DNA of 64,000 bases, from contig CP066684.1 of the NCBI GenBank assembly GCA_016432325.1, forward strand, positions 785,090-849,089. Reading direction: 5' to 3'. Each line of letters opens with the position of its first letter. Positions within the stretch are counted from its first letter, which is position 1. The position numbers and the translations under genes are program-made. The notes under the pieces were generated by a model. The model was not told the origin of the DNA. It searched no databases and saw nothing but the letters and a program-made list of their open reading frames with translations. Positions 1-64,000 of the stretch are shown here, in pieces. The DNA is from Candidatus Aenigmatarchaeota archaeon. GTDB lineage: Archaea; Aenigmatarchaeota; Aenigmatarchaeia; PWEA01; JACQIF01.

Positions 1-201
1 CAGCGAGGAGCTGAGCAGAAAGGCGCCCAAAGATACAGATTTCCGTACGCTAAAGGCATATCTGCATAAAAGCGGTCACGTGATACTAATCAGGCGACGC
101 GATTTGGACGATTATGCCAGGAAACATCCAAAATAGACAGATGAGAAAATCGTTCCGCGAGCGCACCAAACCTATTTATCCGTGCACCGCAAGCTCTGGT
201 T

Positions 202-651
202 ATGAAACCCAGACCGATAGCCGCAGTTTCCATCACAGAAGCCATGGCTGTGAAGAAAGAAGCCGTGGAGAACTCGCTCAAGACGCTTCTGGAGGCCATA
301 AAACAGGAGAAAGGAATCGTCGTCAAAAGCGCCACCTTCGCCGAGGCCCTGCGCGTGGAGAAGCCCAGAAAGAACATTCCGGAAGCGTACACGCAGGTTA
401 TGGAGCTTGAAATCGAGTTTGAGAACCTCAAGAGGATGCTCAACTACACCATGAAATACGGCCCGTCCGCCCTCGAAATAATGGAGCCGAAGGAGATTAA
501 CGTGAACCTCAACGAGGCGCAGGAGATGGCCAACGAGATAATGGCGTTCATCCACCGCTATGCGGCGGCGGGAATAGGCGGCGTGGTTATCGTGCCAACG
601 AAGAAGATAGAGCAGCCGAAACAGGACGCGCAGAAAACGACTACAGGCTGA
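202..651 (+). CDS. hypothetical protein
   Basis: 149-aa ORF with protein-like composition; first ATG after in-frame stop at 142-144; no family recognised. Confidence 0.4.
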   Translation: MKPRPIAAVSITEAMAVKKEAVENSLKTLLEAIKQEKGIVVKSATFAEALRVEKPRKNIPEAYTQVMELEIEFENLKRMLNYTMKYGPSALEIMEPKEINVNLNEAQEMANEIMAFIHRYAAAGIGGVVIVPTKKIEQPKQDAQKTTTG

Positions 652-716
652 CTGTTTCATCGTGTCGCCGCAAGGGCGACTGGTGAAACAACAGTTTCAC
701 GCGATCGTTTCACTCC

Positions 717-1766
717 GTGGGCGCGCGACAAGCATATATTCATCGTTCCACAATCGTTTCACCGGCAGGTGTGTCCATGAAAGCCGCATACGTTATACCC
801 ATAATGATACTGCTGGTCATAGTCCCCACGCTGGCTGAGGCCAGACTGGAGTACATGGAAAGCAACGCGGTCATAAACTCCACAAAAATCGACTTTTCTG
901 TCAGGATAATATTCCAGGACGTTCCGGCAGGCACGTTCGAGTACCCGCTTTTCTACAAGGTCGACGACTTCCGCAGCGGGGGCAACATAGGCGGCGTTGC
1001 GTGCGAGGCCCAGAGGAAGCCGTGGGGCACGAACATCGCCTGCGATTTCACTAACGCGGAGCGCACGGGCAGGACGCTTGAGCTCCGCTACGAGACGACG
1101 GACCTCGTCGATATCGTGGACAACCAGCGCGTCTTTTCGGACAACATCCGTGCGCCAGACGATACGAAACGGCTTGTCGTGCGCACGTATCTTGCGCAGG
1201 GTTTCGTGCTGGTGGGTCCGGACAGCGGGCCTCTGCCTCCGTATACGCCTCTGGACGGAGTGAGCGGAACCGATGGCAGGGTGATATACGTCGTTTGGAA
1301 CAGGAACGAGACATCAAAGGGCGAGGGCGTTCCGGTAACGGTCGCTTATGAACGCGTTATACCGCAGGCGTCTTCTGACATACCGCTCCTTCTGGTCATC
1401 GGTTTCGCAGGCCTGATAGCCGTGCTCCTGCTTCTCATCCTCCTGAAGAGGAGGGGAACCGAACAGCCCGTTTCACTCACGCTTTTGAAGGAGGACGAGC
1501 GGAAAATCGTCGAATTCCTGAAGTCCCAAGGCGGGATAGCGAAGCAACGCGCCATCGTCGCGCACACAGGCTTCTCAAAGGCCAAGGTATCGAGGCTCGT
1601 GCGTGACCTCGAACTGCGCGGCCTGTTGGCTGTGAAAGGCATGGGCCGCGTCAACGAAGTGAAGCTTTTGGGTCCCAAAGACCAAAAAGAGGAGAAAACG
1701 GCTAAAACGCCTGTAAACGAGGTCAATAAGGCTCAGGAAGGGGAAATAAAGAAGGAAGATGTATAA
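717..1766 (+). CDS. membrane-anchored protein with C-terminal winged-helix (HTH) domain
   Basis: N-terminal hydrophobic segment (IMILLVIVPTLAEA), second TM helix (LLLVIGFAGLIAVLLLLILL), C-terminal wHTH-like stretch (IVEFLKSQGGIAKQRAIVAHTGFSKAKVSRLVRDLELRGLL); true start may be the internal Met near 777. Confidence 0.5.
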   Translation: MGARQAYIHRSTIVSPAGVSMKAAYVIPIMILLVIVPTLAEARLEYMESNAVINSTKIDFSVRIIFQDVPAGTFEYPLFYKVDDFRSGGNIGGVACEAQRKPWGTNIACDFTNAERTGRTLELRYETTDLVDIVDNQRVFSDNIRAPDDTKRLVVRTYLAQGFVLVGPDSGPLPPYTPLDGVSGTDGRVIYVVWNRNETSKGEGVPVTVAYERVIPQASSDIPLLLVIGFAGLIAVLLLLILLKRRGTEQPVSLTLLKEDERKIVEFLKSQGGIAKQRAIVAHTGFSKAKVSRLVRDLELRGLLAVKGMGRVNEVKLLGPKDQKEEKTAKTPVNEVNKAQEGEIKKEDV

Positions 1767-1921
1767 CAGTGTTATATCAGAAGCGCGTCAACGGCTTCCC
1801 TAACCGAAACCAGCCTTTTGCGTGTCTTTGGAACAATTAAACTATCAAAGAGGGGGTAAAAGACGGAAAAAGAACGGTTTATAGCGCTTCGTTAACCCCG
1901 AAGAAACCGTTTCACGTCAGG

Positions 1922-1930
1922 TTTATATAC
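1922..1930 (+). promoter_or_regulatory. TATA box (TTTATATA) of surface-protein gene promoter; long structured 5' UTR follows
   Basis: TTTATATA about 210 nt upstream of ATG 2139; 5' UTR contains perfect hairpin CAGTCCTG-N9-CAGGACTG (2093-2117) and SD-like GAGGTGA (2127-2133). Confidence 0.4.
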
Positions 1931-2138
1931 CACCCGAGGACTAATAGGCAAGCTTGGAAGCGGTCGGTAGGGTTACGTCTACCGAGTGTTTCCAAATAAC
2001 AGACGCGCGTCAAGAAGGTCTGACGAGACCTTACGTAACGACGTCTGGGCGCCGTTTAAACCTGGATAACGGGCAAATGGTGCTAAGACAAACAGTCCTG
2101 TAAAATCTGCAGGACTGAACGAATAGAGGTGAAATACA

Positions 2139-4385
2139 ATGCAACTGAGAAAACTGGCAAGCACTGCCGTCGGAGCCCTATTGGCCGGCGCAACGCTCGC
2201 TGTTCCAGCGCTCGGTGCCTCTTTGGATGACCTCCCATCGCCGTTCGTTTCGGACGGTGAGGCGGACTTCACCATAGTGGTAGGCGCGGACGCGAATGCA
2301 GCCGACATAGTAGGAGCCGTAGACATCGCAGCCAGACTCGGCGGTGAGACCGTAACAACGGAATCCGCTGCGGCTGGAGAAGGCCAGGAAGACGTCGAGC
2401 TCGGAGAGGTTCTCTCCACTGAGTTCGGCACAACCCTGGACGACGACGATGTAGGCGTGCTACAAGACACATCGATAGGTTTCGACAGCGAAAACTGGGA
2501 CGTCCACGACGAGATCCGTCTCGCTTCGACAGGCCCTGCTCTTGAAACGAGCTTGAGCTCGAACGAGGAGGACTACAAGGCAGCCCCGGTGATGGAGATA
2601 ACGGCAAAAGGCGACATCGCCTACTACTACCTGTTCGACGAGGCCATAAACCTCTCGGCAAGAGTAGACAGCGACACTGAGCTCGAGATAGACTTCTTGG
2701 GCAAGCAGCTGACCATATCGTCCATAACCGATGCCGACACAATGAAGGCCCAGGTAGGAGAAGAGATTGACTTGGACGCGGGAGAGTCCGCGACCGTTGA
2801 AGGCAAGGTTGTGACGCTGATACAGACCAGCTCCAGCGACGCCAAGATAGATGTCGACGGCACCACAGGCGTAATAGCCGAAGGCAGCACCAAGACAGTC
2901 AACGGCCTTGAGATAAAGGTGGACACCATCTTCGACGACGAAGGATCCGTGGACGACTCCGCAATCCTGATAGTCGGCGAGGACGCTGAAAAGACATACG
3001 ACAACAACGACGAGTACATAGACTTCTGCAGCACGACAGGAGGAGACGACGACTGCGACGAAGACAACCCTGACTGGGTGTGGGTTCTCAACGGCCTCAC
3101 AACCCTACAGAAGGGTGACGTCACGGCAGGCGGCGGCCCGACGATAGGCATACAGAACGACTTCGTCCAGGATGCGAACACAAAGGAACCGCTTCTGGAA
3201 GGAGAGACTCTCTGGCTGCCTCACGACTTTGCCAAGATAGCCTTCGAGGACTTGGTGGCCGACGACTTCGTTAAGGTGACGATAGAGTTCAACGACGCAA
3301 TCGACGTGTCTGACGCGGACTTCGGAGGCATCAACTTCGGAACAAGCGAAGACGGCTTCCTCATAACGGCCGACGTAGAGGAGTCGCTTGTGCTGGAAGA
3401 CCTTGCATCCGGATGGAACGCAAGCTACATCACCGCTGACGTGTCGACAGAGAAGATAGCCCTCATACTGAACGAATCGGCGATGGCTATACAGGTCTTC
3501 TACTGGGACACGAACAACGACGAAGTGCTGGCCGGAAACCTTTCGATACTGCAGGGAGCAGACGCCCTTGCAGCCGGTCTCGACAGGTTCGGCTTCGTGG
3601 ACTTCAAGGACACGACTGGTTCGACAAGAATGCCGCTGGCATTGAACATCTCGAACGAATCGGCGGACAACCAGTTCTTCCTGGGGTTCATGAACAACGA
3701 CACCGAAGTGGCGGACGAAGCGACAGACGACCTGTTCATACAAATGGGAACAGCTGCCCTGATTGACAGGGGAACAGGAACAGCCGCATTCGATTCGTTG
3801 GGCCCAGTGGTGGACGATTCGGAGACAGGAGAACTGCTGTACGGCAGGAGCTCCAACTCCACGGCACCGAACACCCTGAAGGTAGGCACGCGCGACGAAG
3901 ACCAGCTGACGGCATACGGCGTCAAGGTAGGAGACCCCGACTCCAACGGAGCATCTGACAAGGTGATCCTGTGGGTTCCGGGCGACCGCCAGGAAGGCCG
4001 CATAACCATCGGCTCTAGCGCAACGGTAACCGCGGCAGGCGAGCGCAGCGGACAGATAACAACGTCTGTCTCGAAGCTCGACACCGAAACCACGGCAGAG
4101 TCTGAGGGCAACCTCATACTCGTGGGCGGACCATGCGCCAACTCGCTGGTTGCGCAGCTTGCTGACGCAGACAAGTACGGCTGGACGTGCGACGAATCGG
4201 TAGCCTTGGGCGGAAGCGGATACACCATCGAGATAGTCGAGGATGCATTCGCTGACGGCCAGGTAGCCCTGATCGTTGCAGGCCAGAACGCAGACGACAC
4301 CCGCGATGCGGCATCCCGCGTACAGACCTTCGACACAGACGGTCTGACAGGAATGTCCGTCAGGACAGGCGTCTACGCAGCCTAG
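2139..4385 (+). CDS. secreted acidic cell-surface (S-layer-like) protein
   Basis: 748 aa; N-terminal signal peptide (LASTAVGALLAGATLAVPALGAS); very D/E/T-rich; C-terminal NLILVGGPCANSLVAQLAD motif typical of archaeal S-layer domains; strong promoter and long leader. Confidence 0.55.
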   Translation: MQLRKLASTAVGALLAGATLAVPALGASLDDLPSPFVSDGEADFTIVVGADANAADIVGAVDIAARLGGETVTTESAAAGEGQEDVELGEVLSTEFGTTLDDDDVGVLQDTSIGFDSENWDVHDEIRLASTGPALETSLSSNEEDYKAAPVMEITAKGDIAYYYLFDEAINLSARVDSDTELEIDFLGKQLTISSITDADTMKAQVGEEIDLDAGESATVEGKVVTLIQTSSSDAKIDVDGTTGVIAEGSTKTVNGLEIKVDTIFDDEGSVDDSAILIVGEDAEKTYDNNDEYIDFCSTTGGDDDCDEDNPDWVWVLNGLTTLQKGDVTAGGGPTIGIQNDFVQDANTKEPLLEGETLWLPHDFAKIAFEDLVADDFVKVTIEFNDAIDVSDADFGGINFGTSEDGFLITADVEESLVLEDLASGWNASYITADVSTEKIALILNESAMAIQVFYWDTNNDEVLAGNLSILQGADALAAGLDRFGFVDFKDTTGSTRMPLALNISNESADNQFFLGFMNNDTEVADEATDDLFIQMGTAALIDRGTGTAAFDSLGPVVDDSETGELLYGRSSNSTAPNTLKVGTRDEDQLTAYGVKVGDPDSNGASDKVILWVPGDRQEGRITIGSSATVTAAGERSGQITTSVSKLDTETTAESEGNLILVGGPCANSLVAQLADADKYGWTCDESVALGGSGYTIEIVEDAFADGQVALIVAGQNADDTRDAASRVQTFDTDGLTGMSVRTGVYAA

Positions 4386-4400
4386 AAAAACAACGTCGTT

Positions 4401-4438
4401 GGAGTCCGGGATTTAACCCGGCTCCCTTTCTCTTTTTT
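4401..4438. terminator. stem-loop plus oligo-T terminator shared by convergent genes
   Basis: GGAGTCCGGG-ATTTAA-CCCGGCTCC hairpin followed by CTTTCTCTTTTTT, between the surface-protein gene (+) and the GT-C gene (-). Confidence 0.45.
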
Positions 4439-4445
4439 AACAAAA

Positions 4446-5825
4446 TCAGCGTGAGCCCTGTATCTCATAGACGACAACGGCTTCCGGCTTGCCCCACTGG
4501 CTGAACGAACGGAGTTTCGCGTAGTGTTCGCGCGCGTACGCGGCCGCGTATTCAGGCACGACTGGTTCGAAGTCGTATATCAGCGCGTACCTCGCGGTTA
4601 TCTCAGAAAGGTGGGCGGGATCCTTCGGGAAGACGAGGACCTCCTTGCCCGCGAGCACTTCTATCCACGGGTTGACGGCATAGACCGATTTGTTTATGGC
4701 GCGCTCGCCCCCGGGAGGATATGCGGAAGAGTAGTACTCGGATAGTATTGCCCCCTCCGGAAGCGTCTTCAGATACTCCGCGGCCTCCCTGAGCGCCTTT
4801 CCGCCGTCAAAGTCCCCTGCCACCCTGTCATTCGCGGCAGAGAGGGACAGGGCGCACATGGCGACAACGCCGAGTGCGATGAACTGCCTGTTGTTGGGAG
4901 CGAGCCTCCACCAGCTGGCCGCGACCAGCGCGAAGGCCGGGAAGAACGCGACAAGGAACCGCACCTCCTTGTGCGTCTGCAGGCTGAGCGTCAGCACTGC
5001 AACCGCGCATATGGTGAGGAACAGGCTGGGCCTCCTGCGCGTCACTTCGAGAGTGGCGCCTGCCAGCACGGCCAGCGCAAGAGGCCCGAATGTCTCTGCG
5101 GCTCTCGCCGCGTAAAAGTACCACGGATCGGGCTGCAGGCCCGTGACTATCGTAAGGCTCGTCATGAGCCCTCCGAAAGGATTGCCGTAGTATGCGGTTC
5201 CGAGCAGGAAGAGGGGGATGAGGCCGACCAGAGAGCCGGACACGAACGCAGCCGCGGAACGCGGCCCGGACTTCTTCAGCAACCACAGTGCGTATATCGG
5301 AAACAGTATGCCTCCAGGATAGCGGGCCATGAAGGCGAGGCCCGTCGCCACGCCGGCCAGGAACGGGTGCGCGATTTTCTTGTGCCCGTAAAGGAAGAGC
5401 AGGGAAAGCGCGAAGAAGAAGGTGAAGAGGGGCTCTGTCAGCGTCTTGCTCTGGAAGAAGAGGAACTGGCTGAAGGATGCGAACACGGCCGCCGCCATAA
5501 GGCCTTCTGTCCGGCCGTAGACGCGCCTCCCCGCGAGGTAGACCAGCGGTATGGTTGCGAGCCCGAACAGCAGGACGACCACGCGCGACGGGAAGACTGT
5601 ATCAATGCCCAGAGCAGCCAGCACGAGAGGCAGAAGAGGCTGGCGGAACGACTCCACGGACGTGCCAGAGTACAGGGAATAGTGGCCTTCCATCAGGCCG
5701 TGAGAGAGGCCCAGATAAACGGCTTCGTCCCACCACATGCCCTCGTTGACAAAAAGGAAGGACGTCGAGTACGCGGCAGAAAGAACAACCACGAGAAGGA
5801 AGGCGTGGTCCCAGCCCAGTTTCAT
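4446..5825 (-). CDS. GT-C fold glycosyltransferase (GT39/ArnT/PMT-like, dolichyl-phosphate-sugar dependent)
   Basis: 459 aa polytopic membrane protein; N-terminal region resembles PMT/ArnT family (first loop after TM1 with WWDEAVY). Confidence 0.55.
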   Translation of the reverse strand: MKLGWDHAFLLVVVLSAAYSTSFLFVNEGMWWDEAVYLGLSHGLMEGHYSLYSGTSVESFRQPLLPLVLAALGIDTVFPSRVVVLLFGLATIPLVYLAGRRVYGRTEGLMAAAVFASFSQFLFFQSKTLTEPLFTFFFALSLLFLYGHKKIAHPFLAGVATGLAFMARYPGGILFPIYALWLLKKSGPRSAAAFVSGSLVGLIPLFLLGTAYYGNPFGGLMTSLTIVTGLQPDPWYFYAARAAETFGPLALAVLAGATLEVTRRRPSLFLTICAVAVLTLSLQTHKEVRFLVAFFPAFALVAASWWRLAPNNRQFIALGVVAMCALSLSAANDRVAGDFDGGKALREAAEYLKTLPEGAILSEYYSSAYPPGGERAINKSVYAVNPWIEVLAGKEVLVFPKDPAHLSEITARYALIYDFEPVVPEYAAAYAREHYAKLRSFSQWGKPEAVVVYEIQGSR

Positions 5826-5854
5826 TATTTATATCTCCCCTCCAGATTACACCC

Positions 5855-7117
5855 ATGATAGAGCAAATAATAACCTACTCCGCCCTGTATATATCCCTGT
5901 TCTTCTCTGTCGTCGTCCTGTTCACGCTGCTGTCCAACCGCGGAACGCTCCACTCGTATCCGACGGCGAAATCCCTGCCTTTCGTGAGCATCATCGTGCC
6001 GGCGTGGAACGAGGAGCGCTACATAGCCGCCACAGTGCGTTCGCTGCTCGGTCTCGACTACCCCAGGGACAAACTGGAGATCCTCGTCGTGAACGACGGT
6101 TCCACAGACCGCACGTCTGAGATAGCGAGGACCCTTGGCAGGCGGCACAAGAACCTGCGCGTGATAGACAAGCCCAACGGCGGCAAGGCCTCCGCGCTGA
6201 ATATGGGCGTCTCGCGCGCACGCGGCGCCATCGTCGCATGCATGGACGCCGACTCGGAGGTCCATCGGTCTGCGCTCAGGATGATGGTGGGTCATATGGA
6301 CAATCCGCGCGTCGCGGCAGTCACGTCCTCGATGAAGATAAAGAACAAGAACGCCAGCCTCATGACAAAGATGCAACACACAGAGTACTTGTTCCACATG
6401 CTGCTCAGGAAGGCGCTGTGCTGTCTCGACTGCCTGACAGTTGCCCCCGGACCCTTCTCTCTCTACAGGAAATCCGTCGTGCGCTCCGTGGGAGGCTTCG
6501 ACGACTGCAACCGCGTGGAGGATATGGACATGACGTTCAGGATACACCGCGCCGGCTATAGCGTCGAGAACGTGCTTGACGCGCATGTCTGGACCAACGG
6601 GCCGACGACGTTCACCGGCCTGTTCAACCAGCGCATGAGATGGTTCCGCGGCCTCATAGGAACGACGCTCAAATACAGGGACATGGTATTCAGCAGAAAC
6701 TTCGGCAACTTCGGCATGTTCCTCCTGCCGGCCAGCTCCGCCTTCGCCGTATTCACGTCCCTCCTGTTCATGGTCATCGTTCTCAAGATGAGTTATTCCA
6801 TAGCCGCGTCCCTGTGGAGCATGCATCTCATCGGCTTCGACTTGGCGTACGTCACGGCGGGCCTCAGGATGCCCGAGCTTTCGGTGCTCCTCGTCGACTT
6901 CAGGACGGCCATATACGTTGGCGTTTCCATGCTCGGCGTCTTGATGCTGCTCCTCAGCTACAGCAAGGCGCGCGAGCGCGTCAGGGACGGCGCGGCAGGC
7001 GTGCTCGGCTTCCTCCTCCTCATGCCCCTGCTGCTCTCCTTCTTCTGGACGCTGGCGATGTTCTATGAACTGACAGGCAAGCGCAAGATGTGGCTGCACA
7101 AGGGTGAGGCGAAGTGA
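5855..7117 (+). CDS. family 2 glycosyltransferase (processive, membrane-embedded)
   Basis: IIVPAWNEE...VVNDGSTD...CMDADS motifs (GT-A fold DxD), QRMRW-type motif (FNQRMRWFRG), multiple C-terminal TM helices. Confidence 0.8.
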   Translation: MIEQIITYSALYISLFFSVVVLFTLLSNRGTLHSYPTAKSLPFVSIIVPAWNEERYIAATVRSLLGLDYPRDKLEILVVNDGSTDRTSEIARTLGRRHKNLRVIDKPNGGKASALNMGVSRARGAIVACMDADSEVHRSALRMMVGHMDNPRVAAVTSSMKIKNKNASLMTKMQHTEYLFHMLLRKALCCLDCLTVAPGPFSLYRKSVVRSVGGFDDCNRVEDMDMTFRIHRAGYSVENVLDAHVWTNGPTTFTGLFNQRMRWFRGLIGTTLKYRDMVFSRNFGNFGMFLLPASSAFAVFTSLLFMVIVLKMSYSIAASLWSMHLIGFDLAYVTAGLRMPELSVLLVDFRTAIYVGVSMLGVLMLLLSYSKARERVRDGAAGVLGFLLLMPLLLSFFWTLAMFYELTGKRKMWLHKGEAK

Positions 7118-7788
7118 AACGCATGGACGGCAAGATACTGGCCGCGGCCTTCGCGGTGTCCGCCGTTCTCTTTCTCTCCGGCCTGGGCCTCGGCCTGTTG
7201 GTCAGCGAGGAGAAGGCCGACTATCTGGGCGCGCAGGTTGAGCAGGTCGATTCGGACATAGAGTCGTTGCAGCTCGAGTTCCTGCTTCTCGACACCATAG
7301 GCGAGAACGCCACGTGCCGGCTGGTGAAGGACAGGCTGCGCGAGGTCAACTCGCAGTCCTACGAGCTGGGCAACAAGGTCGGCGCGTATGAGGACAACGA
7401 GGAAGGGATCAACGGCGAGTCTCTGGACCTGTTGAAAAGAGCCTACTACCATTCGCTGATCAAGTACTGGATATTCAACAAGAAGGTGGAGGATGTCTGC
7501 GGGGAGAAGACCGCGAACATCATATACTTCTTCGTCCGCGATTGCTCCGCGTGCCAGGACCAGGGCGTTGTCCTTAGCTACTATAAGGAGGTCTTGGGAG
7601 AGAACCTGCTGGTCTTCCCGATAAGCGCGGACTTCGAGGATCCTTTCGTGCAGACGCTGAACGGCTACTACAACGTCACGAGCTATCCGGCCCTCGTCAT
7701 AAACGGGGAGAAGCACGAAGGATTCCTGTCCAAGAAAGAGCTTGGCGACCGACTGTGCCAGACCGGCCAGTCGCTTCCCATATGCTAG
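7114..7788 (+). CDS. membrane-anchored thioredoxin-like protein with CxxC motif
   Basis: N-terminal TM anchor, CSAC motif (RDCSACQDQ), overlaps upstream GT2 stop by 4 nt. Confidence 0.4.
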   Translation: MKRMDGKILAAAFAVSAVLFLSGLGLGLLVSEEKADYLGAQVEQVDSDIESLQLEFLLLDTIGENATCRLVKDRLREVNSQSYELGNKVGAYEDNEEGINGESLDLLKRAYYHSLIKYWIFNKKVEDVCGEKTANIIYFFVRDCSACQDQGVVLSYYKEVLGENLLVFPISADFEDPFVQTLNGYYNVTSYPALVINGEKHEGFLSKKELGDRLCQTGQSLPIC

Positions 7789-8213
7789 CCCGTCCTGTTC
7801 TGCTGGACGAGCTGTCTCAAATATTCCTGTTGCGCGGCAATCTGCTGCGCGCGCTGGGCCTTTATCTCGTCCGGTATTTCGTTCGTGACGGACGCGGACG
7901 TTATCGCGCCCACGTCCAGAGCCTGCGTCCATGCGATTGTGCGTTCGTTGTCAAAGTCGTACAGCTTCGCTTCCTGCAGGCAGAAGCAGTGGTCCGCGCC
8001 GTTGACGCGCGAGACGAATCCGTATTCGAGCCCCTTCAGGTCCGCCGTGTCTCCAAGAGCGCCGCAGACGGTCATGCACGCGTTCGTACTGCCGCTCGAC
8101 GGGAGCGCGACTGTTCCGCCGCCTGCGACATAACCGGCCGCGAGCAGGACGAGCGCGACGACAATAAGCTTGCCATTCTTTGCGAGCGCGTGCATTACAG
8201 TACCACAATCCAC
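7785..8213 (-). CDS. hypothetical exported protein
   Basis: 142 aa; hydrophobic N-terminal segment (LIVVALVLLAAGYVAG); no family recognised. Confidence 0.4.
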   Translation of the reverse strand: MDCGTVMHALAKNGKLIVVALVLLAAGYVAGGGTVALPSSGSTNACMTVCGALGDTADLKGLEYGFVSRVNGADHCFCLQEAKLYDFDNERTIAWTQALDVGAITSASVTNEIPDEIKAQRAQQIAAQQEYLRQLVQQNRTG

Positions 8214-8238
8214 TAGCCGTCGGCCTTGTATATAAACC

Positions 8239-9189
8239 TCACGCGTCCCTGACGCTGACCACGAACTTGTACGCGGACTCTCCTGTGCTCGGCGGCGTGC
8301 CCGGAGGCGCCTTGACCTTGAACGTAACGATCTTGGTGGCCTTCGGCCCTATCGTGGTCTGGGCCGGATAGAAGTCGCCCGTGTCGTTCGCGAACAGGAA
8401 CGTCCATATGCCGTACTTGCCGAATTTTGTCGTGTCGGTGTAATCGGCCTCGTTCTTAAGATAGAGTTCGACGCCAACCGATTCGTCTCCCTTCCTGTTG
8501 TACAGCTCTATGTCGTACGTTGCGTACTCGTCCGTCGGTGCGAACGTTTCAGGCGCGGACGACGAAACCGTAATGCACGACGCTCCGTCGCATCTCAGCG
8601 AACAGCACAGCTGGTTGGCGTACGTGCCCGGCGACGCCAGATGGGCGTTCGTTGTGCCGCCCGAGCCGCTCTGGAAAGAGACAAGCGCCGACTCAAACGG
8701 TTTGCAGGACGTGCGGATTACGCAGTTAAGCTCGTTGGCCGCGCTGCCTGCCTTGGTCGCGCGACCGCATGCTTGCCAGCCGTAGTTGCCCGTTCCGAAT
8801 GCTTCGGCATGCGCATTTGTGTAGTTGGATAATGACAGGATTCCGGATTCGTCCGCTCCGCATACGGACGCCTGGACGAACGAGGTTGTGTTCAACGTAT
8901 CGCAGACGACCTTGTTGGCGTACGCACCGTCGCCGGAAGGCCGCGCGCCGTGCGCGTTGTCAGTGCCGCCTGCGCCGTTTTGCAGCGTGAATATAAGGGA
9001 CTCGCCTGCGTTCAGGCCGCCTGTTGTGATTCTGCAATTGATGTCAGGCGTCGCTTGGCTGAATGCTTCGTCTGAGAACGTGATGAAGCCGACAAGAAGA
9101 ACGGAAGCGACAAACACCATCTTTAAAGCTGTTGCTTTAGACTTCCCTCGATGAGCCCTCTTCCAAGCTCGTGAAGCCTTTAAATCCAT
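8239..9189 (-). CDS. secreted repeat-containing protein
   Basis: 316 aa; N-terminal TM/signal (MVFVASVLLVGFI); internal repeats (GGTDNAHGARPSG / GGTTNAHLASPGT), many Cys. Confidence 0.5.
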   Translation of the reverse strand: MDLKASRAWKRAHRGKSKATALKMVFVASVLLVGFITFSDEAFSQATPDINCRITTGGLNAGESLIFTLQNGAGGTDNAHGARPSGDGAYANKVVCDTLNTTSFVQASVCGADESGILSLSNYTNAHAEAFGTGNYGWQACGRATKAGSAANELNCVIRTSCKPFESALVSFQSGSGGTTNAHLASPGTYANQLCCSLRCDGASCITVSSSAPETFAPTDEYATYDIELYNRKGDESVGVELYLKNEADYTDTTKFGKYGIWTFLFANDTGDFYPAQTTIGPKATKIVTFKVKAPPGTPPSTGESAYKFVVSVRDA

Positions 9190-9221
9190 GAACCGATTAT
9201 TGCTGGCCAGCCTTATAAACC

Positions 9222-9473
9222 TTGGGTGATTGGATGCGTGTCGTCTGCCTGTTGCTTGCGCTGGTCGTTCTGGTTTCAGGTTGCCTCGCGTCTCTTGACC
9301 CGTATTGCCGTTCCCTTGCGAACGAGCTGAGCGAGGAAGGCCGGGCGTGCAAGTGCGTGGGCATAGACGAGGTCAAGACGGGCGCTGACGTGAAACCGCT
9401 CTGCAGGTGCACGTGCGACGTCGGCGGCAACATCACTACAGTGGACATCGCTCGGACAACTAATCCTTCGTAA
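9222..9473 (+). CDS. small cysteine-rich secreted/lipoprotein-like protein
   Basis: 83 aa; signal-like N-terminus ending in SGC (lipobox-like), 8 Cys. Confidence 0.4.
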   Translation: MGDWMRVVCLLLALVVLVSGCLASLDPYCRSLANELSEEGRACKCVGIDEVKTGADVKPLCRCTCDVGGNITTVDIARTTNPS

Positions 9474-10584
9474 TCTCTCTTATCACTGTCGTTGCGTACG
9501 AACCTTTCTTGAGCTCAAATCGCAGCGTTGCCGAGCCTGACGCGGTGGAGAACGCAATCTTGGGGTATATCATCGCGCTCCTTATCGCGCCTTTCTGCGC
9601 CAGCTCTGGCATCTTCTGCACAAAAAAGTCCTCTTCTGTGACGCTCTCTTCTTCGAGCACCTTTCGTACGCAATGGTCGAACTCCCCCTTGCCGAGGCTC
9701 GTCTTGTATCCCGTCACGTGGGCAGGGAAGTTGGTTATTGTCTCCTTGCCTTCGAGGAAACGGGACAGCGCGAGATTGAAGATGTATGACTGGTACGCGT
9801 CGATGAACAGTTTTGCGAGTCCGAGAGGAAGCGCGCGCAGCGCCTGTATGGACCCGCCGCCTTCCGCGAGTACGGTCAGCAGCATCCGCTCGTATGCCAT
9901 TCCTCTCGGGAAATATTCCAGCGCGCGCTTGTAGTCCTTCTCTCCGGCCAGACGCCTTCTCGCGCTCCTCGCGTCTTCGGTCTCCCCTTCAAAATCCAGA
10001 GCGAGGTAATCGAATACCGCTCCGTCAAAGTCTCCTTTGATAATCTTCCTGCCGACGCGATGCGTGACTGGACGGTTGGCTCCGAACCGTTGCGGGCCGA
10101 AGAAGTTGGGAATTCCTCTCTGTTCTATTTCGTTTATGAGCACGCGCAAACGCTCGTCCGTCTCGCGGAGGCTGATCTTTATGCCACGAATCGTGACGGC
10201 GAATCTGTTACCAGCGAGTTCTCCCAGATGGATAGGCTCGCCGATCGGTCTGTGTTCAAGAACGCGCAACCCGCTCTCCTCTATTTTCTCTATGTTGGCG
10301 CGTCCGGGCACGGAAAACCACTGTTTCGTTATCGCGTAGCGGTCTTTCATTCCTGCGTACGCCACGGCGCGCCGCTTTAGGCCGAGCGCTTTTGCGATTC
10401 TCTGCGTTGTCTCGAAGGTGTCGAGCCCGCGTTTTTCGACAAACAGCGCGGTGAACGCGTCGCCCTCGGTGAACTCGAGAGGCATCTCTTCCACTACAAA
10501 GTCTTCCATCTTCTGCTTTATCTTGCCGCCTATGCCGGGCGCACGCGTCCAGTAGAGCAGTATGCCAAAATCCTTTTCATCCAT
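9460..10584 (-). CDS. truD: tRNA pseudouridine(13) synthase TruD
   Basis: 374 aa; GxKD motif (YAGMKDRYAITKQW), N-terminal GIGGKIKQ...DFVVEE typical of TruD/Pus7 family. Confidence 0.85.
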   Translation of the reverse strand: MDEKDFGILLYWTRAPGIGGKIKQKMEDFVVEEMPLEFTEGDAFTALFVEKRGLDTFETTQRIAKALGLKRRAVAYAGMKDRYAITKQWFSVPGRANIEKIEESGLRVLEHRPIGEPIHLGELAGNRFAVTIRGIKISLRETDERLRVLINEIEQRGIPNFFGPQRFGANRPVTHRVGRKIIKGDFDGAVFDYLALDFEGETEDARSARRRLAGEKDYKRALEYFPRGMAYERMLLTVLAEGGGSIQALRALPLGLAKLFIDAYQSYIFNLALSRFLEGKETITNFPAHVTGYKTSLGKGEFDHCVRKVLEEESVTEEDFFVQKMPELAQKGAIRSAMIYPKIAFSTASGSATLRFELKKGSYATTVIREITKD

Positions 10585-10614
10585 AGCGAAGATGAGAGAA
10601 GAAGGCTTATAATC

Positions 10615-11058
10615 CTAATTAACCAAGCCTTCGACCACCGCGGCGTCATGCTTTGCCGGCGCGCTCTCGGCCCACTTAATCGTCGCACCCTCGCTCCAAC
10701 GATAATCAAACTCGTCCCCTACACGCTGGGTCTTATAGCCTCCCCAGACGTCGAGCTTGTGTTTCTTGATGTCATAAAACGTGGAACCGACAGATTCGTG
10801 TACAACATGGTTCGCGTTTCTATACTGGTTATGGCCGTCTCCAAAGTATTGGCCTCCAGTCAAGAAAACGACCGTGTCCTCGGGCGAGCATCCTTTCTGC
10901 TTCCAGTTTTTCCACCAACCGTTATAAGAAACATCAACGCCGCTTCCGAGAGCCTTCGCGTCTATCTTCCTCACGATGTCGACGGCTTCGCCGAACTCTA
11001 TCCTGTGGTCGACTACCTTGCGTGCGCCTGTAAGAGCCTCTACGACGCCCTGAAACAT
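10615..11058 (-). CDS. hypothetical protein
   Basis: Track ORF 10615..11400 trimmed to internal Met (MFQGVV) because the upstream part overlaps the convergently oriented 11110..11919 gene; no family recognised. Confidence 0.35.
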   Translation of the reverse strand: MFQGVVEALTGARKVVDHRIEFGEAVDIVRKIDAKALGSGVDVSYNGWWKNWKQKGCSPEDTVVFLTGGQYFGDGHNQYRNANHVVHESVGSTFYDIKKHKLDVWGGYKTQRVGDEFDYRWSEGATIKWAESAPAKHDAAVVEGLVN

Positions 11059-11109
11059 GTAGTCCCATAAGGTAGTAACGTATTTAAGCTTATCTGCCGT
11101 TAGTGACGC

Positions 11110-11919
11110 ATGAAGGTATTGATGCTCGCGGACAATCACGGCGTGCAGGAATCCGTGGACGCGCAGATTGACGCGCTGCGCAAGTACAGCCTGTACGAAA
11201 GACCGAATCCGAAGAAAACAATTGTTCTGCACGAAGCGGTGCCTGAAAAGTGGACTGATTCCGTCGACCTCGAGCTCGCCAAGATGGAACGCACGTGGGC
11301 GGAACTCGGCCTGCCGCAGCATTGGGGACCGTCGGAACCGTACAAGGCGCTGTTCGGTTATCTGGGCGAGAATGGATACTCTCTCAACAATCTTGATCAT
11401 GTGGTGGAGGAAAGAGAAGAGTTGGCAGGCGATTTCCTAAGCATTGTTAGAGCCGCGAAGAAGCCTGACGCAGATATGGAAAAAATATCCCGCAGACTTC
11501 AGCATTCGAAGATGGAGATAGGCCCTCACAGGGAATACTGGTTTTGCACGCGGGTCGATGTTGCAGAAGACGAAGGCTACGAGACCGCAGTAGTCATAAC
11601 GCACCCGACTCACATCGATCCGGTTGCGGCTACTCTGACACGGTTCGACAGGCACGTTGTCGATACGAGATACAGAAACCGCGGACAGGAGGCCGCGCTG
11701 GGCAAAAAGGAGCGTTCCATACAGCTCCAGTACGCCAGACGGAGGAAGCTTACCACAACGAGGAGAGAGGCAGTCCCACTGGTTCCTGTCGTAGAGCTGG
11801 CGTGGGATATTGACAAGAAATTCAGGGAAAGCAGGATGAAGGAGATGGCGACCAAACATTCACGCCCCAGTCCGGTACAACGTCTCCCACGCTTCGTCGA
11901 TGCCGGCGACGAAGGTTAG
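11110..11919 (+). CDS. hypothetical protein
   Basis: 269 aa, protein-like composition; no family recognised. Confidence 0.45.
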   Translation: MKVLMLADNHGVQESVDAQIDALRKYSLYERPNPKKTIVLHEAVPEKWTDSVDLELAKMERTWAELGLPQHWGPSEPYKALFGYLGENGYSLNNLDHVVEEREELAGDFLSIVRAAKKPDADMEKISRRLQHSKMEIGPHREYWFCTRVDVAEDEGYETAVVITHPTHIDPVAATLTRFDRHVVDTRYRNRGQEAALGKKERSIQLQYARRRKLTTTRREAVPLVPVVELAWDIDKKFRESRMKEMATKHSRPSPVQRLPRFVDAGDEG

Positions 11920-11937
11920 GCGTGAGACAACTAAATC

Positions 11938-12282
11938 CTATTCCAGAAGCGACAGCCTTCCCGTGACCTCGTCTATCGTGGCTTCCGGAGCCGGGCCTAT
12001 CGCTACGCAAGTCGCCGTTCCCGGCGGCACTTCTGTCATGCCCGCGTCCTTTATCAGAGCCGCCGCGAGTTTCAGATTGCGTGCGCCTTGGTAAACGTCC
12101 ATGAGTTCCGTTTCAGAATTAACCTTCAGAACGACCTTCTTCGAGCCTTCCTTTTCCCAGCCCTTGCGGGCTACGTCACGGGCGTTTTTCCACGCCTGTA
12201 TCGAGGCGTGGGCCACCTGCGCGGCTATCTTGCCGCGGCTCATTCCCAGATCCGCGCGGACGACCATTACTTGTTTGTACAT
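11938..12282 (-). CDS. pth2: peptidyl-tRNA hydrolase, archaeal type (Pth2)
   Basis: MYKQVMVVRADLGMSRGKIAAQVAHAS...KVVLKV...AGMTEVPPGTATCVAIGPAP matches Pth2 family; start trimmed to internal Met. Confidence 0.85.
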   Translation of the reverse strand: MYKQVMVVRADLGMSRGKIAAQVAHASIQAWKNARDVARKGWEKEGSKKVVLKVNSETELMDVYQGARNLKLAAALIKDAGMTEVPPGTATCVAIGPAPEATIDEVTGRLSLLE

Positions 12283-12422
12283 GCAGTCGCTATGGAAGGC
12301 GTGGTTTATATCTTCAACACGGAAGACCCGAAGGCGCACGGTTATGTCAGGCTCGCGCTCGCTAGGCCGAAGCGATACGTCGCCAATGCGGCGAAAGAGA
12401 TTAATAGCTTTGTCTACAGTCT

Positions 12423-12947
12423 GTGACCATGAAACAGGCGACAGAGCGGATACGCCTCTTCAAGACTGTCAGGGACATCCCCTACCGTATAGCCGTTGGC
12501 AGCGAGCAGGACTACTGCTGTTCGACGAAGGCGGCAATGCTTGATAAACTGCTGCAGACCACCGGCCTGAGGAGCAGGCACATCGTATGCTATTTCAGGT
12601 GGGAGGATTTCGACATTCCGAAGGACATCATCGCGCTGCCACACGAAGACCCGGAGACACACGAGTATCTCGAGGTTTGGATACCCGAAAAGACGGCTTG
12701 GGCCAAGGTGGACGCCACGTGGGATTCGCGTATTCGAAACATGAAAATTCCAATAGCCGAGTGGGACGGATTGAGCGACACGAAACTGGCGGTCTCTCCT
12801 CTGAAAACACTCTCACCGGAGAACAGCACGAAATTCATCGACAACGAGACGCAAGACCGCGATGCGTATGAGGCCTACATGGAGAAGAACCGAGAGTTCT
12901 TCGTTGCATTGAACGGCTGGTTGGACTCCATGCGCAGACCGCTCTAA
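12423..12947 (+). CDS. transglutaminase-like cysteine peptidase domain protein
   Basis: Cys in DYCCSTKAAML, then HEYLEVWI...W..VDATW resembling the Cys-His-Asp transglutaminase-like core. Confidence 0.45.
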   Translation: MTMKQATERIRLFKTVRDIPYRIAVGSEQDYCCSTKAAMLDKLLQTTGLRSRHIVCYFRWEDFDIPKDIIALPHEDPETHEYLEVWIPEKTAWAKVDATWDSRIRNMKIPIAEWDGLSDTKLAVSPLKTLSPENSTKFIDNETQDRDAYEAYMEKNREFFVALNGWLDSMRRPL

Positions 12948-13771
12948 ACCTTCAGCGTCCCCAATATCCCAATAGAGAAGACGTCTCGCGTGCCAAGCGC
13001 GAGCCCGAGTATCAGCACGACTATCTTCAGCCACGTCCTGTATTCGGTCTCCTTCACGTCACGGTCGATGTAGTACAGCACGGGCCACACAACCGCGAGT
13101 TTCAGGACGAACATCACGGCTGGGCTGAGGCCCAGCGTTCCTATGAAGAAGTTCGGCAGGACGTGCTCCTCGACGAGACCGCTGTTGAACTGCAGCGCCG
13201 TGAACGTCGCAGAAGCGTCGAACATGTGCGCCCACAGGATGGCCGCGTTTTCCTTTGTCAGGTACTTCGGCAACAGCGACGACAAAACGTACAGCACCAG
13301 CGCCCACCCAAGCGCTATTCCCATGGCGATGGCCATGCCCCAGTAGTTGGCGACGAACGGAGAGAGGTACGCGAGGTCCGCGGCGATGAGCGTGACGCCT
13401 GCTGCTATCATGGTCTTGTGATACGGGACACTCCTCCAGCGCTGGAGAAGCAGGGCCGCATAGAATACGGCCAGCGTGACCGCGAACATTATCACGTAGA
13501 TTCCAGGGGTGCAGAATGCCGACGCGTATGGCCGCGCGGTAGCCAAGAAAACGTCTCCAACGCTCCTTGTCAGGCCGCCGAGGACTATGAACGGCAGAAG
13601 CGCATAAACGAACCTGCGGTCCACCCGGACGCGGAACGCCTTGAGCACGTGCGCGTACGTGAACCATACAGCGGCCACGAGAAGCAGGCCGTAGACTATC
13701 GTTGATGCAAGCGTGTAGTGAGAGCAGTACGAGGCTACGAAACTCTCATAAAAGAAATCCTGAAAGACCAA
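12944..13771 (-). CDS. polytopic membrane protein (DUF63-like)
   Basis: 275 aa, about 7 TM helices; family assignment from memory only. Confidence 0.45.
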   Translation of the reverse strand: MVFQDFFYESFVASYCSHYTLASTIVYGLLLVAAVWFTYAHVLKAFRVRVDRRFVYALLPFIVLGGLTRSVGDVFLATARPYASAFCTPGIYVIMFAVTLAVFYAALLLQRWRSVPYHKTMIAAGVTLIAADLAYLSPFVANYWGMAIAMGIALGWALVLYVLSSLLPKYLTKENAAILWAHMFDASATFTALQFNSGLVEEHVLPNFFIGTLGLSPAVMFVLKLAVVWPVLYYIDRDVKETEYRTWLKIVVLILGLALGTRDVFSIGILGTLKV

Positions 13772-13775
13772 CGGC

Positions 13776-14381
13776 TCACCACTCGCTCAGGGGCACAAAC
13801 CCTTCAGGCGCGCTCTTCTTCTCTTCCGCGTTCCGCACTTCATATTCGGGTTGCCTGCTGCGCCTGAAGCTGATGTCGAACGCCATAAGCGCCGACGCGA
13901 GCAGCATCCAGCCCGCGACGACGAACGCGTCGTAGATGCCCGTGAGGTAGAGAGCCGGCAGGACGAAGCCGTTCACGGTGACAGGCAGGCCGGCCAGCCG
14001 TCTGGTGAGATCGTAACGCGTCAACGATATCGCCGCAGCGATAAGGTAGAGCAGCGGCAAGACGAGCAGGAACGCGTTGAGCGCCAACAGCGTGTCCAGC
14101 ACGAACAAAGAAGGAGCGACTCCGAACGCGACGAGCGCGCCCATGGAGCCGAGGCGGTTTGAGAACTCGTCCCGCTTGTTCTTCCACGCCCATAACTCTT
14201 CGGCTGTATGAACGACCGCCGCGACCAATATCACGTATGCGGCGTTCGCGTCTTTCGATGCCGCCAAGAGAACGGCAAGGAAGCCGATCGACATGACAGC
14301 GGCCGTGGTGGCCTGTATCTGTTTCATAGTGAACCGGTCCAGATTAGATGCGTCTGATATAAAAGCTACACGCCCCTCCAT
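13776..14381 (-). CDS. membrane protein
   Basis: 201 aa, 5-6 TM helices; no confident family. Confidence 0.4.
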   Translation of the reverse strand: MEGRVAFISDASNLDRFTMKQIQATTAAVMSIGFLAVLLAASKDANAAYVILVAAVVHTAEELWAWKNKRDEFSNRLGSMGALVAFGVAPSLFVLDTLLALNAFLLVLPLLYLIAAAISLTRYDLTRRLAGLPVTVNGFVLPALYLTGIYDAFVVAGWMLLASALMAFDISFRRSRQPEYEVRNAEEKKSAPEGFVPLSEW

Positions 14382-14414
14382 AACACTTATAAGCGAATGC
14401 GCGGAAGTCCACGT

Positions 14415-14594
14415 ATGTCCTTATGCAAGAAGTGCGGCGTCCCGGCCAGAGGCTTCAAATGCGACATGTGCGGCGCAGAAACCCCGGTGCACGATGCGAA
14501 TCACTCCTGCGGAGCGAGACATCTGATGCCTAAATGCTCCACGTGCAACAAGGCCGAAGTTCTGTGCGGTTGCGCGACCAAGCGGCGCACGTAG
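14415..14594 (+). CDS. small zinc-ribbon protein (multiple CxxC)
   Basis: about 60 aa: CKKC, CDMC, CSTC, CGC motifs; start trimmed to second Met. Confidence 0.35.
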   Translation: MSLCKKCGVPARGFKCDMCGAETPVHDANHSCGARHLMPKCSTCNKAEVLCGCATKRRT

Positions 14595-15668
14595 TCAGGC
14601 CGTCATAACGTATAGCTCGTCTGCGCTGTACGCACGGTCGAATATCCTCACTTCGTCCACGAGCCCCTGATAGTTGTTGCCGTAGCCGCTGGCTACCTGC
14701 CAGAAGTTGTCCGACGGCGTCAGCACGCGCGGGTCGTTTACAGTGGCGATGAGAACGCCGTCGTAGTAGTATTTGCTTCTGGGGTTTGTCGTGTTGTCGT
14801 AACTGTAGACCAGATGGTGCCACGTTCCGCGCGCGTCAGAGACGTTTGCGCTTGCGCTCGGCCATCCGGCGCCTCCCCAGTAGAACGCCCACGCCAGGCT
14901 CGTCGCCGGCGCTGTCTGGTTGGACCATCCCATGGCGAACTCGAGCCTCGACGCCTGCGACGGGCCTACGACAACCCATCCCCGCGCCTGGGCCGGATGC
15001 GTGTTGGTTGTGATGTTTGACGGATTTGCCCACGCCTCGACGGTGAAGCGGTCGAATGTGCCGAGCTTGATTGTCATGTTGACGCCGTCTACAGGCGCGC
15101 CGTCTGTGTTCGTGAAACGGAGGGCCGAGCCGAACTTGCCGGTCGTCCGATTAGGAGAGCCGATGAGAGCGCCGTCGCGGCCGTTGCCGCTCGAGTCGCG
15201 CACGACAGTTCCGGAACCTTCCTCGAATCTGAGGTCCTGATAGGCGCCGTCTGCCGTGTCGAGTTCGATGTTTACGGAATCCGAGAAAGACGGACCCGCT
15301 ATCCTGAGGACGTGTTCCCCGCGGCCGCCCGCCCATAAACCTTTCACTGTTATTCTGCCTGTCGAACCCTCTGCGATATCTCCGGGCATCGAGTAGTTCA
15401 GAATGGTGCCGTCGATTGACACGGCCAGAGAATCTTTCTTGATGGATTGTACTCCTATGTTTCTCACAATGGCGTCTTGCTTTTCAACGCCATCTATCTT
15501 GAACGACGTGCCGAGCGCGCCGACCAGCTCCTGCGAACTCCTCTGCCCGGCTTCCGTTTGCGTTCCTGAAAGACGGCCGGTGAAGACCGTATACGCTCCG
15601 GCGAGCGAGAGGACTATGAGAACGAGAATTATCGAGGCAATTACAGGCGATATCCCCTTCATCACCAC
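14595..15668 (-). CDS. archaeal type IV pilin-like protein with LamG (concanavalin A-like) domain
   Basis: Class III signal peptide (MVMKG|ISPVIASIILVLIV), C-terminal LamG-like region ending in LVDEVRIFDRAYSADEL. Confidence 0.65.
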   Translation of the reverse strand: MVMKGISPVIASIILVLIVLSLAGAYTVFTGRLSGTQTEAGQRSSQELVGALGTSFKIDGVEKQDAIVRNIGVQSIKKDSLAVSIDGTILNYSMPGDIAEGSTGRITVKGLWAGGRGEHVLRIAGPSFSDSVNIELDTADGAYQDLRFEEGSGTVVRDSSGNGRDGALIGSPNRTTGKFGSALRFTNTDGAPVDGVNMTIKLGTFDRFTVEAWANPSNITTNTHPAQARGWVVVGPSQASRLEFAMGWSNQTAPATSLAWAFYWGGAGWPSASANVSDARGTWHHLVYSYDNTTNPRSKYYYDGVLIATVNDPRVLTPSDNFWQVASGYGNNYQGLVDEVRIFDRAYSADELYVMTA

Positions 15669-16198
15669 GGCACCTTCTTCGCCCCTATCTTGTAGCCGAT
15701 TAGGTTCGCCATCAGGTGTATTAGAGGCGTGAACGCGACTATCAAAACCATCGGCACGAAGCGCAGTTCCACGAACGCGTACGAGAGGGCGAACGCGCCC
15801 ACGACGAAATCAAGCTGGTCCAACAGCGGCACGGGCTCGCCGCGCGGGACGCCCCATCGTCTTTTCATGAATGACCCCACGAGGTCTCCTATCATGGCTC
15901 CCGTCGAAATGAGGAAAACGGAGAGCGGGCCCAGTTGCGGAAGCGCAACGCTTTTCGTCGCCGCGTACGCCGTCAGACCGGGCTGGTAGTATATCTCTAT
16001 GAAGCCGACAGCCGTGCCTATGAAGATTCCGAAGAGCGTGCCCTTCCATGTCTTGCCGCTGCCAAAGACTTGCCGCCCCCCGACCTTCGCTCCCATGTCC
16101 AAAGGCGTGCGCCCGCCTGCGAGAGGCGCGAAGGCGTTGGCGAAGTACGCGGGCAGGATGACCCACAGTCCGATTAGCAGGTCTACGGTTAGGGACAT
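15662..16198 (-). CDS. carS: CDP-archaeol synthase (CarS)-like membrane protein
   Basis: 178 aa, 4-5 TM helices, conserved KRRWGV...PLLDQLD region reminiscent of CarS/CdsA-type cytidylyltransferases. Confidence 0.55.
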   Translation of the reverse strand: MSLTVDLLIGLWVILPAYFANAFAPLAGGRTPLDMGAKVGGRQVFGSGKTWKGTLFGIFIGTAVGFIEIYYQPGLTAYAATKSVALPQLGPLSVFLISTGAMIGDLVGSFMKRRWGVPRGEPVPLLDQLDFVVGAFALSYAFVELRFVPMVLIVAFTPLIHLMANLIGYKIGAKKVPW

Positions 16199-16250
16199 GG
16201 AACAAGACGAACGAATGTGTTATAAATAGATTGTCCGTCAGGAAAGATCG

Positions 16251-16721
16251 ATGACAAAGCCGCGGCTTACGATTAGGAATCAGTGGGACGGTGTAGGGAT
16301 TCTCACCTGCGGAGGAAGGGCCGTCGAGGCGTCCCCTGTGGGATTGCCGGTCGAACAGACCATGGGTGAGATGGGGCGTCACAAGGGCGACGCCTATCTT
16401 GTCATCGGTCTCGGCCCTGTGCAAAACCGGTCCCGCGGGAACACGTACATTGTTCAGTATTTCGACGTTCCCAATGTGGAAGAGCTTCCTGTGACAAAAG
16501 GGGAACATGGAGTGCTAATGGCCAGTCTCAGGGAGCTCTGCGTTCCTTACTGCGGCATGTCCGGGCTTCGTGGACCGCGCACGCAGAGGACCATCGACAG
16601 AATGAGAGCCGGAAGGTCAAGAGACGTTGCCGTGGCAAAGCACAAAGAGTTGCGCCGCCTCATCACAGACGTGCACGGCACATCGCGCGGCCGATGGGAC
16701 TACTTCGGTTATAGGCTGTAG
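16251..16721 (+). CDS. hypothetical protein
   Basis: 156 aa; TATA-like GTTATAAATAG about 25 nt upstream; no family recognised. Confidence 0.4.
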   Translation: MTKPRLTIRNQWDGVGILTCGGRAVEASPVGLPVEQTMGEMGRHKGDAYLVIGLGPVQNRSRGNTYIVQYFDVPNVEELPVTKGEHGVLMASLRELCVPYCGMSGLRGPRTQRTIDRMRAGRSRDVAVAKHKELRRLITDVHGTSRGRWDYFGYRL

Positions 16722-16738
16722 CTTTTTGGGAATTCGTC

Positions 16739-17023
16739 TCACTCTTTTTCCAGATCATTGAGATTTTTCAGGACCTCGTTTCTATCAGACTCGTCTACGA
16801 ACATAGCCACAAGCTCTCTGGCAGATTCGAAATCGCGTTTAATTGTTTCTATGAACGCATCGTACACCGCCTTGTAGCCGCGGCTTCCTGCTATCTGTCT
16901 ATCGAAAATGAAGCCGCACCTGAGCCACAGTTCGTCTATCTTCTCGGGAGGCAACTTCATTATTCTTTTCGTTAATTCGTCTATTTCGTCGTTCGTGAAG
17001 CTGCTGGGTCCCATTTTCCTCAT
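16739..17023 (-). CDS. hypothetical protein
   Basis: Track ORF 16739..17191 trimmed to internal Met (MRKMGPSSF) because its 5' part overlaps an intron-containing tRNA gene. Confidence 0.35.
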   Translation of the reverse strand: MRKMGPSSFTNDEIDELTKRIMKLPPEKIDELWLRCGFIFDRQIAGSRGYKAVYDAFIETIKRDFESARELVAMFVDESDRNEVLKNLNDLEKE

Positions 17024-17054
17024 GCAACCGTCTCTTATATTTCGAATGTTGTTA

Positions 17055-17290
17055 TGGCGCCCCCGGTGGGAATTGCGTTCGGCCTTTCGAAGAGTGGCCG
17101 GAGTGCAGACACGGGTGTCTGCTTTCGAACCCACGACCCCAAGGTGTCTGCCTTTGCAGAAATCTGCAAAAACCGCAACCTTGTGCTCCATATGCTCAAG
17201 TCCGCAAAGGGACTTTTCGTGAACGTTTTTGCGCGTTTAGCCTATGCGCATTGGCGCAAAAAGGTTCTTTCCAAGCTGAGCCACGGGGGC
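17055..17290 (-). tRNA. tRNA-Arg (anticodon GCG) with three introns (D-arm, anticodon loop, T-loop 59/60)
   Basis: Hand-folded: acceptor GCCCCCG/CGGGGGC, U8G9, D-stem GCTC/GAGC, anticodon stem CAAGG/CCTTG, loop TTGCGG..A, T-stem GTGGG/CCCAC with TTCGAA then an approx 51-nt insert, encoded CCA; overlaps spurious track ORF 17054..17557. Confidence 0.6.
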
Positions 17291-17369
17291 TTTGTGCCGT
17301 TTAAATACCTTTCTCGGTCTACTAGACTTCCGCAACAACTATATAAAACGTCAAACGAAGTGGATCCGC

Positions 17370-17546
17370 ATGCAATCAACCGCGCAAGATACAATGTGCA
17401 CAACCTGTGGCAAGAGCGTCTTCGGAGCGTCGCAGAGCGTCCGCTTCCTGTGCCCGCGCTGCGGAGCCGCAGAGATCGTGCGCTGCAAGGACTGCCGCGT
17501 GCTCAAGAACAAGTACGCGTGCGGTTGCGGATTCACAGGACCATGA
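17370..17546 (+). CDS. small zinc-finger protein (4 x CxxC)
   Basis: 58 aa: CTTCG...CPRCG...CKDCR...CGCG; TATA (TATATAAAA) about 25 nt upstream, leaderless. Confidence 0.5.
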   Translation: MQSTAQDTMCTTCGKSVFGASQSVRFLCPRCGAAEIVRCKDCRVLKNKYACGCGFTGP

Positions 17547-17614
17547 GGGACCAGTAAATGCATGAAACTGCGGTTTCATATTTACTGCTCAGAAGCGTAA
17601 AGAGGGACAAGTAA

Positions 17615-18040
17615 ATGCCGGGAATGTTCGCTGCAAGGAAGCTCAAGAATCGAAGGCAACACCTGAGATGGAAGGAGGTAAAGTACAGGACGCGCACCCT
17701 GAAACTCAAGGAGAAGAAAGACCCGTTGGAAGGCGCCCCTCAGGCCCGCGGAATCGTGCTGGAAAAGCGCACGATTGAACAGAAGCAACCTTCTTCAGGA
17801 CTTGCGAAAGCCGTACGCATTCAGCTCATCAAGAACAACAAGCAGATAACCGCGTTCCTGCCGAGAGACGGCGCGGTGAAGCACGTGGACGAGCACGACA
17901 TCGTTCACGTTCAGGGACTGCACGGCTCGCAGGGCGGCGCCAAAGGCTCCCTGTGGGGCGTGAAGTGGGCCGTCTTCAAGGTCAACGACATAGCGCTCGA
18001 ACAACTCAGAACCGGCAAGAAACAGAAGCCGAGCAGGTAG
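17615..18040 (+). CDS. rps12: 30S ribosomal protein S12 (uS12)
   Basis: PLEGAPQARGIVLEK...AVRIQLIKNNKQITAF.P.DGA...DEHD typical of archaeal uS12. Confidence 0.9.
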   Translation: MPGMFAARKLKNRRQHLRWKEVKYRTRTLKLKEKKDPLEGAPQARGIVLEKRTIEQKQPSSGLAKAVRIQLIKNNKQITAFLPRDGAVKHVDEHDIVHVQGLHGSQGGAKGSLWGVKWAVFKVNDIALEQLRTGKKQKPSR

Positions 18041-18048
18041 GCGACACT

Positions 18049-18645
18049 ATGGACATGAAATTCTTCAACAAGTGGCCGGGAAACGTGGAAACGAAGGACC
18101 TCGGGCTCGCGACATACATGAACACTAAGCCAACGCTCGTCCCGAGAAAATCCCACGGTCGCCATGCCCAGCACCAGTTCTACAAGAGCGACGTGTCGAT
18201 AGTCGAACGCCTCATGAACCACATGTTCACTCCGGGCCACCGCGGCAAGCGCCACAAGTACACGTCGGGCCAGTGCTCGGGCAACTCTTTCACCAACTAC
18301 GAGAACGTCAAGAGCGCCTTCGGGATCATAGAGCAGAAGACAGGAAAGAATCCCCTTGAGATTTTGGTGAAGGCGATAGAGAACGCCGCTCTCCGCGAGG
18401 AGGTCTCTTCTTATCAGATCGGCTCCATGATAGCGCGAAAAGCCGTCATCACGTCGCCTCAGAGGCGCATCGACCTTGCGATGAGATTCATGGCGCAGGG
18501 CGCGTACAGTCGCACGCACGGCTCCAAGAAGGCGATTGCGCAGACGCTCGCCGACGAGATAATAGCCGCGTCCAACAACTCGAAAGACTCGTACGCGATA
18601 CAAGAGCGCGACCGCCTCGAACGCGAAGCAGAAGGGGCGCGCTAA
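18049..18645 (+). CDS. rps7: 30S ribosomal protein S7 (uS7)
   Basis: Follows rps12; track ORF 17953..18645 trimmed to ATG at 18049 (MDMKFFNKW); length and composition fit uS7. Confidence 0.85.
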   Translation: MDMKFFNKWPGNVETKDLGLATYMNTKPTLVPRKSHGRHAQHQFYKSDVSIVERLMNHMFTPGHRGKRHKYTSGQCSGNSFTNYENVKSAFGIIEQKTGKNPLEILVKAIENAALREEVSSYQIGSMIARKAVITSPQRRIDLAMRFMAQGAYSRTHGSKKAIAQTLADEIIAASNNSKDSYAIQERDRLEREAEGAR

Positions 18646-18681
18646 ACGCATTTTATAAGCCAGCCCGACGCAACCTTCCTC

Positions 18682-19299
18682 ATGTCTCTCCGCGACTACG
18701 AGAAGATCGAGCAGAAGATAACGAAGGAGGAGTTGCGAGAGCTGCATAAAATTTGGGGACTCACGCACAAGGACTTCACTGAAATCTTTGCGGCCGAAAC
18801 CCTCGCGCTGACGGGCAGTGTTTTGACAGGAGTTGTCTTGGCGATCTTCCTCAACAGACTCGAACTGGTACCGGCCTTCTTCATCGCTCTGCCCGGCTTC
18901 CTAGAGATGCGCGGCGCTGTCGGAGGCTCCCTCTCCGCGCGCCTCAGTTCCGCGATGTTCGTCGGTCATCTCAAACCAACGATCAGAAACAACCACATTC
19001 TCAGAGGCAACGTGTTCGCGACGTTCGTTCTGACAATTGTCGGCGCCCTCTTCCTCGGGCTCGTTGCTTACTTCATCGAACTCGCGCTCTTCGGCATAGC
19101 GTTCCCGCAAATCATAACCATCCTGCTGCTGGCGAGCGTCATCTCGAACCTCATAGAGATTCCGCTCACCGTCGCGACGACATTCGCTCTCTTCAAGCGC
19201 GACGTTGACCCGAACAACGTGATGGGCCCGTACGTCACCACCCAGGCCGACGTAGTAAGCGTGGCGAGCGTGCTGATTGCAATAGTGTTGATATTATGA
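18682..19299 (+). CDS. MgtE-family divalent cation transporter membrane domain protein
   Basis: 5 TM helices, DPNN motif (RDVDPNNVMGPYVTTQADV). Confidence 0.5.
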   Translation: MSLRDYEKIEQKITKEELRELHKIWGLTHKDFTEIFAAETLALTGSVLTGVVLAIFLNRLELVPAFFIALPGFLEMRGAVGGSLSARLSSAMFVGHLKPTIRNNHILRGNVFATFVLTIVGALFLGLVAYFIELALFGIAFPQIITILLLASVISNLIEIPLTVATTFALFKRDVDPNNVMGPYVTTQADVVSVASVLIAIVLIL

Positions 19300-19982
19300 G
19301 AAACCTGTTCAAGAGTCTGGCGAAGAAACCGAGGAGACGCTACCACCCTCTCCAGCATAAGATAAAGGAGAAACACGGGCTCTCTAAACGCACGGTCTTT
19401 TTCATGAAGGAGTACGGTCCGCACTCGCACGTTATGACGAACATACTCCGCGAGAGCGTTCCGATAGTGCTCCTGAGCGCGATCATCAGTTCTCTTGGAG
19501 GCGTTGCATTGGAAGATATGCGCAGCCAGTTTGCGATGGTGCTGCCTCTCATAATGATTGTTCCTGCCCTCAACCACATGGTAGGCAGCTTCGGCACCAT
19601 CGTCGCCTCCAGATTCACGACAGCGCTCTTCCAAGGCAAGATTCGCGAAAGGTGGTGGAAGATACACTTCCTGCACAGGCTCTTCTGGATGATGTTCGCG
19701 ATAGCCGTTGTCTCCGCAGTTTACGTTGCGTCCCTGGCCGCGATAGCCTCTCTGCTGCTCGGCAGCCCGATAGACGTCGCCGTCTACGAGAAACTCATAA
19801 TGACTACAATGGCCTCGGCTGTCTTGCTGACCGGCCTGATATTCAACATTTCCGTCGTCGGCGGCCTCTGGATATACAAACGCGGCGAGGACCCGAATAA
19901 CTTCCTGATTCCCATCACGACCGCGCTCGCGGACTTCGGTTCTCTCATCGTTTTTGCTTATCTCGTGACGGTCTTTTTCTGA
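19296..19982 (+). CDS. MgtE-family divalent cation transporter membrane domain protein (paralog)
   Basis: Overlaps upstream gene by 4 nt; EDPNNFLIPITTALADF motif; tandem paralog. Confidence 0.5.
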   Translation: MRNLFKSLAKKPRRRYHPLQHKIKEKHGLSKRTVFFMKEYGPHSHVMTNILRESVPIVLLSAIISSLGGVALEDMRSQFAMVLPLIMIVPALNHMVGSFGTIVASRFTTALFQGKIRERWWKIHFLHRLFWMMFAIAVVSAVYVASLAAIASLLLGSPIDVAVYEKLIMTTMASAVLLTGLIFNISVVGGLWIYKRGEDPNNFLIPITTALADFGSLIVFAYLVTVFF

Positions 19983-20034
19983 GCGACAAACGTTTAGCAG
20001 AAGGTTTAAATTCGTTGGCATCGCAATACAACAG

Positions 20035-20268
20035 ATGGGCGCGTCACATGCGTTGGACGGGATTCCAGAACGGATAGCAGATTTGCAGTCTGGCCTGAGG
20101 ACCACGAAACCGGACCATCCGCTCCTCGGACTGGTCTACGTACATGAGTCGGGCATCGGCTTTACCAAAGCGTTCCTGAAGCGCTATAGCGGCGACGCGG
20201 TGACGCAAGGCCTGCCGCAGTACGTGGCGGATCTGGAGAGGGCCGTCGACGCCCTGCCAGTATCTTAA
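20035..20268 (+). CDS. hypothetical small protein
   Basis: 77 aa; TATA-like GGTTTAAATTCG about 25 nt upstream. Confidence 0.35.
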   Translation: MGASHALDGIPERIADLQSGLRTTKPDHPLLGLVYVHESGIGFTKAFLKRYSGDAVTQGLPQYVADLERAVDALPVS

Positions 20269-20301
20269 CGAGCATTTAATCCTTTGCGCGCAAAGCGCAG
20301 T

Positions 20302-20532
20302 ATGCCGATAATCGTATCCATCACGCCAGAAGCTCTGGAAACAGGCCACTACACCCATGGAGGCAAGCTCGCCAAGGCGTGTCCTATGCACCCGTACGTG
20401 ATGGCCGGCAGCGAGAGCCTTGCCGTCCCCATAAGCGAAGCGACAGAGCGCAGGGGCCAATCGTACGCCACGAGGTACGTCGGCTCCGTATGCATGACGT
20501 GCGGCACGTGGCTGACGCGTAACGGTCACTGA
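20302..20532 (+). CDS. hypothetical small Cys/His-containing protein
   Basis: about 76 aa (trimmed to second Met); TATA-like GCATTTAATCC upstream; C..H...CxxC pattern. Confidence 0.35.
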   Translation: MPIIVSITPEALETGHYTHGGKLAKACPMHPYVMAGSESLAVPISEATERRGQSYATRYVGSVCMTCGTWLTRNGH

Positions 20533-20584
20533 CGCGAATAAGGCCTTTTTATACCTTTCCACCAACTCTTTCTGTTGATTTATC

Positions 20585-21322
20585 ATGCCGGTTATTGAAG
20601 CTCTTGTCGAAGGCGGGAAGGCCAGCGCAGCGCCTCCGCTCGGACCGGCTCTCGGCCCGGCAGGCGTGCCCATACCCAAAGTCATAGCGGCGATAAACGA
20701 GAAAACGAAGGACTTCGTCGGCATGCAGGTTCCGGTAAAAATCATAGTGCGCGATGACAAGTCCTTCGAAATAACCGTCGGAACGCCTCCTGTTTCTGCG
20801 ATGATTAAGAAGGAAGCGAAGCTCGAGAAACTCTCGGGCAAGCCGAAGACCGAGCGTCTTGCTGATTTGGCCATCGAACAGGTCATCAAGATAGCCAAGA
20901 ACAAGCTGGACGGACTTAATACCCGCCAGGCCCGCGCCGCGGTGAAGCAGGTAGTGGGCACGTGCGTCTCTTCAGGAATTCTCGTGGAAGGCAAGGATCC
21001 GAAAATCGTTCAGAAGGAAATAGACGCCGGCGCGTACGACGACAAGATTCTCAAATGGAAGACCGAGCTGAGCACAGAAGAGCTCAAGAGGCTCGACGAG
21101 GAGAAGAAGAAGCTCGTCGAGGCCGCGGCGAAACTGCACGCGGAACAGCGCGCCTCGGGAGAAGCGATACTCAAGTCTCTGGAAGGCAGGCCGCGCCACG
21201 AAATCGTCGCGAAGATGGAGGAAGCCAAGCTGCCGACGGACCTCATCAACGAGCTCGTGCCAGCGACGAAGAAAGCCGAAAGCGCCGCGCCTGCCGCTCC
21301 GGCCGCGCCGGCGAAGAAGTAA
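20585..21322 (+). CDS. rpl11: 50S ribosomal protein L11 (uL11) with long C-terminal extension
   Basis: N-terminal VEGGKASAAPPLGPALGPAGV...MIKKEAK matches uL11; about 85 extra C-terminal residues, K/E-rich, ending AAPAAPAAPAKK. Confidence 0.85.
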   Translation: MPVIEALVEGGKASAAPPLGPALGPAGVPIPKVIAAINEKTKDFVGMQVPVKIIVRDDKSFEITVGTPPVSAMIKKEAKLEKLSGKPKTERLADLAIEQVIKIAKNKLDGLNTRQARAAVKQVVGTCVSSGILVEGKDPKIVQKEIDAGAYDDKILKWKTELSTEELKRLDEEKKKLVEAAAKLHAEQRASGEAILKSLEGRPRHEIVAKMEEAKLPTDLINELVPATKKAESAAPAAPAAPAKK

Positions 21323-21331
21323 TCTCTTGGC

Positions 21332-22777
21332 CTACGAACTTTCTGGGGTGTTCCACACATCGACTCCTGACTTACCGGTCTCTCTGCTGGCGCGCCCCGC
21401 TTTGGACAGCTTGTCGAGCGTGGCCATCGCCCGCTGGCGGGAAAGTCCGAGTTCGTTGGCATAGAACCAAATAGGTTTTCCGGGATGCTTCTGCAACGCG
21501 ATTTCCATCGAGTCGAGGGCTGTCGGTGCGATGCTGAGTCTCCAACGATAGTCCTTGCTTTGCGGCACGCTCTCCTTCTCCTCAACGGTCGCATTGCCGT
21601 TCTGCATGTATAACGCGGCGGCGCCGAGAATCCTAGACACGCCGGAAGCATGGACGCCGTGCCTTTCCGCGAGCTCCTTCTGTATCGTCTCCACCTCTCG
21701 GATGTCGTTTGCAGAAAAGTTGATGTCAAGCAACGATCTATCAGACATTCCTATGCATATTCCGTTGTATCTGCGCAGAGCCATAGCCGCATGCTTCGCC
21801 GAATCCTCCGACTGCGCGTCCTTCCAGAAGTCCCTGATGACTTGCATCGGTGAGGTCCCGCCGTCGAACTCCGCCTCAAGGAATCTCTTGATGTCTTTTG
21901 GAACCTCTACAGAGAACGAAACCCTCTTCTCCATCAGGCGCTGTTCGTCAACGGTTGGCGTCACGTCAGGTGTTGGCGTTGCGTTGGACAGGGACACGCT
22001 GACTGCAAGTGTCTTCTGCGGATTCGGTGCAGGTTCAACCGCAACAGGCGCCGCTTGCTCCTTGCGTCCACCACCCGGCCTCAAGAAAAGACCCGTATAC
22101 TCTATTTCTCCCGCGTCGTGCATCTCTCTTAGAAGCGGTTCGCCTGCGCTTGCGGTAAGCCCAATGGCACGCAGCGCCGCAGACGCCATGCCGCCAGGAT
22201 GCTTCTCTGCATAGGATTTTATGGACGCCCTCGCGTCCTTGATGTCCTCAGGATTGTCCGGACGAACGGCGGCGAAGTACTTGAGAATCCTTCCCTCCCT
22301 CGTCCTCATCAGTTCGCCTTTGTTGAACAACGTTCTCAGTTCCATGCCGGTTTTTATCGGATTCACGTTGAGCCTAGCGGCATACGAATATGCGTCTTCC
22401 ATCGGATGCCTGCGAACGTCTGCGAGAAGGTTATCCCTGAATTCTATCGAATGCCTCGATCTTTGCTTTACAACCTTTTCCTTGCGCGGTTTGGGATGCC
22501 CGTTGCTATTACCGGAAAGACCGACAAGCTCGACGCCCGGTCGGATGAAATATCCTCGTCCAGAGTCGTCGCCTCCGTCCTTGTATCCGAGGATGCCGTC
22601 CCTTTTCAGGTGGTTCAGAGCGAACGTTGTTCCCCTGAACGGCGTGCCCAAGTCCTTCGATACCTGACCGGCAAAAACCACTCTGCCCTCTTCAAAATAC
22701 TCGAGAATCTTTCGCGAGAGAGAACTGTATCTTGAGATATCAAAGATTCTTTTTGTGCCGTTGCCGTTTTCTGACAC
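21332..22777 (-). CDS. DNA-binding protein with multiple predicted winged-helix domains
   Basis: 481 aa; three wHTH-like segments at N-terminus, middle and C-terminus; central Pro/Thr-rich linker. Confidence 0.4.
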   Translation of the reverse strand: MSENGNGTKRIFDISRYSSLSRKILEYFEEGRVVFAGQVSKDLGTPFRGTTFALNHLKRDGILGYKDGGDDSGRGYFIRPGVELVGLSGNSNGHPKPRKEKVVKQRSRHSIEFRDNLLADVRRHPMEDAYSYAARLNVNPIKTGMELRTLFNKGELMRTREGRILKYFAAVRPDNPEDIKDARASIKSYAEKHPGGMASAALRAIGLTASAGEPLLREMHDAGEIEYTGLFLRPGGGRKEQAAPVAVEPAPNPQKTLAVSVSLSNATPTPDVTPTVDEQRLMEKRVSFSVEVPKDIKRFLEAEFDGGTSPMQVIRDFWKDAQSEDSAKHAAMALRRYNGICIGMSDRSLLDINFSANDIREVETIQKELAERHGVHASGVSRILGAAALYMQNGNATVEEKESVPQSKDYRWRLSIAPTALDSMEIALQKHPGKPIWFYANELGLSRQRAMATLDKLSKAGRASRETGKSGVDVWNTPESS

Positions 22778-22868
22778 CCTAACCCCGTTTTCAATTGAAG
22801 GCAGTTTTATTTATACGTTCAGTCTCGGCGCGTACGCGCACTTCGTCTCTTGTCGTTGCACTCTATAT

Positions 22869-23339
22869 ATGGAACGCACGAAAATATTATTTCCGATGCA
22901 AGGACACCGCGCCGCGCCAGAGCCTCTTGTAGAGACGCTTTCAGGAGTCTATTCAGGCCACGTCGCAGAGGTCGTTACAGCCCTTGCGCCTGCCACAATC
23001 GGCGTCAACGCTCAGGCAATGGAGGCCACGAGACTCTTCCCGGAACAGCAAGTCTTTGTCACGATAGTCCCGCCGCGCGGCGTGCCGCGTTCCCTCATCT
23101 ACAAGGCCCAGTACGCTGTGCAACCGATACTCGTGCCTGAGAAGCTTCTGACAGAGGAGGACAGGAAACTGCTGCAACTCTACGCGCTGTCCTACGGCTA
23201 CGGCGTCCTTCTGCCGAGCGATCCGGTTTTTGGGCGCGTCAAGAACGGCGACGAAGTGATAATCAACACGCATGTCGACGAGGCGGCTTGGGGCGTGGCG
23301 CGCGTGCTGAAGGACCATTTCAAGAACCCGTGGACCTGA
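22869..23339 (+). CDS. hypothetical protein
   Basis: Track ORF trimmed to ATG at 22869 (MERTKILF); convergent with rtcA, 3' ends overlap about 20 nt. Confidence 0.35.
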   Translation: MERTKILFPMQGHRAAPEPLVETLSGVYSGHVAEVVTALAPATIGVNAQAMEATRLFPEQQVFVTIVPPRGVPRSLIYKAQYAVQPILVPEKLLTEEDRKLLQLYALSYGYGVLLPSDPVFGRVKNGDEVIINTHVDEAAWGVARVLKDHFKNPWT

Positions 23340-24363
23340 CCGTAGTTCCGTCCAGCTCGAGCCTCTTTCCAAGGAACGCTTCGATGACCACGATGTTCGT
23401 GCGCACGTGATTCGTGACTTCTTGCAGATGTGCCTGACCGCCGGACAAGGCGAGGAACGGGAGAATCATGTCAGAGGTCTGCCTGTCCGTTATGCATCCC
23501 GAGTCCATCGCTTTCAGAAGCTTTTCCGCGGCGCTCTTGCCCACGTCTTCTGCGCTCACGCTTTTTTCGCCAATCGCGTCCCCGCCGAGGACAGTGTGCT
23601 CGTACTCTGCGTAACAAACGACACCGGAGCCCGGGTTGTCTGATAGTTCGTACGAAACCTCGACTGTCGTGTCACGGCCTAGCGGTTTGAGCGCCTGTGC
23701 GGCTGCCGCGGCCTGCCTCTCCGCGACGCGCGCCCGCTTCAGTTCTGTCGAGGCCACGGAATAGACGTGTACTCCACGAATGAAACCGCGGTCTGTGAAC
23801 GAGACGGGTTTCCCGCGAGACATCGCCAAGAGCGGCGACGCGCCTTCCGGGGGATGCAGGACGAACGTCACGTCCGCGCCTCCCTTCGGATAAAAGCCTT
23901 CGCGTTTGACATCGAACTCTGTCCTGTAGCCGAACCGCTTGACAACAGGCAGGAAGACCCGCGTTATGTAATCCACGGGCGGGGCCCACTTGCCGTACGT
24001 CGCTCCGCCGCGGACGTGCACGTGTAACGGTTCTTTCAAAACGTACGGAACCAGCTGCAGTGTTTGGAATACGAGACCGACAGAACCGGCTGTCCCTATC
24101 TCAACATCCAGCGCGTCGCGCGTTATCTTTTCCGGAGCGAACGTCACTTCTGTGCTTCCAAGTTTTGCGCCAGTAACTTCCGCGTCGCACAGTAGCGCTA
24201 TGGCTTTGAGCGCCTCGAGGTGCTGCGTCTTGAGTCCGCCCACTTCGCGGCCGCCTCTGATGTTCGTCAGCCTGAACGGCGTCTTCGTTACGACCGACAG
24301 TCCTAACGCAGTACGGAGAATCTGCCCGCCGCCGGAAGAGCCGTCGAGTGAGATCATATACAA
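23320..24363 (-). CDS. rtcA: RNA 3'-terminal phosphate cyclase
   Basis: LDGSSGGGQILRTALGLS N-terminal motif and overall length typical of RtcA. Confidence 0.85.
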   Translation of the reverse strand: MYMISLDGSSGGGQILRTALGLSVVTKTPFRLTNIRGGREVGGLKTQHLEALKAIALLCDAEVTGAKLGSTEVTFAPEKITRDALDVEIGTAGSVGLVFQTLQLVPYVLKEPLHVHVRGGATYGKWAPPVDYITRVFLPVVKRFGYRTEFDVKREGFYPKGGADVTFVLHPPEGASPLLAMSRGKPVSFTDRGFIRGVHVYSVASTELKRARVAERQAAAAAQALKPLGRDTTVEVSYELSDNPGSGVVCYAEYEHTVLGGDAIGEKSVSAEDVGKSAAEKLLKAMDSGCITDRQTSDMILPFLALSGGQAHLQEVTNHVRTNIVVIEAFLGKRLELDGTTVRSTGS

Positions 24364-24447
24364 TAATACCCCGAACGATAATAAAGGCCGCCAGGGCGGT
24401 TTGCGCAGCTCTCGGTCTTTTTATTACTATCGTCGCATATATCGTCT

Positions 24448-25257
24448 ATGAACTCGAAACGAGAGAATTTCGAAAGATTGAGAACCCGGAGGGAATTGTG
24501 GGAGCTAAAACGCCGTGAACAGGCCTTTTATGAAGGATTTCCTAGAAGCGGGTCCGCCGCGACATTCGAAAGAGACGCTGTAGACACAGACACTATTAGG
24601 AGGCATCGCAGTAAACTAGCTTTTCCGCAGCTTGTGCATGCGCGCCTCGGCCTAGTTGAAGATTATTACGAACTCCTCGAGCACATGCAGTTTTTACAGT
24701 ACGCGAAGGCCGTCTTCGAGGGGGGCGCGAAAGTAAAGACCCGTGCAAAATATTTCACGAAACTGAACACGATAAACCCATCCACATTCCATCAGAGTCG
24801 GTATCCAGTTAAGGTCCATGAGCGGGGCTGGGGATACTCTGCGAATTCTAGCACAGATCAGGAAACGGTTGAAAAGATAGACCTTGAACTCGTACGTCTG
24901 GAAGCCAGACTGGACAAACACCCAGTCCGCGGCACGGTGCTGGAAAAAATACCCATCGGGACAAAGCCAATGTGGCGCGAGTATATAGCGGGGATGAAAT
25001 CTTCCGGTCGAATCGTACGCTTCCTATATGAATCCGAAGAGAAGAGGCAGGAAAGACTTGAAGAAATAAAGGATGCCGTGACTGCGAGATGGCGTCATGT
25101 AACCCCATCCGATCCTGAATCATATAAACGCTACAAAGGCGCCGTCTTTGGGTTGAAGAAAGAGGCCGCCCTAATAGGCGCGGAAAGGGCCGCAATATAT
25201 TTCGTTTCGGAATTCGAGAGGCAAAGGCGACAGGCCCCGCCTCTGCCCGACGCCTAA
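24448..25257 (+). CDS. hypothetical protein (low-GC gene)
   Basis: 269 aa; nucleotide composition visibly AT-richer than flanks (about 45-50% GC by eye); no family recognised. Confidence 0.45.
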   Translation: MNSKRENFERLRTRRELWELKRREQAFYEGFPRSGSAATFERDAVDTDTIRRHRSKLAFPQLVHARLGLVEDYYELLEHMQFLQYAKAVFEGGAKVKTRAKYFTKLNTINPSTFHQSRYPVKVHERGWGYSANSSTDQETVEKIDLELVRLEARLDKHPVRGTVLEKIPIGTKPMWREYIAGMKSSGRIVRFLYESEEKRQERLEEIKDAVTARWRHVTPSDPESYKRYKGAVFGLKKEAALIGAERAAIYFVSEFERQRRQAPPLPDA

Positions 25258-25299
25258 ACAAATGTCATTCTTATTTCGGCTCGTACAAAAACATATTCC

Positions 25300-25476
25300 A
25301 TGGAAGCTCTCCTGTACAACAGAAGCGGCTCGCCTGCTCCATGCGACTTCTGCGGCACGCCGATATCGGACTTGGGCCTCGGTTTCCACGACCACATAAA
25401 AACAAGCGAAGGCTGCAGCGCGCAGTACGAGGCGTGGCTCGAGCGCATCAAGCAGGACCATCCAGAAGGGGACTAG
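25300..25476 (+). CDS. small ORF (58 aa) with Cys/His motif, not in ORF track
   Basis: ATG 25300 to TAG 25474-25476; MEALLYNRSGSPAPCDFCGTPISDLGLGFHDHIKTSEGCSAQYEAWLERIKQDHPEGD. Confidence 0.3.
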   Translation: MEALLYNRSGSPAPCDFCGTPISDLGLGFHDHIKTSEGCSAQYEAWLERIKQDHPEGD

Positions 25477-25544
25477 ATAAATATTCGCTGCCTTCGACAA
25501 CGCCCAAGAGAGGGTTTAAATTGTTATCGTTGCCAACAAAGGGC

Positions 25545-26159
25545 ATGGCAACATCACTTCAGATGCTCCGAATAGAGCCTAAAATAGTTGGCGGTAAAAC
25601 GGTCATTCCAGCCTTCGAACTCGCCAACCAGATAGAGTTTCCACAGCAAAACGGTCGCTATCTGACAGCCGCAGAGCATCAGGCCCGCGGACTCGCGACG
25701 CTCGGCATGTTTCGCCACGCTTTCGATACTTCTCCATATTTCAAACAGGCCATCCACGCCCAGCGCGGTTGCGGCGAATGGACCTCGACCGCGTGGGAAG
25801 ACGGTCGTTACGTGCACGAAGGAGGCCGTCTCGTACGCGACGGAAACGCTTGGGAATACGAAGGCGGTACGCGCACGAAGGTGCGAATGCCTGAAGACGG
25901 CTGGGGACTCGAATACCATCCCACGCTTGGCGTTCCTACGAAAACAGGCGACAGAGAAGACGCCGTAGCGAAGTTCGGCCAGGACGCTTCATATTTCTTG
26001 GGCGACAAAGAAGGCTTTAGGCCCGTGATTCGGGGTCGCAGCCTCGGCGACCGCGGGCCCTTCGACGTCGGCGCGAGCTGTGGGCCTGGCGCCGGGAACT
26101 CGGTCGTTGGTGGTCGTGCGTGCCGTAGGTCAGGACTAATGAGATTGGCAAAGGAATAG
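25545..26159 (+). CDS. hypothetical Gly/Trp-rich protein
   Basis: Track ORF 25341.. trimmed to ATG 25545; TATA-like GGTTTAAATTG about 25 nt upstream. Confidence 0.4.
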   Translation: MATSLQMLRIEPKIVGGKTVIPAFELANQIEFPQQNGRYLTAAEHQARGLATLGMFRHAFDTSPYFKQAIHAQRGCGEWTSTAWEDGRYVHEGGRLVRDGNAWEYEGGTRTKVRMPEDGWGLEYHPTLGVPTKTGDREDAVAKFGQDASYFLGDKEGFRPVIRGRSLGDRGPFDVGASCGPGAGNSVVGGRACRRSGLMRLAKE

Positions 26160-26217
26160 ACGACATCATTTCAAGATATGGAATAAGAGAATAGACTCCA
26201 CCCCCAGTAAAAAGCAA

Positions 26218-27501
26218 CTAGACGTCAATCGTATCCCCGACGGCAGGCGCGACGGCGTCAAAGCCGTGCTCTTCCTTGAGCGCCGCGGCGAACTTCTTGG
26301 TGTCCTCCCCGTGGATGCAGACGACGCGTTCCGGATTCAACGTTTTGATGTAGTTCACGAGTTCGCTCCTGCCCGCGTGCGCAGAGAAGTCGAGCTTTTC
26401 AAACGGAACCTTGAGCTTGAACTCCTTCTTCTCCGTCTTGTAGACGCCTGTCTCGAGAAGCGCTTTTCCCGCGGAGCCTTCGGCCTGGAAGCCCGTCATT
26501 GCCAGATACGAGTTTCTGTCATCCTTCAGGTGTTCGAGGTAATGAGCGACAGGACCGCCGTTGAGCATGCCGGAAGTCGTGATGATTACGCACGGATGCT
26601 TCTTCTTGAGAATCTTCTCGCGCGCTTGGTTGTTCGTCACTTTCTTTGCTCTGGCGAACACGCGCTGGAGCATCTGCGGGTATCTCAGGAACTCCGAGTA
26701 GCGCAGGGCGATGGCCGTAGCGTCGCGGCACATGCCGTCCACGTATATCGGCACGTCGATGCCGTACTTTTCCAGCACGAGCAAGAGTTCCTGTGCGCGG
26801 CCGACTGCGAACGAAGAGACCAGCGCGACGCCGTCATTGTTCACGGCTTCGCGTATGCGCTTTATCAGGTGCTTCTCTGTCTCGTCGCGGTTCGGATGCT
26901 CTTTCGTTCCGTAGGTGGACTCTATTATCAGCGTCTTCACGTCCTCGCGCACCGGACTCAGGCCGTTCAGGAGCTCTGTCTTTTCGACCTTCATGTCGCC
27001 TGTGTAGACCACGACTCCTTTTCCTGTGTCTATCACGGCCTGCCCCGAGCCCGGGATGTGGCCCGCGTCGTAGAACATCACCTGCGAGTTGCCTATCTCG
27101 AACTGCTGGCCGTAGGCGACGCGAAACGCGTTGGCGTACATCGTGGAGACGTCCTTGGAGAAATACCCGATGCCGTGGCCCTTGATTTTGGCGAGCTTGA
27201 GGCTGTCCTTCAAAAGCAGGTCCATCAGGTCGAGAGTGGTCGCGGACGCATGCACCGGCCCTCGATAGCCGCGGTTGTAGAGAGAAGGCACGAAACCGCC
27301 GTGGTCCAGGTGGGCGTGCGAGACTACGACGCCGTCGAGTTTAACGGACGCCGCCATCGGGAACGCGGGCTGGTCAACGCCCTCCGCGCCTGTGACGACC
27401 TTTATTCCGTAGTCCATCAATATGCGTTCGCTTCCTGTGTCCAGCACGAATCCGGAACGGCCGACCTCTTGGGCGGCGCCGAGGCATTGTAACTTCATCA
27501 T
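26218..27501 (-). CDS. metallo-beta-lactamase fold beta-CASP ribonuclease (aCPSF2/RNase J-like)
   Basis: HAHLDHGG zinc-binding motif, beta-CASP region, C-terminal IHGE; TATA (TATATAAG on minus) about 30 nt upstream of start at 27501. Confidence 0.7.
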   Translation of the reverse strand: MMKLQCLGAAQEVGRSGFVLDTGSERILMDYGIKVVTGAEGVDQPAFPMAASVKLDGVVVSHAHLDHGGFVPSLYNRGYRGPVHASATTLDLMDLLLKDSLKLAKIKGHGIGYFSKDVSTMYANAFRVAYGQQFEIGNSQVMFYDAGHIPGSGQAVIDTGKGVVVYTGDMKVEKTELLNGLSPVREDVKTLIIESTYGTKEHPNRDETEKHLIKRIREAVNNDGVALVSSFAVGRAQELLLVLEKYGIDVPIYVDGMCRDATAIALRYSEFLRYPQMLQRVFARAKKVTNNQAREKILKKKHPCVIITTSGMLNGGPVAHYLEHLKDDRNSYLAMTGFQAEGSAGKALLETGVYKTEKKEFKLKVPFEKLDFSAHAGRSELVNYIKTLNPERVVCIHGEDTKKFAAALKEEHGFDAVAPAVGDTIDV

Positions 27502-27602
27502 CAAAATCCTGTGCGACGTTTCCCACAAGCGCTTATATAGCTTCTTCTTGAAGTCTTCTTCGGTGTCCCTGATGAGCAACGGCCTTTACGAGAAACGTCT
27601 TT

Positions 27603-28274
27603 GGCGTTAGAATAGGAGTTCTCGGAGGCATAGGCCCTGAAGCAACGGCGCTTTTCTACAGGAAGCTCATCCTGCGGCTGCAGAAGAGAGGCACGATACG
27701 GAGCAACGGCGACTACCCCCAGATAATCATCAACAGCATTCCGGCTCCGGAGCTGGTCGGCGAGATATCAGACGAACACCTCAAGCCGTTCGTTCGCGGA
27801 CTCAAAGAGCTCGACTCGTTTGGCGTTGACTTCATAGTGATGGCCTGCAACACGATACACCTCTTTCATGGAAAATTGCAGAAGGAAGTGCGCGCTCCCA
27901 TCCTAGACCTGCGTGTTGCCGTAAATAAGTCCCTCGAAAGACGCGGAGTGAGGAACGCCCTGATTATTGGGACGCCTAATACCGTGAAACGGAAATTATA
28001 CGGGTTTGGCGGGCGCCTTATTGAGCCTGACGCGGAAGAAACAGAACGCCTCGCGCAGGCGATTCTGAACTTCAACAGAGGAGTGGACAAGGAAGCCCAG
28101 GTCGAGATCACAAGGACAATCTGCAGACGCCATTTGGATAACGGCGCAGAAGCGGTCTTGCTGGCCTGCACGGAGTTCGCGGTGATGCTCGACGGCGAAC
28201 CGCAGACAATAAGCACAATAGACGTGTTGGTGGATGCCGTGATGGAAAAGTTCGTGTCTCCCACAAACGCTTAA
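27603..28274 (+). CDS. aspartate/glutamate racemase family protein; N-terminus lacks in-frame start (possible frameshift)
   Basis: In-frame translation from 27603 gives GVRIGVLGGIGPEAT...ACNT...ACTEF (both catalytic Cys motifs); nearest ATG (27572) is in the +1 frame and terminates at 27608-27610. Confidence 0.55.
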   Translation, partial: GVRIGVLGGIGPEATALFYRKLILRLQKRGTIRSNGDYPQIIINSIPAPELVGEISDEHLKPFVRGLKELDSFGVDFIVMACNTIHLFHGKLQKEVRAPILDLRVAVNKSLERRGVRNALIIGTPNTVKRKLYGFGGRLIEPDAEETERLAQAILNFNRGVDKEAQVEITRTICRRHLDNGAEAVLLACTEFAVMLDGEPQTISTIDVLVDAVMEKFVSPTNA

Positions 28275-28326
28275 ATACTTTCTTTGCGAATGGGGCTCAG
28301 GTGGACAAGATGGGTGAGGGCCTTTA

Positions 28327-28551
28327 TTGGTGGGTGCCTTTATCGCTTCTGGCGGTAATGGGCGGAACAGGAACAGTCGAGTAGAACAACCCTGTCTTGC
28401 GACTATTGCTCAAATCGACGACCGCGGGCGCATCTTCCTTCCAGCCATGCTCAGGAAGCGGTTGGGAATAGAAAGAGACGCGGCGTTCATGCTGATACTC
28501 GACCCGGACGGTTTCTTGGTGCTGATGCCAACCACGAGAGAGGGGAAATAG
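28327..28551 (+). CDS. AbrB/SpoVT-family DNA-binding protein (antitoxin-like)
   Basis: IDDRGRIFLPAMLRKRLGIE swapped-hairpin motif. Confidence 0.5.
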   Translation: MVGAFIASGGNGRNRNSRVEQPCLATIAQIDDRGRIFLPAMLRKRLGIERDAAFMLILDPDGFLVLMPTTREGK

Positions 28552-28552
28552 G

Positions 28553-28747
28553 ATGGGTCTTCTTGAATACATTAGGAGAGAGCTTATAGTTGGATGGCGT
28601 GTCTCGGAGCGGATGGGCGACGTTGATATGGTGTTGGCCCGTTACGGTGATTCGTGGGCTCTCGAGAAACTCACCGCGATGATGGAGGAGGAGGCCCTCA
28701 GGTACAGGCGCGAAACACGTGGGAGTTCCGAAAGCCTTAATAAATGA
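28553..28747 (+). CDS. hypothetical small protein
   Basis: 64 aa, starts 1 nt after the AbrB-like gene stop. Confidence 0.3.
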   Translation: MGLLEYIRRELIVGWRVSERMGDVDMVLARYGDSWALEKLTAMMEEEALRYRRETRGSSESLNK

Positions 28748-28760
28748 CTAAGGGAGAACA

Positions 28761-29228
28761 GTGAACATGGGTCTTGAAGTCGAGAAAAGGCTGGAAGAGA
28801 AGGGCATTTCGTACAGGCTCATAGAGCTTGAAGGGAGAGCCGTGTCTGTGAAAGATGTGCTGGCCCTTGCCAAGGAGAAGATAAAACTCGAAGAGGTGTG
28901 CAAGACTATAGTGGCGAAGGACGGCAAAGGCAACAGCTATGCATTCGTCCTCAAGGGCAACCAAAAGATAGACATGGCCAAAGCCGAACGTCTCGTAGGA
29001 GGAGGTCTCAGAATAGCGAGACCCGAGGAAGTGGAGGATGCCGCGGGCGTCGAGCCCGGCGCTGTGTGCCCGCTCCTGCTGGAGATTCCCATACTTGTTG
29101 ACAGGCGGGTCTTGGATACCGAAAGGATAAACTTCGGTTCCGGAGACCATCTGTATGGGGTGGAAATCTCGACGAAGGATTTGGAGAAGGTCATCGAGTT
29201 TCGCGTGGCGGATTTTGCGAAGGTGTGA
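28761..29228 (+). CDS. ybaK: YbaK/ProX-type aminoacyl-tRNA deacylase
   Basis: 155 aa; AFVLKGNQKIDMAKAERLVG...GAVCPL region resembles YbaK/ProX editing domain. Confidence 0.6.
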   Translation: MNMGLEVEKRLEEKGISYRLIELEGRAVSVKDVLALAKEKIKLEEVCKTIVAKDGKGNSYAFVLKGNQKIDMAKAERLVGGGLRIARPEEVEDAAGVEPGAVCPLLLEIPILVDRRVLDTERINFGSGDHLYGVEISTKDLEKVIEFRVADFAKV

Positions 29229-30598
29229 ACATGGACATGGAGAAAAGGATGGAACTGATAAAACAAGTAGGAGAGGAGATATTAACCGAAGAAGAACTAC
29301 GAGAACTTCTTGCCAAGAAACGCGATCCCATCGCCTACGACGGCTTTGAGCCTTCCGGACGCATGCACATTGCGCAGGGAATTTTGCGTGCGATTAATAT
29401 TAACAAGATGACCCGTGCCGGCTGCAAATTCAAGATGCTTGTTGCGGATTGGCACGCCTGGGCTAACAACAAGATGGGGGGCGACCTCGATGCGATTCAG
29501 ATGGTAGGCGAATACATGATAGAGGTCTGGCGAGCCAGCGGTATGGAACTGGACAACGTGGAGTTTGTCTGGGCCTCGGACCTAGCAAAGGACGACGAGT
29601 ACTGGAAAATCGTTATGAACGTTGCCCGCGCGTCGACGCTCAATCGTATTATACGCACCGCACAAATAATGGGACGATCGGAACGTGACACTCTCTCGGC
29701 CGCGCAGATACTCTATCCATGCATGCAGGCCGCGGACATCTTCTACCTGAAAGCCGACATAACACAACTCGGCATGGACCAGAGGAAGGTGAACGTTCTG
29801 GCTCGCGAGCTGGGGCCGTCGCTTGGGTTTTGGAAACCTGTTGTTGTTTCGCACCATATGCTGATGGGACTTGTGGAACCCACTACAAAACCACATATAG
29901 CTACAAGGCATCTGGATCTTCAGGGAACGTTGCCTTTGCCCAACGGAGGACAATTAAGAATAAAATCAGTTCCATCACAAAAAGGACTTTTACCAGTTTT
30001 AAACCATCCTGCCTATGGCGGCCGAGGATTTAGTGCAAAATTCTTTTACACTCCACCAAAATCAGTGACAGCGACAGAGGAAGAATTGTGGCAACGGGAA
30101 TTAACAAACCTTGATGGGATCGGGGTCAAACTTATATCTCTCGATCAAATGACAGGTGAAGCTCAGTTGGAAATAATTTCAGGACCTTCAGCAGAAGAGC
30201 GGGCGATGGCGATGAAGATGTCCAAATCGGTCCCAGACAGCGCGATATTCATGACAGACTCCGTAGACGATATTAGCGAGAAGATATCGAAAGCGTACTG
30301 TCCAGAAAAGCAGACAAACGAGAATCCGATTTTGGAATATTGCAGGCATATTATTTTCGGGTTGAACGAAGAGATGAAAATAAGCAGATCGGCCAAATGG
30401 GGTGGTAATGTAACGTATAGTTCATACGGTGAGCTTGAAAGGGACTATGCCGGCGGGAAGTTGCACCCAATGGATTTGAAAGCCGCCGTGATAAAATATT
30501 TGGTGAAAGCAGTCGAGCCGATACAAAAGCACTTCTCCAAGAACAAGAAAGCCGCCGAACTTCTGAAGTTCGTGGAAGGCGCGAAGGTGACCAGATGA
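29225..30598 (+). CDS. tyrS: tyrosyl-tRNA synthetase (archaeal class I) with large internal insertion
   Basis: GFEPSGRMHIAQG (HIGH-region equivalent), KMSKS, C-terminal KAYCPEK...LHPMDLKAAV; about 110 extra residues between HHMLMGL and KMSKS. Confidence 0.75.
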   Translation: MNMDMEKRMELIKQVGEEILTEEELRELLAKKRDPIAYDGFEPSGRMHIAQGILRAININKMTRAGCKFKMLVADWHAWANNKMGGDLDAIQMVGEYMIEVWRASGMELDNVEFVWASDLAKDDEYWKIVMNVARASTLNRIIRTAQIMGRSERDTLSAAQILYPCMQAADIFYLKADITQLGMDQRKVNVLARELGPSLGFWKPVVVSHHMLMGLVEPTTKPHIATRHLDLQGTLPLPNGGQLRIKSVPSQKGLLPVLNHPAYGGRGFSAKFFYTPPKSVTATEEELWQRELTNLDGIGVKLISLDQMTGEAQLEIISGPSAEERAMAMKMSKSVPDSAIFMTDSVDDISEKISKAYCPEKQTNENPILEYCRHIIFGLNEEMKISRSAKWGGNVTYSSYGELERDYAGGKLHPMDLKAAVIKYLVKAVEPIQKHFSKNKKAAELLKFVEGAKVTR

Positions 30599-30644
30599 AA
30601 ACGCGCGGCGTTTTCAAAGTTACCTCCAACGGGGTCGGTAACCG

Positions 30645-31913
30645 ATGATCGACATAGAACTCCTGAGAAAAGATGCGGACGCAGTGCGCGCGAATCTCGC
30701 GCGCCGCCACAAGCCCGAGCTGCTCGAACTGCTGGACTCGGTCATCGAGATGGACGAAAAATGGAGAAAGGCGCAAGGCGAACTGGACGCTCTGCGCGCC
30801 AAGCGCAACGAGCTCACCGAACAGATACGCAAGAAGAAAGACGCGAAGCTGATAGCGCAAGCGCGCGACGCCAGCGCGCATGTGAAGGCCCTCGAAGACG
30901 AAGTGGCGTTCCTCAAGCCGAAGCTTGATTTCGAGCTCTCAAAGATTCCTGTGATGCTGCACAAAGACGTGCCGGACGGAAAAGACGCGAACGACAATCC
31001 CGTCGTCCGTACGTGGGGCAAGCAGACAAAACCGAAATTCGCGCTCGCGTCTCATGGGGAACTTATCGAGGCTCTGGGAATCGGGGACTTCGACAGGGCG
31101 TCGGAGATCGCCGGACGCGGATTCAACTACATCATGGGCGACCTGGCTCTTCTTGACAGGGCGCTGCAGGCGTATGGAATTGAATTTCTGATAAAGAACG
31201 GCTTCAGGTTCGTCGAGCCGCCGCTGATGATAAGGAAGCGCCCGATGGAAGGCACAACGGACTTCCAGGCGTTCATAGACGTCCTCTACAAGATAGAAGG
31301 GGAAGACCTGTACCTCATTCCTTCGTCCGAGAACTCGCTCGTCCCGTTCTATATGGACCAAGTCATCGATGAAGACGAACTGCCGCTAAAGATAGTCGGC
31401 GTCAGCCCGTGCTTCCGCAAGGAGATCGGTTCGCACAGCGTCGACACCAAGGGTCTCTACCGCATGCACCAGTTCAACAAGGTCGAGGAAGTCGTAATCT
31501 GCAAACCCGAAGACTCGTGGAAGTGGTTCGAGAAATTGCAGGCGATAAGCGAGGATATTTTGCAGTCGCTCAAGATACCTTACCGCGTCGTCGACATCTG
31601 CACAGGCGATATCGGCTCGAAACAGTCGCGCCAGTACGACATAGAAGCGTGGTTCCCGCGGCAGGGCAAGTACGGCGAGATCACATCCTGTTCGAACTGC
31701 GTCGACTATCAGGCGCGCGGCCTGAACATGAAGTACGGCAAGCGCGGCGGCTCGCGCGCGTTCGTGCACACTCTGAACAACACGTGCGTCGCCACTTCGC
31801 GCATAATGGTCGCGATTCTCGAGAACTTCCAGAACGAGGACGGCACAGTCGACGTTCCGAAGGTGCTGTGGCCGTACATGATGGGACGGAAGACGATTGG
31901 GAAGGCGAAGTGA
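30645..31913 (+). CDS. serS: seryl-tRNA synthetase
   Basis: N-terminal coiled-coil, class II core with conserved SPCFRKE and NCVDYQAR regions. Confidence 0.85.
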   Translation: MIDIELLRKDADAVRANLARRHKPELLELLDSVIEMDEKWRKAQGELDALRAKRNELTEQIRKKKDAKLIAQARDASAHVKALEDEVAFLKPKLDFELSKIPVMLHKDVPDGKDANDNPVVRTWGKQTKPKFALASHGELIEALGIGDFDRASEIAGRGFNYIMGDLALLDRALQAYGIEFLIKNGFRFVEPPLMIRKRPMEGTTDFQAFIDVLYKIEGEDLYLIPSSENSLVPFYMDQVIDEDELPLKIVGVSPCFRKEIGSHSVDTKGLYRMHQFNKVEEVVICKPEDSWKWFEKLQAISEDILQSLKIPYRVVDICTGDIGSKQSRQYDIEAWFPRQGKYGEITSCSNCVDYQARGLNMKYGKRGGSRAFVHTLNNTCVATSRIMVAILENFQNEDGTVDVPKVLWPYMMGRKTIGKAK

Positions 31914-31918
31914 CGCGT

Positions 31919-32437
31919 ATGGAAGACCTTCACGCACGATGGCCGCATCGGTGGCTGACGCCGAAGGCTGTCGTGAAATCCTCTAGAATACACGGTTTGG
32001 GAATTTTCTGCGGGGGGGACATCGCCAAAGGAGAGACCGTTCTTGTTGCCGGCGGTGTAATAGTCCCGTGCTCTGAAATATCCGAGTATCGCAAGATAAT
32101 GGGCATCGATGTGGGCGCCCAGATAGACGACGACTTCTTTATATGCCCAACGAACAGGGAAGAACTTGAAGATAGGGGAGTTGTCAATCACTCGTGCAAT
32201 CCAAATATCGGCATGGTAAATTCAATATCGCTGGGAGCCTTACGAAAAATAAGAGCCGATGAAGAACTCGTAATGGACTACGCCTTCCACGAAACGTCGT
32301 TTGAGCCCTTCAAATGCAACTGCGGCTCCGCGAACTGCCGCGGCACGATAAGACCGACGGACTGGCGGCTGCCCGAACTGCAGAAGAAGTACGGCAAGTA
32401 CTTCTCGCCGTACCTGCAAAGGAAGTTCATGAAATAG
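31919..32437 (+). CDS. SET-domain protein (putative lysine methyltransferase)
   Basis: NHSCNPN motif and post-SET CNCGSANCRG; track ORF trimmed to ATG 31919. Confidence 0.7.
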   Translation: MEDLHARWPHRWLTPKAVVKSSRIHGLGIFCGGDIAKGETVLVAGGVIVPCSEISEYRKIMGIDVGAQIDDDFFICPTNREELEDRGVVNHSCNPNIGMVNSISLGALRKIRADEELVMDYAFHETSFEPFKCNCGSANCRGTIRPTDWRLPELQKKYGKYFSPYLQRKFMK

Positions 32438-33085
32438 TCATTTAACAAACTTGACTTTCGCTTCTCCGTCTTTCAACTCTACCACGCTCAAAGCCGTCGC
32501 CGTGTTAAGAATCGTCGTCTTGCCGACCTTGTAGATTCCTTTCGCCTCGTGTATGTGTCCGCACACTATAAGCAGGGGCTGGAAGTCGTCTACTATCTTT
32601 CTCAGGCCTTCGTCTCCTGCGTCCTCGTCAAAGCCCCACGCGGTAGCGAAGTCGGCCTTGGTCTTGTATGGGGGTATGTGGTTCACTATGATGGTTCGTT
32701 CAGGCTTGCAGCCCTTCAGGACGCTCTTCAGCACGTCAGAACGCAGATGGCGGAACGCGTAGACCAGAGGAAGAGAAAGATCCATCAGACCCACAATCGT
32801 GTAACCGTTCAGCTCGACTTTTTCCATCCCAAGCAGGTGGAAGGCCGGGCTGGCGAGCGCGACTATCTTGAGAAACTCCGGGTCATCGAAGTTCCCTGCA
32901 ACGACGTACGCCGGGACTCCGAGATTCGCTATGCCCTCCGCGACATCCTCGGCGCTGCCGTCTTCCCACGGATGGGGAATCATGTCGCCTGCGTACAGAA
33001 AGGCAGCGGGCTTCTCCTTCTTCACAACCTTCTCAAGACTCTTCGGCAGCGTGCCGTGGAAATCCGAGCCACATAAGAGTTTCAT
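32438..33085 (-). CDS. metallophosphoesterase (calcineurin-like)
   Basis: GDxHG-like N-terminus (CGSDFHGT), GD...GNFD, C-terminal GHIHE motifs. Confidence 0.7.
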   Translation of the reverse strand: MKLLCGSDFHGTLPKSLEKVVKKEKPAAFLYAGDMIPHPWEDGSAEDVAEGIANLGVPAYVVAGNFDDPEFLKIVALASPAFHLLGMEKVELNGYTIVGLMDLSLPLVYAFRHLRSDVLKSVLKGCKPERTIIVNHIPPYKTKADFATAWGFDEDAGDEGLRKIVDDFQPLLIVCGHIHEAKGIYKVGKTTILNTATALSVVELKDGEAKVKFVK

Positions 33086-33190
33086 CGAGCCTCACCATAC
33101 GCCTCGATGAGACTTTCAAACCGCAGTTTGATATGCTTCATACGTTGCCTACGTTCGCAGGTATAAAAAAGGTTGTTTCGTACGTAGCGT

Positions 33191-35233
33191 ATGGCGACGC
33201 TTGTCATCGCGGAAAAGCCCAAGGCCGCAGAGAAGATTGCCGCCGCGCTGGGAACGCCTAAAGCGTCAAAGAAGGGCAAGGCCGTTTTTTACGAAGTGCA
33301 GCACGACGGAGACACTATTTACGTCGTCCCGTCTGTCGGTCATATCTTTTCTTTAAAACAGAAAGGCAAAGGATGGACTTACCCAATCTTCGATATCGAG
33401 TGGCTGCCTTCGTTCGAGGTTTCGAAGAGCTCCAAGTTCACCAAAGCGTATTACGACAATCTGGCGAAGATTGCAAAGAAATGCAGCGATTTCGTCATCG
33501 CAACGGACTTCGATACGGAAGGTTCGGTCATCGGTTACAACATTCTTCGCTTCATCTGCGAAACGGACGACGCGAGGCGTATGAAGTTTTCGACGCTCAC
33601 GACGGACGAGCTCCGCGAGGCGTATGAAAGCGCGGGTCCCCTCGACACGCCGCAGATAGAAGCCGGCCTTGCGCGGCACGTGCTCGATTGGCTATGGGGC
33701 ATCAACGCGTCCCGCGCGCTTACAAAAGCCATAAACTCCGGCGGCAAGGGCTTCACTTTGATGAGTACGGGACGCGTTCAGGGTCCGTCGCTGAAACTGC
33801 TCGCAGATCGCGAACGCGAAATCCGCGCGTTCAAGTCCGAACCCTACTGGGACATCGAGGCTGACGTCGACGGTCCGTTGACCGTGTTCTGCGAAGAAGA
33901 ACACATCCCCGAAAAGGAAAGGACAATTGAGATAAAGGACGCTTGTGGAAAAACGGCCACCGTAGAATCGCTGGACAAAAAGGAGTACAAGCAAGCGCCT
34001 CCGACGCCTTTCGATCTGACGTCGCTGCAGATGGACGCCTACGCCGCTTTCGGATTTTCGCCTTCTGCGACGCTGTCGCTCGCGCAGTCGTTGTATACGG
34101 AAGGATTGATTTCGTATCCGCGCACGTCTTCGCAGAAACTGCCGGCGAAGCTCGGTCTTGAGCGTATCTTGAAAGCGCTGGCCGAGCAGAAAGCCTATGC
34201 GGCGCACGTATGCTCGCTTCCAACTCCTCTGCAGCCGAACGAAGGCCCGAAGAGCGACGCGGCTCACCCGGCGATACACCCCACTGGAGAAAAGCCCGCG
34301 GCGTTGACGGCAGACCAGAAAAAGCTCTACGACATGGTCGTTCATCGTTTCATCGCGACGTTCGCGAAGCCCGCGACGCGCGAAACCGTCAGGCTCGTGC
34401 TGGACATAAACGGCATCGCGTTCTCCGCGTCCGGAAACAGAACCGTGGATCCTCAATGGCGCGAGATTTACAAATTCTCGAAGCACAAGGAAGTCATTCT
34501 TCCCGCACTGACGAAGGGACAGGAGCTGAACGTTCTGGACGTTCGCGTTCTCGACAAGGAGACGCAGCCGCCGAAACGCTATACAGAAGCGTCGCTTGTC
34601 CACGAACTCGAGAAAAGGTCTTTGGGCACGAAAGCGACGAGGTCTGAGATCATCCGCACGCTCTACGAACGTTCATACGTCAAGGACAGGTCCATCGTTG
34701 TCACGGAACTCGGTCTCGGGGTCATAGGCACGTTGGAAAAGTATGTGCCTGAAATCCTCTCCGAGGAGATGACCCGTTCGTTCGAGCAGGAGATGGAATC
34801 TATAATGGAGAACAGGTCCACGAAAGAAAAGGTCATCGAAGGCGCGAAGAAGGAACTGACGACGCTTCTGGTGAAGTTCAAGGACCACGAGAAGGACATA
34901 GGCGCGGAGCTTGGTCCGCTGCTCGCCGAGACGCGCAAGCGTGCGTACACTGTAGGCCCGTGCCAGAAGTGCGGCGGCGAGCTGAAGATTGTGACAGCCA
35001 AGGCATCCAGGAAGCGCTTCGTCGGTTGTACAGGATATCCGAAGTGCGAATCTGGCTACCCGTTACCCCAGTACGGCCTGATAAAGACAGGCGGCGTGAA
35101 GTGCAAGACGTGCGGTCTGCCGACGGTCTTGATAATAAGGAAGGGCAAGAGGCCGTGGAACATGTGCATAGACCCGAAGTGTACGTCTAAGACGGAGTGG
35201 GGCAAGTCCAAGGATGCCGCGCAAACACCTTGA
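33191..35233 (+). CDS. topA: DNA topoisomerase, type IA
   Basis: TOPRIM N-terminus (LVIAEKP), active-site SYPRTSS, C-terminal CxxC zinc ribbons. Confidence 0.85.
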   Translation: MATLVIAEKPKAAEKIAAALGTPKASKKGKAVFYEVQHDGDTIYVVPSVGHIFSLKQKGKGWTYPIFDIEWLPSFEVSKSSKFTKAYYDNLAKIAKKCSDFVIATDFDTEGSVIGYNILRFICETDDARRMKFSTLTTDELREAYESAGPLDTPQIEAGLARHVLDWLWGINASRALTKAINSGGKGFTLMSTGRVQGPSLKLLADREREIRAFKSEPYWDIEADVDGPLTVFCEEEHIPEKERTIEIKDACGKTATVESLDKKEYKQAPPTPFDLTSLQMDAYAAFGFSPSATLSLAQSLYTEGLISYPRTSSQKLPAKLGLERILKALAEQKAYAAHVCSLPTPLQPNEGPKSDAAHPAIHPTGEKPAALTADQKKLYDMVVHRFIATFAKPATRETVRLVLDINGIAFSASGNRTVDPQWREIYKFSKHKEVILPALTKGQELNVLDVRVLDKETQPPKRYTEASLVHELEKRSLGTKATRSEIIRTLYERSYVKDRSIVVTELGLGVIGTLEKYVPEILSEEMTRSFEQEMESIMENRSTKEKVIEGAKKELTTLLVKFKDHEKDIGAELGPLLAETRKRAYTVGPCQKCGGELKIVTAKASRKRFVGCTGYPKCESGYPLPQYGLIKTGGVKCKTCGLPTVLIIRKGKRPWNMCIDPKCTSKTEWGKSKDAAQTP

Positions 35234-35271
35234 CATACCCGTTATTAATAGATTCGTCCTCTATCCGAAGT

Positions 35272-36135
35272 ATGCTATTGGACTTTGTCGTTGATGGCCA
35301 TGGCAAAACCAAGATCTTTGTCGAACGGCTTGAAACGCTTTTTGGTGCGACGTTTGTGGCGGCGTCACCGAACCACCCGCTGAGCCATGGAAAGCCTCTG
35401 GGAAGTTTTACCGGAGCATACGCGGCCAATCCCGTCAACAACGAGAAAATTCCTGTTTGGGTTGCGGCGTATGTCAGAGACGGAGCCGTCGCGGCCGTTC
35501 CCGCTCACAGCCAAGCGGACTATGTGTTTGCAAAGGAACACGGACTACCCATCAGAACAGTAATCGAACCGCTAACAGGCGAGCCTCAGCAAAATCCCGA
35601 ACTCCGACGCAGTATAGTCGCGCTTGTTGCAAATCCGCAGACAAACCAAATCCTCTCCATTAACTGGGGGCCGCAGGCCGGAGGCAATCTTCTCATAGGA
35701 GGCGGCCGCGAAGAAAATGAAGATCCCGTTGAGTGCGCTAAACGGGAGATAGCCGAAGAGACAGGGTATAGAGACGTGACGTTGGTCGCACAGTCCGAGC
35801 GCATCCACCACCGCTACTTTGCGCACTCGAAGAACAAGGCTCGCCAGATAGAAGCGATCGGCCTTTTCTTCAATCTGCAGAGCAACGAAAGGATAAATCC
35901 AAAACTAGAGGCAGACGAAGTTGGCAGGTTTAAAGTCGAATGGCTTTCCGAACCCGATGCGGCGGAACGGATCAGAGACGAACTCCATCGTTACGTGTTC
36001 GCCAAATTCATCAGGGACGAAGTTCACAGCGGCGAAGGCATCCTCATTAACTCCGGCAATTATAGCGGTATGAATTCGAGACAAGCCTGCGAACAGATGA
36101 CGAAGGACTTCGTAACCCAGATCGAACAGCGTTGA
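35272..36135 (+). CDS. chimeric protein: LeuRS-like linker segments flanking a Nudix hydrolase domain
   Basis: ETLFGATFVAASPNHPL and IPVWVAAYVRDGAVAAVPAHSQADYVFAKEHGLPI resemble bacterial-type LeuRS motifs; central Nudix box GGGREENEDPVECAKREIAEETGY; C-terminal ILINSGNYSGMNS resembles LeuRS segment after CP1. Confidence 0.5.
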   Translation: MLLDFVVDGHGKTKIFVERLETLFGATFVAASPNHPLSHGKPLGSFTGAYAANPVNNEKIPVWVAAYVRDGAVAAVPAHSQADYVFAKEHGLPIRTVIEPLTGEPQQNPELRRSIVALVANPQTNQILSINWGPQAGGNLLIGGGREENEDPVECAKREIAEETGYRDVTLVAQSERIHHRYFAHSKNKARQIEAIGLFFNLQSNERINPKLEADEVGRFKVEWLSEPDAAERIRDELHRYVFAKFIRDEVHSGEGILINSGNYSGMNSRQACEQMTKDFVTQIEQR

Positions 36136-36173
36136 GTAAAACGTTATTTATTCTGGACGCGCGCACGTAAAAC

Positions 36174-37826
36174 ATGCGCAAGGGAGTCTCGGCGTTGATA
36201 GTGTCCATATTCCTGGTTATCGTGACCGTTGCGCTCACATACGCGTTCCTCGCATGGTCGCAGAGCACGCAGCAGGAGATTCAGGAACGGGTCGGCGAAG
36301 GAGGCGAGCGCCAGACCGGTTCGTTAAGCGCAGGCCTCGCCGTCGTCGCAGTCGCAGACAACCAAATCTCGATAAAGAATACCGGCAGGAACGTCGTCGA
36401 GACGTCAAAGATAGACATTCTTATTGACGGCAAGAGGGCGGCGAGCGTCCCGGACCGCGCGAGCATAGGGCCGGGTCAGGTGGCTGTCGTGAACGTAACG
36501 AACTTCGTGCCCGGCGTGCGCAAGGTGCGCGTCTCCGGACCGCTTGGCACGTCTGACGAAACGCAGGAGCCGCTCCTGTATCCGGGCACTGTCGCCTTCT
36601 ACGACTTTTTGCCAGAAGACGAAGCGAGAGTCAAAGACAGCGCCGCAGGACACAACGACGGCGCGCTTAACGGGACGACTGAGCTTGCACTGCATTTCGA
36701 TGAGAGCCGCGGAGACCTCGCACAGGACGCGAGCGTGAACGCTAACGACGGGATTCTGAAGAACGGAGCAACGTGGACGTCGGGCGTGAGCCGCAGCGGC
36801 GTGAAGTTAGACGGTTCCAACGACTTTGTGGAGGTTTCACACTCCACATCACTCAACGCAGTCAACGCATGGACGCTCGAAGCGTGGGTCAACGCCGACG
36901 CTTTTGCAAGCGAGTCTTACATAATATCCAAGCAAGCCGCTGGGAGCGTACAGACACCTTACGGCATGGCAATCAAAGGCAGCGGCGGAACCCTGACGGC
37001 ATGGTACTACGATTCGGCATGGCGGGAAGTGCCCTATAGCTTTGCTTTCCAGCCCGGCGTTTGGTATCATGTCGCGGCGACCTTCGACGGCACGTCGATC
37101 CGCGTATACCTGAACGGAGAACAAAAAGCTACAGGAGCGTCAGGCGGTTCGCCTCCGAGCACAACAGCCCCTGTTTCCCTTGGGTGGTCTGGCGGATATG
37201 CCGATGCGGCGCATGCTTGGAAAGGCACAATAGACGAAGTGGCAATCCACACACGTGCGCTCTCGCCTCAAGATGTCAAAAAACGTTTCGACGCCAAGCG
37301 CGTTCTCTTCTCCGATTACGTTGACGGACCATTGAACTCGGCGCTGAATCTCGACGGGCGTTCGCATGTGCGCGTCCCGGATTCGCAGGCGCTTGACATA
37401 TTCTCCACCATAACCATGGAAGCGTGGGTGAGCCCCAAACAGTCGTCGGGCCAGCAAACCGTGCTCTGGAAGGAAGGCGCGTACGCTCTGTGGATCGACT
37501 CGGCGAACAGGATAACGGCCCGCGTCTGGCCTCAGGGAAGCAGCGCCGCGCAGATAACATCTGACGTAGCGTTAGGCGCGAACTCCTGGAGCCACGTTGT
37601 CGCGACAGCCGACGGAGAGACTCTCGAGATATACGTCAACGGCGCGCTCGTCAAGTCAGGCACCTACGCTGGGCAGATACAGCCCACGGAAACCCCGCTG
37701 TTCGTGGGAGCAGCGGACGCATCTCTGACGAATCCCTTTAACGGCGCCATCGAATACGCGGCCATCTACAAGACCGCGCTCTCCGCAGACCAAATAAACG
37801 AGATATACGACGCCGGAAAGGCCTAA
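36174..37826 (+). CDS. archaeal type IV pilin-like protein with two LamG-like domains
   Basis: Class III signal peptide (MRKG|VSALIVSIFLVIV); two concanavalin-A/LamG-like modules each ending in a motif like IDEVAIHTRALSPQDV / AIEYAAIYKTALSADQI. Confidence 0.65.
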   Translation: MRKGVSALIVSIFLVIVTVALTYAFLAWSQSTQQEIQERVGEGGERQTGSLSAGLAVVAVADNQISIKNTGRNVVETSKIDILIDGKRAASVPDRASIGPGQVAVVNVTNFVPGVRKVRVSGPLGTSDETQEPLLYPGTVAFYDFLPEDEARVKDSAAGHNDGALNGTTELALHFDESRGDLAQDASVNANDGILKNGATWTSGVSRSGVKLDGSNDFVEVSHSTSLNAVNAWTLEAWVNADAFASESYIISKQAAGSVQTPYGMAIKGSGGTLTAWYYDSAWREVPYSFAFQPGVWYHVAATFDGTSIRVYLNGEQKATGASGGSPPSTTAPVSLGWSGGYADAAHAWKGTIDEVAIHTRALSPQDVKKRFDAKRVLFSDYVDGPLNSALNLDGRSHVRVPDSQALDIFSTITMEAWVSPKQSSGQQTVLWKEGAYALWIDSANRITARVWPQGSSAAQITSDVALGANSWSHVVATADGETLEIYVNGALVKSGTYAGQIQPTETPLFVGAADASLTNPFNGAIEYAAIYKTALSADQINEIYDAGKA

Positions 37827-37917
37827 GGGACGATTGCGAGGCTCTTCAGGAGGAAGTAGAATATGACAAGTCCTAGAATAATCATCATCACTGTTAGCTG
37901 GTCGATTTTGAATTCCA

Positions 37918-38226
37918 TTATCCCACCCTCTCTTCGAGGTCCTTAAGACGGGGTTCTATGACGAATTTCAGATAACCCACAATATAAAAGGATAGCGCAG
38001 CTGTCAAGACGAGATATTTCTGCGGTTCGGTTAAGAAGCCAGTATAGAGTATCTGGTATATTATCCACAGGGTTGGCAGTACGAGACTTGCATACCTCAG
38101 AAACCTCTCCCATCCATTTCTTGGCATGGATAGCATGATTAGGCTTCTAATACTTAAAACAGGCACTACCACTGTGTACGAGAAGCCGCGCTTCTCGACA
38201 TGCCGGGAAGCGCCGTTCCCGTGCAC
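37918..38226 (-). CDS. small membrane protein
   Basis: 102 aa with 2-3 TM helices; start uncertain. Confidence 0.35.
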   Translation of the reverse strand: MHGNGASRHVEKRGFSYTVVVPVLSIRSLIMLSMPRNGWERFLRYASLVLPTLWIIYQILYTGFLTEPQKYLVLTAALSFYIVGYLKFVIEPRLKDLEERVG

Positions 38227-38240
38227 AGGGGTAATGACGT

Positions 38241-38891
38241 ATGAAGCAGCTTTTTGACGGAGTCTACGAAAAGAATGGCACGCTTCTCACGCTCAACGCG
38301 CGGCCGGGCCAGCGCGCCTATACGGAGAAACTCGTGAACGTCGGGAACAAGGAGTACAGAGAGTGGATTCCTTCCAAGTCGAAGCTCGGCGCGGCGATAA
38401 AAAACGGCCTGAAGACGTTTCCTTTCACGCGCGCTAGCGCCGTACTCTATCTCGGCTCTTCCACAGGCACGACGCCGTCCCACATCTCCGATATCGTCAC
38501 GGACGGGACTGTTTTCTGCGTTGAATTCGCGGAGCGCGTCATGCGCGAATTCCTGCATTTGGCCGAGCAGCGCAAGAACCTGGTCCCGATTCTGGCCGAC
38601 GCCCGCAAGCCTCAGGACTATGCGTGGGTCGGTTCCGTGGACGTCGTCTACGAGGACGTGGCGCAGCCGGACCTTGTGGAGATAGGAATCAGAAACGCCG
38701 AACGTTTCCTGAAGGACGGCGGTTGCCTGATGGTAGCGATAAAGTCGCAGAGCATCGACGTCACCGAAAAGCCGGGCGTTACGTACAAGGCGTGCGAACG
38801 CAAGCTGAGGGACGCAGGCTACAAGGTCGTTGAGACGATTATTCTGGAGCCGTACGAGAAGGACCATGCGATGATTGTGGCGAGGAAATGA
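38241..38891 (+). CDS. flpA: fibrillarin-like rRNA/tRNA 2'-O-methyltransferase
   Basis: 216 aa; YREW...VLYLGSSTGTT.SHISDIV...DVAQPD...FLKDGG...DVTE...EPYEKDHAMIV typical of archaeal fibrillarin. Confidence 0.85.
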   Translation: MKQLFDGVYEKNGTLLTLNARPGQRAYTEKLVNVGNKEYREWIPSKSKLGAAIKNGLKTFPFTRASAVLYLGSSTGTTPSHISDIVTDGTVFCVEFAERVMREFLHLAEQRKNLVPILADARKPQDYAWVGSVDVVYEDVAQPDLVEIGIRNAERFLKDGGCLMVAIKSQSIDVTEKPGVTYKACERKLRDAGYKVVETIILEPYEKDHAMIVARK

Positions 38892-38892
38892 T

Positions 38893-38998
38893 TGGTAGCG
38901 GGGGCACGATTTGAACGTGCGACCTCAGGGTTATGAGCCTTTAGCCAGCGTGCAAGAAGCACGTTGTCTGCGAGCACTCCAGGCTGCTCCACCCCGCT
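38893..38998 (-). tRNA. initiator tRNA-Met (CAU) with an intron in the anticodon stem
   Basis: Hand-folded: AGCGGGG/CCCCGCT acceptor with A1:U72, anticodon loop CUCAUAA, GG/CC anticodon-stem pairs, T-arm GCACG-UUCAAAU-CGUGC, encoded CCA; approx 28-nt insert between positions 29 and 30; TATA about 28 nt upstream. Confidence 0.65.
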
Positions 38999-39021
38999 AT
39001 GAAGTAGACTGAGAAAATAGT

Positions 39022-39624
39022 CTATTTAACCGTGTCGAACGCCCGCATCTCTGAAATCTCCAGAGCCAGCTCCGTTGTCGGCGCGGCGTCGGCTTTCGCG
39101 GGGCGGAACTTTCTTACGGCCAGTCTGAGCGCTTCGTCAGGACCAGTGTAGCCGCCGAAGCGCAACTGCATCTCCATAATCGGTTTGGCGGCCGGTGTGA
39201 ACGGTATGCCGACGCTTTTCAGCGTGTGGTATATCTCATCGAGGGTTTTAGGTTCGATTTCTGTAGCGTTGTAAGATGGCCTGAAGCCTGTCGCGCCTCT
39301 CTTATTGTAGACGTCCCACTGGTGGAACTTGTACTCGTATGCCTTGTCGTGCAGCTCTCCGGGCATGCCCTCGTGCTTCTCGGCCCGCGGGTCTTTCTCC
39401 ACGCATTCGATGGGCCCGTCTTCCGCGATGGATAATCTCTTCGCGCATTTGTAGACTTTGCTCTGCGATGCATCGAAGGCGCGGAGCCTGCGGCTGTTGG
39501 CTATGAAGGGAAGGCTCGGTCTCAGCTTCAGGCCATGGAACTCGTCTATCGTATCAAGAAGCGGGGTATCCAGAGGGTCAGCGATGTCTATCGGCTTGCG
39601 CGGACTGGTTGCCATGCGTTGCAC
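39022..39624 (-). CDS. hypothetical protein
   Basis: 200 aa; no family recognised. Confidence 0.4.
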   Translation of the reverse strand: MQRMATSPRKPIDIADPLDTPLLDTIDEFHGLKLRPSLPFIANSRRLRAFDASQSKVYKCAKRLSIAEDGPIECVEKDPRAEKHEGMPGELHDKAYEYKFHQWDVYNKRGATGFRPSYNATEIEPKTLDEIYHTLKSVGIPFTPAAKPIMEMQLRFGGYTGPDEALRLAVRKFRPAKADAAPTTELALEISEMRAFDTVK

Positions 39625-39718
39625 CAGAACGGTTTAATACCCAAACGGATAAATAGCCTTCATGTTCGCCCGTTCGCGTCATGGCTCCCGGAACGGGGAT
39701 AATGGAACCCGCGGTTCC

Positions 39719-40837
39719 ATGTTTGCCAGTTACCAGTCGTGCTTTTCGTGCAAGGCCCGCTATCGCGCGAACGAGCGCGTCTTCCGCTGCGAGCGCTGCA
39801 AAGGCTCGCTCTTGCTCGTGTACGACAGGCTGCCGCAGAGGAAGGCCGTGCGTTCGAAGGCCTTCGCGCTGACGCGTCCTCACCATTGGAAATACTGGAT
39901 GTTCTATCCTGTTAGGCGCGAGCGCGCCATTACGATGGAAGAGGGAGGCACGCCTTTGTTGCAGAGCAAGACGCACAACCTGTGGTTCAAATATGAGGGT
40001 GAAAACCCGACCGGTTCTTTCAAGGACAGGGGCTCTACAGTCGAGATAACGCATGCGAAGGAGTTGGGCGTCTCGCGCGTCCTGTGCGCTTCGACAGGCA
40101 ACATGGGCGCGTCCGTTGCCGCGTACGCTTCACGCGCACACATGCAGGCCGAGATATGGCTACCGAAAGGCACGCCTCCTGTAAAGACGCGACAAATAAA
40201 GGCGTACGGCGGACGCGTGGTGCGCTACGGGCGCACGTACAACGAAACACTTGAGAAGACGTTCGAGCTTGCGAAGCGCGCATATCTTGCAGGCGATTAC
40301 GCTTACAGACTCGAAGGACAGAAGTCTGTTGCGTTCGAGATTGCGGACCAGCTGAAATGGCGGGTGCCCGATTACGTGGTCGTCCCTGTCGGCATGGGCA
40401 CTCTTGCCTTCGCCACGTACAAGGCGTTTGCGGAACTCGAAGCGCTCGGCTTGACGAGCAGGATGCCGCGGCTCGTTGCCGTGCAGGCTGCCGGCTGCGC
40501 ACCTGTCGTTCAGGCGTTCGAAAAGAATTCGCACATGATAATACAAGTCAATAATCCGAGAACAATCGCGTCTGCAATCAACTGCGGCTATCCGAACTAT
40601 GGTCATGAGGTTCTGCGCGCGCTGCGCAAGACGAAGGGCTTAGCCGTGGCCGTTACTGACAAAGAAATCATTGCGGCGCAGCGCGCGCTTGGCAAGGAGG
40701 GAATTTTCGCCGAGCCCGGAGGCGCGGCTTCGTACGCCGGATTTTTGAAGGCGGGCTTGAAAGGCTCTGTGGTCTGCGTAGTAACGGGTTCTGGACTGAA
40801 GGATCCGTTTGCTGGCGCGAAGAGGCGATCAAAATGA
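39719..40837 (+). CDS. thrC: threonine synthase
   Basis: PLP-binding NPTGSFKDRG motif; N-terminal Cys cluster (CFSC...CERC); start trimmed to MFASYQ. Confidence 0.7.
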   Translation: MFASYQSCFSCKARYRANERVFRCERCKGSLLLVYDRLPQRKAVRSKAFALTRPHHWKYWMFYPVRRERAITMEEGGTPLLQSKTHNLWFKYEGENPTGSFKDRGSTVEITHAKELGVSRVLCASTGNMGASVAAYASRAHMQAEIWLPKGTPPVKTRQIKAYGGRVVRYGRTYNETLEKTFELAKRAYLAGDYAYRLEGQKSVAFEIADQLKWRVPDYVVVPVGMGTLAFATYKAFAELEALGLTSRMPRLVAVQAAGCAPVVQAFEKNSHMIIQVNNPRTIASAINCGYPNYGHEVLRALRKTKGLAVAVTDKEIIAAQRALGKEGIFAEPGGAASYAGFLKAGLKGSVVCVVTGSGLKDPFAGAKRRSK

Positions 40838-41280
40838 GCCAGGAACACTCCGCAGGCGCGATAATCTTCAGAAACGAGAACGGTCGGCGCGTCTATCTTC
40901 TTCTCCACTACATTTCAGGCCACTGGGACTATGTGAAAGGCCACATAGAGAAGGGCGAATCCCTGGAAGAGACTGTCAAACGCGAAACGATGGAGGAGAC
41001 GGGACTGAAAGACCTGCGGTTCGTGCACGGTTTCCAGCACAAGATACAGTACTTCTTCCGCCGTGGCCGGACCACTGTAACGAAGGACGTTGTTTTCCTG
41101 TTGGCCGAGACGCAAACCGCACGCGTAGTCGTTTCAGAGGAGCACAAGGGCTACGACTGGCAGCCTTACGCACAGGCGCTGGAGAAAACCACTTTTGAAA
41201 CTGCGAAATCCGTCCTGAGAAAGGCCGAGGAGTTCTTAAACGTGTACGGGAACCAGAAAGTTCCAGACAATATTCGTTAA
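40834..41280 (+). CDS. Nudix hydrolase
   Basis: Nudix box GHIEKGESLEETVKRETMEETGL; overlaps thrC stop by 4 nt. Confidence 0.75.
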   Translation: MSQEHSAGAIIFRNENGRRVYLLLHYISGHWDYVKGHIEKGESLEETVKRETMEETGLKDLRFVHGFQHKIQYFFRRGRTTVTKDVVFLLAETQTARVVVSEEHKGYDWQPYAQALEKTTFETAKSVLRKAEEFLNVYGNQKVPDNIR

Positions 41281-41412
41281 ACCCACGTTTTAAGTTTACG
41301 GTTGCCGCGGTAAATCGTTCCACGTCAGAGAAACGTTTCCACAGGAAATATACCCATAAATTAATCGGCGATTGACGTATATAGGGTTTTAAATGGTCGT
41401 CCCCCAGTTTAG

Positions 41413-41460
41413 GCTGTTCGAATGCCGAAACATTTGAACTTTTCGAACACGGTTCGAAAA
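41413..41460 (+). promoter_or_regulatory. cluster of TTCGAA palindromic motifs upstream of small membrane protein gene
   Basis: GCTGTTCGAA, TTTTCGAACA, GGTTCGAAAA within 50 nt; the same motifs recur at 44991-45031. Confidence 0.3.
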
Positions 41461-41482
41461 TACCCACTAGGGTGAAAAAACA

Positions 41483-41785
41483 ATGGCCATATTCGAGATA
41501 GGTGCATCGGCCGCGTCCACTGGTTTGAACCTTGGACTCGTGTTGCTGATCGTGCCGGTATTGGCCGAATGGGCGAAAGTCAGGAAGGGCTCTGAGAAGG
41601 CCTATGCCTGGATAGCCGCAGGAGGAGTATCGTTCATACTCGCTTCGGCTTTCGGGGCTTCGGGAACTCTGAGCACATATGCGGCCAGCGCAGCGTCGTC
41701 TGGCTGGCTCCTGTTTGACGCCGTCGGCTTCATATTGGTGCTGGTTGGCGCTCTGATGGCGTTATACAACTCCGTGAGCGGCTGA
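41483..41785 (+). CDS. small membrane protein
   Basis: 100 aa, 3 TM helices; SD-like GGTGA 8 nt upstream; oligo-T tract downstream. Confidence 0.45.
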   Translation: MAIFEIGASAASTGLNLGLVLLIVPVLAEWAKVRKGSEKAYAWIAAGGVSFILASAFGASGTLSTYAASAASSGWLLFDAVGFILVLVGALMALYNSVSG

Positions 41786-41894
41786 AACTTTTGAACATGC
41801 CGCGACACAAAACGCCGCGTTTTTCTTTGCTTCTCCATTTTTAACTGCCAATAGACGTACGTCTGCGCGACTTTATGGAAAGCTTTGAGAAAAA

Positions 41895-42062
41895 CTACTT
41901 CACGGACACCTTCATCAACGTGCGGTTTATCTTGCCGCACTTCTTGCAGAATATCTCCGTGCTGTAGGAGCCGTCGCCCGAAGGGCCGAGCTTCATGCCA
42001 GGAATGAGCACTTCGAGCTTCGTTTCGCCCGAACCGCATCTCTTGCAAACGAGGTTCTCCAT
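41895..42062 (-). CDS. small zinc-ribbon protein (55 aa), not in ORF track
   Basis: MENLVCKRCGSGETKLEVLIPGMKLGPSGDGSYSTEIFCKKCGKINRTLMKVSVK; CxxC-x26-CxxC; diverges from hemK-like gene around a shared TATATAAA. Confidence 0.4.
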   Translation of the reverse strand: MENLVCKRCGSGETKLEVLIPGMKLGPSGDGSYSTEIFCKKCGKINRTLMKVSVK

Positions 42063-42137
42063 CTCTAGTATCACAATAACACCCTGTCTCTTCTAAGGAA
42101 AGAGAGGTATATAAAGCTTTTCAGACCCATTAGAACC

Positions 42138-42701
42138 ATGCAAAAGGCGTATTTCAAAGGCTTTGGGCTGGAGATATTTGACACGGTTTACGCGCCACGG
42201 GAAGATACGGAACTGCTTCTTGACATTCTTGACGTCAAGCGTGGCGAGCGCGTGCTGGAGATAGGAATCGGTTCTGGCGTCGTTTCCATCGCGGCGGCCA
42301 AACGAGGCGCAGATGTGACGGGCGCGGACATAAATCCGGAAGCCGTCAGGTGCGCCGAGAGGAACGCAGAGACGAACAACGTCCGCGCCACGTTTTTGCA
42401 GAGCGACCTTTTCGCGAACGTCAGCGGAACATACGATGCAGTGCTGTTCAACGCTCCTTATTTGCCTGTTGCAGAAGACCCAATCTGGTCCGCGGGCGAG
42501 AATCTGGAGGTTTTGGAGAGGTTCGCGCAGGGATTGGGCAAACATCTGAGACCGGAAGGACGTGCGTTGGTCGTAATATCATCCTTGACAGGCATTGAGA
42601 AGGTCAAGAAGATGTTTGAGAAGAACGGATTCGCAGTTTCAATGGCAGGCGAAAGGAAGGTTCCAGGAGAGACGCTGTACGGCTTAAGAATAGAAACCTA
42701 A
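42138..42701 (+). CDS. HemK/Mtq2-family protein (release factor glutamine) methyltransferase
   Basis: SAM-binding LEIGIGSG and NAPY (NPPY-type) motif; TATATAAA 25-30 nt upstream, leaderless. Confidence 0.7.
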   Translation: MQKAYFKGFGLEIFDTVYAPREDTELLLDILDVKRGERVLEIGIGSGVVSIAAAKRGADVTGADINPEAVRCAERNAETNNVRATFLQSDLFANVSGTYDAVLFNAPYLPVAEDPIWSAGENLEVLERFAQGLGKHLRPEGRALVVISSLTGIEKVKKMFEKNGFAVSMAGERKVPGETLYGLRIET

Positions 42702-43492
42702 TTCTCTCCAGGCAGACGTTTGGTCATTTCCAGAGTGTTTACTATACCGTCCAGCTCCTTTTCCACGTTATCCGTCAGCTGGTTGAGGCGCGATATTGAA
42801 ACCTCATCGTATACGCCTACGTATCCCATCATCTGCTCGTCGAGTATCTTATCGAGCAGCTCGCTGAGATCGTTGTACAGGTCCATCTTTTCCGCTGTTT
42901 TGGCGTCTCTGGAGCTCTTCTCCACGACGCGCTTCATGTCAACTATCTCAAATTGCACGTGGAGAACTATGGCCGAGAACCCGGATTCCAATCGCGACAT
43001 CCTATCCAGTTCGTTGACCGTTTGCGCGGTCTCCCAGTCGGCTATCATTTGGTCCAGCTTGCCTAACTCCCGATCGTAATTATTCACAAACGCGCCCAGC
43101 CCCGGCACTTCTTCCCGCAGGGGATGCAGCAGAAGACGTTCCTTATAGTTGGCCAGCATATCTCTGCGAGTCTTTCTCAACCCGACGGAGAAATGCTTCA
43201 TCCCGTTTGCGAACGCGTGGAGTATCTTGGACAGCGGGTCCAGCCGTTCAAAACGCATCCTTTCCGCCTCGTCGGCAAGCGCGTTCTCCCGCAACAGATC
43301 TCTTATCTCAGTGATAACGACCCTGTAGAGCTTGTTGAGTTCATCCGAATGCTTGGCATACATGTCAAGATTGTGGGACTCGACGTCTTTGGACAGTTCG
43401 TAAAGCAGGACTCTGAGCTCGTCGTTCTTCTTGTGCATCTTCTGCAGGATAGACGCGGCTCGCTCATCCATTGTCTTATGCAGGATTCCCAT
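42698..43492 (-). CDS. hypothetical helical protein
   Basis: 264 aa, charged/helical composition; no family recognised. Confidence 0.4.
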   Translation of the reverse strand: MGILHKTMDERAASILQKMHKKNDELRVLLYELSKDVESHNLDMYAKHSDELNKLYRVVITEIRDLLRENALADEAERMRFERLDPLSKILHAFANGMKHFSVGLRKTRRDMLANYKERLLLHPLREEVPGLGAFVNNYDRELGKLDQMIADWETAQTVNELDRMSRLESGFSAIVLHVQFEIVDMKRVVEKSSRDAKTAEKMDLYNDLSELLDKILDEQMMGYVGVYDEVSISRLNQLTDNVEKELDGIVNTLEMTKRLPGEN

Positions 43493-43574
43493 GCGCCTAA
43501 TTCACAAGCGAAAGATATAAACCAGAGCCTCCGCTGTTCAAACAAAACAAAAGAAGAAAAAGAAAAACCCGCGC

Positions 43575-44219
43575 TCAGCGCCTTCTGCGACCCTTGTACT
43601 CGTCTTCGTAGCTCTTCGCGAGGTCTGCTACGACGTCCTTGAGTCCGAGGCCGAGCGCTATCGCCACGCCGAGACCGACCGCCGCTACCAAAATCAGCAG
43701 TATCTCGTCGACGATGAGCAATGGGATTCCTATCACCCGCAGAGCCACAGACAGGCCGAGGTACATCACCAGGAAGAAGATGATCTTTCCTGTAAGCTTG
43801 GAATAGACCGTCCTCGAGCTGATGAGCTCCTCCTTGAAGTAGATTCCCACGGCATAAGCGACGAGCATGACGATGCCCGCTGCTATCATGTCCGGCAGGA
43901 AGCCTACGACTGTGCCCACGAACGCCGCCAGGGCTGCTATGCCCAGCACGTCCGCGGACGCCTGTATGAACACCAGATAGACTACCCAGCGGACTATCAT
44001 GTCCAGGAAGTGCGAAACGCTCACCTTGATGTGCGCTTCCTTCCTGAGTTCCTTGTCCACGCCTGCGCGCGTCAGGAGCTCGTAGGTCACCCTACCCAGG
44101 GCTCTGCCGATGATGTAACCCAGTGCCAGCAACACGACTGCTCCGGCCAGATTCGGGATGAATATCGCGAAACTGGTCCAAAGGTCGGTGGCAATGCCTA
44201 CTAAAACATCGACTGCCAT
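43575..44219 (-). CDS. membrane protein with repeated conserved TM-helix motif (MscS-associated TM_helix-like)
   Basis: 214 aa; repeated LAGAVVLLALGYIIGRALGRV-type helices, C-terminal basic tail. Confidence 0.4.
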   Translation of the reverse strand: MAVDVLVGIATDLWTSFAIFIPNLAGAVVLLALGYIIGRALGRVTYELLTRAGVDKELRKEAHIKVSVSHFLDMIVRWVVYLVFIQASADVLGIAALAAFVGTVVGFLPDMIAAGIVMLVAYAVGIYFKEELISSRTVYSKLTGKIIFFLVMYLGLSVALRVIGIPLLIVDEILLILVAAVGLGVAIALGLGLKDVVADLAKSYEDEYKGRRRR

Positions 44220-44338
44220 AGGCTACGTGCGCAGGAGGGGTTATTAAAGCTTTCTGCGCGAGGCGCGGAAAGTTAAGAACGGATGTTTTTGAGCTTTCTG
44301 ACTGACGTGCGTTGTGGCCAGAGGTTCAAAGTCATTGT

Positions 44339-44524
44339 TGGTGGGCCCGCTGTGATTTTCTCATACGCCGGAAGGCGTACTTTCCCTAAAGGCTTTTGGA
44401 CGGAAATGTCCAAAAGGCTTTGAACACAGGTTTCCAACATGTTAGCTCGTTCTTCATCTTCGCTTCAGAAGCTTAGAGACGAGTCCCCAAGCTGGAGTCC
44501 TAAACCAAGCTAGACTACGGGCCC
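44339..44524 (-). tRNA. tRNA-Pro (GGG or UGG anticodon) with two introns (anticodon loop and T-loop 59/60)
   Basis: Hand-folded: acceptor GGGCCCG/CGGGCCC, D-stem GUCU/GGAC, anticodon arm CCAGC-UUGGGG..-GUUGG split by an approx 44-nt insert, T-stem CUGUG/CACAG with UUCAAA plus an approx 62-nt insert containing a 10-bp hairpin, encoded CCA. Confidence 0.65.
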
Positions 44525-44549
44525 AGTGGGAATAACGCCACAGACCAAC

Positions 44550-44559
44550 CATTTATACT
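44550..44559. promoter_or_regulatory. single TATA element (ATTTATAC) centred between divergent tRNA-Pro and tRNA-Ala genes
   Basis: TTTATA at 44552-44557 lies about 28-30 nt from the 5' ends of both divergent tRNA genes (44524 minus, 44583 plus). Confidence 0.4.
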
Positions 44560-44582
44560 TGTTTACCAGAACGTGCCTTCGA

Positions 44583-44831
44583 GGGCAGGTAGTCGTAGCA
44601 CGCTTTTGCGAAAAGCGTGGGCAAAACGACGCCACCTATGGGCAGGTAGTCTAGACAGCACACTTTAAAAAAAGTGTGGGCAAAACACAAATTGCCAGCT
44701 GGGAAAACGGAATGACGTCACGTTCGCAACGTGAAGGTCGCGGGTTCAAACCGGGCTTTCTTCCAAAGAAAGCACGGGTGCAAAGAAGGTAAGCCTTCCG
44801 GCACTCAACGGAAATCCCGCCCTGTCCACCA
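44583..44831 (+). tRNA. tRNA-Ala (CGC) candidate with T-loop intron and a large insert in the D-arm region
   Basis: Hand-folded: acceptor GGGCAGG/CCUGUCC with G3:U70, anticodon arm UCACG-UUCGCAA-CGUGA, T-stem GCGGG/CCCGC with UUCAAA plus 64-nt insert, encoded CCA; 5' module GGGCAGGUAGUC occurs twice (44583 and 44640); D-arm not resolved. Confidence 0.5.
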
Positions 44832-44863
44832 TTTTTATACTTTACACTCTGTACGTTCCTTGC

Positions 44864-44973
44864 GGACCCGTAGCTCAGGTGGTTAGAGCGCTGCTCTGAT
44901 AGTTGGACATCGATACGTTGATGTCCTTTTGGTCAGGCAGAGGCCCGGAGTTCAAATCTCCGCGGGTCCACCA
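44864..44973 (+). tRNA. tRNA-Ile (GAU) with canonical 33-nt intron after position 37
   Basis: Hand-folded: acceptor GGACCCG/CGGGUCC, D-arm GCUC-AGGUGGUUA-GAGC, anticodon stem CUGCU/GGCAG, loop CUGAUA|intron|A, T-arm CGGAG-UUCAAAU-CUCCG, encoded CCA; TATA (TTTTTATA) about 25 nt upstream. Confidence 0.75.
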
Positions 44974-44990
44974 CAAATTTCAAGGCAAGG

Positions 44991-45055
44991 ATTTTCGAAC
45001 AAAGTTCGAAAACTTCGAACCGCTGTTCGAAGACAGTTGAAACGCGAAGCGTTTC
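44991..45055 (+). promoter_or_regulatory. TTCGAA motif cluster plus GAAACGC-GAA-GCGTTTC hairpin upstream of small membrane protein gene
   Basis: TTTTCGAACA, GTTCGAAAA, CTTCGAAC, GCTGTTCGAA (44991-45031) then palindrome GAAACGCGAAGCGTTTC (45039-45055); TATA-like CTTTTATA follows. Confidence 0.3.
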
Positions 45056-45103
45056 TTGGGGTCCACCAAAACCTTTTATACAGGGAACGTCGATAAACTC
45101 ACC

Positions 45104-45439
45104 ATGGCACTGCCCGCTATCGTCTGGCTCCTCGTTACGGCAGTAAACCTCATAGTTGAAGTGCTGGCCGCCGTCATTGCGTTCAATATGAGCCGCAAGG
45201 TCAAAGGCGACCTTCTGCGTAAGATGTTTATAACCTTCGGAATTATCATACTTCTCAACACGGCGGCTGACTTCAGCACATACCTTGTCTTTCAGGTGCC
45301 GTCAATCCAAGCAGCCGCCGCCGCGGCGAGCTCACCCCACAGCGATTTTGTCGTTGTCTTCAGGCTACTGAGCAACCTCGCACTCGTCTATATGATGACG
45401 CGTTTCGAGGAGTTCAAGAAGCAGTTCACATTCGGTTGA
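45104..45439 (+). CDS. small membrane protein
   Basis: Track ORF (TTG start at 45056) trimmed to ATG 45104 (MALPAIVWLLV); 3 TM helices. Confidence 0.4.
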   Translation: MALPAIVWLLVTAVNLIVEVLAAVIAFNMSRKVKGDLLRKMFITFGIIILLNTAADFSTYLVFQVPSIQAAAAAASSPHSDFVVVFRLLSNLALVYMMTRFEEFKKQFTFG

Positions 45440-45471
45440 GCTTTATATCTCTTATTCTCAAACTGGACTTG

Positions 45472-45697
45472 CGCCTGGGTGGCTCAGTGGTAGCGCCTTT
45501 TTGCTGCGGCAAAAACCCGCGGGAATGCACGGAACAACGTTCCGGCACATCGGGAGCGCACTCCCGAATGAAATCCGCGCCGCGCGCCTAAAGAGCACCA
45601 GACTCATAATCTGGGGGTCGTGAGTTCGAAGCCTTACTGCCCGAGAGGGCGGTAAGTGAAACGCGCAGCGTTTCAGGAGTTACTCACCCCAGGCACC
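45472..45697 (+). tRNA. elongator tRNA-Met (CAU) with two introns (D-arm approx 100 nt, T-loop 59/60 approx 51 nt)
   Basis: Hand-folded: acceptor GCCUGGG/CCCAGGC, D-stem GCUC...GAGC separated by a highly structured insert, anticodon arm CCAGA-CUCAUAA-UCUGG, T-stem GUGAG/CUCAC with UUCGAA plus insert, encoded CCA; TATA (TTTATATC) about 27 nt upstream. Confidence 0.65.
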
Positions 45698-45733
45698 ATA
45701 ATTCGATACAAGAACGTTGTATATTGTCGAGAA

Positions 45734-46027
45734 CTACGCCTCTACCGCTCCTGAATCGAGAGCGGCATAGGGAACGTTGACGCGTAGCGCAAGCGTGTAG
45801 AACGCAGCGCTGTTCTCGCCGCGCTCTTCCCTGAATACGGCGCTCTGCCTTTCAAGGCCCTGGAGACACGATCTCACGTCTTTCGTTTCCCATCCCGGGA
45901 ATGCATCGTATATGGTTCTTTCCTCGACTTCGCCGTCTCTTGCGATTATGTTCAGAATCCAGCTCTCGATGACGGTCTTGCGTTTCTCTGTTGCGCCGTC
46001 GCGCGCGAACCGCGAGAACGTGTTCAT
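45734..46027 (-). CDS. hypothetical protein
   Basis: Track ORF 45734..46198 trimmed to internal Met (MNTFSRF) because the 5' part overlaps a better-supported small Cys-rich ORF. Confidence 0.35.
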   Translation of the reverse strand: MNTFSRFARDGATEKRKTVIESWILNIIARDGEVEERTIYDAFPGWETKDVRSCLQGLERQSAVFREERGENSAAFYTLALRVNVPYAALDSGAVEA

Positions 46028-46077
46028 CGCGTCCAGTTGGACAAGATAGGATTTATACGCGAGAGATAAACAGTCGT

Positions 46078-46209
46078 TTACTTCTTCGGCTTCGCCTTGC
46101 ACGCCCTGCAGCCGTCGCGGCCTATGCAGGAGAGGCATACCTGCGACTTGCAGGCAACGCACTCGTGCATCTCTCCGACGCGCTGGCAGGCTTCGCATGC
46201 GCCTCTCAT
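46078..46209 (-). CDS. small 4xCxxC zinc-ribbon protein (43 aa), not in ORF track
   Basis: MRGACEACQRVGEMHECVACKSQVCLSCIGRDGCRACKAKPKK; TATA (TTTATATC on minus) about 25 nt upstream. Confidence 0.45.
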   Translation of the reverse strand: MRGACEACQRVGEMHECVACKSQVCLSCIGRDGCRACKAKPKK

Positions 46210-46240
46210 AGAAATCACATTCGTAAATGCAGGATATAAA

Positions 46241-46420
46241 TCAGAACGTTTCCTCTTCTGACTCGTCTGGCGATGCTTCTGCCATCGTGGCGCGGCCGTG
46301 GCATATCTGGCAGCCGTAGTCCTGCAGGCACTCGGCGCACACGCGCGCGGCGCAGACCGGGCATTCGCGCAGCGTGCGCACTACCTCTCCGCAATGCTGG
46401 CATACTCCTGCCATGTACAT
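46241..46420 (-). CDS. small 4xCxxC zinc-ribbon protein (paralog)
   Basis: MYMAGVCQHCGEVVRTLRECPVCAARVCAECLQDYGCQICHG...; same Cys spacing as 46078..46209; start may instead be upstream Met at 46489. Confidence 0.45.
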   Translation of the reverse strand: MYMAGVCQHCGEVVRTLRECPVCAARVCAECLQDYGCQICHGRATMAEASPDESEEETF

Positions 46421-46569
46421 ATCACCTGCCGGACAAGACGCATGAAACCCGGGGGCTTCACGGATGCCTCGACACTCGCGTAGAAACAAAAATTCATGTA
46501 TTTAACCTTTCTTAGGCCGACAGTCGACGAATTTTTAGCTTAAATAAAGTTGCGCAGAAGACGACTCGT

Positions 46570-46645
46570 GCCGCCATAGCTCAGCTAGTAGAGCACCTGA
46601 CTTGTAATCAGGGGGTCGAGGGGGCAGAGCCCTCTGGCGGCTCCA
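46570..46645 (+). tRNA. tRNA-Thr (UGU), intronless, with non-canonical D-loop and T-loop
   Basis: Hand-folded: perfect cloverleaf with acceptor GCCGCCA/UGGCGGC, anticodon loop CUUGUAA, encoded CCA, TATA about 27 nt upstream; D-loop AGCUAGUA lacks GG, T-loop GGCAGAG replaces the usual UUCRAAU. Confidence 0.55.
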
Positions 46646-47461
46646 CTATCTCGCCAAGCCCTTGAACTTCCTGACGATGTAAGACGTCACGAAGAATGCC
46701 AGGAATATGGCGGCCAGCTGGACGCCTCCTGCGATGGCGCCGAAAGGCCTTCCTGCCCTCGGATAGAGCATCTCCTGCAGTCCGCTCATCAGCACGAAGT
46801 CGAGCAGCAGGACGCTGGACAGATAGAGCCGGTTGATAATCTCCTTGTCTTGCGGAGGCAGTCTCTGCCTGAACGTGTCGTAGTCCCTCTTTGACAGCCA
46901 GAAGAGGCCCGCGACGACGAGCATGTTGACCGCGATAATAGAAGCGCCGTATGCTGGAAGACCGGCGAAGAAGACGCTAACGGTGTAAGACGCGCCGACG
47001 ACAAACGAAACAATAAGGGCAAGCCAAGGCCCGGGCTGGTTCAACCGCACGCTTCTCTCCAGCACTGCTTCGAGGCGCGTCGTCGTGTCTTCCAGAATCC
47101 GGACGGCGCCTCCGAGGACGTGCAAAAAGACGAAGAGGAAAGACGCCTGCAGCGCTACAAGACCCAGCAGCATCGAGTCCGCGACGAGAGGCGGAGACAG
47201 GAGGTCGGCGACGACGCGCGCCAGCATAAAGACGAGCACGTAGTGCACGAGAGCCGACAGCAGGCGAGCGACGGTTCGGCCTTTCGAGGCGCTGATTTTC
47301 CTGAAGTGCGCGACGTGCGTCAGCGTGGTGAACGAAAACAGCATCGCGGCTGTCATGGCGATGGACGCGTAGAAATCCGTTACGCTGGAGAGTGCGAGCG
47401 TGCCGGCGACGACGGCCACGGCCAGTATGAAGACGTCTTTTCTCGTAGACTCCATGGTCAT
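46646..47461 (-). CDS. polytopic membrane protein
   Basis: 271 aa, about 7 TM helices; starts immediately after tRNA-Thr on the opposite strand. Confidence 0.45.
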   Translation of the reverse strand: MTMESTRKDVFILAVAVVAGTLALSSVTDFYASIAMTAAMLFSFTTLTHVAHFRKISASKGRTVARLLSALVHYVLVFMLARVVADLLSPPLVADSMLLGLVALQASFLFVFLHVLGGAVRILEDTTTRLEAVLERSVRLNQPGPWLALIVSFVVGASYTVSVFFAGLPAYGASIIAVNMLVVAGLFWLSKRDYDTFRQRLPPQDKEIINRLYLSSVLLLDFVLMSGLQEMLYPRAGRPFGAIAGGVQLAAIFLAFFVTSYIVRKFKGLAR

Positions 47462-47528
47462 GTTTTAAGGAGACCCGGATTTAAATCCAATTTCCGCCGA
47501 TCGCAGACCGGCGGACGTTTAAAACATC

Positions 47529-47879
47529 TCAGCCAATTCGCGGCGGGATGATGCGTTCCGTCTTGTTCTCCGTGTCAACTTCCACTATTGACTCAAAGAG
47601 CTCGACGAGCGTTTTCATGGAGACCACGACGAAAACCATCGCCAGAGTGAAGAACACGGGCATTATGTTCCACAGCTCGTTCGTCACGTCGAGACCCGTT
47701 ATTCCAAAATACGCCACGATTAAGTGAGAAGGCGGTCCGAACATCGCGGCGAGGAAGAGATAGGTCAGGCTCTGCTTCAGCCGCCCCGACGACCTGCGGA
47801 GAGCGTCGTATAGGAATACCGTGCCTATGAATGCGAGAACGACGCCCACGACTGTCAGATGCCATACGGTCAGCGCCAT
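47529..47879 (-). CDS. small membrane protein
   Basis: 116 aa, 3 TM helices. Confidence 0.4.
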   Translation of the reverse strand: MALTVWHLTVVGVVLAFIGTVFLYDALRRSSGRLKQSLTYLFLAAMFGPPSHLIVAYFGITGLDVTNELWNIMPVFFTLAMVFVVVSMKTLVELFESIVEVDTENKTERIIPPRIG

Positions 47880-47881
47880 GG

Positions 47882-48172
47882 TTATCCCTTCCCGCCCAGG
47901 CGCGATATTGTGTACATGCTATATGCCCACGTGGCGCCGGGTATCGCGTGGACGGCTATGAACACCGCCCATAAGGGGTCGCTGGTCTGGATGCCGGCGA
48001 AGCCGAGATACGCGGCGATGAGATTGTAAAGCATGTATGACGCATCCGTGTAGAGAAAGAAGACGAGTCCCGTTCTAAGCCTGCCGGTGGTCGCTCCTAT
48101 CGCCCGTCGCAGGAGAACCAGGCCATAGAGACCGATGAAGAACCCGACGACACTCAGCCACCAGAGAACCAT
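47882..48172 (-). CDS. small membrane protein (paralog of 47529..47879)
   Basis: 96 aa; shared LRR..G..GRL...L.F..........L..AY.G..G motif with neighbour. Confidence 0.4.
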   Translation of the reverse strand: MVLWWLSVVGFFIGLYGLVLLRRAIGATTGRLRTGLVFFLYTDASYMLYNLIAAYLGFAGIQTSDPLWAVFIAVHAIPGATWAYSMYTISRLGGKG

Positions 48173-48202
48173 GCGTATGGTTGGCGAAACCGACTTATAA
48201 AA

Positions 48203-48907
48203 TCATTCCAACACGTACTCCATTCGCTGGACGTCTTTCCCCTTGTTGGCAAGGCCGACTATGCGCACGCGGCCCAATTCTTGGAGGTTAGAGACGTGCG
48301 TGCCTCCGCACGGGCAGAGATCATAATCCTTTATCCTGATGAGGCGCAGTTGTTGGACGTTCTTCGGGATGCGTTCTATGTCGGTGCGCTGCGCGTTCGT
48401 GGCGTTCAGCGCGTCCTCCCGCGACATGTACTCTATGGAGACGGGCCTCTTTTCAGATATTAGCGCGTTCGCTCGCTGTTCGATGCTCCGCAGGTCATCG
48501 TCCGAGAAGTGCGCCGGTGCGAAATCTATGCGCGAGCGCTCCGGATGTATCTGGTTCCCCACCGTGGACGCCTTGAAGAGTTCCAGCACGACGGCCGAGA
48601 CGAGATGCTGAGAAGTGTGCATCCTCATGTTCGCGTGGCGGCGCGTCCAGTCGACGACGCAGTGCACGGAAACGCCTGCGGGAACGTTCTTGTCGACGAA
48701 GTGTTTGACTTGCCCTTTGTCTTTACGCGCATCCGTTACGTTCGCGGCGCCGCCATCGAATGTCATGGTCCCTGTGTCGTGTTCCTGCCCGCCGCCCGTG
48801 GGGTAGAACACTGTGCGGTCCAGAACGACCCAGTTCGGTCCGCTCTCAATTACGCGCGCGTCGCACTCGCGCAGATAGCAGTCGTTGAGATAGAGAAGGT
48901 CGGTCAT
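48203..48907 (-). CDS. alaX: alanyl-tRNA editing protein AlaX
   Basis: HTSQH and CPCGGTH zinc-binding motifs of the AlaRS editing domain; track ORF trimmed to MTDLLYL. Confidence 0.75.
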   Translation of the reverse strand: MTDLLYLNDCYLRECDARVIESGPNWVVLDRTVFYPTGGGQEHDTGTMTFDGGAANVTDARKDKGQVKHFVDKNVPAGVSVHCVVDWTRRHANMRMHTSQHLVSAVVLELFKASTVGNQIHPERSRIDFAPAHFSDDDLRSIEQRANALISEKRPVSIEYMSREDALNATNAQRTDIERIPKNVQQLRLIRIKDYDLCPCGGTHVSNLQELGRVRIVGLANKGKDVQRMEYVLE

Positions 48908-48911
48908 CGGA

Positions 48912-49163
48912 TCACCTGTATATGTTTTTCCTGTGCCCAAGAGAAAGGATAAAGACGACCTTCTCTTTATTGTCAAGCTTTGCCAATACGCGGTAGTCGC
49001 CGACGCGCAGTTTATAATCCACCCTGCCTGTAAGCCGTTCCAGATAGTGCGCCGGGCGGGAGGCGGCCCTTTCCAGACTGTCCAGGATGCGTTTGGCCGT
49101 GGCGTTGTCCAGTTTCCGCAGTTCGGAGACCGCCTCGTCGGAGAACACAAGCCTGAAGGTCAC
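48912..49163 (-). CDS. relE: RelE/ParE-family type II toxin
   Basis: 83 aa; C-terminal YRVLAKLDNKEKVVFILSLGHRKNIY typical of RelE/ParE. Confidence 0.7.
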   Translation of the reverse strand: MTFRLVFSDEAVSELRKLDNATAKRILDSLERAASRPAHYLERLTGRVDYKLRVGDYRVLAKLDNKEKVVFILSLGHRKNIYR

Positions 49164-49402
49164 CGTATCCCCAGCTCTTCTCTAATCTCCCGCAGCGTGC
49201 GGGTCCTTCCCCTCTTCACGTCTGCCAGGGCTCTTAGAAGAGAGGCTTTGAACTCGTCGGTATACTCTCCCTCATCGTCTCCCGAAGGAACGAGTTCCAG
49301 AAGAGCGTTCAGCAGCTCGTCATACGTTTCGCCCTCAGTTTCCTTGAGCCGCGCGAGCCTCCCCCTCGTCTCCCTGCTTATCTGTATTGTGGTGTAGGAC
49401 AT
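49160..49402 (-). CDS. type II antitoxin
   Basis: 80 aa; stop overlaps toxin GTG start (GTGA); acidic C-terminal half. Confidence 0.55.
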   Translation of the reverse strand: MSYTTIQISRETRGRLARLKETEGETYDELLNALLELVPSGDDEGEYTDEFKASLLRALADVKRGRTRTLREIREELGIR

Positions 49403-49488
49403 ATTATGGATATATTATACAACAACTATATAAAGGTTGCATTCGGAAGAACGCCCCCTTTAAATAACTTTCCACGCAAACGCTACCT

Positions 49489-49740
49489 ATGATGGCCGCG
49501 CAGGAGTATCGAAAGTTGTCGTTCGGAGCAGACGACTTGACCAAGCCGCCGAAGAAAGGGCTGTACGTCCCTCAGTTCAAGGTCGACGTTCCCCAAGGAT
49601 ATAGGTTTTACACCGGCGAGCCGCTCGTTTCACGGGTCGACCGCTGGGCCACTCTTGACATGAACGCCATGTTGGCCGAGGAGTACGGCGGCGTCTGGCG
49701 CCAGCCGAATATGGACGAGTGGGCCGCGTGGTCCGGGTAA
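49489..49740 (+). CDS. hypothetical protein
   Basis: 83 aa; no family recognised. Confidence 0.35.
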   Translation: MMAAQEYRKLSFGADDLTKPPKKGLYVPQFKVDVPQGYRFYTGEPLVSRVDRWATLDMNAMLAEEYGGVWRQPNMDEWAAWSG

Positions 49741-49750
49741 ATCGTATTAC

Positions 49751-50059
49751 GTGTGGTCTCACCTTAACCCGATGATAATAAAGAACGTTGGCGTCCTTCT
49801 GATGCCTGAAGCAAAGGACAGAAAACTGACGGGCGGGCAGATTAGATTTTGCGAGACAAGCGGGAACCTTCGTGAGGTTCTGTCGGCAGCCGATGTTAAA
49901 ACAAGCATTCCCTTCGCAGATTGTGGAATTGTATACGAAGATAATATTGCCCCCGTCAGGTCCCGCTGGGACGCTGGTGCGGGGCGCTTCGGCGCGGTTG
50001 CTGGCAGGCCCTCGAGCCGGATTGACGGGGGCGCCGCCACTTTCATGAGAGAAAAATAA
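49751..50059 (+). CDS. hypothetical protein
   Basis: 102 aa; no family recognised. Confidence 0.35.
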   Translation: MWSHLNPMIIKNVGVLLMPEAKDRKLTGGQIRFCETSGNLREVLSAADVKTSIPFADCGIVYEDNIAPVRSRWDAGAGRFGAVAGRPSSRIDGGAATFMREK

Positions 50060-50065
50060 AAGTCG

Positions 50066-52222
50066 CTAAGACGGTCCCAAGGACTTCTGTCCGTCTTCCA
50101 ACCCCTCCTTCGCATGCAGCTGCTTGTGAACGTCCGCGGCAAGCTTTTCACCGAGCAACGGTTTCAACTTTTCCAGAGGCGCGTCGCGTATTTTTGTCAG
50201 CGATGTCAGCCCGGCATTGTGCAGCGTCCTCGCACGCACGCGTCCTATCCCTTTTAGAGCGACGAGCGCAACGAGTTCTTCCTTGATGCCGTACTTTACG
50301 CGCACGCGGGCCTTGCGCAGTTCGCGCATCTTTTCCTTAAGTCCTGTCAGCAGAGCCATCTCTTCCGCGGCGTACAGCAACCAGTCCGCGGTTTCGAGGC
50401 GCGCACGCAGCTCGCCTGGCGTTGTGCCATACTCTTCAAGAAGCCAGTCTTCGCCCGCTTCGGACGCCCATGCGTCCAGAACAATCGCGCACTTCATTGC
50501 GTTGACGAAGTCGTCATACTCGCTGTCCCACGGTTCCGGCGCGCTCACCCCGCGCGATTCGGCTTCGGCCAATAGCGCCGCAACCTCGCCGTCCTTCGCG
50601 CGTCCCGGAGCCATCTCCCGCGTGTTGGCTATCATGAGAAGGCTGTCAAACACACTCGTGCACTTTTCCAATGTAGTCATCATCGAGAACGCGGTCTCGG
50701 GGTCGATGTAGAGCTGCGACACGCGCGTTCCAATCCGCGTGGCTTCGAGCCCTCCGTCACGTGTTATGAATCCCTGCTCTTCGAGTCTCGACAAGACGCG
50801 TTCGACTGTCGCACGTATCTTCTCCAATTCCTTATACTGGTGCGCGAAAAACGTTCCCTGCAAGAATTTCCACAGCCCCTCCTCTGAAGCGACGTGGGAC
50901 GCGATGAGCGCGAGCGCATGCATCCTCAGTATCGGCTCGACCCCGAGCTTCGAGAGTATCTCTTCTGGCTTTCCTTGTATGTACCTCTTGACAAGGTCGT
51001 GCGCTTCCAACTCCGAGCGCGCGAGAAGAACGGCTTCGCCTTCATTGTCGTACTTCGGACGCCCTGCCCGGCCGGCCATCTGGTGGTATTCGAGAACGGG
51101 AATGAAGACAGAACCGTACATGGGATGGAAGCGCTTGACGTCGCGTATGACGACGCGATATGCCGGGAGATTCAGGCCTGCCGCAAGTGTCGGCGTGGCC
51201 GCGATGACCTTGATTGCGTTCTCCTTGAAGGCGCGCTCGACAAGCGAACGCTGCGGCCCCGCGAGACCGGCGTGATGGAAGGCCGTGCCTTTGCGGATGC
51301 AGCGAGCGAGGCGCTCGCACTGTTTTGTCGGGCGCGAAGTGACGTTGAGAATGTCTTCTGCAAGCTTGGCGAGTTTCGCGCGTTCGTCGGCCTTCAACTT
51401 CGTTCCTATCGATTCTCCGCACTTCTCTGCGACGGATTCGGCGTTGCGCCTCGAGGACGCGAAGACGAGCGCCTGCTTGCCTTCGGCGACCGTGCGGTCG
51501 CAGATTTCCAATTCCACATTCTCTTCGTTCGCGAGTTTGAAGTCACGGTCGCTTTCGGGGAAGCGTACGGCTTCGCCGTCGTAAACGCCTTTGTAGAGGG
51601 CGACAGGCCTGTAGTCAGACGTTACGAGCTCTGCGTTGAGCCACGATGCCAGTTCTTTTGCGTTTGCTATTGTCGCGGACAGACCGATTATCTGCGGTTT
51701 GTATTCGCGCAGGCGCGTCAGCACGACTTCCAGCGTGGGTCCGCGCGTTTCATCATTCAACAGGTGCACTTCGTCTGCAACGACAAGACCGACGTTGAGT
51801 ATCCATGCAGGACTGTGGCGCAGAAGCGAGTCCAGCTTCTCGGAAGTGGCGACAATAAGGTCGTACGAGCCGAGCCAGTCGTCTGCGGTGTCATAGTCGC
51901 CCGCCGAGACGGCGACGCGCACGCCGAGCTTTTCATACTTCCTGAAGTCCTCGAGCTTTTCAGAAGCGAGCGCGCGGAGCGGAACGATGTAAAGGACTTT
52001 TCGCTTCTTTTCCAATATCATCTTGAGGAACGCGAGTTCCGCGATGAGCGTCTTGCCCGAAGCCGTCGGAGACGCTACAACAAGGTTCTTGCCCTGCAGA
52101 AGGCCTGCTTCTATCGCAAGTTTCTGCGGAGGATTGAGACTCGTGACGCCTCCCAGTACGAGCGTGCTGCGGGCTTCCTTGGGCAGTTCGAGAGAGTCGA
52201 CGTGCATGGTTTGCGTACGCAC
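50066..52222 (-). CDS. hel308: Hel308/Ski2-like ATP-dependent DNA helicase
   Basis: Walker A (ASPTASGKT), DEVH box, C-terminal helix-hairpin-helix-like domain; 718 aa. Confidence 0.85.
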   Translation of the reverse strand: MRTQTMHVDSLELPKEARSTLVLGGVTSLNPPQKLAIEAGLLQGKNLVVASPTASGKTLIAELAFLKMILEKKRKVLYIVPLRALASEKLEDFRKYEKLGVRVAVSAGDYDTADDWLGSYDLIVATSEKLDSLLRHSPAWILNVGLVVADEVHLLNDETRGPTLEVVLTRLREYKPQIIGLSATIANAKELASWLNAELVTSDYRPVALYKGVYDGEAVRFPESDRDFKLANEENVELEICDRTVAEGKQALVFASSRRNAESVAEKCGESIGTKLKADERAKLAKLAEDILNVTSRPTKQCERLARCIRKGTAFHHAGLAGPQRSLVERAFKENAIKVIAATPTLAAGLNLPAYRVVIRDVKRFHPMYGSVFIPVLEYHQMAGRAGRPKYDNEGEAVLLARSELEAHDLVKRYIQGKPEEILSKLGVEPILRMHALALIASHVASEEGLWKFLQGTFFAHQYKELEKIRATVERVLSRLEEQGFITRDGGLEATRIGTRVSQLYIDPETAFSMMTTLEKCTSVFDSLLMIANTREMAPGRAKDGEVAALLAEAESRGVSAPEPWDSEYDDFVNAMKCAIVLDAWASEAGEDWLLEEYGTTPGELRARLETADWLLYAAEEMALLTGLKEKMRELRKARVRVKYGIKEELVALVALKGIGRVRARTLHNAGLTSLTKIRDAPLEKLKPLLGEKLAADVHKQLHAKEGLEDGQKSLGPS

Positions 52223-52245
52223 AGAAGGTATTAAATCGTTACGGT

Positions 52246-52839
52246 TCAGAGGGGCCGCCAGTCGCCGTCGTCCGGGTGAAGCTTATCCCGCGCTTTTGCC
52301 ACGATGTCCTCGAATTCTTTATCTATTCTCCTGCAGGCTTCGTCCGTGGCCGCGTCGAACCATTTGCTAGTGTCCAAGAAAAGGTCCACTGCAGGCAGAT
52401 AGGCGTCGAAATTTTCTGGCAACGGCTCTATAGTTGCTCCTATAAAGATTCGTGTCATTCCAGAGTCGGGATTCTGGAGAGGGGATATTGTGACGTATGC
52501 ACCCGCTTTCGTGAGTTCCTTGTCGCGTGTTATACTCCCGTTCACGCGGGAGCCCAGATGCTTGGTTATCATTGCCAATTCCCTGCCAGTGAGCATCGAG
52601 GGCGGGGCTATCATGTTTGTTGCTCTGAATCTGTTAGAGACATACGGCTCTCCGGCCCCCGATCCACTGATGTCGAAGACTTGCGTGTTGATGGCGTGCC
52701 CTTCTCTGGCTGTTGCGTAGTCGCCCAGCGCGCCGATAAGAACGTCCCGGTACCCCGTATCGGATACGATTGGCCGGAGTTCTTTGAGCTTCGTCTTGGT
52801 CTTGGCCGAATCAAACACGACATGCGAAGCAGCTGCCAT
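52246..52839 (-). CDS. hypothetical protein
   Basis: 197 aa; own TATA-like elements in upstream gap; no family recognised. Confidence 0.4.
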   Translation of the reverse strand: MAAASHVVFDSAKTKTKLKELRPIVSDTGYRDVLIGALGDYATAREGHAINTQVFDISGSGAGEPYVSNRFRATNMIAPPSMLTGRELAMITKHLGSRVNGSITRDKELTKAGAYVTISPLQNPDSGMTRIFIGATIEPLPENFDAYLPAVDLFLDTSKWFDAATDEACRRIDKEFEDIVAKARDKLHPDDGDWRPL

Positions 52840-52936
52840 ACAATAACACCCAGCCGATTAAGGATGGAAAACTATTTAAACCGCTTGCGGCGTTTTAAAG
52901 TTACCGCGCCGAGCGCAGTAACTATTTAAGGCGCAT

Positions 52937-53545
52937 TTAGAGTTCCTTCACCGTAAACCTCCACACGTCTTCTATGCATTCGCGCAGCGTCTCGAGGTTC
53001 GCGTGGCGTGCAGGAATCAAGCGCGCCTGAATCCTGCTCTTGTGGCGTTCAAGCGCTCCGCACTCTTTCGCGAACGCCTTCACGGTTTCGCGCGGGCCGC
53101 CGAAGAATATGTGCTCTATGAGAGACTGGCCGAGCAGGACCTCGAAAGAGAAGCAGACGCCGTCCAGAAATTCGCTGCGCTGTTGCGAACGTACGCGCGC
53201 GTAACGCGAAGAAGACGAGCCGCCCTTCTTCGTGCGTCCGCGTATGAAATGGTGGCCGGTCTTGTACAGGACGAGCGAAGTGCCTTCGAAGAGGCCTATG
53301 GCATACTCGCCCATATGGACGAGTACAACCGCAATCTTTGGCCGCGACGCCAGATGTTCAGCGAGCATCGTGTTGCGCGGCGTTATCAGCTCGGGGCGCG
53401 GAGGAAAAGGAGGCTCGGCGAGGTAGCGCTTGTCGCCGGCGCTTACTGTGTATGCGACGCCGTCGAAAGAAACCTCGTGCGGGCCGAGCGCGCGCAAGAA
53501 CGACCCGAACTCACTGCGCTTCATCCGTTTTTTCATCAGAACCAA
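52937..53545 (-). CDS. eRF1-domain-2-like protein, possibly VLRF1/Vms1-type peptidyl-tRNA hydrolase
   Basis: 202 aa; RGRTKKGGSSSSRYARVRSQQ loop resembles the Gln-containing catalytic loop of VLRF1/eRF1-like domains; tentative. Confidence 0.35.
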   Translation of the reverse strand: MVLMKKRMKRSEFGSFLRALGPHEVSFDGVAYTVSAGDKRYLAEPPFPPRPELITPRNTMLAEHLASRPKIAVVLVHMGEYAIGLFEGTSLVLYKTGHHFIRGRTKKGGSSSSRYARVRSQQRSEFLDGVCFSFEVLLGQSLIEHIFFGGPRETVKAFAKECGALERHKSRIQARLIPARHANLETLRECIEDVWRFTVKEL

Positions 53546-54116
53546 AACCTTCTGTTCGCGGCACGTCTGGATGAGGCGCCGTTTGTGTAGCCGTGTTGGC
53601 CTGCGTTGCTTCCTCAGCCTCCTGCTTTTTGAACATTTCGATTAAGTCCTTGCGAGAGCTTATGCCGAAATATGACATGAAGTGGTCCGTGAGCTCGATG
53701 CGCTTTGAGCGCCTGTACTTCTCCGTTTTTATCAAACCGCGCTCTTCCAGGTCTTTGACGTAATCGTATCCGCGGTTGCCGATGGTCTTTACGATGTCGC
53801 TCTGCGTTATGGGTTGCTTGTATACGATAAGGGAAAGCGCTTTCAAAAGACCCCGAGACAAGTCCGCGTAGGGCGTCAGGTGCGCGACGCGCTGCGCGTG
53901 CGGTTTCTTGACGCGCATCTCGTAACGTTCGCCCACTTCCACAATCTCCATTCCTTTGTGCTCGGCCTTGTATTCCAGGATAAGCTCTTCTATGCACGTT
54001 TCGACCTCCTGTTCGGGAAGCTCGACTATCTTGGCTATCTCCTCGACGCTCAAAGGCCCGCTCGCCTGAAAAAGTGCGGCTTCCAAGAGAGCGCGTTTGT
54101 TGGTGTCCATTCTCAC
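53511..54116 (-). CDS. scpB: segregation and condensation protein B
   Basis: N-terminal LEAALFQASGPLSVEEIAKIV winged-helix typical of ScpB; directly downstream of scpA. Confidence 0.75.
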   Translation of the reverse strand: MRMDTNKRALLEAALFQASGPLSVEEIAKIVELPEQEVETCIEELILEYKAEHKGMEIVEVGERYEMRVKKPHAQRVAHLTPYADLSRGLLKALSLIVYKQPITQSDIVKTIGNRGYDYVKDLEERGLIKTEKYRRSKRIELTDHFMSYFGISSRKDLIEMFKKQEAEEATQANTATQTAPHPDVPRTEGFGSDEKTDEAQ

Positions 54117-54919
54117 TCCTCTTTCTTCGAATGCCGATCATTCGAAGTTTTCGAATCCTGCGATTCGATAGTCTCTGCTTTGCTGAAGTCTTCGTCCTCC
54201 TGTTCTTCGACGCGTGCTTCCTTGCCTTCGGAGACACGGACATATATCTCCTTGAAAGGCTCCTCCTGCTCGAGCGTGACGCGGCCGTCGTTGCTCATGT
54301 GCAGCACGCCGAGGAGCGATTGAACGATTTCGCGGCGCTCCCATTTCGTGACGAGCGACGAGAAGGGCATCGTGCCTGACTTGAGCTGTTCGACCGTCTC
54401 GGAGATGCGCGCGTAAAGCTCGTTTATCTTTTTGGTGACGTCGAAACCCTCGTCCGCTACGACCTCTTCCACGCGCTCGCGCGCCCGCTCGACCTTCACT
54501 TCCCTGCGCTCCTGCGTGCTGAAGGCCTTTTCCAGCGCGCTCACCAGCTCGTCCAGCGTGACGCGTCTTGTCGGAACGCGCTTGGCCGGAACCTGCAGTT
54601 CTGGCACCTTCGTTATGTCTATCGGCGGGCCCTGCGCTGCCGCGGCAGCGTTCCTCTGTTCCTCCTCCCACATGAGCACCTCGGCTTTCATGTGCAGAAG
54701 CACGGCAGCGATCATTATCAGGCGCGCGGGGACCTTGAACTCCAAAACGCCTGCTTTCGTTACGTAAACGCGAAACGCGTCGGCGAGCTTGACGACGTCC
54801 ACGTCCCACGGGTCCATTCCTTCTTCTCTTATAACGTATTCCAGAACCTCCTCCCAGGACGCTTCCTTGGACGCCAGGTCCACTATGCCGGCCTCGTCTA
54901 TCGTTGAATCCACCTGCAC
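54113..54919 (-). CDS. scpA: segregation and condensation protein A (kleisin)
   Basis: 268 aa; overlaps scpB by 4 nt; same strand as smc. Confidence 0.65.
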   Translation of the reverse strand: MQVDSTIDEAGIVDLASKEASWEEVLEYVIREEGMDPWDVDVVKLADAFRVYVTKAGVLEFKVPARLIMIAAVLLHMKAEVLMWEEEQRNAAAAAQGPPIDITKVPELQVPAKRVPTRRVTLDELVSALEKAFSTQERREVKVERARERVEEVVADEGFDVTKKINELYARISETVEQLKSGTMPFSSLVTKWERREIVQSLLGVLHMSNDGRVTLEQEEPFKEIYVRVSEGKEARVEEQEDEDFSKAETIESQDSKTSNDRHSKKEE

Positions 54920-54963
54920 AGCTTGGGGACCGAAATTATATATCCGCGAGACTCATTGCACCC

Positions 54964-55413
54964 ATGGGCAAAGGCCTGAGCGAACTCGTATCCGCAGTTC
55001 TGATACTGGCCTTTGCCATAGCCATAGCCGTCATCGTTTCCACGTTTTCCACCGGTTTCGCCAGGGAGAGCATAGGAAAAACCCACATCGAAGGCGAGCG
55101 GACGGCAGACTGCAACGGCGCCGGTCTGGACATACTGGCCGACAGCATTGCTTCCAGCGGCACGACGCTCTTCGTTACGGTTAAAAACACCGGCCTGCCG
55201 GACCTGACAAACGTTGACTTCGTCTACCGCAATACGACAGACTCGGCCTACCTGACAGTGGACATCAATGAAACGGTAGCTTCGGGCCAGATAAAGACGC
55301 TCCAGATAAAAGGCATAAGCAGCCCCATAAACCGCATAATAATGACGACCGGCTGTCCAGGGATAACGGACACGGTGGAAAACGTTTCCGGAACATTCGA
55401 GCCCGTGACCTGA
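54964..55413 (+). CDS. archaeal type IV pilin-like protein
   Basis: Class III signal peptide (MGKG|LSELVSAVLILAFAIAIAVIV); TATA (AATTATATAT) about 25 nt upstream. Confidence 0.6.
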   Translation: MGKGLSELVSAVLILAFAIAIAVIVSTFSTGFARESIGKTHIEGERTADCNGAGLDILADSIASSGTTLFVTVKNTGLPDLTNVDFVYRNTTDSAYLTVDINETVASGQIKTLQIKGISSPINRIIMTTGCPGITDTVENVSGTFEPVT

Positions 55414-55448
55414 AAAATACTTATATAGGCTGTCAGATATCTCTTTGC

Positions 55449-55937
55449 ATGCACGGTAAAGGCATCAGCCCTCTCATAGCGACCATCCTGCTCGTGGCGC
55501 TGGTGGTGGCCATAGCGGCCCTCTCGTCCCAGTTCGTCATAAACTTCCAGCAGGAGAGACAATCGGAGATAGAAAGCAAAGGGTCGCAGAGGTGCACCTT
55601 CACGGCCTTCGTCATAGATCCGGACAGCGTCTCCTACACGCCGGGCACCACGACGCTTTTGGTGACTGTGAGAAACACGGGCTCCGAGGACATCATAATC
55701 AAGGACATCGTGTACTCCAATACCACTTCCAGAATCCGCGAGGTGGCCGTAGCCACGAAGAGGAGGGACTACGGCACGATAAACGCCACGTACCCGCTCA
55801 AGCCGGGCCAAGTGGAGACCATACAGAACACGACCGTCGGTTCGAGACCCGAGGAGATAACGGTCACGACAGACTGTCCGGCGGCGACAGACACCGTGCT
55901 GAACGACACGACCACAAACAAGTTCAAGAGGATTTAG
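55449..55937 (+). CDS. archaeal type IV pilin-like protein (paralog)
   Basis: Class III signal peptide (MHGKG|ISPLIATILLVALVVAIA); shares C-terminal TTGCPGITDTV/TTDCPAATDTV motif with neighbour. Confidence 0.6.
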   Translation: MHGKGISPLIATILLVALVVAIAALSSQFVINFQQERQSEIESKGSQRCTFTAFVIDPDSVSYTPGTTTLLVTVRNTGSEDIIIKDIVYSNTTSRIREVAVATKRRDYGTINATYPLKPGQVETIQNTTVGSRPEEITVTTDCPAATDTVLNDTTTNKFKRI

Positions 55938-55971
55938 TCCAGTTCGCAGGCAGTTTACGGATACGTGCCGT

Positions 55972-58425
55972 TCAGTTGGTTGGCAGTTCTATCGCAACAG
56001 CCTTCGAAACGCCGTCTTCCATTGATATGCCGTACACGCGATCTGCGAGGCGTATCGTAAGGTCGTTGTGCGTTATGAGTATGAACTGGGCGGCGTTCGA
56101 ATACTTCTTTATCAGCTCCGCGACCTTCTTGCTGTTCCTCTTGTCCAGAGCCGCGTCTATCTCGTCCAGCACGTAGAACGGAGCGGGCTTGTACATCTGC
56201 ACGGCGAACAGGAACGCCAGCGCGGTCATCGTCTTCTCGCCGCCTGACATCGCGTCCAGGTGCAGCTCGCGCTTGCCCTCGGGCCGCGCCTTTATGAGAA
56301 GGCCGGAGCGTATGTCGGTGGCGGCCTCCAGTTCTATCGCGGCCTCGCCTCCGTTGAGGTCTGCGAATATCTGGCTGAAGTGCGTTGCAATCGCGCCGAA
56401 GGTCTCCATGAAGGCCTGCACGCGCTTGGCTTCCACGGACGCGGCCATCTCCAGAACGGCCGCCTTCTCGTTCTCTATGATGCCAACCTTCTTGCTGAGG
56501 TCCTCGTAGACCTGCTTGTGAAGCTCGTAGTCTTCTATGGCCTTGAGGTTGACCGCTCCGATTCGGTTGAGGCGTTCGAGGACGCGCTTCTTGTTGTTCT
56601 CCAGAACCTCTATTGTCCCTTCCGTATAGAAGTCGTTCTTCTCGAAGAATTCTACGAACGCCTCTTTCTCCACGTTGAGGTTGCCTATCTCCACCTCGTA
56701 TTTCGCGCGTTCGACGCTCATCCTGCCCATCTCGTTTTGCACGGCGAGCATCCTGTTGAAAGCCTCGTCGCGCTTCGCGCGCAGCGCGTCGATGCCGTCC
56801 AGGGTCTCCTTGAGCTTCTTCTCGAACTCGTTCTGCGTTAGTGTCGTGCGCTCCCTTTCGGCGAGTTCCTTGAGCTGTTTTTGAAGACGCGCGACGTCGG
56901 CTTCGAGGGTTTCCACCTGAGCCGCGAGCTCCTGCTTCTGTTTGGCGTAGCGGTTGCTCTCGTCGTCCCGCTTCCGCAGGAAGCCGCCTGTCATGGCGCC
57001 GCTCTTCTGCACGAGCTCTCCCTCAAGAGTAACCATGCGCGCGGCGCCGATGTGCCTGCGCGCCGTCTGAAGAGTGTCGACGACGACCGTCTCGCCAAAG
57101 ACGTGGCGGAACGCGGTTTCATACTTTGAGTCGTACTCGACAAGATTCAACGCGAAGTCTATTACTCCTTCATTGCCTATCAACGCCTTCGCATCCTTGC
57201 CGCGTTCGCGCACGTCGAGCTTGTTGAGAGGCAGGAACGTCGCGCGGCCTACTCGCGCGCCCTTCAGATGCTCTATGCATTCCTGTGCCGTCGCGTCGGT
57301 GTCGACGATGACGTCGTGCAGAGCGTTTCCTGCGGCGATTTCAACGGCGGTCCTGTACTGCTGGTCCGTCTTCATGAGTCCGGATACTGTCCCGTGCACG
57401 CCTTTCTTGCCCAGCGCGAGCACGGCCTTGGCGACGAAGTTGTCAGACACGACCGCCAACTCGTCGAGGCGCGCGATTTCGCGCTTCGCGTATTCGATTC
57501 TGTCCAGCTTTCGTTCCATTTCCCCTCGCAGGGACGCCAGTTTTTCTATGGCTTCCCTGTTGCCGGCGCGCATGGCCAGAGCGGTCGCCGTCCTCTCCTC
57601 CTTCTGCAGCTCGCCGACCTCTTTGTCGATTACGCCGATTTCCGCTTGTACGGTATCAACCTTTTCCTTCTCATTGCCTATGCGTTCGTTCACGTTCGTC
57701 AGGCGTTCACTGAAGAAGTCCAGCCGTCGTTTGGTCATCGAGGCGCGAATCTTGCGCAGGTCGTTTTCCAGAGTCCGGTACTCGCGCGCCAGCTCATCCT
57801 CCTTCTTCAGGTTCTCCAGAATCTTCCTCTTCTCGTTCAGGATGATGTGGGCCTCCTTGAGCTTCCCGTCGACCTTCGCTATTTCCTGCTCGGCTTTGAG
57901 TTTCTTGTCGTCGAACTCGGCTATGCCGGAAATCTCGTCTATTATCTGCCTGCGTTCGAGGGGGTTCATTTCGATTAGGTTCGTGATGTCTCCCTGCAGG
58001 ATGATGTTGTGGCCGTCTGCGTAGATTCCTGCGTTGGCCAACACGTCGACGACGCGCCTGCGGTTCACTGTCTCGTCGTTTATCCTGTATACGGACACGC
58101 CTGACGCGTTCACCTTTCTGGTGACCTTTATCTCCGGTGGTTCGCCGGGAATCGTTCCGTCCGTGTTGTCGACGTAGAGCGAGACGGCGGCATACTTGGA
58201 ACCCTCGCGCTTGCGGCCGCCCTTGAAGACGAGGTCTTCCAGCTTGCCCGCGCGTATGGTTTTCGCGGAGCGGATTCCAAGAACGAACACCACGGCGTCA
58301 AGAACGTTAGATTTGCCAGAGCCGTTAGGACCGCAGATTGCGTTGAAGCCGGAAGGGAATGGCAGGACAGTGCGGTTCGCAAACGACTTGAAGCCCTGCA
58401 TTACGATGCGGTCTATGCGTACCAC
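55972..58425 (-). CDS. smc: SMC (structural maintenance of chromosomes) protein, compact 817-aa form
   Basis: N-terminal Walker A (GPNGSGKSN), central hinge, C-terminal signature LSGGEKT and Walker B (FYVLDEIDAALD); GTG start. Confidence 0.85.
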   Translation of the reverse strand: MVRIDRIVMQGFKSFANRTVLPFPSGFNAICGPNGSGKSNVLDAVVFVLGIRSAKTIRAGKLEDLVFKGGRKREGSKYAAVSLYVDNTDGTIPGEPPEIKVTRKVNASGVSVYRINDETVNRRRVVDVLANAGIYADGHNIILQGDITNLIEMNPLERRQIIDEISGIAEFDDKKLKAEQEIAKVDGKLKEAHIILNEKRKILENLKKEDELAREYRTLENDLRKIRASMTKRRLDFFSERLTNVNERIGNEKEKVDTVQAEIGVIDKEVGELQKEERTATALAMRAGNREAIEKLASLRGEMERKLDRIEYAKREIARLDELAVVSDNFVAKAVLALGKKGVHGTVSGLMKTDQQYRTAVEIAAGNALHDVIVDTDATAQECIEHLKGARVGRATFLPLNKLDVRERGKDAKALIGNEGVIDFALNLVEYDSKYETAFRHVFGETVVVDTLQTARRHIGAARMVTLEGELVQKSGAMTGGFLRKRDDESNRYAKQKQELAAQVETLEADVARLQKQLKELAERERTTLTQNEFEKKLKETLDGIDALRAKRDEAFNRMLAVQNEMGRMSVERAKYEVEIGNLNVEKEAFVEFFEKNDFYTEGTIEVLENNKKRVLERLNRIGAVNLKAIEDYELHKQVYEDLSKKVGIIENEKAAVLEMAASVEAKRVQAFMETFGAIATHFSQIFADLNGGEAAIELEAATDIRSGLLIKARPEGKRELHLDAMSGGEKTMTALAFLFAVQMYKPAPFYVLDEIDAALDKRNSKKVAELIKKYSNAAQFILITHNDLTIRLADRVYGISMEDGVSKAVAIELPTN

Positions 58426-58549
58426 TTACAGGTCACCTCTTAGCGCACTGAGCCGTAAGTATGAAACAGCAGTTTCATGCATGAATGGAGTCCCCGATAG
58501 AATACGCGCCCTAACCTATAAAATCGCGTGGAACGGCGTTCCAGAACGC

Positions 58550-59242
58550 TCAAACCAGCACGACGTTGTTCCGAGTGTCCTTGCCTTCCCCGAATGCCAT
58601 ATTGTATCTTGCGCGGTCCAGATTGGTGACCATCACCCTCGATATATTGGGATCCGCTGTTACTGCCACGAGTGCCCTCTTGTCGAGCCCTTGATCGGCG
58701 TGATTCTTGTATGGCGTGAAACGCTCTATGGTGAGTGTCGTTTCCCTTATCGACGGTCGCATTGTTGCAGGAGTGCCGGCTTCGCTCTGGACAAGATACT
58801 GTATTCTGTCGTCTGTGAAATCCGCGTAGAAAAGTATTCTTGTACGGCCCGGGAAACTGTCCTCACAGCCGTTGGAGTTCACGCCTTTCATTGTGATAGA
58901 CGCCATCTTTGGGACCCGTGCTTCCCTTTGCATGCCACGAAGTTCGACCAACAAGTCGTCACCTGTCAGCGCGACCGTGTACAGATCGGGCTTCCCTTTC
59001 AGCGACCTGTCGAACACTTCTGTGAAGCCTGCCACGTTTGGAAGCCTGAGATGCGAGAGCTGCGCGTCTGCCGCCTTCATCATATCTGCGAATCCGCTCT
59101 TGTCGACGAACCTCTCTTCAGTCCCGATGTATTTTATCATCGACTCCGCTTGCGCACCAAGCTTTATATGCCTTACGGGGCGGCGCGAGGTAAGCTTAAA
59201 CATCGGTTTAAGCCTTTCGTTTCGCAAGCCGATGCCGAACAC
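58550..59242 (-). CDS. hypothetical protein
   Basis: 230 aa; no family recognised. Confidence 0.4.
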   Translation of the reverse strand: MFGIGLRNERLKPMFKLTSRRPVRHIKLGAQAESMIKYIGTEERFVDKSGFADMMKAADAQLSHLRLPNVAGFTEVFDRSLKGKPDLYTVALTGDDLLVELRGMQREARVPKMASITMKGVNSNGCEDSFPGRTRILFYADFTDDRIQYLVQSEAGTPATMRPSIRETTLTIERFTPYKNHADQGLDKRALVAVTADPNISRVMVTNLDRARYNMAFGEGKDTRNNVVLV

Positions 59243-59273
59243 CCTTTATCTATTTGTTCCGCGAGTTCGTTCT

Positions 59274-60092
59274 ATGCCAGCAAACTTCGGATATGCATAC
59301 GGCAAGGCCGAGGCCCTCTACAAAGCGGCCAAGACGCGCGAAGAGAAGATAGCGGCTCTGGAAGAGATGATAACAGCTTGCCCGAAGCACAAGGGAACAG
59401 AGAACCTGCTCGCCACGCTGAAATCGAAGCTCGCCAAGATGAGGGAGCAGAAGGAGACGAAGACGGCGAGGAAGAGCGTCACCGTAAAAAAAGAGGGCGA
59501 GGCGCAGATATGCATGCTCGGCCTGCCGAACTCGGGCAAGAGCACGCTGCTCGCGCGCCTCACGGGCGCGAAGCCCCGCGTCGCGGACTTCGAATACACG
59601 ACCACGCGACCCGAGGTCGGCATGCTGGAACACAATGACGTGATGCTGCAGCTCGTCGAGATTCCTTCCACATGGACGCCCGAGCTCCTGTCGATAGCCA
59701 GAAACTGCGACGCACTCGTGCTGCTCGTTGACGAACGAAAGGACAGGCGCATGCAAGAAAAGGAACTTCAGGACCTCGCAGAAAAACTGAAGGCCAAGAA
59801 TTCCATCGTTGTTAAAAACAACGACGATCCGGAAGAGATAAAACGAAGAATATGGATGGCGCTCGACCGCATACACGTCTATACCAAGACTCCCGGAAAG
59901 CCGAGGGACGTGCCTGCGATAACGTTTTCAAAGGGCGTAACAGTGCGCGACGTCGCCCAACGCGTCCACAAGGAGTTCGTCTCGCGCTTCAGGTTCGCGA
60001 GAATCTACGGCCCGTCTGCGCGTTTCGCGGGACAGACCGTGGGCATGGACCACGTTCTGAAGGACGGAGACGTCGTGGAGATTCACGCGTAA
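59274..60092 (+). CDS. DRG/Obg-like GTP-binding protein with C-terminal TGS domain (short form)
   Basis: N-terminal LLATLKSKLAKMREQ (DRG-like), P-loop GLPNSGKST, C-terminal TGS-like GVTVRDVAQRVHKEF...GDVVEI; track ORF trimmed to ATG 59274. Confidence 0.6.
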   Translation: MPANFGYAYGKAEALYKAAKTREEKIAALEEMITACPKHKGTENLLATLKSKLAKMREQKETKTARKSVTVKKEGEAQICMLGLPNSGKSTLLARLTGAKPRVADFEYTTTRPEVGMLEHNDVMLQLVEIPSTWTPELLSIARNCDALVLLVDERKDRRMQEKELQDLAEKLKAKNSIVVKNNDDPEEIKRRIWMALDRIHVYTKTPGKPRDVPAITFSKGVTVRDVAQRVHKEFVSRFRFARIYGPSARFAGQTVGMDHVLKDGDVVEIHA

Positions 60093-60122
60093 GATAAATA
60101 CTTTCGCCTCGCAAATAACCGC

Positions 60123-60455
60123 ATGCCCGAGCTACAAACGGTAGACAAGGCGAAAGTGCGTGCGTTCGTTTCTGACACCCTCTACGGGCTCGCTGCTCTC
60201 GAGATTGACCAGACCGAAGAGATGAGGAGAAACCTGAGAGAGAACGGGAGACGCGCCATAGAGGAGATGAAAAACGGAGATATACAAGACGTTCTGCCTT
60301 CCGATGCCATGCTCGACGGCATCAATGCCCACTACGGAAGGCTGGATAAACTATACGACGTTCTCGATGGAGGGGAAGAACCAGACCCCCGAGAAGTCAA
60401 GGAAATCCGTGAAGGAATTCACAGCTTCATCCGCAGACTCCACAAGTACACCTGA
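60123..60455 (+). CDS. hypothetical protein
   Basis: 110 aa; no family recognised. Confidence 0.35.
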   Translation: MPELQTVDKAKVRAFVSDTLYGLAALEIDQTEEMRRNLRENGRRAIEEMKNGDIQDVLPSDAMLDGINAHYGRLDKLYDVLDGGEEPDPREVKEIREGIHSFIRRLHKYT

Positions 60456-60485
60456 TTTATATCGTCTGTCGACCAAAAGTGTGAT

Positions 60486-60776
60486 ATGAGCTTCCACGAA
60501 GCGCTGATTCCGAACGCGACCACGCCACTGGCCAGCATACCGACTCTCGTCACGTTCGCTGTTTTCCTGGTGATAATCTACTTCGTCTACAAGGGGGTAA
60601 AGCTCGGCATTCACCTGCTCATCATGGCCGCTCTGGGCGGGCTGTTTCCCGTTGTCGCGAACCAGTATCTGGGGTTCAACCTGCCTGTCACGATTCAGAC
60701 GATAGGATTCTACGCGGCTGTGACTGCGTTTGTCTATCTGGTCGCCCACTTCGGAAGGAAGCTGGTCGGGAAGTAA
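60486..60776 (+). CDS. small membrane protein
   Basis: 96 aa, 3 TM helices. Confidence 0.4.
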   Translation: MSFHEALIPNATTPLASIPTLVTFAVFLVIIYFVYKGVKLGIHLLIMAALGGLFPVVANQYLGFNLPVTIQTIGFYAAVTAFVYLVAHFGRKLVGK

Positions 60777-60817
60777 TCAGGAAACCTTCTGTTTCAACTG
60801 TCCGCTCTTAGCGGCCC

Positions 60818-61474
60818 TCAAGAAACAACCGTCGCATAGTCCTTTCCTGAAACAAGAACGCGACGAACCTTTCCGTTTATCTCCAAAGCCTCGCCGAGTG
60901 TTACGTTTCCCAGAAAGTAGTCTATGTCCAAAGGTTCGTCCGTGAGCGTCAGCGAGACCTTGCCCTGCAGTTGAACGTTGCCAGTGAGGGGCGACGTCTT
61001 GAACTTCTTTGCTTCTGTGCCGTAAGCGCCAAAGGATGTGAGGGGCAGCCCGGACGCCTTCACCTTGACGGATGTGCGTCCTGTGTCAAGCGCGACTCCG
61101 TTGACGCGCACGCGGTTTGCGGAGCCGTCCAGCGTGATTTTCATCTCGTCCACCCGCAGCGTGCCGGCATAGTTTTCTACCGTAACGTCCGCCCCGTTTT
61201 CAGCGTCGACGCGCACGCCGTTGACCGTTATGTCTCCGGCATCGTACGCGAGCGTCAGGGAAGAGACAGGCGACCCGCTCAGGTCGAGGGGAGCGCGCGC
61301 GAACGAGCCAACTACAGTGACGTTACGGGCGATCTGCCCGTCTGAGAATACGTCCCGTGTTGTGTCTGCGAATCCCCCTATGTCAGAAGGCGAGGCGCCG
61401 AGCTGGTTCATTATGCCGAAGGCGAGAAGGGCCAGGCCGACGAGGACTGCAGCGAAGATGTGCCAACGGGCCAT
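60818..61474 (-). CDS. membrane-anchored beta-strand-rich protein (DUF4097/adhesin-like)
   Basis: N-terminal TM (IFAAVLVGLALLAF), repetitive V/T/G-rich beta-strand pattern; track ORF trimmed to MARWHIF. Confidence 0.35.
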   Translation of the reverse strand: MARWHIFAAVLVGLALLAFGIMNQLGASPSDIGGFADTTRDVFSDGQIARNVTVVGSFARAPLDLSGSPVSSLTLAYDAGDITVNGVRVDAENGADVTVENYAGTLRVDEMKITLDGSANRVRVNGVALDTGRTSVKVKASGLPLTSFGAYGTEAKKFKTSPLTGNVQLQGKVSLTLTDEPLDIDYFLGNVTLGEALEINGKVRRVLVSGKDYATVVS

Positions 61475-61516
61475 ACGACCACAAAGACTAAATACCCCGG
61501 CTCGATATTTAAGCAT

Positions 61517-62173
61517 ATGATCGATGTCGTCCTGATTCAGCCCGAACAGCCCGGGAACATAGGCGCTGTGGCGCGGGCCATGAAAAATTTCGGTTTTCAG
61601 GCGCTCGTTCTGGTGGACCCATGCGAGCTGACGGACGAAACGCGCGCCCAAGCGAAGCACGCATACGACGTCATAAAGAACGCGCGCATCCTGAGGAAAT
61701 TCGAGCCGAAGAAGTACGATTACGTCATAGGAACCACGGGGATAATGGGCGAAGGCCGGCCGTGCGTCACGCCTGAAGAGCTGAAGGCGCTCGTCCCGGG
61801 AGGCAAAGTAGCGCTTGTATTCGGCAACGAGGGAAGAGGCCTTTCGCGGCACGATATGGAGGCGTGCGACGTGCTGGTGCACATACCGACGTCAGATGCG
61901 TACGCAGTGATGAACCTCTCGCACGCCGCGGCGATAGTGCTATACGAGCTCTCGGGGGCCCATGGTAAAGAGGTATCGGGACGGAAAGAGAGGCGCGAAC
62001 TGGAGAAGGCCTTTATAAACATCCTTGATAATTTAGGGTATCGGAAAAAGGAGGACGCGGCCCGTGCGTTCGGACGTCTTGTGAACAGGGCTCCGCCGCG
62101 ACAGGACGAGGCTTCGACGCTGGTCGGGGTTTTGAAGCGCATAGAGAAAACGCTCAACGGTGAACGGTTATGA
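61517..62173 (+). CDS. SpoU/TrmH-family (SPOUT) RNA 2'-O-methyltransferase
   Basis: IDVVLIQPEQPGNIGAVARAMKNFG...LVFGNEGRGLS...HIP motifs; track ORF trimmed to ATG 61517. Confidence 0.7.
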   Translation: MIDVVLIQPEQPGNIGAVARAMKNFGFQALVLVDPCELTDETRAQAKHAYDVIKNARILRKFEPKKYDYVIGTTGIMGEGRPCVTPEELKALVPGGKVALVFGNEGRGLSRHDMEACDVLVHIPTSDAYAVMNLSHAAAIVLYELSGAHGKEVSGRKERRELEKAFINILDNLGYRKKEDAARAFGRLVNRAPPRQDEASTLVGVLKRIEKTLNGERL

Positions 62174-63366
62174 TGTACGCACAGATACCGACAGGAGACA
62201 CCCTGTTGCAGGTATTCTGGTTCGTCTTTTTCATCGGAATGTTCTTCTTCTACCCGCGGCTGCTGCTCTCCCAGACCATCTGGAAGATGGAGAAGGACCT
62301 CGCGGACCTCGAGAAGATGACCTCCGAATCGGTGAGGGCGCTGGCCAGAAAGATGAAGAAAGATTCGGACTCCAAGACGGTCGCGGAGATAACGGCCTTC
62401 CTCGACTTCTTCGCCCAGCCGCCTGTCGACATTGACCCGCGGGGAATAATGGCGAAGCTCGGAAAAACTATCAAGGAGCAGTTCGATTCGTTCACGGTCT
62501 TCGTCGAAGAGCATGCGGACGCCAAGGGCGTCGTCGAAAGGCGCAACCTCGAGGCGGCGCTGATAAACACGACAGGAGGCCACCAGATAGCGAAGGTCGT
62601 CCGCCACTATCTCGAAATCGTCAAGAAGTACAAGAATCTCCAGATCGCCATCATCATCCAGATGCAGATGCCCATGATACGGGACATCGCGGAGGCCGTC
62701 TCCAAATCCGTCAAGAGCCTTCTCGAGGGCGAGCCTGTCGGGGACGGAATCGGTCCGCTGGTCGTGGCGGAGATGATAGGGCCGTCGCACTACAAACACT
62801 TCAAGAACACGCAGATGGTCTACGCCGTCAAGAAAATGGACGGCAGGCGCGTCGTCTTCGTAAAGGCGGACGGTCCCGGAGCCGCCATAGGATACCCCGG
62901 AGAAGCGCTCGTGCCCCTGATAAAGAGATACAGGCCGTCGAGGCTGTTGACAGTGGACGCGGCCCAGAAGATGGAAGGTGAAACCACAGGCGCGGTCGCC
63001 GAAGGCGTTGGTGTCGTGATGGGCCCGATAGGAATCGTCCAGCGATTCGAAATCGAAGAGATCGCGACACGCATGAACATCCCGATAGACGCTCTCATAA
63101 TCAAGATGAAGGCCGAGGAGAGCATGTACACGATGAGCAAAGAGGTTTACGAATCCGTTCCAACCGTCACCGCTCTCGCCAAGAGAAAACTGCAGCGACT
63201 GCCTCGCGGACGCACGCTCATGGTTCTTGGCGTCGGGAACACGGTGGGCGTGGGCAACAACAAGAAGGAGCTGCGCGAAACCGAGACGCTTCTCAAGAAA
63301 GGCTTCAAGAAGCTTGCCAAGGAGGAAGCCGAACGCAAGAAAGAGAAGCGATTCTGGGAAAAGTAG
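62170..63366 (+). CDS. membrane-anchored conserved archaeal protein (DUF1512-like)
   Basis: 398 aa; N-terminal TM (VFWFVFFIGMFFFYP); overlaps upstream gene by 4 nt; family assignment from memory. Confidence 0.4.
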   Translation: MMYAQIPTGDTLLQVFWFVFFIGMFFFYPRLLLSQTIWKMEKDLADLEKMTSESVRALARKMKKDSDSKTVAEITAFLDFFAQPPVDIDPRGIMAKLGKTIKEQFDSFTVFVEEHADAKGVVERRNLEAALINTTGGHQIAKVVRHYLEIVKKYKNLQIAIIIQMQMPMIRDIAEAVSKSVKSLLEGEPVGDGIGPLVVAEMIGPSHYKHFKNTQMVYAVKKMDGRRVVFVKADGPGAAIGYPGEALVPLIKRYRPSRLLTVDAAQKMEGETTGAVAEGVGVVMGPIGIVQRFEIEEIATRMNIPIDALIIKMKAEESMYTMSKEVYESVPTVTALAKRKLQRLPRGRTLMVLGVGNTVGVGNNKKELRETETLLKKGFKKLAKEEAERKKEKRFWEK

Positions 63367-63408
63367 CCCGACGATAAGCATAATAAACGAACTTCTGCAA
63401 CGAATGCC

Positions 63409-63999
63409 ATGCGCATCACCTACGGCCTGATTATAGCCAACGTGCTGGCGTTCGTCGCGCTGGGGACGTTCGATCCTGTCCAGCAGCGCGCGCTTCTGGA
63501 AACCTTCGCGTTCTCCGGCCAGAACTTTCTGGGCGGCAGGCCGTGGACCGTATTGACTTCCATGTTCCTCCACGGCTCGCTCGTCCATATAGCGCTCAAC
63601 ATGCTCGCCCTGTTCTTCTTCGGCCACGCGCTTGAGCGCGAGGTTCGCTCGTCGGAGTACGCTCTAATCTACTTCGGCGGCGGCATTGCAGGGAACCTTC
63701 TTTCCCTTCTCGTGTTCCCCGCAGACCAGCTGTCCATCGGCGCGTCCGGCGCCATCTTCGCGCTTATAGGAGCCGCGATGCTGGTCAAGCCGTTCGATTT
63801 CGTGGCGTTCCCGTGGGTCGTCCCTGTGCCGATAATCTTCATCGGCGTAGTGATGATAGTGTCTAACGTACTTCTGTTCATCGCGCCTCCTGCAGGCAGC
63901 GACGTCTCGTTCGCGGCGCACGTCGGAGGCCTCTTCGCCGGTCTGGCCTATGGATTGCACAAGCGCGGATTCGTAAAAGGAGCGTTGCTCTTAGCGGCA
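63409..63999 (+). CDS. rhomboid-family intramembrane serine protease (3' partial, runs off window)
   Basis: Absent from ORF track because no stop within window; translation gives multi-TM protein with GASGAIFAL (catalytic Ser) and FAAHVGGLFAGL (catalytic His); TATA-like CATAATAAAC about 25 nt upstream. Confidence 0.65.
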   Translation, partial: MRITYGLIIANVLAFVALGTFDPVQQRALLETFAFSGQNFLGGRPWTVLTSMFLHGSLVHIALNMLALFFFGHALEREVRSSEYALIYFGGGIAGNLLSLLVFPADQLSIGASGAIFALIGAAMLVKPFDFVAFPWVVPVPIIFIGVVMIVSNVLLFIAPPAGSDVSFAAHVGGLFAGLAYGLHKRGFVKGALLLAA

Positions 64000-64000
64000 G

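Follow-up and report, generated by a model that had tools for sequence, protein, structure and literature searches.

The window analysed here, a 64-kb stretch of DNA taken in its entirety, belongs to a metagenome-assembled genome (MAG) of Candidatus Aenigmatarchaeota, a small DPANN archaeon from groundwater. It forms a housekeeping stretch of the archaeal chromosome, in which ribosomal protein L11, TyrRS, SerRS, topoisomerase I, a Hel308-type helicase, SMC/ScpA and TruD are encoded. Within this stretch, the genes for an RNA 3'-terminal phosphate cyclase (rtcA) and a beta-CASP/metallo-beta-lactamase ribonuclease lie on the same strand and are separated by a 1.85 kb insert, which carries three genes on the opposite strand, all of them deposited as "hypothetical protein" (Table 1). 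The 269-aa ORF and the 58-aa Cys/His ORF of the original prediction are both present as the first two of these genes. The likely ATG start codon of rtcA is situated at position 24357, and a 345-aa form initiated from that ATG is called in Logan assemblies. The beta-CASP ribonuclease lacks KH domains and is aCPSF2-like, with its true start likely located near Met27/28.

Table 1. Features of the rtcA to beta-CASP interval and its boundary genes (positions are those of the window).
Feature	Position	Strand	Description
rtcA (RNA 3'-terminal phosphate cyclase)	23320-24363	-	Left boundary gene; Pfam RTC (1.4e-64) and RTC_insert (8.7e-19)
Insert, whole	24364-26217		1,854 bp; three genes on the strand opposite to rtcA and beta-CASP
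rtcA-ORF269 spacer	24364-24447	divergent intergenic	84 bp, AT-rich, 47.6% GC
ORF269 = HYS81_05075 (QQG39710.1)	24448-25257	+	269-aa orphan protein
ORF58 = HYS81_05080	25300-25476	+	58-aa DUF7501 micro-protein (Pfam PF24333)
ORF204 module = HYS81_05085	25516-26159; CDS 25545-26159	+	29-nt promoter-like leader with GTTTAAAT
ORF204-beta-CASP spacer	26160-26217	convergent	58 bp, AT-rich, 37.9% GC
beta-CASP/metallo-beta-lactamase ribonuclease	26218-27579	-	Right boundary gene; Pfam Beta-Casp (2.5e-21), RMMBL (4.7e-14) and Lactamase_B_2

TATA-like boxes can be observed approximately 25-32 nt upstream of the start codons of rtcA, ORF269, ORF58 and ORF204, and similar A/T-rich boxes precede many of the host genes in the window. 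The spacer between the divergent rtcA and ORF269 genes harbors cctttattatcg on the minus strand for rtcA and ctttttattact for ORF269, with a short 12-nt palindrome, CCGCCAGGGCGG, located between the two. The spacing of these putative promoters would fit independent, leaderless transcription of the insert genes. At the opposite end of the insert, a T5 run (TTGCTTTTTAC, minus strand) immediately follows the beta-CASP stop codon in the convergent spacer, and may represent an archaeal oligo-T terminator. No tRNA gene was identified in the window and no Rfam family was found, while the borders of the insert show no direct or inverted repeats, target-site duplications or terminal inverted repeats beyond those expected by chance. 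Comparison against Pfam revealed no integrase, transposase, replication gene or defence domain in the insert, and no matches to it were found in IMG/VR or in the INPHARED phage collection.

Low GC content (45-50%, against approximately 60% in the surroundings) was central to the original prediction of an island of foreign origin. The dip is real, with region 24364-25544 containing 50.8% GC, but its depth was overstated, as the window averages 56.0% (SD 2.4% among segments of equal size) and ORF58 has a GC content of 59.3%. Approximately 2.6% of equal-sized segments are as GC-poor as this region, and GC content falls to the same level at three other places in the window. For the whole insert the value is 53.0%, with 9% of equal-sized segments as low, and for ORF269 it is 50.7%, with 3.6% of segments as low. 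ORF204 (58.7%), like ORF58, resembles the boundary genes rtcA (59.4%) and beta-CASP (58.1%), while the spacers flanking ORF58 contain 33-44% GC. The dip is thus modest and confined to ORF269 and AT-rich spacers, and the core gene for TyrRS has an even lower GC content (48.5%) than ORF269. GC content by itself is therefore no mark of foreign origin for this region.

Codon usage was scored, in bits per codon, with a model for which 27 confident host genes served as the training set, these genes themselves being scored by leave-one-out. The host genes score 0.366 ± 0.115 (n=27), with the minimum of 0.101 belonging to TyrRS. The score of ORF269 (0.073) falls below those of all 27 host genes and that of ORF204 is 0.111, while ORF58 is normal (0.268). 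Codon usage is thus atypical for ORF269 and ORF204 only. Poor scores can also stem from low expression or amino acid composition instead of foreign origin, and the core TyrRS gene itself scores low. Under the same model, each of the three insert genes scores higher in its annotated frame than in any of the other five.

ORF269 encodes a basic (pI 9.7), hydrophilic protein, free of cysteine and predicted to be all-helical. It belongs to no family in Pfam, NCBIfam, PHROGs or PADLOC, and matches nothing among PDB sequences, in plasmids or phages (tblastn), in IMG/VR or in two JGI metagenome scans. In a word-indexed search of 5.8 billion clusters it retrieves itself alone, while phmmer, run exhaustively over 1.84 billion representative proteins, likewise returned no genuine homologue besides itself. 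A match to a 2552-aa repeat adhesin-like protein (e-value: 2e-4) is summed over ten repeats and was rejected as a spurious, repeat-summed artefact, and kinship with ORF481 was also rejected (BLASTP e-value: 0.06; 23% amino acid identity). The AlphaFold2 model built from the single sequence is unreliable (pLDDT: 45.8), and the structural search that had been proposed for this protein, a Foldseek comparison of this low-confidence model against the PDB, produced noise only (best e-value: 1.9; TM below 0.2). ORF269 shows GC1>GC2 periodicity, and its sequence is 100% conserved in three independent assemblies, all from the same population. The open reading frame forms part of a 290-codon run without stop codons. 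When these 936 nt are simulated with a Markov-1 model, such a run arises in about 0.02% of cases (P about 2e-4), and the frame is thus statistically non-random and improbable as a chance ORF.

Profile searches were more informative for the second gene. ORF58 matches the Pfam family DUF7501 (PF24333; e-value: 3.6e-13; Bitscore: 49.9 against a cut-off of 27), with residues 11-54 aligned to positions 9-52 of the 58 positions in the profile, and the precomputed PF24333 annotation agrees. By this match ORF58 qualifies as a bona fide member of the family. Genes encoding products with 37-51% amino acid identity were detected by tblastn on megaplasmids of Haloarcula, Halomarina, Natrinema and other haloarchaea, and these haloarchaeal proteins are the sole other relatives found. 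In the haloarchaea, the homologous genes encode about 65 aa, stand alone and have unrelated surroundings. Of the three examined, two adjoin universal stress protein genes and none is located near rtcA. Alignment of ORF58 with the three shows that C15-x2-C18, H32 and C39 are invariant, and this CCHC motif may constitute a zinc site. A weak match to phrog_13110 (e-value: 0.007) was also obtained in the PHROG database.

The sole literature reference to DUF7501 that we found concerns HVO_1252, one of the genes with the strongest down-regulation in a Haloferax volcanii strain that is provirus-free (PMC12091111). ORF58 shares with the haloarchaeal members the C-x2-C, H and C residues and the size range of 58-66 aa, but does not have their short N-terminal extension, and its host is a groundwater member of the Aenigmatarchaeota rather than of the Halobacteria. 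A parallel may be drawn with the haloarchaeal C(P)XCG one-domain zinc-finger micro-proteins, such as HVO_0758 and Brz of Halobacterium salinarum. Proteins of this class function in regulation or in adaptation to stress, and Brz controls transcription of a neighbouring gene (PMC11241148, PMC10716476, PMC2253796). Like these, ORF58 is shorter than 70 aa, carries a C-x-x-C-G motif (CDFCG, residues 15-19) and has one predicted zinc site. The class is, however, defined by two such motifs, while ORF58 and DUF7501 possess only one, completed by H32 and C39, and thus fall outside it; the likeness is one of motif and size. By analogy with other archaeal zinc-finger micro-proteins, ORF58 most plausibly functions as a small factor that binds nucleic acids or proteins in a zinc-dependent manner.

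The third gene, ORF204, belongs to a multi-copy, Aenigmatarchaeota-specific family of four members sharing 80-84% identity. A paralogue is encoded elsewhere in the same genome (HYS81_03865, 268 aa), and a homologue occurs in another Aenigmatarchaeota MAG (L023), where a methyltransferase gene precedes it. At the DNA level, homology with the L023 locus begins at window position 25516, which lies 29 nt before the ATG, and takes in the GTTTAAAT box. The Aenigmatarchaeota genome GCA_016198635.1 carries an ORF204 homologue with 80% identity. The dN/dS ratio of 0.15-0.21 shows that ORF204 is a real gene under purifying selection. Among the Logan assemblies, three independent ones from this population all end at window position 25607, 63 nt into ORF204, and such breaks are what a repeat would produce. 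The locus is present in the groundwater samples SRR12113384, SRR12113385 and SRR12113430. ORF204 has no match in Pfam, NCBIfam, PHROG, PADLOC or the PDB, nor in tblastn searches of plasmids and phages, IMG/VR or JGI metagenome scans, and an AlphaFold2 model based on the four-sequence alignment is unreliable (pLDDT: 35.5). The unit bordered by rtcA and beta-CASP is larger than the two-gene island originally proposed. It also looks mosaic, since ORF58 and ORF204 have host-like GC contents and ORF204, together with its promoter-like box, recurs alone elsewhere.

Conservation of this arrangement was evaluated by scanning one genome per GTDB species for RtcA, which yielded 21 loci. The best RtcA matches, from Aenigmatarchaeota, Nanoarchaeota and Woesearchaeota MAGs, share 39-45% amino acid identity with the protein of the window, and the relatives available for comparison are thus distant. 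In six DPANN relatives, comprising Aenigmatarchaeota, Nanoarchaeota and one unclassified archaeon, rtcA is immediately preceded on its own strand by a beta-CASP orthologue (39-42% amino acid identity), the intervening gap measuring 5 (L013), 32 (L011), 79 (L006), 324 (L002), 409 (L003) and 412 bp (L009). The window retains the order and orientation of the pair, but here the two genes lie 1,854 bp apart with three opposite-strand ORFs between them. None of the 21 relative loci harbors a homologue of ORF269, ORF58 or ORF204, and the comparison of synteny thus bears out the expectation that these genes are not conserved at this position across relatives. As the pairing occurs in DPANN loci and is absent from all the non-DPANN loci (L015-L022), it looks like a DPANN feature. 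A beta-CASP gene adjoining rtcA would be the ancestral state by inference, as the pair is missing from three of the ten informative DPANN loci (L007, L008 and L014). No open-access paper was found that names RtcA, beta-CASP and archaea together.

The slot between the two genes is variable in other lineages too. In L003 and L009 it holds a small opposite-strand gene coding for a LigD-type 3'-phosphoesterase domain (PF13298; e-value: 2.2e-40 for the L003 copy), while a TrmB-family regulator and one unknown gene are located in the slot of L010. Variants of the population free of the insertion were sought by means of identical RtcA sequences, and both of the contigs that were found carry the insertion. 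The interruption of the beta-CASP/rtcA pair in the window is most parsimoniously read as a derived insertion. Acquisition, as had been suggested originally, is thus backed by the split synteny and by the orphan status and codon usage of ORF269, with GC content not being its main support.

We consider it probable that region 24364-26217 represents a lineage-specific accessory insertion, likely assembled piecemeal, into an ancestral DPANN unit of beta-CASP followed by rtcA. That unit would have comprised two RNA-processing genes, encoding a beta-CASP ribonuclease and then RtcA, on one strand. The insertion would have supplied three opposite-strand genes, each with its own TATA-like box: ORF269, which may be a fast-evolving or recently acquired orphan coding for a basic, all-helical protein; the micro-protein gene ORF58; and ORF204, apparently one copy from a small multi-copy family whose genes move or duplicate along with their own promoter. 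Because these parts differ in composition and distribution, the slot was probably filled piecemeal and not by one island. As a likely consequence rtcA would have been uncoupled from the beta-CASP transcript, and would now be driven from the 84-bp spacer, acting as a bidirectional promoter region common to rtcA and ORF269.

It is unlikely that the segment stems from a decayed mobile element, such as the remains of an integrated virus or plasmid, or from a small cassette of the defence or toxin type, gained horizontally in one piece. An origin of this kind would account for the orphan status, lower GC content and atypical codons of ORF269 and for the multi-copy nature of ORF204, which relocates with its promoter. 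It would also accommodate ORF58, given its weak PHROG match and the restriction of its relatives found elsewhere to another phylum, on haloarchaeal megaplasmids. The segment has, however, no integrase, transposase, replication gene, tRNA, att-like sequence or terminal inverted repeats, and IMG/VR, INPHARED and PADLOC (0 families at e-value ≤1 for the three ORFs) are all without matches, while the unlike GC contents and distributions of the three genes argue against origin in a single piece. We regard it as similarly improbable that ORF269 is a non-functional chance or decaying frame in spacer DNA, with its low GC content reflecting non-coding or relaxed sequence. The lack of any homologue, the lowest codon-model score in the window and the low-confidence structure prediction would agree with such a frame. 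The rarity of the 290-codon open run in simulations, the GC1>GC2 periodicity, the advantage of its own frame over the other five, the TATA-like box at about -25 to -30 and the complete conservation in three independent assemblies, though of the same population, all speak for a gene.

The original prediction also entertained a role in RNA repair or defence, and the insert could in principle be a functional accessory or regulatory Rtc module, in which ORF269 and/or ORF58 bind RNA or the shared promoter and so control rtcA, in a manner analogous to RtcR of E. coli, or add an activity on RNA ends. Divergence of ORF269 and rtcA from a spacer where a palindrome lies between two TATA-like boxes, the high pI of ORF269 and the CCHC zinc-finger motif of ORF58 are consistent with this, as is the LigD 3'-phosphoesterase in L003 and L009, an end-healing enzyme which indicates that genes in the slot can be functionally themed. 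The palindrome is weak evidence, however, and no DNA-binding, RNA-binding or catalytic domain was detected. Searches of Pfam, NCBIfam and the PDB placed ORF269 and ORF204 in no family acting on RNA ends or regulating rtc genes, and ORF58 in a domain of unknown function only. Furthermore, no homologue of ORF269 lies beside any other rtcA, ORF204 recurs away from rtcA, and the haloarchaeal DUF7501 genes stand alone in unrelated contexts and are not located near rtcA. We hold a module of this type to be unlikely. Still less likely is a bolder version, in which the beta-CASP-rtcA slot is a collecting point for RNA-end-processing partners, and ORF269 and ORF58 form a new regulator or cofactor of RtcA expressed from a bidirectional promoter common with rtcA. 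We know of no Rtc regulator in this lineage, and insert genes that did interact with RtcA would provide a first archaeal candidate for an Rtc regulator or cofactor, an interaction for which no support was found here. The suggested repair or defence role is not borne out by the searches, as the three genes together gave one Pfam match, to DUF7501, and none in PADLOC, NCBIfam or the PDB, and the insert genes lie on the opposite strand with promoter-like boxes of their own. The accessory insertion favored above is thus ordinary gene gain, and nothing links it to RNA repair or defence. Slot genes may nevertheless have a functional tie to RNA-end metabolism, given the occurrence of the LigD phosphoesterase in the same slot of some relatives.

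In Escherichia coli, the rtcBA operon is accompanied by the divergently encoded regulator rtcR. The rtcA gene of the window encodes both recognizable domains of the cyclase and likewise has a divergently transcribed neighbour. It differs in that this neighbour, ORF269, contains no sigma-54 activator, CARF or other recognisable domain, and in that the genes around rtcA are unknown genes and the beta-CASP ribonuclease gene. As originally noted, no RtcB is encoded nearby, and this holds throughout the 64-kb window, where a Pfam scan of all ORFs of at least 400 aa that are not shadows of identified genes revealed none. Separation of rtcB from rtcA is common in archaea and is no signal in itself. 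In the relatives examined here, the conserved upstream partner of rtcA is a beta-CASP ribonuclease and not RtcB.

The insert also resembles genomic islets, in that it is missing at the syntenic site of relatives, has orphan content, contains two codon-atypical genes among its three and is slightly lower in GC. It lacks an integrase, a tRNA target, direct repeats and mobility genes, however, and differs further in its size of just 1.85 kb, its heterogeneous composition and the presence of a component that is an intragenomic multi-copy gene. The locus is thus an unexceptional case of a reduced DPANN genome that still acquires lineage-specific orphans, even within conserved gene pairs. It adds one more DPANN orphan, and provides a non-haloarchaeal member for the uncharacterised DUF7501 zinc-finger micro-protein family. 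A more useful lead is the conserved DPANN pair of beta-CASP and RtcA, sometimes joined by the LigD-type 3'-phosphoesterase, as this pairing suggests a pathway in which RNA cleavage and end modification are coupled.

In six DPANN genomes belonging to at least two phyla (loci L002, L003, L006, L009, L011 and L013), the gene for a KH-less, aCPSF2-like β-CASP ribonuclease is located immediately 5′ of rtcA, which encodes the RNA 3′-terminal phosphate cyclase, on the same strand. A β-CASP gene directly upstream of rtcA was not observed in the Bathyarchaeota, Thermoplasmata and Methanobacteriota loci examined. A full-text literature search retrieved no paper in which RtcA, β-CASP and archaea are all mentioned. 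The gene pair may represent a conserved operon which combines RNA cleavage with end modification. In two of the relatives, L003 and L009, a gene for a stand-alone LigD-type 3′-phosphoesterase domain is located on the opposite strand between the two genes, placing the gene for an end-healing enzyme next to that for the end-cyclising RtcA. The L003 copy was identified by its Pfam domain, while the L009 ORF is considered a putative member of the same family on the basis of an N-terminal sequence near-identical to that of L003.

Features of the window and of two related loci (window coordinates unless a locus is named)
Feature	Position	Strand	Remarks
481-aa protein	21332-22777	-	Weak MarR/wHTH and DUF5817_CT matches
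194-aa (or 147-aa) ORF	22755-23339	+	No family; 3′ end overlaps rtcA 3′ end
rtcA	23320-24363	-	Pair member
Assembly-break stretch	25516-25607		Start of ORF204
β-CASP gene	26218-27579	-	Pair member
Asp/Glu racemase-family ORF	27837-28274	+	
YbaK-type editing protein	28761-29228		Stand-alone
TyrRS gene	29225-30598		
312-aa protein	35197-36135	+	LeuRS editing (CP1) and NUDIX hydrolase domains
AlaX-like editing protein	48203-49150		Stand-alone
LigD-type 3′-phosphoesterase gene	L003: 4096-4476	-	PF13298, 2.2e-40
Homologous 124-aa ORF	L009: about 9589-10000		Between β-CASP gene and rtcA

Three independent Logan assemblies (SRR12113385, SRR12113430 and SRR12113384), all 100% identical to the window, end at exactly position 25607, within ORF204 (25545-26159), the third of the genes lying between rtcA and the β-CASP gene. 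This shared end fits a repeat or branch point arising from one or more ORF204 paralogues. When the 204-aa product is aligned with the 268-aa paralogue HYS81_03865 of the same genome, the two agree over 195 residues from the N-terminus and again over a few residues at the C-terminal end (L.RL.E). The approximately 63 residues between these stretches in HYS81_03865 are missing from ORF204, which by this alignment looks like an internal-deletion variant. The two genes flanking rtcA on the side away from the β-CASP gene, encoding the 481-aa protein and the 194-aa ORF, are poorly characterised too, and homologues of neither were found in the 21 related loci.

Beyond the β-CASP gene, the Asp/Glu racemase-family ORF matches only positions 72-205 of the 211-position profile; it may have a truncated N-terminus, be a pseudogene or carry a wrongly assigned start. 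The TyrRS gene has a GC content of 48.5% overall and 44-46% at 29850-30600, with no gene of the neighbourhood lower, and its codon score of 0.101 is the minimum among the host genes. The match of its product to the Pfam tRNA-synt_1b profile falls into two separate parts, suggesting that a segment of about 100 aa has been inserted behind residue 221. Also encoded in the window are the 312-aa protein with its CP1 and NUDIX domains and the stand-alone YbaK-type and AlaX-like editing proteins.

Follow-up and report, generated by a model that had tools for sequence, protein, structure and literature searches.

The tyrosyl-tRNA synthetase (TyrRS) of a Candidatus Aenigmatarchaeota archaeon carries, directly before its KMSKS catalytic loop, a block of about 100 codons that is foreign to its surroundings in synonymous-site composition. 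In the reading that we favor, with a probability of roughly 0.6, this block is a horizontally acquired, in-frame accessory module, which would be retained in a permissive loop of an enzyme that remains functional. A foreign coding segment of ~100 codons would have recombined in frame into a short, length-variable surface loop, which joins the last strand of the Rossmann fold (HHMLMGL) to the KMSKS-bearing helix of the archaeon's sole evident TyrRS gene. The segment would then be translated and persist in the finished enzyme as an additional module, probably β-rich, attached at the hinge where the catalytic domain meets the anticodon-binding domain, and the enzyme would stay a working TyrRS despite it.

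The window, i.e. the whole 64-kb stretch of DNA that was analyzed, contains one evident tyrS (64 kb examined of a contig of ~875 kb). This gene occupies positions 29225–30598 of the forward strand and encodes 457 residues from a GTG at 29225, a TyrRS of the DPANN/plant-protist type. Its product is a 100% match to GenBank entry QQG39717.1, which stems from a Ca. Aenigmatarchaeota MAG and starts at the ATG at 29231 (455 residues). The profile PF00579 (tRNA-synt_1b) matches the product at E=4.5e-50 and solved TyrRS structures in the PDB do so with a best E of 3.7e-115, in alignments that cover two blocks (residues 4–218 and 330–457) and leave residues 219–329 unmatched. The HIGH-type signature (here HIAQ, residues 48–51, forward-strand positions 29366–29377) is intact; an alignment of 61 sequences shows H48 and Q51 as invariant and I49 and A50 as nearly so. 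The same applies to the KMSKS motif (residues 331–335, 30215–30229, forward strand), which can be read directly and in which K331, M332, S333, and K334 are invariant in that alignment. All residues that are invariant across the 61 homologues are kept, and the N-terminal flank of the gene has a dN/dS of 0.05 relative to the insert-less relative L108, a ratio that shows strong purifying selection. In the AlphaFold model the TyrRS core, comprising a predicted Rossmann catalytic domain and a helical anticodon-binding domain, reaches a pLDDT above 90. Whole-model searches with Foldseek return TyrRS structures for all matches, with TM scores of 0.91–0.93 normalized to plant and Plasmodium TyrRS. The anticodon-binding domain lies at 30230–30595 on the forward strand, as delimited by the PDB alignment of residues 330–457, and has host-like GC3 and a pLDDT above 90. 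By its motifs and profile matches, the product is an intact class Ic TyrRS of the archaeal/eukaryotic type; together with the predicted fold, the intact motifs suggest that the enzyme still works with the insert in place. The start of tyrS is abutted by a forward-strand gene for a YbaK/ProX-type tRNA_edit domain protein (28767–29228, in an open reading frame spanning 28761–29228; PF04073 matches the identical L109 gene), and the downstream neighbor is an open reading frame for seryl-tRNA synthetase (serS, 30645–31913, forward strand).

The insertion lies between two conserved anchors. On the left is HHMLMGL (29852–29872, forward strand), the last strand of the Rossmann fold, recognized in the alignments and at the point where the PDB alignments end (residues 216–218). 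On the right is EERAMAM (30194–30214, forward strand), a conserved pre-KMSKS helix, likewise placed by alignment and corresponding to helix 323–335 of the model, at which host-like codon usage restarts. A total of 114 residues separates HHMLMGL from KMSKS. The short normal spacing expected by the sequence-only reading is borne out by 72 metagenomic (JGI) relatives sampled irrespective of loop length: 59 have 15–18 residues here, none has more than 49, and not one of the 72 genes bears an insert. About 17 residues are typical of relatives, whose loop lengths span 10 to 49. Homologue alignments leave residues 219–329 unpaired as well, confirming the extra block. Between GL and EERA, the Aenigmatarchaeota TyrRS has 107 residues and its closest syntenic relative, L108/P0032, has 10, which makes the net insertion 97 codons. 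The insertion proper comprises 104 codons (T220–A323, about 29882–30193, forward strand), as delimited by comparison with L108, composition, and the open frame; across 29848–30193, blastn finds no similarity to L108. Hence an insertion before KMSKS, as first proposed, is real, but the proposed length of ~110 codons was slightly too high, and the proposed right end, 30215, already falls on the opening base of KMSKS, so that interval takes in ~22 nt of conserved sequence (AEERAMAM).

L108 is informative in several further respects. Its gene order (bCASP-tyrS-serS-SET-Metallophos-Topo), including the tyrS-serS synteny, is that of the Aenigmatarchaeota locus, its GC content of 55% equals the genomic GC of the insert-bearing relative, and in a tree built from the flanks only, the Aenigmatarchaeota tyrS is its sister. 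This comparison with a syntenic, insert-less relative places the gain of the insert in the Aenigmatarchaeota tyrS lineage.

The AT-richness initially noticed by eye (42% GC) is reproduced at 43.0% GC, a value within the bottom 0.1% when the 64 kb is cut into 321-nt windows. However, total GC discriminates weakly because the C-terminal third of tyrS also has only 47% GC, and the sharp signal lies in third codon positions. The insert has a GC3 of 0.29, whereas its flanks reach 0.63 and 0.61 (the latter for the C-terminal part, 30194–30595), and 47% of its third positions are A. The lowest 80-codon GC3 of the 64 kb also falls on the insert (0.26, against a median of 0.69 over 2709 gene windows). 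Its codon positions are ordered GC1 > GC2 > GC3, the pattern of a segment that would have evolved as coding sequence, in this same frame, in a low-GC genome. The foreign tract might also reach into the conserved codons upstream, where GC3 is ~0.45 over 20 codons, but L108 is similarly low there and this reach is not established. In its synonymous-site composition, the insert is foreign. No donor was found in the protein sets, and thus it is this composition that argues for a foreign origin.

The insert frame contains no stop codon, against 3–9 in each of the five other frames (P = 0.001–0.002 for the absence of stops), which points to translation. The insert is divisible by three in length, and its frame runs open through both junctions. 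Two Logan assemblies, made from different sequencing runs (SRR12113430 and SRR12113385), reproduce the tyrS DNA of the NCBI MAG contig exactly. These observations establish, at the DNA level, a real insert with coding character, which would be kept in the mature enzyme. In the full-length AlphaFold model, it forms six strands (residues 224–231, 235–237, 243–250, 269–276, 301–307, and 312–319) with a moderate pLDDT of about 71–74, while two of its loops fall below 50. Structure prediction therefore yields a probably β-rich extra module in the context of the enzyme; folded alone, the insert reaches a pLDDT of 39, and with the two poorly predicted loops this makes its foldedness insecure, so that the module may or may not be folded as modeled.

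Searches with the insert alone against Pfam, NCBIfam, PHROGs, and the PDB returned no genuine homologue, and neither did a word-indexed set of 5.8 billion proteins or viral contigs. Four HMMER matches among 1.84 billion representatives were tandem-repeat proteins whose scores summed weak matches, and these were rejected as spurious. To judge from these searches, the insert is an orphan sequence. One weak lead concerns GH13 glucan branching enzymes: phmmer matches the insert to GlgB 6joy at E=0.25, and a purpose-built HMM of nine GH13 sequences, targeting the β2-α2-β3 segment, scores 11.4 bits on the insert, where 20,000 shuffles reach at most 8.9, for a family that was picked post hoc. Pfam and NCBIfam give no GH13 match to the insert, and GlgB/GH13 is an unproven candidate donor.

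The same loop has been used elsewhere. Four further archaeal TyrRS genes (L001, L002, L086, and L091), representing at least three further lineages, carry inserts of similar size at the identical position, and each is nested among insert-less relatives. As its distribution over genes shows, the insertion site has been used recurrently in archaeal TyrRS, in at least four lineages including Aenigmatarchaeota. The breakpoints are sharp and coincident, after GLxQPP and before (E)RATAMKMSKS. The GL-to-KMSKS spacing of the five insert-bearing genes is 114–129 residues, with a net gain of 97 in the Aenigmatarchaeota tyrS and about 105–112 in the other four (spacing over the 17-residue mode). No spacing between 50 and 113 residues was observed; the GTDB genome scan was confined to 112–131 residues, which biases the size clustering. 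A degenerate pattern matched mostly false positives in GTDB (out-of-frame sequence and other MGL...KMSKS spacings, found in the TyrRS of Thermoplasmata and the TrpRS of clostridia), and a stricter reverse-complement pattern was used for the final scan; applied to JGI metagenomes and IMG/VR, the stricter pattern found no insert-bearing TyrRS. The other four inserts are likewise free of stops in frame (odds below 5e-5 in L086), and insert GC3 is lower than flank GC3 in three of the five genes and higher in none. Semi-global alignment of the five inserts stays within chance for all ten pairs (z ≤1.6). Local scores are marginal for two pairs, the Aenigmatarchaeota insert with L086 (z=2.5, with colinear small motifs) and L001 with L002 (z=3.8), and homology among the five is not established. 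A profile built from them retrieved nothing, its own members included, and their alignment is meaningless. By these comparisons, the five inserts appear mutually unrelated. Upstream of the insert, the DNA of L001 and L002 is 93.7% identical (dS 0.24), downstream of it 85.8% (dS 0.54), and the inserts themselves share nothing.

Taken with these data, the proposal of a recently acquired insertion domain or embedded foreign segment, rather than an intein, is supported, because the segment is lacking both in a syntenic relative whose genomic GC is equal and in nearly all of the remaining relatives, because its synonymous-site composition is foreign to the genome, because it is an open, in-frame coding sequence, and because hallmarks of inteins, introns, and transposons are absent. 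Equivalent inserts of ordinary composition are not routine among related TyrRS genes.

Two other accounts of the inserts' origin deserve weighing, both of which we consider improbable. In one, the insert is a selfish, translated element that homes in frame to the KMSKS-proximal loop and is swapped as a cassette, akin to a non-splicing intein analogue or a Rickettsia-palindromic-element-like insert. The exact positional coincidence in at least four lineages and the sharp breakpoints would be expected of such an element, as would the GC3 pattern; the clustered sizes and the wholly different inserts between the near-identical flanks of L001 and L002 would be too, and both are poorly explained by simple random capture. 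Against this, selection on a single tolerant loop of an essential enzyme would also focus insertions at one site, and the size clustering carries the bias of the restricted spacing range noted above. Moreover, the insert has no terminal inverted or direct repeats, RNA structure, or Rfam match, none of the inserts recurs elsewhere, either within the 64 kb or within 1.1 Mb of related loci, and the inserts share no sequence able to encode or recruit a mobility function and are too short for an endonuclease gene. If this account were true, the mobile cassettes would be a new class of element: the KMSKS-proximal loop of DPANN/Thermoplasmata TyrRS would, in this doubtful case, be the target of a hitherto unnoticed kind of exchangeable, translated cassette, orphan modules of ~100 residues that have no relation to one another and enter or replace each other site-specifically. 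Such cassettes could be non-splicing selfish elements or mark a conflict-driven hotspot (a toxin, virus, or host factor acting against TyrRS).

The other account, to which we assign a similarly small chance, is one ancient insertion that was inherited vertically, with fast evolution and allelic recombination hiding the likeness among the five inserts. The low GC3 of the Aenigmatarchaeota insert would then reflect gene conversion from the insert-bearing tyrS of a low-GC relative, and L086, with a 40% GC genome and GC3 of 0.23–0.39, has the composition expected of such a donor. The shared position, similar sizes, and marginal local scores also fit, the differing dS of the two halves of L001/L002 suggests recombination at the seam, and lateral transfer and domain swapping are documented for this TyrRS clade (PMC5370408). 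However, the semi-global scores of all ten pairs are those of chance, and a single origin would need many losses, since the nearest relatives of each insert-bearing gene are insert-less; the 72 JGI relatives and the targeted JGI metagenome scan add no insert-bearing gene.

The remaining alternatives question the role or the presence of the segment in the enzyme. A large insert beside a catalytic loop could abolish activity, and since the search for further copies covered 64 kb, tyrS might be an inactive or diverging paralogue, or a pseudogene, while another gene of the genome supplies the actual TyrRS. This is very unlikely, as tyrS shares the orthologue's conserved tyrS-serS synteny, keeps every invariant residue of the family, and has an N-terminal flank under strong purifying selection; the source contig of ~875 kb is in line with DPANN, whose genomes have few paralogues.

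Less likely still is removal of the segment before the enzyme acts, as an archaeal bulge-helix-bulge (BHB) intron, a group I/II intron, or an intein, even though, as is typical of inteins and introns, it is foreign in composition and lies within an essential gene, in the midst of a catalytic region that is highly conserved. An exhaustive scan of 29850–29905 against 30160–30225 for a BHB formed by both junctions (two 3-nt bulges with a 4-bp helix between them) found none, and the intron was rejected. The RNA fold of the insert is no better than that of shuffled sequences (z=+0.5), and Rfam covariance models give no match at E ≤1 over 29600–30500. Moreover, an intron would not require the open frame, which is kept at odds of ~0.001 here and below 5e-5 in L086. 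As for an intein, the junctions read ...VEPTT|KPHI... and ...IISG|PSAEERA..., with no nucleophile at position 1. There is no N-terminal Cys/Ser, no His-Asn end, and no Asn near the C-terminal junction, and neither Pfam nor NCBIfam contains a Hint or intein family that matches at E ≤10. Direct reading and both databases thereby confirm the lack of intein boundary motifs noticed at first sight, and the intein was rejected. Known mini-inteins have ~130 residues or more, so the 104-residue insert falls below their range. A MITE, palindromic element, or IS remnant was rejected too, the insert having only chance-level repeats of 8–13 nt, none at both ends, and no tandem repeats. Least likely of all is an assembly chimera or sequencing artefact, which the MAG origin and abrupt compositional switch might suggest but which the identical tyrS in the NCBI contig and both Logan assemblies, the length divisible by three, and the open frame argue against.

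The closest functional parallel to the acquired module is the leucine-specific domain (LSD) of bacterial leucyl-tRNA synthetase (LeuRS), a works-like comparison and not one of homology. The LSD is a β-rich module of five strands and short helices that interrupts the class I catalytic domain just ahead of KMSKS and is joined to KMSKS by a β-ribbon (PMC3643597). Its sequence and length are poorly conserved, some species lack it (Mycoplasma mobile carries GKDG in its place), and it is not essential for aminoacylation or editing, but it positions the KMSKS loop and contacts the tRNA, and in the LeuRS of Escherichia coli the LSD (47 residues deleted) can experimentally be replaced by a tetrapeptide (PMC3643597). 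The KMSKS loop of TyrRS is itself a flexible inter-domain linker (PMC1934993). Like the LSD, the insert lies between the last Rossmann strand and KMSKS. The two differ in that the LSD belongs to class Ia LeuRS and is widespread and old there, whereas the insert belongs to class Ic TyrRS, occurs in a single one of the lineages sampled, and has the look of a recent import. No LeuRS chain is among the PDB hits to the insert at E ≤10, and the insert has no detectable sequence similarity to the LSD. By analogy with the LSD, whose place it takes, its most likely role would be that of a tolerated passenger, at most modulating the movement of the KMSKS loop or the binding of the acceptor end.

The composition and phylogenetic position of the insert give the appearance of an acquisition caught in progress. 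To our knowledge, known acquisitions of modules by aminoacyl-tRNA synthetases are almost all ancient. Here, a genome-reduced, symbiont-type archaeon has an orphan module of ~100 residues beside the KMSKS loop of an essential enzyme, and the recurrent inserts, together with the contrast between L001 and L002, offer a natural experiment on the permissiveness of the hinge and on how domains enter core enzymes. The TyrRS scaffold belongs to the same archaeal/eukaryotic family as the M. jannaschii TyrRS, which is widely engineered for genetic-code expansion; given this kinship, a place next to the active site where insertions are naturally tolerated could have practical value.

Several other kinds of insertion invite comparison. 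Inteins too are foreign in-frame blocks in conserved catalytic regions, at sites hit independently in different lineages, but they have splicing residues and Hint similarity, both of which the Aenigmatarchaeota insert lacks; it is in addition too small, and the TyrRS inserts are mutually unrelated. Rickettsia palindromic elements and MITEs are selfish DNA that can be translated and retained in proteins, yet they are multi-copy and palindromic, whereas this insert is single-copy in the DNA examined, without inverted repeats or RNA structure. In Plasmodium and trypanosomatids, aminoacyl-tRNA synthetases have idiosyncratic insertions, some near catalytic motifs, which are often of low complexity and host-like composition; the insert in the Aenigmatarchaeota TyrRS, in contrast, is prokaryotic, non-repetitive, and compositionally foreign. 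For TyrRS itself, Mukai et al. 2017 describe how DPANN/CPR archaeal-type TyrRS gained an N-terminal OB-fold B2 domain and had the TyrRS body exchanged through recombination of contigs that are nearly identical (PMC5370408). Non-conserved insertions were taken out there ahead of the phylogenetic analysis, and the passages retrieved contain nothing on a KMSKS-proximal insert (PMC5370408). The cases described there are terminal fusions and whole-domain swaps, unlike the internal, KMSKS-proximal insertion found in the Aenigmatarchaeota enzyme.

The window tyrS gene (29225-30598, + strand) encodes a tyrosyl-tRNA synthetase (TyrRS) of 457 aa, deposited as GenBank QQG39717.1 ('MAG: tyrosine--tRNA ligase [Candidatus Aenigmatarchaeota archaeon]'; contig of 874,869 bp), that matches Pfam tRNA-synt_1b (E=4.5e-50) and, in a PDB sequence search, solved TyrRS sequences (down to E=3.7e-115). 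All invariant residues of a 61-sequence alignment are present, HIAQ and KMSKS among them. Among solved structures it is closest to the enzymes of plants, Plasmodium and Leishmania (E ~1e-115 to 1e-98), ~60% identical in the catalytic half, with much weaker matches to Pyrococcus (1e-80) and Methanocaldococcus (1e-52) TyrRS. By sequence, the protein fits the laterally transferred DPANN/CPR/plant-protist TyrRS clade described by Mukai et al. 2017 (PMC5370408). The PDB alignments all split into residues 4-218 and 330-457, on either side of an extra block of ~100 residues (~29882-30193).

This insert lies between the HHMLMGL strand and KMSKS, which are separated by 114 residues. The short spacing that the sequence-only reading had expected of archaeal TyrRS is seen in relatives: of 72 metagenomic ones, sampled irrespective of loop length, 59 have 15-18 aa, with a tail of 20-49 aa that never reaches 100. 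The nearest relative, P0032 on locus L108 (55% GC), shares the gene order bCASP RNase, tyrS, serS, SET, Metallophos, topoisomerase, and lacks the insert (GL-QKPPSGDLPP-EERA vs GL-VEPTT...SGPSA-EERA in the window). DNA similarity between the two is lost over 29848-30193. The insertion is therefore present, but the ~110 codons first proposed shrink to a net gain of 97 over P0032. Upstream, in the interval from the bCASP RNase gene to tyrS (27837-29228), the window carries ~1.6 kb of extra genes that are absent in L108 (4716-4806), namely an Asp_Glu_race-like ORF, two small ORFs of 74 and 64 aa and, directly against the start of tyrS, a YbaK/ProX-type tRNA_edit gene, so the tyrS neighbourhood has been remodelled on both scales.

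The insert appears to be translated coding sequence. Its own frame is free of stops, whereas each of the other five contains 3-9 (P(no stop) 0.0009-0.0017 in shuffles), and its order GC1 (0.55) > GC2 (0.45) > GC3 (0.29; GC3 being GC at third codon positions) matches that of sequence which has evolved, as coding DNA in its present frame, in a low-GC genome. The tyrS DNA is base-for-base identical in two Logan assemblies from different sequencing runs, which excludes a chimeric assembly or other assembly artefact. An intein was rejected, as no Hint or other Pfam or NCBIfam family matched the insert at E<=10 and, as had been noticed earlier, its junctions show neither a Cys/Ser start nor a His-Asn end; moreover, its 104 aa are small for an intein. 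Also rejected were an archaeal bulge-helix-bulge intron, a structured RNA (fold z-score +0.5, no Rfam match) and a MITE-like element (no terminal or tandem repeats). No second copy was found in the 64-kb window or in 1.1 Mb of related loci.

The AT-richness estimated by eye (~42% GC) was measured at 43.0%, which ranks within the bottom 0.1% of equally long windows in the 64 kb. Total GC is not the decisive signal, since amino-acid composition brings the C-terminal third of tyrS down to 47% as well. What sets the insert apart is its synonymous sites: GC3 falls to 0.29, against 0.63 and 0.61 in the two flanks, 47% of third positions are A, and across all ORFs of the 64 kb the lowest 80-codon GC3 window lies in the insert (0.26; median 0.69, 0.5th percentile 0.34). 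The sole other low-GC3 ORF in the window (40979-41467, - strand; GC3 0.37, GC2 0.57) could be mis-framed, an RNA region or a further foreign piece.

Searched alone against protein databases, as had been suggested, the insert behaves as an orphan sequence: there was no homologue in a word search of 5.8 billion proteins, none credible when 1.84 billion representatives were scanned in full with HMMER, none in PHROGs or viral contigs, and none significant in PDB. Four HMMER matches were discarded, all to tandem-repeat proteins whose scores summed weak matches. The best PDB match was to GH13 glucan branching enzymes, in their beta2-alpha2-beta3 segment (E=0.25, not significant), pairing LLPVLNHPAYGGRGF...GIGVKL with LLPVMEHPYYGSWGY...GIGVIL. 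This marginal, colinear stretch (29987-30133, residues 255-303) reads LLPV.xHPxYGxxG[FY]...P...GIGV.L. A purpose-built HMM of nine GH13 sequences, a family picked post hoc, gave 11.4 bits vs a shuffle maximum of 8.9 (n=20,000), lower than the pairwise score, and Pfam and NCBIfam do not see the resemblance, which is statistically unproven.

In an AlphaFold model of the full-length protein with the 61-sequence alignment, the TyrRS core exceeds pLDDT 90. As to a separate domain, six strands are predicted in the insert (224-231, 235-237, 243-250, 269-276, 301-307, 312-319; pLDDT ~71-74), but two loops (253-267 and 283-291) fall below 50 and the insert modelled alone reaches only 39. A predicted helix (323-335) runs into KMSKS, and another (~285-299) is possible, seen only in a low-confidence model. 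The predicted order of strands, possible helix and two further strands would, speculatively, suit more than one type of small beta fold, the OB-like type among them.

Four further genes carry inserts at precisely the same position, two from the first homologue search (L001/P0097 and L002/P0075) and two from a degenerate-DNA-pattern scan of GTDB genomes restricted to spacings of 112-131 aa (L086 and L091). In the homologue list (P0002-P0062), prokaryotic relatives score below 'TyrRS 2' proteins of plants and oomycetes (650-790 aa), probably because the latter contain two tandem TyrRS-like halves, and bit-score ranking masks the insert-bearing prokaryotes. Spacing and insert vs flank GC3 are 114 aa, 0.29 vs 0.62 in the window (a Ca. 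Aenigmatarchaeota MAG, 56% GC); 126 aa, 0.97 vs 0.97 in L001 (~73% GC contig); 129 aa, 0.72 vs 0.95 in L002 (~70% GC contig); 122 aa, 0.55 vs 0.94 in L091 ('Thermoplasmata' BP_742, 72% GC); and 124 aa, 0.23 vs 0.28-0.39 in L086 (binchicken MAG, 40% GC). All five inserts are free of in-frame stops, and none has a Pfam or PHROG family. Their sequences are mutually unrelated: BLASTP finds no similarity among them, semi-global alignment scores are at chance for 10/10 pairs, and local similarity is marginal in two. When 112 genes are placed on a neighbour-joining tree by their flanks alone, every gene with an insert is nested among insert-less ones (the window with L108; L001 and L002 with L113 and L117; L086 with L082, L048 and L066; L091 nearest L112). 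A targeted scan of JGI metagenomes and IMG/VR found no further cases, so such genes are rare.

Two other explanations, a site-targeting, exchangeable coding cassette and a single ancient family of hypervariable inserts that recombination between alleles has shuffled, are kept alive by three features. Simple random capture leaves unexplained the narrow spacing range (114-129 aa, or net gains of 97 codons in the window and ~105-112 in the others over the 17-aa mode), an insert GC3 below that of the flanks in 3/5 genes and never above, and the complete replacement of the insert between L001 and L002. There, DNA similarity is zero over ~350 nt between conserved flanks, with breakpoints exactly after GLQQPP and before ERATAMKMSKS, with which those of L091 coincide. 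However, the limits set on the GTDB scan account for part of the size clustering, and we regard both explanations as unlikely. The halves of L001 (10001-11404) and L002 (1610-3022) are unequally diverged, with 93.7% DNA identity upstream of the insert (dS 0.24) and 85.8% downstream (dS 0.54), which suggests recombination at the domain seam.

We favor, at a probability of roughly 60%, a captured foreign module in a permissive loop, with at most an effect like that of the leucine-specific domain (LSD) of LeuRS. Here, coding sequence from a source of lower GC would have recombined in frame into the tyrS loop of the window lineage, and would now be translated as an extra TyrRS module. It was probably acquired after this lineage parted from L108, given that synonymous sites are saturated between them while the insert shows no amelioration. 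We are much more confident that the insert is real, foreign and translated than of this overall picture, and the earlier proposal of a recently acquired insertion domain or embedded foreign segment is supported by its absence in L108, its low GC3 and its open frame. The loop from the last Rossmann strand to the KMSKS helix, a flexible linker joining the catalytic and anticodon-binding domains, is disordered in the yeast TyrRS-tRNA complex (PMC1934993). As it already spans 10 to 49 residues in family members without a large insert, and is thus length-variable, it is among the few places in this enzyme where extra sequence can survive. The closest functional precedent is the LSD, which is beta-rich, is connected to KMSKS by a beta-ribbon, varies in sequence and length (a tetrapeptide replaces it in Mycoplasma mobile), and is dispensable for catalysis, yet aids KMSKS positioning and tRNA binding (PMC3643597). 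By this analogy the insert is most likely a tolerated passenger with an LSD-like, at most modulatory effect; little confidence attaches to any particular function. That synthetases carry lineage-specific modules is already known; the literature searched gave no account of a module at this TyrRS site that is both orphan and foreign in composition, nor of unrelated inserts recurring there.

Intermediate expansions at the same site, often Lys/Ser/Gln-rich, occur in other DPANN-type TyrRS (49, 33, 30 and 28 aa; L179, L183/L184, L007, L169 and others). Many pattern matches fall in binchicken MAGs titled 'uncultured Methanosarcinales archaeon' (L003, L016, L050, L064, L066, L069, L076, L078, L086, L098, L106, L107). 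These titles look unreliable; on the flank tree, such loci (e.g. L003, L016, L064, L066, L078, L086, L098) group with Woesearchaeota and Nanoarchaeota.

Follow-up and report, generated by a model that had tools for sequence, protein, structure and literature searches.

A reduced stand-alone LeuRS CP1 domain with a Nudix insertion in an Aenigmatarchaeota archaeon

A gene in DNA from a Candidatus Aenigmatarchaeota archaeon raises the question of which part of bacterial-type leucyl-tRNA synthetase (LeuRS) its product has kept, and what a Nudix domain might be doing within that part. The stretch of DNA that was analysed, 64,000 nucleotides in length, is called the window here. The open reading frame begins with an ATG at position 35272 and ends with a stop codon at 36133-36135. 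The NCBI entry identical to its 287-residue product is named 'MAG: NUDIX domain-containing protein [Candidatus Aenigmatarchaeota archaeon]'. The identical protein is also encoded on three more independent contigs (L008-L010), and the frame is intact on all four. The gap of 38 nt between topA and the open reading frame contains a TATA-like element, TTATTAATAG, which as read from the sequence is a possible archaeal promoter for a leaderless mRNA. The gene has a GC3 of 0.58, compared with 0.69-0.77 in most neighbouring genes. A YbaK-type editing gene and the genes for TyrRS and SerRS are found within 3-6 kb of it, and there is no LeuRS gene within the 64-kb window. The gene and its parts are as follows.

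35272-36135, + strand: complete open reading frame, 287 amino acids and stop codon, encoding a stand-alone CP1 domain that is reduced and carries a Nudix insertion
35242-35251, + strand: TATA-like element TTATTAATAG, read from the sequence, 21-30 nt upstream of the ATG
35272-35568, + strand: N-terminal part of CP1, residues 1-99, the beta-core of the bacterial LeuRS editing domain (PF13603, PDB CP1 matches, pLDDT)
35320-35337, + strand: degenerate T-rich motif VERLET, residues 17-22, the counterpart of E. coli T247-T248-R249-P250-D251-T252 (TTRPDT)
35383-35400, + strand: site of the missing I2b segment, residues 38-43 (alignments; 32-residue gap relative to the LeuRS P0016)
35476-35484, + strand: site of the shortened GTG loop, residues 69-71 (RDG; alignments)
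35497-35520, + strand: VPAHSQAD, residues 76-83, the counterpart of E. coli V338-D345 ('VPAHDxRD' helix)
35569-36024, + strand: linker and Nudix domain, residues 100-251 (PF00293, Nudix profile, Foldseek, alignment)
35701-35769, + strand: Nudix box G144...Y166 (GGREENEDPVECAKREIAEETGY), read from the sequence and the family alignment
35815-35832, + strand: X-loop region YFAHSK, residues 182-187 (family alignment)
36025-36132, + strand: C-terminal part of CP1, residues 252-287, comprising the GEGILINSGNYSGM strand and loop and the final helix (alignments)

The protein consists of two domains, a CP1-type domain and a Nudix domain. The LeuRS editing domain (PF13603, tRNA-synt_1_2) matches in three stretches with 104.3 bits (E 7e-30, Pfam cut-off 25), and the NUDIX family (PF00293) matches residues 112-242 with 47.7 bits (E 2e-12, cut-off 21.1). 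These scores, far beyond chance for the flanks, support the first-pass annotation in its central claim that a stand-alone protein joins bacterial-type LeuRS-derived sequence to a Nudix domain. With phmmer the protein matches CP1 of the Aquifex and Thermus LeuRS at E values of about 1e-19, and the PDB sequence matches again fall into three stretches, corresponding to the T-rich region, the AHDxRD region and the end of CP1. An AlphaFold2 model has a mean pLDDT of 84, with values of 86-94 across residues 1-99 and low values only in the linker 98-103. Foldseek relates this model to the LeuRS CP1 structures 1obc, 3pz5, 8poq and 2ajg with a probability of 1.00, and to the Nudix fold of 2azw (E 4.5e-10, TM 0.77 normalised to target).

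The position of these sequences within LeuRS differs from that first proposed. The two N-terminal motifs had been placed just upstream of CP1 and the C-terminus just after it; the former are the T-rich region and the 'VPAHDxRD' helix of CP1 itself, and the C-terminal segment (residues 252-283, starting GEGILINSGNYSGM) is the last part of CP1, ending short of the 'VNYRLRDW' sequence with which LeuRS returns to its catalytic body. In alignments the borders of the protein are exactly the borders of CP1. Since the flanks are CP1 itself, the Nudix domain is inserted into a CP1 loop and is not a replacement of CP1. The idea that a Nudix domain has replaced the editing module is ruled out by the PF13603 and PDB CP1 matches, which cover both flanks, and the Foldseek probability and model confidence agree. 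The insertion point corresponds to a surface loop of CP1 in the I4b region, at approximately residues 362-378 of E. coli LeuRS. The profile search that had been proposed does find LeuRS-derived flanks around NUDIX, but they belong to PF13603 and PF00133 is absent. PF09334 and PF08264 are likewise without a match in the protein, which thus shows neither a full LeuRS body nor an anticodon-binding domain in Pfam. The leucine--tRNA ligase profiles stay below their cut-offs, the bacterial one (TIGR00396) with 68 bits against 548.4 and the archaeal one (TIGR00395) with 12 against 648.5.

The CP1 part has kept its core and lost much of its editing apparatus. Residues 44-99 are 61-71% identical to CP1 of Patescibacteria LeuRS. 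The beta-core fold is shared with canonical CP1 domains (E. coli 2AJG, T. thermophilus 1OBC, A. aeolicus 3PZ5 and S. pneumoniae 4K47), as are the 'LFGAT', 'NP..E.IP', 'VPAH...D' and 'G.G...NSG' motifs and D345. Canonical CP1 domains differ in that they carry no Nudix domain in I4b, retain I2b, the GTG loop and T247/T248, and always occur within LeuRS. In the T-rich motif of the window protein T247 is replaced by Val and T248 by Glu, leaving T252 as the only one of the three threonines. In VPAHSQAD a Ser takes the place of D342, and D83 corresponds to the universally conserved D345. The missing I2b, a segment of bacterial CP1 as defined in PMC3747510, amounts to about 32 residues forming three helices (approximately 268-300 in E. 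coli). The GTG loop (E. coli G331-T-G333), which in LeuRS CP1 binds A76 of the tRNA (PMC3747510), has lost four residues and with them the motif.

The Nudix part is intact. As the first-pass annotation had stated, its Nudix box is canonical: G144-x5-E150-x7-R158-E159-I-A-E162-E163-T-G165-Y166 conforms to GX5EX7REUXEEXGU. The X-loop places Y182 and F183 at positions +16 and +17 after the box, and this aromatic pair is found in essentially all of the 128 sequences compared. A Tyr in the X-loop approximately 16-18 residues after the Nudix box is the heuristic rule for ApnA hydrolases (PMC5389931). The closest solved structure by profile is lupin Ap4A hydrolase (1f3y, 2.5e-6), and Foldseek finds RppH (4s2x, TM 0.69) and RppH-RNA complexes (TM 0.63-0.69), all normalised to target. 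In NCBIfam there are only sub-threshold matches, so that no curated family covers the protein; RppH is the most consistent of these weak matches but lies far below its cut-off (NF001938, 20.2 bits against 116). Free Nudix relatives of about 160 residues, which lack CP1, reach 42 bits at most in the RppH/ApnA hydrolase (NudH) group (cut-off 118). On these sequence grounds the Nudix domain may be called weakly ApnA-hydrolase/RppH-like. It shares with that group (lupin 1F3Y, E. coli RppH 4S2X) the Nudix box, the fold and the aromatic/Tyr of the X-loop, and is set apart from it by scores under the cut-offs, by its own invariant residues A184, K187 and W224, and by the fact that 89 of the best 149 members of its clade are LeuRS insertions. 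PADLOC returned just PDC-S07 (E about 1e-3, Nudix box only) and PHROGs only generic Nudix families; a phage or defence-system component was rejected, as neither source gave a specific family.

That clade was delimited with a Nudix-only profile, searched against 1.84 billion representatives, which gave 251 matches at E<=1e-10. Among the best 149 of the 251 representatives, 89 are LeuRS, 39 of them at least 900 residues long, and 89 of the Nudix copies that these LeuRS carry sit at the same CP1 site. Uninterrupted LeuRS reading frames of 940-1300 residues with the insertion are present in about 20 GTDB reference genomes of Patescibacteria; examples are Moranbacteria KKP58971.1 (957 aa) and Absconditicoccaceae MFZ2150951.1 (973 aa). 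Many Patescibacteria LeuRS carry between one and three Nudix domains, and sometimes an alpha/beta-hydrolase, in or beside the editing domain. They are annotated plainly as leucyl-tRNA synthetase, and as a group they are apparently undescribed. The relationship to the window protein is close. One such LeuRS (P0014) is 61% identical to it over 233 residues, with the four-residue loss in the GTG loop as the sole indel; another (P0016) is 48% identical, with the 32-residue I2b gap. P0014 and P0016 are both encoded on short contigs, the former from a groundwater metagenome. A Saccharibacteria LeuRS (locus L024) is 43% identical over the shared CP1 and Nudix region, and the junction EPLTGEPQQNPELRRSIV is common to the window protein and a Saccharibacteria LeuRS. 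The Nudix clade, the point of insertion in CP1 and the junction sequence are thus the same in both kinds of protein. The Patescibacteria proteins differ from the window protein in being full synthetases, with a HIGH/KMSKS body, an anticodon-binding domain and I2b, and their T-rich, GTG and AHDxRD motifs are intact where those of the window protein are lost or degenerate. In the LeuRS-embedded copies T247, T248 and T252 are each present in 65 of 66 sequences, D342 and D345 in all 66.

The stand-alone form is not restricted to the window either. An alignment-based search found relatives of about 300 residues with the same layout, in about 50 clusters at 90% identity. An earlier word-indexed search had found just five clusters, compared with the dozens of LeuRS and roughly 50 stand-alone clusters recovered by profile and alignment. 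The first-pass annotation did not recognise the architecture, and no curated family describes it; these exhaustive Nudix-profile and alignment-based searches do, however, rule out that it is unique. It is a recurrent family, but one whose members are named only 'NUDIX domain-containing protein' in their sources, and our literature searches on LeuRS or other aminoacyl-tRNA synthetases with Nudix, and on free-standing CP1, found nothing relevant. A 2017 review of the Nudix clan does not mention tRNA synthetases (PMC5389931).

For comparison we used 62 stand-alone sequences (17-65% identity) from Firmicutes, Patescibacteria and this Aenigmatarchaeote. The Nudix catalytic residues E150, R158, E159 and E162 are present in 62/62 and E163 in 60/62. 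Few of the CP1 catalytic residues are left (T247 in 3/62, T248 in 6/62, T252 in 1/62, D342 in 4/62), and neither the GTG loop nor I2b remains. Other residues of the pocket are retained, namely D345 (56/62), H341 (61/62) and R249 (47/62), and the replacement of T252 is consistent and not random, with Leu in 59/62. The retention of D345, H341 and R249 together with the consistent Leu suggests that selection still maintains what was once the editing pocket, for some function. A neighbour-joining (NJ) tree contains a 53-member clade with a bootstrap of 93 on a poorly supported backbone, which leaves the number of independent origins uncertain; neither the tree nor the linker signatures support one common origin for every stand-alone form, though the backbone bootstraps are weak. 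A related lineage (P0004, loci L003-L007) has a frameshift and a deletion of about 25 residues within the Nudix domain on five contigs. In one bacterial locus (L091) the homologue lies 17 nt upstream of leuS, whose product has its own complete CP1 (TTxxxT, GTG, AHDQRD). A general linkage to leuS was rejected, because the arrangement was seen only in this locus and is absent from the Ruminococcus and Clostridia-type contexts and from the window.

A particular Nudix clade entered the I4b surface loop of LeuRS CP1 in Patescibacteria, where the editing motifs are intact. The CP1::Nudix module apparently became an independent gene more than once and, on its own, shed the catalytic threonines along with the I2b helices and the GTG loop that binds A76. 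The Aenigmatarchaeota copy was most likely acquired by transfer from bacteria. We consider it reasonably probable that the window gene encodes a catalytically competent Nudix pyrophosphohydrolase, housed in a bacterial LeuRS CP1 that is reduced and probably no longer edits. The Nudix domain would hydrolyse a nucleoside-diphosphate-linked compound, for which our best guess is an adenine-containing dinucleoside polyphosphate (ApnA) or a related adenylylated by-product of the reactions that aminoacyl-tRNA synthetases carry out. The CP1 core would no longer deacylate tRNA and would act as a structural platform into which the Nudix domain is threaded. As free Nudix relatives of about 160 residues exist, a Nudix domain does not in general need the CP1 core in order to fold, and keeping that core calls for more than a scaffold; it may also be an adaptor that still recognises LeuRS, an adenosine moiety or the acceptor end of a tRNA.

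If the CP1 remnant were still to dock on the acceptor end of a tRNA, or on tRNALeu bound to LeuRS, an RppH-like Nudix domain could act on an RNA end and take off a group attached through pyrophosphate, for instance a 5'-triphosphate, a cap (NAD or Np4A) or a pyrophosphorylated 3'-CCA end. In LeuRS it is CP1 that receives the 3' end of the tRNA (PMC11295145, PMC3747510), the Nudix domain is grafted on CP1 itself in 89 LeuRS-linked copies among the best 149 representatives, and the weak RppH matches, the Foldseek alignments with RppH-RNA complexes and the retained D345, H341 and R249 all point the same way. We nevertheless regard this as unlikely, because all stand-alone proteins lack the A76-binding loop and have a degenerate T-rich region, the RppH scores fall far under the cut-off, and the gene contexts show no tRNA-related linkage save for L091 beside leuS. 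The same losses speak against a free-standing trans-editing factor comparable to AlaX, YbaK or ProXp, whose CP1 part would still hydrolyse mischarged tRNA with the Nudix domain as an add-on. The window protein does have T252 and D345, its CP1 part folds confidently in the AlphaFold2 model, a YbaK-type gene, TyrRS and SerRS are 3-6 kb away, and L091 adjoins leuS. With T247 as Val, T248 as Glu, D342 as Ser and both the GTG loop and I2b gone, with the catalytic threonines lost in more than 90% of the family and kept in 65 of 66 LeuRS-embedded copies, and with a bacterial-type CP1 (TIGR00396 68 bits, TIGR00395 12 bits) in a host expected to have archaeal tRNALeu and LeuRS, we judge it improbable.

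Loss of editing motifs, the atypical GC3 and the frameshifted P0004 lineage would also fit a LeuRS fragment that was acquired horizontally and is now decaying without a function. This account is hard to reconcile with a frame that is intact and identical on four contigs, with 62 homologues that keep the Nudix catalytic residues and share family-specific substitutions, with the well-supported 53-member clade, with the high pLDDT or with residues 44-99 that are still 61-71% identical to LeuRS; we think it improbable too. Finally, the host LeuRS might lack CP1 and receive it in trans from the window protein. LeuRS that are split or lack CP1 do occur naturally (the PDB matches include the Aquifex alpha/beta subunits) and the protein has exactly the borders of CP1, but the motifs that a complementing CP1 would need are lost, the leuS adjoining L091 has its own complete CP1 and the window contains no LeuRS, which makes a split synthetase very unlikely indeed.

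Alongside the pyrophosphohydrolase reading stands a broader proposal, which we put forward only as speculation and consider rather unlikely: that the Nudix domain is a previously unrecognised second quality control coupled to LeuRS, clearing ApnA/Np4A by-products or aberrant pyrophosphate-linked modifications or caps at the tRNA acceptor end, and that the stand-alone proteins deliver it in trans via a repurposed pocket (T252 to Leu; D345, H341 and R249 kept). If this were true, the stand-alone CP1-remnant::Nudix proteins would be the first free-standing descendants of class Ia CP1.

Several autonomous proteins derived from synthetase editing domains are known, including AlaX, YbaK/ProXp, ThrRS-ed and DTD, and no CP1 homologue is among the free-standing editing enzymes shown in a 2024 review (PMC11295145). 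The window protein resembles them in being such an autonomous derivative. They are of class II editing origin and keep their catalytic residues; unlike the AlaX/YbaK/ProXp type, the window protein has lost most of the CP1 catalytic elements, leaving an incomplete catalytic site, and carries a second enzyme domain. The stand-alone family would fill the missing CP1 place among these relatives, though editing has seemingly been given up.

Patescibacteria genomes are otherwise minimal. The LeuRS::Nudix proteins elaborate an essential translation enzyme substantially and in a way that is apparently undescribed; they suggest that an activity acting on nucleotides or RNA ends is physically linked to leucylation or editing. 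Separate stand-alone lineages have convergently lost the same CP1 elements, a natural experiment on which parts matter only in the context of LeuRS and tRNA, and the archaeal copy is a probable case of a bacterial synthetase-derived module moving into a DPANN archaeon.

The CP1+Nudix open reading frame, as read from the window sequence, lies in the following setting:

28761-29228, + strand: YbaK/ProX-type tRNA_edit protein
29225-30598, + strand: TyrRS, 457 aa
30645-31913, + strand: SerRS
35272-36135, + strand: CP1+Nudix protein, 287 aa (ATG at 35272, stop codon at 36133-36135)
36174-37826, + strand: pilin-like LamG protein, 550 aa

A type IA topoisomerase gene ends 38 nt upstream of the CP1+Nudix gene and the LamG protein gene begins 38 nt downstream. 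The surrounding archaeal genes encode fibrillarin, TyrRS (best match NF006330), an S-layer protein and a helicase with archaeal helicase domain 4, the gene is therefore located in an archaeal chromosome. The window is one continuous sequence, so this placement is not a binning artefact. An identical 287-residue NCBI entry is named 'MAG: NUDIX domain-containing protein [Candidatus Aenigmatarchaeota archaeon]' (874,869-bp contig), and the protein is found unchanged, with the same neighbours, on three further assemblies.

Some of the neighbours have features of their own. The LamG protein contains two LamG/concanavalin-like domains and a hydrophobic N-terminal segment resembling an archaeal class III (pilin-type) signal peptide ('MRKGVSALIVSIFLVIVTVALT'). 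The tRNA_edit, TyrRS and SerRS genes form a co-directional run of translation-fidelity genes (28761-31913), 3-6 kb upstream of the CP1-Nudix gene. The tRNA_edit gene overlaps the TyrRS start by 4 nt, and its YbaK match falls below the equivalog cut-off. TyrRS carries an insert of ~110 aa without a Pfam match, from 'HHMLMGL' (~aa 222) to the 'KMSKS' loop (~aa 341), roughly 29891-30230, and TyrRS family models match it in two separate stretches.

The window protein matches the LeuRS editing domain (PF13603) in three stretches with 104 bits (E 7e-30) and NUDIX (PF00293) at residues 112-242 with 47.7 bits (E 2e-12), so that PF13603 fragments flank the NUDIX domain, as the first-pass annotation had anticipated for LeuRS-like segments. 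Its matches among PDB sequences are isolated CP1 editing domains, taken from the LeuRS of Aquifex, Thermus, Mycobacterium, Streptococcus and E. coli, and they again cover three segments:

aa 14-38: T-rich region, 'VERLETLFGATF' against 'TTRPDTVFGATF'
aa 43-100: 'GTGA..VPAHDQRD..FAK..LPI' region
aa 251-278: last CP1 segment

An AlphaFold2 model has a mean pLDDT of 84, falling below 50 only in the linker 98-103, and Foldseek matches it with probability 1.00 to structures of LeuRS CP1 and of Nudix domains alike. By profile score the LeuRS likeness is bacterial-type, at 68 bits for TIGR00396 against 12 bits for the archaeal-type TIGR00395. The proposed similarity to LeuRS thus stands, as does a Nudix domain, its catalytic residues all present, but the flanks are the editing domain itself and not linkers outside CP1.

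The insertion site was located in an alignment of stand-alone proteins, Nudix-bearing LeuRS and Nudix-free LeuRS, with numbering set from E. coli leuS (TTRPDT 247-252, GTG 331-333, D342 and D345 in 'HDQRD'). The Nudix domain is inserted between ~I361 and ~K379, in the loop after the helix bearing D345, this is the position of the bacterial 'I4b' insertion (PMC3747510). It is therefore an insert within CP1, and does not replace the editing module as had been supposed. The window protein lacks a segment of ~32 residues (~268-300) corresponding to the three-helix 'I2b' insertion, and its GTG loop, which binds tRNA A76 (PMC3747510), is 4 residues shorter than in LeuRS. The T-rich motif reads V-E-R-L-E-T, against T-T-R-P-D-T in LeuRS, D342 is replaced by Ser and D345 is kept. 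In this alignment the I2b segment and GTG loop were missing from all ten stand-alone proteins included.

The same architecture is found within complete synthetases. A search of 1.84 billion representative proteins with a profile built from only the Nudix part gave 1204 matches at E<=1e-3, of which 251 reached E<=1e-10; the great majority of the best matches are bacterial-type LeuRS. Pfam identified PF13603 and NUDIX in 10/10 of the top matches and PF00133 in 9/10; among the best 77, PF13603 was present in 56 and PF00133 in 49. The best 149 matches, classified protein by protein, comprise 89 LeuRS, full or fragment (39 of at least 900 aa), 29 free Nudix proteins of at most 210 aa and 31 that are short CP1+Nudix proteins or have an unrecognised N-terminus. 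Within these 149, 89 Nudix copies in LeuRS occupy the same CP1 site, 18 lie between the catalytic N-half and CP1 and three in the C-terminal body; some LeuRS contain two or three copies, and some an added alpha/beta-hydrolase. In GTDB reference genomes, uninterrupted LeuRS frames of 940-1300 aa with the insert occur in ~20 species, including Saccharibacteria, Kerfeldbacteria, Parcubacteria, Staskawiczbacteria and other Patescibacteria. Editing residues are intact in these synthetases: over 66 regions T247, T248 and T252 are each present in 65, and D342 and D345 in all. Entries such as Moranbacteria KKP58971.1 and Absconditicoccaceae MFZ2150951.1 are labelled merely leucyl-tRNA synthetase or class I tRNA ligase.

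Some LeuRS of Patescibacteria type (P0012, P0013, P0017, P0018, P0022) have two or three Nudix copies of this one clade, spread over sites ahead of CP1, within it and in the C-terminal body, and two of them carry a PF06821 Ser_hydrolase (alpha/beta-hydrolase) insert; LeuRS seems to be a hotspot of hydrolase-domain accretion in such lineages. At one locus (L001, 5370-8257, a 'contig_' style assembly) three changes of frame divide a full-length Nudix-bearing LeuRS among four gene calls; this is probably due to indel errors of long-read sequencing and not to pseudogene formation. Nudix-bearing LeuRS frames typical of Patescibacteria also occur in two MAGs (L015, L019) with the label 'uncultured Gammaproteobacteria', which could mean mislabelled bins or a broader distribution. 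P0229, a Nudix-only protein of 168 residues that bears the annotation 'leuS [Candidatus Taylorbacteria bacterium]', may represent a split gene or a piece of a Nudix-bearing LeuRS.

Stand-alone proteins form a family of about 50 clusters at 90% identity (264-323 aa, PF13603 with PF00293), found by searching with an alignment of its members. They are labelled 'NUDIX domain-containing protein' by NCBI and come from Bacilli and Ruminococcus MAGs. Every locus examined has a bacterial gene context, for example SecG and RNase R (L092), SpoVG, YabP and DivIC (L099-L101), Mur ligase and ClpB (L091), or a Ruminococcus MAG (L098). In the Clostridia-type genomes of L099-L101 the gene is part of a conserved cluster of some ten small genes, none of them matched by Pfam, adjoining a radical-SAM protein, GNAT, DUF2000 and a weak nSTAND3 match. 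One lineage (P0004; L003 196-1000, also L004-L007) is frameshifted and has also lost ~25 aa from within its Nudix domain, with the same changes on each of five contigs; its C-terminal part runs on in another frame and IleRS lies 3.6 kb downstream. This gene is a probable pseudogene. Residues kept in 62 stand-alone sequences (CP1 in E. coli numbering, Nudix in that of the window protein) are as follows:

T247: 3/62
T248: 6/62
R249: 47/62
T252: 1/62 (the window protein); Leu in 59/62
H341: 61/62
D342: 4/62
D345: 56/62
Nudix E150, R158, E159 and E162: 62/62 each
Nudix E163: 60/62

Over the shared region the closest relative of the window protein is a true LeuRS (P0014, 61% identity over 233 aa), whose cluster contains a 1055-aa member; the stand-alone P0002 has 57%. 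CP1 residues 44-99 are 61-71% identical to Patescibacteria LeuRS, and the domain junction 'EPLTGEPQQNPELRRSIV' matches 'EPETGEPQQNPEFRRSIV' of a Saccharibacteria LeuRS (L024). A neighbour-joining tree (128 taxa, 277 columns, 100 bootstraps), whose deep nodes are without support, pairs the window protein with P0002 (bootstrap 89) and joins the pair to a LeuRS, P0169 (51), while a separate clade (93) of 53 further stand-alone proteins lies beside a different LeuRS group (59). Linker lengths differ between the two stand-alone groups, and each is common to its own LeuRS neighbours. From this grouping and the linkers we infer that CP1::Nudix was excised from LeuRS at least twice and that I2b and the GTG loop were lost in parallel. 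The archaeal copy appears to have been acquired by transfer from bacteria; an archaeal CP1-Nudix copy was not found in GTDB representatives. In GC3 the gene (0.58) lies below most of its neighbours (0.69-0.77), in keeping with such a transfer, though the nearby TyrRS is similarly atypical (0.54).

The first-pass annotation did not recognise this architecture, and our literature search found no description of a LeuRS, or any aminoacyl-tRNA synthetase, with a Nudix insertion, nor of a free-standing CP1 homologue. In Figure 2 of a 2024 review of editing enzymes CP1 appears solely within IleRS, LeuRS and ValRS (PMC11295145), and a 2017 survey of the Nudix clan nowhere mentions tRNA synthetases (PMC5389931). 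The architecture nevertheless recurs in many LeuRS and in the stand-alone clusters. Nudix-LeuRS sequences have been public since at least the Moranbacteria GW2011_GWF1_34_10 entry, with precomputed Pfam domains attached, CP1-Nudix is therefore a variant on known kinds and not categorically new.

The window protein combines a CP1 core that is confidently folded in the AlphaFold2 model with a catalytically complete Nudix domain, and has lost the CP1 elements linked in the literature to hydrolysis and A76 binding. It would not deacylate tRNA, and its role would be that of a Nudix pyrophosphohydrolase. These losses of editing residues make an active trans-editing factor unlikely. A piece of a split LeuRS is also unlikely, because the sole leuS seen adjoining a stand-alone gene, 17 nt downstream in L091 (8001-11268, bacterial MAG GCA_947625535.1), is a normal 806-aa protein with its own complete CP1 and the T-rich motif TTCIET. 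Decay has a precedent in the frameshifted P0004 lineage, but the intact reading frame, conservation across the whole family and the confident fold render a decaying remnant unlikely here. No fitting family was found for a defence-system or phage component.

Aminoacyl-tRNA synthetases produce ApnA as side products, and for this reason an ApnA-type substrate is our best guess for the predicted Nudix activity. The clues are weak and point in one direction: profile comparison gives lupin Ap4A hydrolase (1f3y, E 2.5e-6) as the best relative of solved structure, RppH is the most consistent sub-threshold NCBIfam match for the window protein and free relatives alike, and the X-loop, in which a conserved Tyr is associated with ApnA hydrolases (PMC5389931), has a Tyr-containing aromatic pair at +16/+17 past the Nudix box. 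The main rival is an RNA-end substrate at the tRNA acceptor end. Retention of D345, H341 and R249, together with the uniform change of T252 to Leu, suggests that the old editing pocket is still constrained, which the view of CP1 as a mere scaffold leaves unexplained.
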